Shown: positions 1 through 5,231, numbered from the stretch's first letter. The stretch is 5,231 nt of DNA from Nanopusillaceae archaeon (GCA_038833255.1 JAWBIX010000028.1:1-5231); one strand, 5' to 3'. The notes: generated from the letters alone by a model not told the origin. Numbers and translations: made by a program.

Positions 1-164
1 GACAAAATATTTTTTATCATTTTTAAATCTCCTTCCTCTTTTGGAAATTCTGAAAGAGTTTTTTCAATATATTCTAAAAATAATAAAAAATTAGAAATAT
101 CCGATTTTTTTACAAAATTTTTATTTAAAATGCAATAGGTATAAAAAGGATCTTTTTCTTTCAT
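1..164 (-). CDS. hypothetical protein, N-terminal fragment (gene continues past the left edge)
   Basis: A reverse-strand ATG (164-162) opens a frame with 54 sense codons and no stop up to the window edge: MKEKDPFYTYCILNKNFVKKSDISNFLLFLEYIEKTLSEFPKEEGDLKMIKNIL... That is notable in DNA this AT-rich, where stop triplets are frequent. A TATA-like box lies 23-30 nt upstream. No motif I recognise. It is absent from the ORF track because it is truncated and short. Confidence 0.45.
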   Translation of the reverse strand, partial: MKEKDPFYTYCILNKNFVKKSDISNFLLFLEYIEKTLSEFPKEEGDLKMIKNIL

Positions 165-171
165 TTATATA
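164..171 (+). promoter_or_regulatory. candidate TATA box for tRNA-Cys
   Basis: TTTATATA matches the archaeal TATA consensus TTTAWATA. Its centre is 32.5 nt upstream of tRNA position 1 (200), which predicts a leader of a few nt. An alternative register is TATATATG at 167-174. Position and sequence only, no experimental support. Confidence 0.3.
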
Positions 172-186
172 TATGTTTTAATAAAA

Positions 187-194
187 ATATATAA
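187..194 (-). promoter_or_regulatory. candidate TATA box for the left-edge gene (leaderless geometry)
   Basis: The minus strand reads TTATATAT at -30..-23 relative to the A of the ATG at 164 (centre -26.5). No Shine-Dalgarno-like purine run lies between it and the ATG. Confidence 0.35.
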
Positions 195-199
195 CATAT

Positions 200-275
200 G
201 CCGCGGTGCCCGAGTGGCCTAAGGGGGAGGGCTGCAGACCCTCTTTAATCCGGGGTTCAAATCCCCGCCGCGGCT
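200..275 (+). tRNA. tRNA-Cys (anticodon GCA)
   Basis: Cloverleaf folded by hand. Acceptor GCCGCGG (200-206) pairs with CCGCGGC (268-274). T207 is U8. The D arm is CCC(G)/(A)GGG with GG in the loop. The anticodon stem is GAGGG (227-231)/CCCTC (239-243), the loop is CTGCAGA, and the anticodon GCA is at 234-236. The T arm is CGGGG-TTCAAAT-CCCCG (251-267). The discriminator T275 is U73, the classical Cys identity base. G+C is 52/76. CCA is not encoded. Confidence 0.85.
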
Positions 276-1476
276 ATTCAGATTTTAATATTTCTACAGG
301 ATCTATTTTTGATGCCAAATATGCAGGAATGAATCCAGAAATAATACAAACAAAAACAGGTATTAAAAAGGAAATTAAAAATAAATCCATCCCTAAGTAA
401 ACTTTAAAGTTGTATCCATAAATTGAAAAAGCATATTCAAAAATTTTAGATCCAAATACTCCTATTAGTATTCCAAAAATGCTAGCAAAAAAGCCAATAA
501 TTATAGATTCTAATAAAAACATCTTCAGTACATGAATATTTCTCATTCCCAATGCTTTTAAAATTCCAATTTCTTTTTTTCTTTCTATAACTGAAGAAAA
601 CATTGTATTTGCTACCCCAATTGCGGATACAAGTATAGAAACTAAAGATAATAATAAAGCAAATATAGAAACAGTTCCTATGTTTTTTGAGATAGTTTCA
701 TATAAAGTTTCTATGGTAAGGATAGAATAGTCTTTTCCAAATTCTTTATCTAAGAATTTGGATATTTCATTATAACCAAGTTTATAATCTTTTAATTTTA
801 TATAAATTTGTGAAAAACCCGAAAAGTTTGTATTCATATATCTTTTGTAGTATTCATATGGAATGAAAACACCGTAATCTATAATAAAATTTCCAGTACT
901 ATTTAATATTCCAATAACAACACATTTCTTTTCATCGACAAATAAGGTATCTCCAACATTTATTTTTGAAGAAAATAAGAAATCTTGTACAGCTTTGCCT
1001 ATTATCAAAACACATCTTTTATTATCTCTTAAATCAAAAAGTCTACCATAACTTAAAGAGAATCCAAAATATTCTATGTTTGAAATATAAGCAATGGGAA
1101 CAACATGTGCTAATACATTTGAAGATTCATATTTATATCTTAAAGTAACAGATGTTCTGCCTATTGGTAAAATATATTTAACATTATGCAAATTTTTTAA
1201 TTTATTTATTAAATTTTCAGTAAATGTATTTCTAAGATCTCTGATATTAAAGCCTAAAAAACCAAAATTAATAGATCTTCCAGCAGTTATAATTATTGCA
1301 TCACTTCCTAATTTTTCAAGTTGTACCCTTACTGTATATTCTAATCCCCTAGAAATTGAAATTAAAATAAAAATTAAAGATACTCCAATGGCAATACCAA
1401 TAGATGTTAAAAATGTTTGTAATCTTTTTCTAGTAATATTGTCAAAACTTATTTTTATTAAATCAAAAAACTTCAT
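274..1476 (-). CDS. ABC transporter permease, MacB/LolC/FtsX type (four TM helices with a large extracytoplasmic domain)
   Basis: 400-aa ORF. It has an N-terminal TM (LQTFLTSIGIAIGVSLIFILISI), then roughly 220 aa of non-hydrophobic sequence, then three C-terminal TMs. The C-terminal part carries the FtsX-domain pattern ERKKEIGILKALGMRNIHVLKMFLLESIIIG and the typical tail IPAYLASKIDPVEILKSE. The ATG at 1476-1474 lies 2 nt after the TAG (1481-1479) of the upstream gene. Its own TAG (276-274) overlaps the tRNA-Cys 3' end by 2 nt on the opposite strand. Confidence 0.9.
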   Translation of the reverse strand: MKFFDLIKISFDNITRKRLQTFLTSIGIAIGVSLIFILISISRGLEYTVRVQLEKLGSDAIIITAGRSINFGFLGFNIRDLRNTFTENLINKLKNLHNVKYILPIGRTSVTLRYKYESSNVLAHVVPIAYISNIEYFGFSLSYGRLFDLRDNKRCVLIIGKAVQDFLFSSKINVGDTLFVDEKKCVVIGILNSTGNFIIDYGVFIPYEYYKRYMNTNFSGFSQIYIKLKDYKLGYNEISKFLDKEFGKDYSILTIETLYETISKNIGTVSIFALLLSLVSILVSAIGVANTMFSSVIERKKEIGILKALGMRNIHVLKMFLLESIIIGFFASIFGILIGVFGSKIFEYAFSIYGYNFKVYLGMDLFLISFLIPVFVCIISGFIPAYLASKIDPVEILKSE

Positions 1477-1478
1477 GT

Positions 1479-2960
1479 CTAATCTCTTCCTATTCTTTTA
1501 AATATTTTCCAAGCAATTATTAAAATTATAAGACTAATAAAAATAATCAAAACTACCATGTAGATAAAATTTGAAGTTACAATAAGATTTCTAGTTCTTA
1601 TAGTTTGATTTGTAACTGTTCCTTTAGCAAATGAAAAATTAGAAATTAAATTAATGTTAGGTATTTCAATTTCATATTCTTTTTTTATTTCATTTCCGTA
1701 TGATGTTAAGTAATTAGCCATTATAATAATTTTTCCTTCATTTAGTTCTAATATATTAAGGTATATTGTATAACTATCTCCAACATCTAAACTACCAATA
1801 TAAAAAGAATTTGGGAAAATTATACAACTGGAGCAATTTACTTTTAATATTAAAGAATCTATTTTTGAATTTCCAAAATTTATAACATCTATTCCTACTA
1901 TATTGTCCTCGATTTCTGATATAATAAATTTCAATTCAGATTTTTCTAAAATTTTTACTATAATTGGATTATAAATTATGTTCTGTTTTCCTGAAGAATC
2001 TATATAAGAAATATTAATAGGGACTATCACTTCTCCACCAGAATTAGATAAAGCATAGACTTCTATTTCAATTCTTTTTTTCTCATATGGATTTAAATTA
2101 TTAATGTAAATGTAATTTTTCTTAGGTATTATCATTGACGGACTTATGAAAATAGTTATATCTTCTATTTGATCGTTTGTCGGATTGTATATTTCTAATA
2201 TTATTTTTCCATTGCTTCCAGCAGTTATAGTAGGGATATCATACTTTATATTAATAGTAGAAATTAAAGGATTTACAGGTAAATTTATTATTTTTGTTTC
2301 TAAATACGAATTTTCAAGTAAATCCTTGTAAGATAAAATTGCAGAAATTGTACAATATGATATATTTATTGGGACCTTTAATGATACACTAATTAAAAAC
2401 TCATCTAACAAATTTTCAATATATATTTCTGGAGATATTACAGGACATAATGATGAATTAAAATTTATTTTAAGATCTTTTGCAGGATCTCCATAATTCT
2501 TTATTTTTATATCTATTTTATTTATTTTTCCCCATTTAAAATCTGAATAGTTATATTCCAATATAATTTTTGGTGGATTTATAATGTATAGTGGATAAAG
2601 ATAAGAAAAAGAAAAATCTCTAGTATAGTTATAATATCTTAGATATCCTTCTAAATATAAATAGTACATACCCGAACTACAATTTTTTATAGATATTCTT
2701 AGAGGAAAACAATAAATTCCAGAAAAAGAAAAAAGATGAATATTATAAACTTCTGGTTCTATACAGCTATCACTGACTTTTATCCAGGCTCTAAGAAAAT
2801 CAACATGATTATTTTCTGAAAAACATATTGATAGAGAAATATTTGTATTTTGAGTAATTGTTTTTGGATATAATTGATGCACGCCTATATTCAAACTATT
2901 TACAGGTCTTATAAATACTATAAAAGATATCAAGATTAATAACAGTTTTAGTAATCTCAT
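1479..2960 (-). CDS. secreted, C-terminally membrane-anchored surface protein with about four tandem beta-sandwich-like (CARDB/COG1361 'S-layer domain'-like) repeats; function unknown
   Basis: 493-aa ORF. Signal-peptide-like N-terminus MRLLKLLLILISFIVFIRPVNS. Single C-terminal TM FIYMVVLIIFISLIILIIAW followed by the basic tail KIFKRIGRD. Ten N-x-S/T sequons and eight Cys. An alternating-hydrophobic strand pattern recurs about every 100 aa. The fold assignment comes from pattern recognition only. Confidence 0.85.
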   Translation of the reverse strand: MRLLKLLLILISFIVFIRPVNSLNIGVHQLYPKTITQNTNISLSICFSENNHVDFLRAWIKVSDSCIEPEVYNIHLFSFSGIYCFPLRISIKNCSSGMYYLYLEGYLRYYNYTRDFSFSYLYPLYIINPPKIILEYNYSDFKWGKINKIDIKIKNYGDPAKDLKINFNSSLCPVISPEIYIENLLDEFLISVSLKVPINISYCTISAILSYKDLLENSYLETKIINLPVNPLISTINIKYDIPTITAGSNGKIILEIYNPTNDQIEDITIFISPSMIIPKKNYIYINNLNPYEKKRIEIEVYALSNSGGEVIVPINISYIDSSGKQNIIYNPIIVKILEKSELKFIISEIEDNIVGIDVINFGNSKIDSLILKVNCSSCIIFPNSFYIGSLDVGDSYTIYLNILELNEGKIIIMANYLTSYGNEIKKEYEIEIPNINLISNFSFAKGTVTNQTIRTRNLIVTSNFIYMVVLIIFISLIILIIAWKIFKRIGRD

Positions 2961-2995
2961 TGATTTTATTATTTTATAGAAATTTTTTTAAAAAT

Positions 2996-3709
2996 TTACT
3001 TCTTTAGCATTTTTATAGCTTGATCTAAATTTACACCATCTCCAAGAATTTTTCCACCTCTAATTACAATTATTCTCTTGGCAGCTTCCGCTATTTTTAT
3101 ATCATGTGTAGCAATAATTATTGTTTTTTTTAAACCTTCATTAAGTTTTTTTAAGGTATCTATAACAATTTGAGCAGATTTTATATCTAAATTTCCTGTT
3201 GGCTCATCTGCTAATATTATTTCTGGATCATTTGCCAATGCTCTAGCTATAGCAACTCTTTGTTGTTGACCACTAGATAATTTATTTGGCCTATTATAAA
3301 TAAATTCGTCCATTTCTAATAATTTTAACAGTTCTTTTACTCTCTTTTCTCTATATTTTTTTGGTTTCCCAGATATAATTAATGGAAGTTCAACATTTTC
3401 AAAAACATTTTTATGTGGTAATAAATAAAATTGTTGAAATATAAATCCTATTTTTAAATTTCTTATTTCTGCTAATTCTTTATCAGATAAATTTTTTGTA
3501 TTTTTTCCAAAAACATAAACATTACCAGATGTTGGTTTATCTAAACAACCAATTAAATGTAAAAGTGTTGATTTTCCAGATCCAGAAGGACCCATAATAG
3601 CAATCATTTCTCCTTTTTCAATTTCTAAAGAAACATCATCTAATGCTTTTATTTCATAATTTCCTGTTTTATATATTTTAGTTACATTTTCTAATTTTAT
3701 TATTGACAT
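2996..3709 (-). CDS. ABC transporter ATP-binding protein, LolD/MacB-NBD (MJ0796-like, COG1136-type)
   Basis: I moved the start to the ATG at 3709-3707 (MSIIKLENVTKIYK...). As I recall this family, its members begin that way (MJ0796 starts MIKLKNVTKTYK). Motifs present: Walker A GPSGSGKST (3566-3592), Q-loop FQQ, signature LSSGQ (3266-3280), Walker B IILADEPTGNLD, H-loop ATHD. The 26 extra N-terminal codons in the ORF track (3710-3787) run through the tRNA gene. Confidence 0.95.
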   Translation of the reverse strand: MSIIKLENVTKIYKTGNYEIKALDDVSLEIEKGEMIAIMGPSGSGKSTLLHLIGCLDKPTSGNVYVFGKNTKNLSDKELAEIRNLKIGFIFQQFYLLPHKNVFENVELPLIISGKPKKYREKRVKELLKLLEMDEFIYNRPNKLSSGQQQRVAIARALANDPEIILADEPTGNLDIKSAQIVIDTLKKLNEGLKKTIIIATHDIKIAEAAKRIIVIRGGKILGDGVNLDQAIKMLKK

Positions 3710-3744
3710 AAATAAATAAAATAAGGATATGTTTAATTTTTTAA

Positions 3745-3849
3745 TGCCGCCGGGGGGATTTGAACCCCCGACCTCCTGGTTTCTCACAAACCCATCGTTA
3801 TCTCAATACGGTTATGAGCCAGGCGCTCTGACCGCTGAGCTACGGCGGC
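3745..3849 (-). tRNA. intron-containing tRNA, anticodon CAT (elongator tRNA-Met type; tRNA-Ile2 with modified CAU not excluded)
   Basis: The reverse complement folds as GCCGCCG-TA-GCTC-AGCGGTCA-GAGC-G-CCTGG-CTCATA[32-nt intron]A-CCAGG-AGGTC-GGGGG-TTCAAAT-CCCCC-CGGCGGC-A. The anticodon CAT is at 3816-3814. The G1-C72 pair and the TGG/CCA inner anticodon stem argue against an archaeal initiator (A1-U72 and three G-C pairs). Exon G+C is 50/73. CCA is not encoded. Confidence 0.85.
3781..3812 (-). other. tRNA intron at the canonical 37/38 position (32 nt; exact junction can slide within A runs)
   Basis: Intron sequence: ACCGTATTGAGATAACGATGGGTTTGTGAGAA. Exon CUCA (positions 32-35, 3818-3815) pairs with intron UGAG (3786-3783) to give a 4-bp helix. 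That helix is flanked by two 3-nt bulges, U36-A37-A(i1) and A(i31)-A(i32)-A38. Both predicted cuts fall after the second bulge nucleotide, as in a bulge-helix-bulge motif. Confidence 0.7.
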
Positions 3850-3871
3850 ATATTTGATTGTATATTAAGGA

Positions 3872-3880
3872 TTATTAAAA
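3872..3880. promoter_or_regulatory. candidate shared (bidirectional) TATA element for tRNA-CAT and uS11
   Basis: The plus strand reads TTATTAAAA and the minus strand TTTTAATAA. The block centre (3876) is 27 nt from tRNA position 1 (3849) and 27 nt from the A of the uS11 ATG (3903). It is flanked by the purine-rich, BRE-like TAAGGA (3866-3871, plus) and TAAGAAA (3887-3881, minus) in inverted orientation. Confidence 0.4.
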
Positions 3881-3902
3881 TTTCTTATATGTTAAAATAT
3901 TC

Positions 3903-4298
3903 ATGACAAAAAAAGAAAGATGGGGGATTGCATATATATATTCATCCAAAAATAATACAATAATTCATATTACTGATATAACTGGTGCAGAAACGATTGC
4001 TGTAGGTAGCGGTGGAATGGTTGTACATGCGGATAGATTGGAAGGAACTCCTACTGCGGCAATTCTTGCAGCAAAAATAGCAGCACAGAAAGCTTTAGAA
4101 AGAGGAATAACAGGTGTTCATGTTAAATTAAGAGCTCCTGGAGGACATAATGGTCCTTGGGTTCCAACAATTGCGGCACAATTTGCAATAAAAACTTTAA
4201 TTACTTCTGGATTGAAAATAGGTGTTGTTGAAGACGTAACACCAATTCCACATGATGGTTGTAGAAGAAAAGGAGGAAAAAGAGGAAGAAGATTATAA
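3903..4298 (+). CDS. rps11: 30S ribosomal protein uS11 (archaeal S11 / eukaryotic S14 family)
   Basis: 131 aa with the hallmark blocks [33 protein letters not shown], and the C-terminus [23 protein letters not shown]. No Shine-Dalgarno lies upstream. The stop TAA is at 4296-4298. Confidence 0.97.
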
Positions 4299-5231
4299 TC
4301 TTTTTTTAATAAATTCTATAAATTTTTCTATATCTTCTGTTTTTATAATTGCTCCAGCAGCTTTCTTATGACCTCCCCCAGAAATTCCATAATTTTCAGT
4401 AAATTCTTTTGCTATTAAACCTAGATCTATATCATCTCTAGTAGTTCTTAAAGAAACTTTCGTTGTTTTTCTTTTAAAAATAAGTTTTTTTGATGGAGTT
4501 ATTCCAATAACTATTTTATTATCATAAAAAGGAGATAAAAAAGTTGATAGTAAGGAAGGTTTTTCAGCTTCAATTAGGATAAGATTCTCATCTTTACAAA
4601 TAATTTTAAAATTTAGAATTCTTTTAAAGAACATATTTAGCTTTTTATAAATCCTTTTTTCTTTTATTTTATTTAATATAAAAATAATATCTTTATTAAA
4701 ATCTAAATCTAAAAAATCTTCAGGATCTAAAGAGGAAAGCAAAGTAAAAAAATAATAGAAAGAAATTATTGGTAATTTTTCCTTTAAAAGATTTTTATAT
4801 TCTCTTTTAAAATCATTTAGAACAACATTATCATAACTAACATCTCCTATCATCCCCATAAATGCTATTATTGAATACTTTGAAAAATCTTTAAATAAAC
4901 GCTTTCCAATTCTATATACAATGCATGTTGTGCATAAATCCTCATTAAATAGAGCCTTATAATCAAAGAAAATTATATTTTCTGATAAATTTTCAGGAAC
5001 ATACCTATGATGATGATCTATATAAATTATTTTTTTATCTTTAGATATACTTTTTAAAATATTTTCTTTTAATGCGAGATCTAATAATATTACTTCTTTT
5101 TCATTTATATTACTAAAAATATCTTTTTTGATTTTATTTCTTTTTTTAAAAATAATTTTATGTTTTATTTCTAATTTAGATAAAATTATACTCATTAATT
5201 TTGCAGAAAATATTCCATCTAAATCATCGTC
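4293..5231 (-). CDS. DHH/DHHA1-family phosphoesterase (RecJ/NrnA-like), 5'-truncated by the window edge
   Basis: Motif III is IDHHH (DHHH codons at 5018-5007). Motif IV-like MGMIGDVS is present. The DHHA1 motif is [10 protein letters not shown] (GGGH at 4379-4368). The frame stays open upstream of the ORF-track Met (5195) to the window edge and reads [12 protein letters not shown], a DHH motif I (D-x-D-G-x-x-S-A). The real start is therefore beyond 5231. The stop TAA is at 4295-4293. Confidence 0.8.
4301..4307 (+). terminator. oligo-T (T7) candidate archaeal terminator for uS11
   Basis: A run of seven T starts 3 nt after the uS11 stop. Oligo-T tracts are the known archaeal RNA polymerase termination signal. 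The run lies inside the last codons (KKRL) of the convergent DHH gene. Confidence 0.4.

What the first reader, a model, noticed from the sequence alone, without database searches (positions are those of the whole stretch)
274..3709. MacB/FtsX-type ABC module with a dedicated surface protein inserted between ATPase and permease
Seen in the sequence: three co-directional genes run ATPase (3709-2996), a 35-nt gap, a 493-aa signal-peptide/C-terminal-anchor protein (2960-1479), then TAG, 2 nt, and the ATG of a four-TM permease with a roughly 220-aa extracytoplasmic domain (1476-274). A weak SD-like GGAAGAG (1490-1484) lies 7 nt before the permease ATG. Established knowledge: the MacB/LolCDE/FtsEX fold (type VII ABC) works by mechanotransmission. 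ATP hydrolysis drives the outside-facing domain, which acts on an extracytoplasmic partner or cargo (MacA-TolC, LolA/lipoproteins, EnvC). It does not pump substrate through the membrane. Those bacterial partners depend on an outer membrane or peptidoglycan, which an archaeon lacks. Inference: the tightly coupled multi-domain surface protein is the partner or cargo. This would be an ATP-powered surface device, for example conformational control or release of an adhesin or envelope protein, or expulsion of membrane-active compounds. If the organism is an ectosymbiont, host contact is another possibility. From memory, COG1361-type 'S-layer domain' proteins occur next to COG0577/COG1136 genes in other archaea. 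So the linkage may be conserved, but I know of no experimentally established function.
Basis: partly seen in the sequence, partly recalled or inferred. Interest (0 to 1): 0.7.

Follow-up and report, generated by a model that had tools for sequence, protein, structure and literature searches.

The report
ABC exporter with tethered Ig-repeat partner
A tiny symbiotic archaeon carries a three-gene unit in which a MacB-type ABC transporter is tightly coupled to a membrane-tethered chain of four Ig-like domains; this uncharacterised protein family is also paired with two other exporter classes in other microbes, so it probably acts as an exporter accessory or adaptor.

Summary
The window is from a Nanopusillaceae (Nanoarchaeota) genome. 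It carries an MJ0796/LolD-like ABC ATPase (3709-2996), a 493-aa protein X (2960-1479) and a MacB_PCD+FtsX permease (1476-274).

X has a signal peptide, four predicted beta-sandwich domains, a roughly 27-aa flexible linker and a C-terminal TM helix. It has no Pfam hit itself. Its relatives hit CARDB/NEW3/DUF11, and its family profile matches proteins that NCBI names "COG1361 S-layer family protein".

The linkage is strongly conserved:
- 10 of 11 distinct X homologues lie beside a MacB-type permease.
- 16 of 19 assessable archaeal permease loci carry X.
- Six Clostridia/Lachnospiraceae loci also carry it, so the module is not archaeon-specific.

In haloarchaea the same protein family sits immediately upstream of RND/MMPL transporters, often with TetR regulators, and once beside an ABC-2 transporter. 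Pairing with several exporter classes is the pattern of bacterial adaptor proteins (MacA/AcrA, MmpS5).

My best reading is that X is a dedicated accessory or adaptor subunit, not cargo and not a symbiosis-specific adhesin. This rests on synteny and analogy; no interface or function was shown. I found no paper describing the module. I class it as a new variant of a known kind, of moderate to high interest.

The parts
2996..3709 (-). ABC ATPase (237 aa) of the LolD/MacB/MJ0796 type. Motifs read from the sequence: Walker A GPSGSGKST, signature LSSGQQQR, Walker B ILADEPT, H-loop ATHD.
   Evidence: PF00005, 124 bits. LolD, MacB and FtsE models at E 1e-65 to 1e-74, all below their equivalog cut-offs; best solved structure MJ0796, E 6e-71. 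Motifs read.
2961..2995 (-). 35-nt A+T-rich spacer between the ATPase stop and the X start.
   Evidence: In close relatives the spacer is 30-50 nt; in many other lineages the two genes overlap by 4 nt.
1479..2960 (-). Protein X (493 aa): an envelope protein of beta-sandwich repeats anchored by its C-terminal tail (COG1361/CARDB-like family).
   Evidence: dN/dS against the 93%-identical genome is 0.17.
2895..2960 (-). X signal peptide (aa 1-22, MRLLKLLLILISFIVFIRPVNS).
   Evidence: Hydropathy; helix 2-16 in the model.
1665..2894 (-). X ectodomain: four tandem beta-sandwich domains (about aa 23-126, 131-228, 236-338, 343-432). Each of the last three ends in a motif related to YxDxxGN. Seven cysteines are conserved among the closest relatives.
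   Evidence: AlphaFold2 model, mean pLDDT 83.5. Foldseek against PDB returns only multi-Ig/MG/ASH chains. Invariant columns.
1569..1664 (-). X linker next to the membrane (about aa 433-464), predicted disordered and the least conserved part.
   Evidence: pLDDT 34-35 for aa 441-460, with the sub-50 segment at aa 438-464. Mean pairwise identity 19% against 31-37% for the domains.
1488..1568 (-). X C-terminal TM helix (aa 465-491), followed by a basic tail predicted to be cytoplasmic.
1474..1490 (-). X/permease junction: GGAAGAG, 7 nt (the last 2 nt of X's final sense codon, the TAG stop, then 2 nt), then ATG. This looks like a translational-coupling junction.
   Evidence: In archaeal relatives the junction ranges from -14 to +9 nt in most loci. 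SD-like GGAGG is seen in relatives with higher G+C.
274..1476 (-). MacB-type (type VII) ABC permease, 400 aa, four TM segments.
   Evidence: MacB_PCD plus FtsX; best solved structures are MacB (2.4e-33), Spr0695 (5xu1) and YtrF; hydropathy.
688..1338 (-). Extracytoplasmic domain of the permease (about aa 47-263) between TM1 and TM2.
   Evidence: PF12704 match covers aa 21-230; hydropathy.
3745..3849 (-). tRNA (anticodon CAT) with an intron of roughly 30 nt, 35 nt upstream of the ATPase start on the same strand. It marks the upstream edge of the unit.
   Evidence: Rfam tRNA, 65.9 bits; sequence; missed by ARAGORN.
200..275 (+). tRNA-Cys(GCA), convergent with the permease and overlapping its stop codon by 2 nt. 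It marks the downstream edge of the unit.

Best explanation
The three genes encode one envelope machine: a MacB-type (type VII) ABC transporter, probably two ATPase and two permease subunits, with X as a dedicated accessory or adaptor subunit.

Proposed assembly (inferred). X is exported by Sec. It stays tethered by its C-terminal TM helix, with the basic tail in the cytoplasm. It is made in step with the permease through the touching stop/start. It probably docks on the permease through its TM helix, its flexible linker and its membrane-proximal domain. Its four Ig-like domains project across the space between the membrane and the S-layer; my own rough estimate, assuming about 4 nm per domain, is 15 nm or more.

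Proposed function (inferred). ATP-driven movements of the permease's outside domain expel or extract amphipathic or hydrophobic molecules from the outer leaflet or the space beneath the S-layer. X organises, stabilises or extends the exit side. This is the job done by MacA for MacB, AcrA for AcrB and MmpS5 for MmpL5, but with an unrelated fold.

What is shown: gene anatomy, folds, family membership, conserved synteny, purifying selection, and pairing of the X family with three exporter classes.

What is inferred: the physical complex, the stoichiometry, the direction of transport and the substrate.
For: 1. A real type VII module with intact ATPase motifs.

2. X is an all-beta, membrane-tethered, non-enzymatic ectodomain chain.

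3. Synteny starting from X. Ten of 11 distinct homologues, 18-58% identical, lie next to a MacB_PCD+FtsX permease. The usual order is A-X-P, with 4-14-nt overlaps or gaps of 0-3 nt.

4. Synteny starting from the permease. Sixteen of 19 assessable archaeal loci carry X: Nanopusillus, Nanoarchaeota YN1 (complete genome), Woese-, Iain-, Aenigmat- and Micrarchaeota, Thaumarchaeota and Methanosarcinales. Six Clostridia loci also carry it. Lol-like A-P-P loci of Gallionellaceae do not.

5. Proteins matching the X-family profile at about 120 bits, with the same tail-anchored architecture (an N-terminal signal is seen only in the two full-length annotated examples), sit immediately upstream of RND/MMPL transporters at 9 distinct loci on haloarchaeal plasmids, several with divergent TetR regulators, and once beside an ABC-2 transporter. 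Pairing of one accessory family with several exporter classes is the signature of adaptor proteins.

6. Precedent. MmpS5 has a single TM helix, a 20-aa loop and an all-beta periplasmic domain. Its gene overlaps mmpL5 (ATGA), and the protein clamps the transporter oligomer (PMC12346298).

7. X is under purifying selection (dN/dS 0.17), similar to the ATPase (0.15) and the permease (0.22).

8. The unit is retained in genomes that encode only about five ABC subunit genes (PMC4935971).
Against: - No interaction was tested.
- Chains of Ig-like domains are also typical of adhesins and S-layer proteins, and closed beta-sandwiches do not obviously form a conduit.
- No part of X is markedly more conserved than the rest, as might be expected for a docking base.
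- X evolves faster than the permease and the ATPase: 28-31% identity against 35-39% and 56-64%.
- One family member (P0022, L007) is not linked to any exporter.
- The window protein itself has no significant Pfam or NCBIfam hit.
- The substrate is unknown.
- The haloarchaeal survey covers plasmids only.
Confidence: 0.5

Rival explanations
1. Mechanotransduction without transport. As FtsEX does with EnvC, PcsB or RipC, the ABC module uses ATP only to switch the conformation of X. X would be the effector: a regulated adhesin, an S-layer tether or an envelope-remodelling factor.
For: - Type VII systems include pure signal transmitters (established knowledge; PMC7668044 and PMC11627006, listed).
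- X is a long surface chain of the CARDB 'cell adhesion related' type.
- Tight operon coupling.
Against: - The permease carries a full MacB_PCD (porter plus Sabre type) domain and resembles MacB far more than FtsX: 2.4e-33 against no FtsX structure listed, and NCBIfam FtsX models score only 27-38 bits.
- The same X family is coupled to RND/MMPL and ABC-2 exporters, often under TetR control. These are transporters, not signal transmitters.
Confidence: 0.2
2. X is the cargo. The MacB-type extractor would pull X's C-terminal anchor out of the membrane, as LolCDE extracts lipoprotein acyl chains, to release X or hand it to the S-layer or the cell surface.
For: - LolCDE and YbbAP extract hydrophobic anchors or compounds from the outer leaflet (PMC8333309 and PMC12646458, listed).
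- X has a single hydrophobic anchor and is co-encoded with the transporter.
- A TM segment plus a basic tail resembles the tripartite sorting signals; one relative gives a weak Gram_pos_anchor hit.
Against: - A full TM helix with a charged cytoplasmic tail (KIFKRIGRD) would have to cross the bilayer.
- No conserved cleavage or sorting motif precedes the TM segment.
- Stoichiometric translational coupling suits a subunit better than a substrate that is turned over.
- The same family pairs with RND/MMPL and ABC-2 transporters, which would all have to handle the same kind of protein cargo.
Confidence: 0.1
3. Co-location without a shared mechanism. X would be an ordinary S-layer-associated or adhesion protein that merely shares a transcription unit with a stand-alone detoxifying ABC exporter.
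For: - Compact genomes pack unrelated genes tightly. In this window, tRNAs and neighbouring genes overlap.
- One family member (L007) stands alone.
Against: - The adjacency survives across phylum-level distances and in Bacteria, at 18-31% identity for X, while all flanking genes differ.
- X lies between the ATPase and permease genes rather than at an operon end.
- The gene is repeatedly placed upstream of other exporter classes.
Confidence: 0.08
4. A host-interface device specific to Nanoarchaeota. The extractor and its long Ig stalk would acquire lipids or other hydrophobic molecules from the host membrane, because these symbionts cannot make their own lipids.
For: - Nanoarchaeota depend on the host for lipids and have very few transporters (PMC4935971).
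- The module is present in all Nanopusillus-type loci retrieved.
- Type VII systems handle lipidic substrates (papers listed).
Against: - The same module occurs in lineages not known to share this ectosymbiotic lifestyle (Thaumarchaeota and Methanosarcinales MAGs) and in Clostridia.
- Known type VII systems export or extract rather than import (established knowledge).
Confidence: 0.05

Closest known systems
MacAB(-TolC), and the Gram-positive MacB-type pumps with adaptors (YknXYZ; Spr0693-0694-0695, PDB 5xu1)
   Same: The permease has four TM segments plus a MacB-like periplasmic core domain, and the ATPase is of the LolD/MacB clade. MacB structures are the best matches. A co-encoded, membrane-anchored extracytoplasmic partner is present.
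   Different: The partner is not a membrane-fusion protein. It has no alpha-hairpin, lipoyl or beta-barrel domains and no HlyD-type hit. It is anchored at its C-terminus, and its gene lies between the ATPase and permease genes. The ATPase and permease are separate polypeptides. There is no outer membrane duct.
MmpS-MmpL (for example MmpS5-MmpL5 of mycobacteria)
   Same: The accessory protein has one TM helix, a flexible loop and an all-beta outside domain. It is encoded immediately upstream of the transporter and translationally coupled to it (PMC12346298). Haloarchaeal relatives of X sit in exactly this position before MMPL/RND genes.
   Different: MmpS has an N-terminal anchor and a single beta domain. 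X has a cleavable signal peptide, four or more domains and a C-terminal anchor. No sequence relationship was detected. In the window the transporter is an ABC type, not RND.
FtsEX-EnvC/PcsB, LolCDE-LolA and YbbAP-TesA (other type VII ABC systems with outside partners)
   Same: They share the transporter superfamily and the logic of an ATP-driven outside domain acting on an extracytoplasmic partner (papers listed).
   Different: Those partners are coiled-coil activators, a lipoprotein chaperone or a hydrolase, none of them an Ig-repeat chain. NCBIfam equivalog cut-offs for FtsX, LolC/E, MacB and YbbP are all missed by wide margins.
COG1361 'S-layer family protein' / CARDB-NEW3-DUF11 repeat surface proteins of archaea
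   Same: Same family at profile level and the same tail-anchored repeat architecture; PGAP uses this product name for the haloarchaeal relatives.
   Different: The name implies an S-layer role that I did not find documented. The window protein is too divergent for any Pfam or NCBIfam model. Its consistent coupling to exporters is not reflected in the annotation.

Membership tests
Type VII ABC transporter (MacB/FtsX superfamily) | Permease with four TM helices and a large extracytoplasmic domain between TM1 and TM2 | tested here: met
   Hydropathy shows segments at about 19-46, 264-297, 314-347 and 357-391, leaving about 217 aa outside.
Type VII ABC transporter (MacB/FtsX superfamily) | FtsX C-terminal domain and MacB periplasmic core domain above the Pfam gathering scores | tested here: met
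   PF02687 scores 90.4 bits (cut-off 25.5); PF12704 scores 86.6 bits (cut-off 27).
Type VII ABC transporter (MacB/FtsX superfamily) | Cognate ATPase of the LolD/MacB/FtsE clade with intact catalytic motifs | tested here: met
   LolD, MacB and FtsE models at E 1e-65 to 1e-74; MJ0796 at 6e-71; Walker A, signature, Walker B and H-loop read.
Type VII ABC transporter (MacB/FtsX superfamily) | Mechanotransmission: ATP-driven movement of the outside domain, with no substrate path through the membrane | not testable with these tools
   This needs structures in different nucleotide states or biochemistry.
Characterised subfamilies MacB, LolC/LolE, FtsX, YbbP (orthology) | Score at or above the NCBIfam equivalog cut-off | tested here: not met
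   MacB 114.9 against 966; LolCE 60.2 against 362; FtsX models 27-38 against 225-255; YbbP 16.6 against 999. The permease is not an orthologue of any characterised member.
COG1361 / CARDB-repeat envelope proteins | Tandem CARDB/NEW3/DUF11-type beta-sandwich domains | tested here: inconclusive
   The window protein has no Pfam hit at E<0.1. However, 9 of 15 aligned relatives hit CARDB, the model shows four beta-sandwiches, and the family profile matches PGAP-named COG1361 proteins at about 120 bits.
COG1361 / CARDB-repeat envelope proteins | Signal peptide plus a C-terminal TM anchor with a basic tail | tested here: met
   The C-terminal TM anchor with a basic tail is present in relatives and in haloarchaeal members; an N-terminal signal is seen only in the two full-length annotated haloarchaeal examples.
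COG1361 / CARDB-repeat envelope proteins | Being a component of the S-layer | not testable with these tools
   This is an annotation name only. The papers found give no direct evidence.
Periplasmic adaptor / membrane-fusion proteins (HlyD/MacA/AcrA family) | Alpha-helical hairpin, lipoyl, beta-barrel and membrane-proximal domains; HlyD-type Pfam signature | tested here: not met
   X is all-beta and Ig-like. There are no helices outside the signal peptide and the TM segment, no such Pfam or NCBIfam hits, and fold matches are Ig/MG chains only. X can be a functional analogue but not a member.
MmpS adaptor family | N-terminal TM helix followed by one beta domain; MmpS Pfam signature | tested here: not met
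   The anchor is at the opposite end, there are four domains, and there is no MmpS hit. The resemblance is in how it may work and in gene position only.
   No such match in Pfam, NCBIfam, PDB sequence or PDB fold searches.

The most novel reading that the evidence does not exclude
COG1361-type tail-anchored Ig-repeat proteins would be the general exporter adaptor of cells with one membrane and a proteinaceous or thick wall (archaea with S-layers and some Firmicutes). They would be a fold-unrelated counterpart of bacterial membrane-fusion proteins. They would plug into MacB-type ABC, RND/MMPL and ABC-2 transporters to build efflux or extraction machines that reach across the space beneath the S-layer. 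The number of domains (3 to about 10) would be tuned to envelope thickness.
Probability: 0.3. Interest if true: 0.8.

Novelty: new variant of a known kind. Interest (0 to 1): 0.6.

Why it matters
How archaea move toxic or lipidic molecules past the membrane and through the S-layer is essentially unstudied. The main MacB-family review I checked does not mention archaea at all.

This work turns a vaguely named protein family into a concrete hypothesis that can be tested: a conserved, translationally coupled partner found next to three exporter classes.

The hypothesis can be tested in Haloferax volcanii, which is genetically tractable, using the COG1361-MMPL pair HVO_RS03915/HVO_RS03920 on pHV4.

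It also accounts for two of the very few transporter genes that Nanoarchaeota keep in their reduced genomes.

If X is an adaptor, it would be a case of convergent evolution with the bacterial MFP and MmpS adaptors.

Tried and rejected
- **Word-indexed protein search.** It found only 2 relatives with X alone and 4 with the alignment A1. The exhaustive HMMER search was needed.
- **The search for related loci.** It worked only with four close permeases (A4), so the genome survey is centred on the permease and limited to 80 loci.
- **afdb50 fold library.** Unavailable.
- **Fused X-linker-permease paired alignment (A5).** No interface test was possible, and the tool would not have returned contacts anyway.
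- **Looking for a conserved docking base and a variable tip in X.** Domain identities are uniform, so this was uninformative.
- **Literature searches.** I searched on COG1361, CARDB+MacB+archaea, FtsX+S-layer, archaeal dark matter, the arCOG update, MJ0797, type VII+archaea and RND+archaea+adaptor. None described this module. Two papers only repeat the 'S-layer domain' label.
- **Sigma-70 promoter scan.** Not run, because it does not apply to an archaeon.
- **N-glycosylation sequons.** X has 10 N-X-S/T sequons. My own arithmetic from its composition expects about 6, so I do not count this as evidence.

Full report
**1. Observation**

- On the minus strand the ATPase runs 3709-2996 (237 aa).
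- A 35-nt spacer follows.
- X runs 2960-1479 (493 aa) and ends in TAG.
- Two bases later the permease starts at 1476 and ends at 274 (400 aa).

The mechanical ORF list extends the ATPase to a GTG at 3787. That extension overlaps a tRNA and is an artefact. Rfam finds an intron-containing tRNA (anticodon CAT) at 3849-3745, which ARAGORN missed. A convergent tRNA-Cys (200-275) overlaps the permease stop by 2 nt, so two tRNA genes bracket the three-gene unit.

Hydropathy confirms three things:
- an N-terminal signal and one C-terminal TM segment in X;
- four TM segments in the permease;
- about 217 aa of the permease outside the membrane between TM1 and TM2.

**2. Source**

The window has about 24% G+C. 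It is collinear with contig JAWBCI010000006 of a Nanopusillaceae archaeon MAG at 93.2% nucleotide identity. Its neighbours are archaeal ribosomal protein S11 and a DHH/DHHA1 RecJ-like gene.

**3. The ABC parts**

- The permease scores well above Pfam thresholds for FtsX and MacB_PCD.
- Its best solved relatives are MacB (E 2.4e-33), the pneumococcal Spr0695 permease and B. subtilis YtrF.
- It falls far below every NCBIfam equivalog cut-off (MacB, LolC/E, FtsX, YbbP). It is therefore a type VII permease of an uncharacterised subfamily.
- The ATPase is closest to M. jannaschii MJ0796 (E 6e-71) and has intact Walker A, signature, Walker B and H-loop motifs, read directly from the sequence.

**4. 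Protein X**

X itself has no Pfam or NCBIfam hit. An exhaustive HMMER search of 1.84 billion representative proteins found 37 relatives at E≤1e-3. Most are 370-540 aa with the same layout; some are multi-repeat proteins of 650-1130 aa. Nine of 15 aligned members hit CARDB, and others hit NEW3 or DUF11.

An AlphaFold2 model built on that alignment has mean pLDDT 83.5. It shows:
- four beta-sandwich domains (about aa 23-126, 131-228, 236-338 and 343-432);
- a disordered stretch at aa 438-464;
- a TM helix at aa 465-491.

Foldseek against the PDB returns only multi-Ig, macroglobulin and ASH chains and an S-layer protein. It returns no enzyme and no solute-binding fold. Profile searches of PDB sequences find nothing significant. 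Seven cysteines are invariant among the closest relatives, which is consistent with an extracellular, disulfide-stabilised protein (inference).

**5. Is the linkage conserved? Starting from X**

I looked up the contigs of 11 distinct X homologues.
- The order A-X-P is seen in L001, L004, L005, L008 (X of 1128 aa), L011 (A-X-P-P), L012/13 (X of 796 aa) and L014/15.
- X-P is seen in L002 and L003, where the contig ends within or just upstream of the ATPase gene.
- L009/10 keeps X-P but has the ATPase inverted.
- In L006 (Altiarchaeales-like) the unit is broken up by methyltransferase and Bro-N genes.
- Only L007 is unlinked.

That makes 10 of 11 linked, at 18-58% identity for X and with entirely different flanking genes.

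**6. Is the linkage conserved? Starting from the permease**

A scan of one genome per GTDB species returned the 80 best loci. I annotated them with profiles of X and the permease and a phmmer search with the window's ATPase.
- Of 22 archaeal loci, 3 are cut at the contig edge.
- Sixteen of the remaining 19 carry X next to the permease. They come from four Nanopusillus genomes, the complete genome of Nanoarchaeota archaeon YN1, Woese-, Iain-, Aenigmat- and Micrarchaeota, another Nanoarchaeota MAG, a Thaumarchaeota MAG and a Methanosarcinales MAG (X-P-P-A).
- A Pacearchaeota locus has an X-like gene nearby on the other strand.
- The X-to-permease junction is between -14 and +9 nt in most archaeal loci.
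- Six of the 58 bacterial loci, all Clostridia/Lachnospiraceae, have A-X-P with X of 586-906 aa. The Pfam scan of one of them (L062) confirmed CARDB in X and MacB_PCD+FtsX in the permease.
- The many Gallionellaceae loci are Lol-like A-P-P without X.

The module is therefore old and widespread, and it is not confined to archaea or to symbionts.

**7. An unexpected extension**

A tblastn search of annotated plasmids with two X-family members hit only haloarchaea. The hits are genes that PGAP names 'COG1361 S-layer family protein', 'NEW3 domain-containing protein' or 'hypothetical protein'.
- At nine distinct loci the gene lies immediately upstream of an MMPL or RND family transporter on the same strand, touching or overlapping it.
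- These loci are in Hfx. volcanii pHV4, Har. marismortui (two loci), Har. sinaiiensis (two loci), Haloplanus, Haloarcula GH36, Halobaculum lipolyticum and Halorubrum PV6.
- Several have a divergent TetR/AcrR regulator.
- In Halorientalis marina the gene follows an ABC ATPase and an ABC-2 permease.

The four haloarchaeal proteins I tested match the X-family profile at 119-123 bits. All four end in a TM helix plus a basic tail, and the two full-length annotated ones also show an N-terminal signal.

So one accessory family is coupled to three mechanistically different exporter classes.

**8. Constraint and rates**

Between the window and its 93%-identical relative, dN/dS is 0.17 for X, 0.15 for the ATPase and 0.22 for the permease. 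X is therefore a constrained, functional gene.

Over longer distances X diverges fastest. Against other Nanopusillus-type loci, identity is 28-31% for X, 35-39% for the permease and 56-64% for the ATPase. This is as expected for an exposed protein.

Divergence is even across the four domains. The linker is the least conserved part.

**9. Mechanism (inference)**

Known type VII systems act through an outside partner: MacA, LolA, EnvC or PcsB, and TesA (papers listed). Bacterial adaptors are defined in practice by two features:
- they are co-encoded with several transporter classes;
- they are membrane-anchored and extend away from the membrane.

The X family shows both. The nearest precedent in design is MmpS5. 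It has one TM helix, a 20-aa loop and an all-beta domain. Its gene overlaps mmpL5 through ATGA, and the protein clamps the transporter oligomer (PMC12346298).

I therefore propose that X is a stoichiometric accessory or adaptor subunit. It would organise or extend the exit side of an extractor or efflux pump across the space between the membrane and the S-layer. TetR control of the RND-linked relatives fits efflux of toxic or lipidic compounds. The complex, its stoichiometry and its substrate are not shown.

**10. Rivals**

- **Pure mechanotransduction to an adhesin-like effector.** This is possible, but it fits poorly with the RND and ABC-2 pairing and with the MacB-like rather than FtsX-like permease.
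- **X as cargo.** This is unlikely, because X has a full TM helix with a charged tail and no conserved sorting motif.
- **Co-location only.** This is contradicted by conservation at phylum level and by X's position between the two ABC genes.
- **A Nanoarchaeota-specific host-lipid device.** This is contradicted by the presence of the module in lineages with no known symbiotic lifestyle (Thaumarchaeota and Methanosarcinales MAGs, Clostridia). Even so, retention of the unit in genomes with only about five ABC subunit genes is notable (PMC4935971).

**11. Novelty**

Annotation pipelines recognise the family by name. However, eight literature searches found no description of this module or of the exporter coupling. 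The main MacB-family review I checked contains no mention of archaea.

Within the limits of the searchable library, this is an uncharacterised variant of the type VII 'transporter plus partner' theme, with a new class of partner.

**12. Limits**

- No interface prediction was possible.
- The haloarchaeal evidence is from plasmids only.
- The permease survey is capped at 80 loci and biased towards sequences similar to the query.
- The neighbourhood of MJ0796 could not be checked.

Noticed in passing
window 3745-3849 (-): A tRNA with anticodon CAT carries an intron of roughly 30 nt after the anticodon loop. Rfam finds it at 65.9 bits, but ARAGORN missed it. The GTG-started 263-aa version of the ATPase ORF (to 3787) overlaps it and is an artefact. 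This tRNA lies next to the ATPase only in the window and its 93%-identical relative L001, not in other Nanopusillus-type loci.
   Followed up: partly
window 200-275 (+) and 274-276: tRNA-Cys(GCA) is convergent with the permease gene and overlaps its stop codon by 2 nt. The equivalent tRNA was not reported in L001 by the Rfam gathering-threshold run, although the region aligns at 93% identity.
   Followed up: partly
window 4293-5231: The S11 gene (3903-4298, +) and a DHH/DHHA1 RecJ-like gene (5195-4293, -) converge and overlap by 6 nt. The RecJ-like gene is called at 331 aa in L001 against 300 aa here, so its true start probably lies beyond the end of the window.
   Followed up: no
L062 4724-5011; L069 4652-4936: In two of the Lachnospiraceae/Clostridia A-X-P loci, the roughly 300-nt gap between X and the permease holds an extra ORF of about 95 aa. 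It also ends in a TM helix plus a basic tail, so it may be a second small tail-anchored component. No such ORF was found in L064, L065 or L094.
   Followed up: partly
L006 3543-12983: In an Altiarchaeales-like contig the ATPase, X and two permease genes are separated by two N6/N4 DNA methyltransferase genes, an unknown gene and a Bro-N domain gene. This looks like a mobile-element insertion into the operon.
   Followed up: no
L009 3972-7540 (and L010): Here the ATPase gene is inverted relative to X and the permease, and a 92-aa gene with a weak MazE-antitoxin-like hit overlaps the start of X.
   Followed up: no
L104 880-4658 (Halorientalis marina plasmid): An X-family protein (655 aa, NEW3/CARDB hits) follows an ABC ATPase and an ABC-2-type permease. 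This is a third exporter class associated with the family.
   Followed up: partly
window 1479-2960 (X aa 46, 66, 84, 94, 172, 203, 379): Seven cysteines are invariant among the seven closest X relatives, which are only 26-58% identical to the window protein. They may form disulfides in the first, second and fourth domains.
   Followed up: no
L011, L025, L026, L043, L045, L078: Several DPANN and Methanosarcinales loci carry two tandem MacB-type permease genes with a single X (A-X-P-P, A-P-X-P or X-P-P-A). This suggests heterodimeric permeases, as in LolC/LolE.
   Followed up: no
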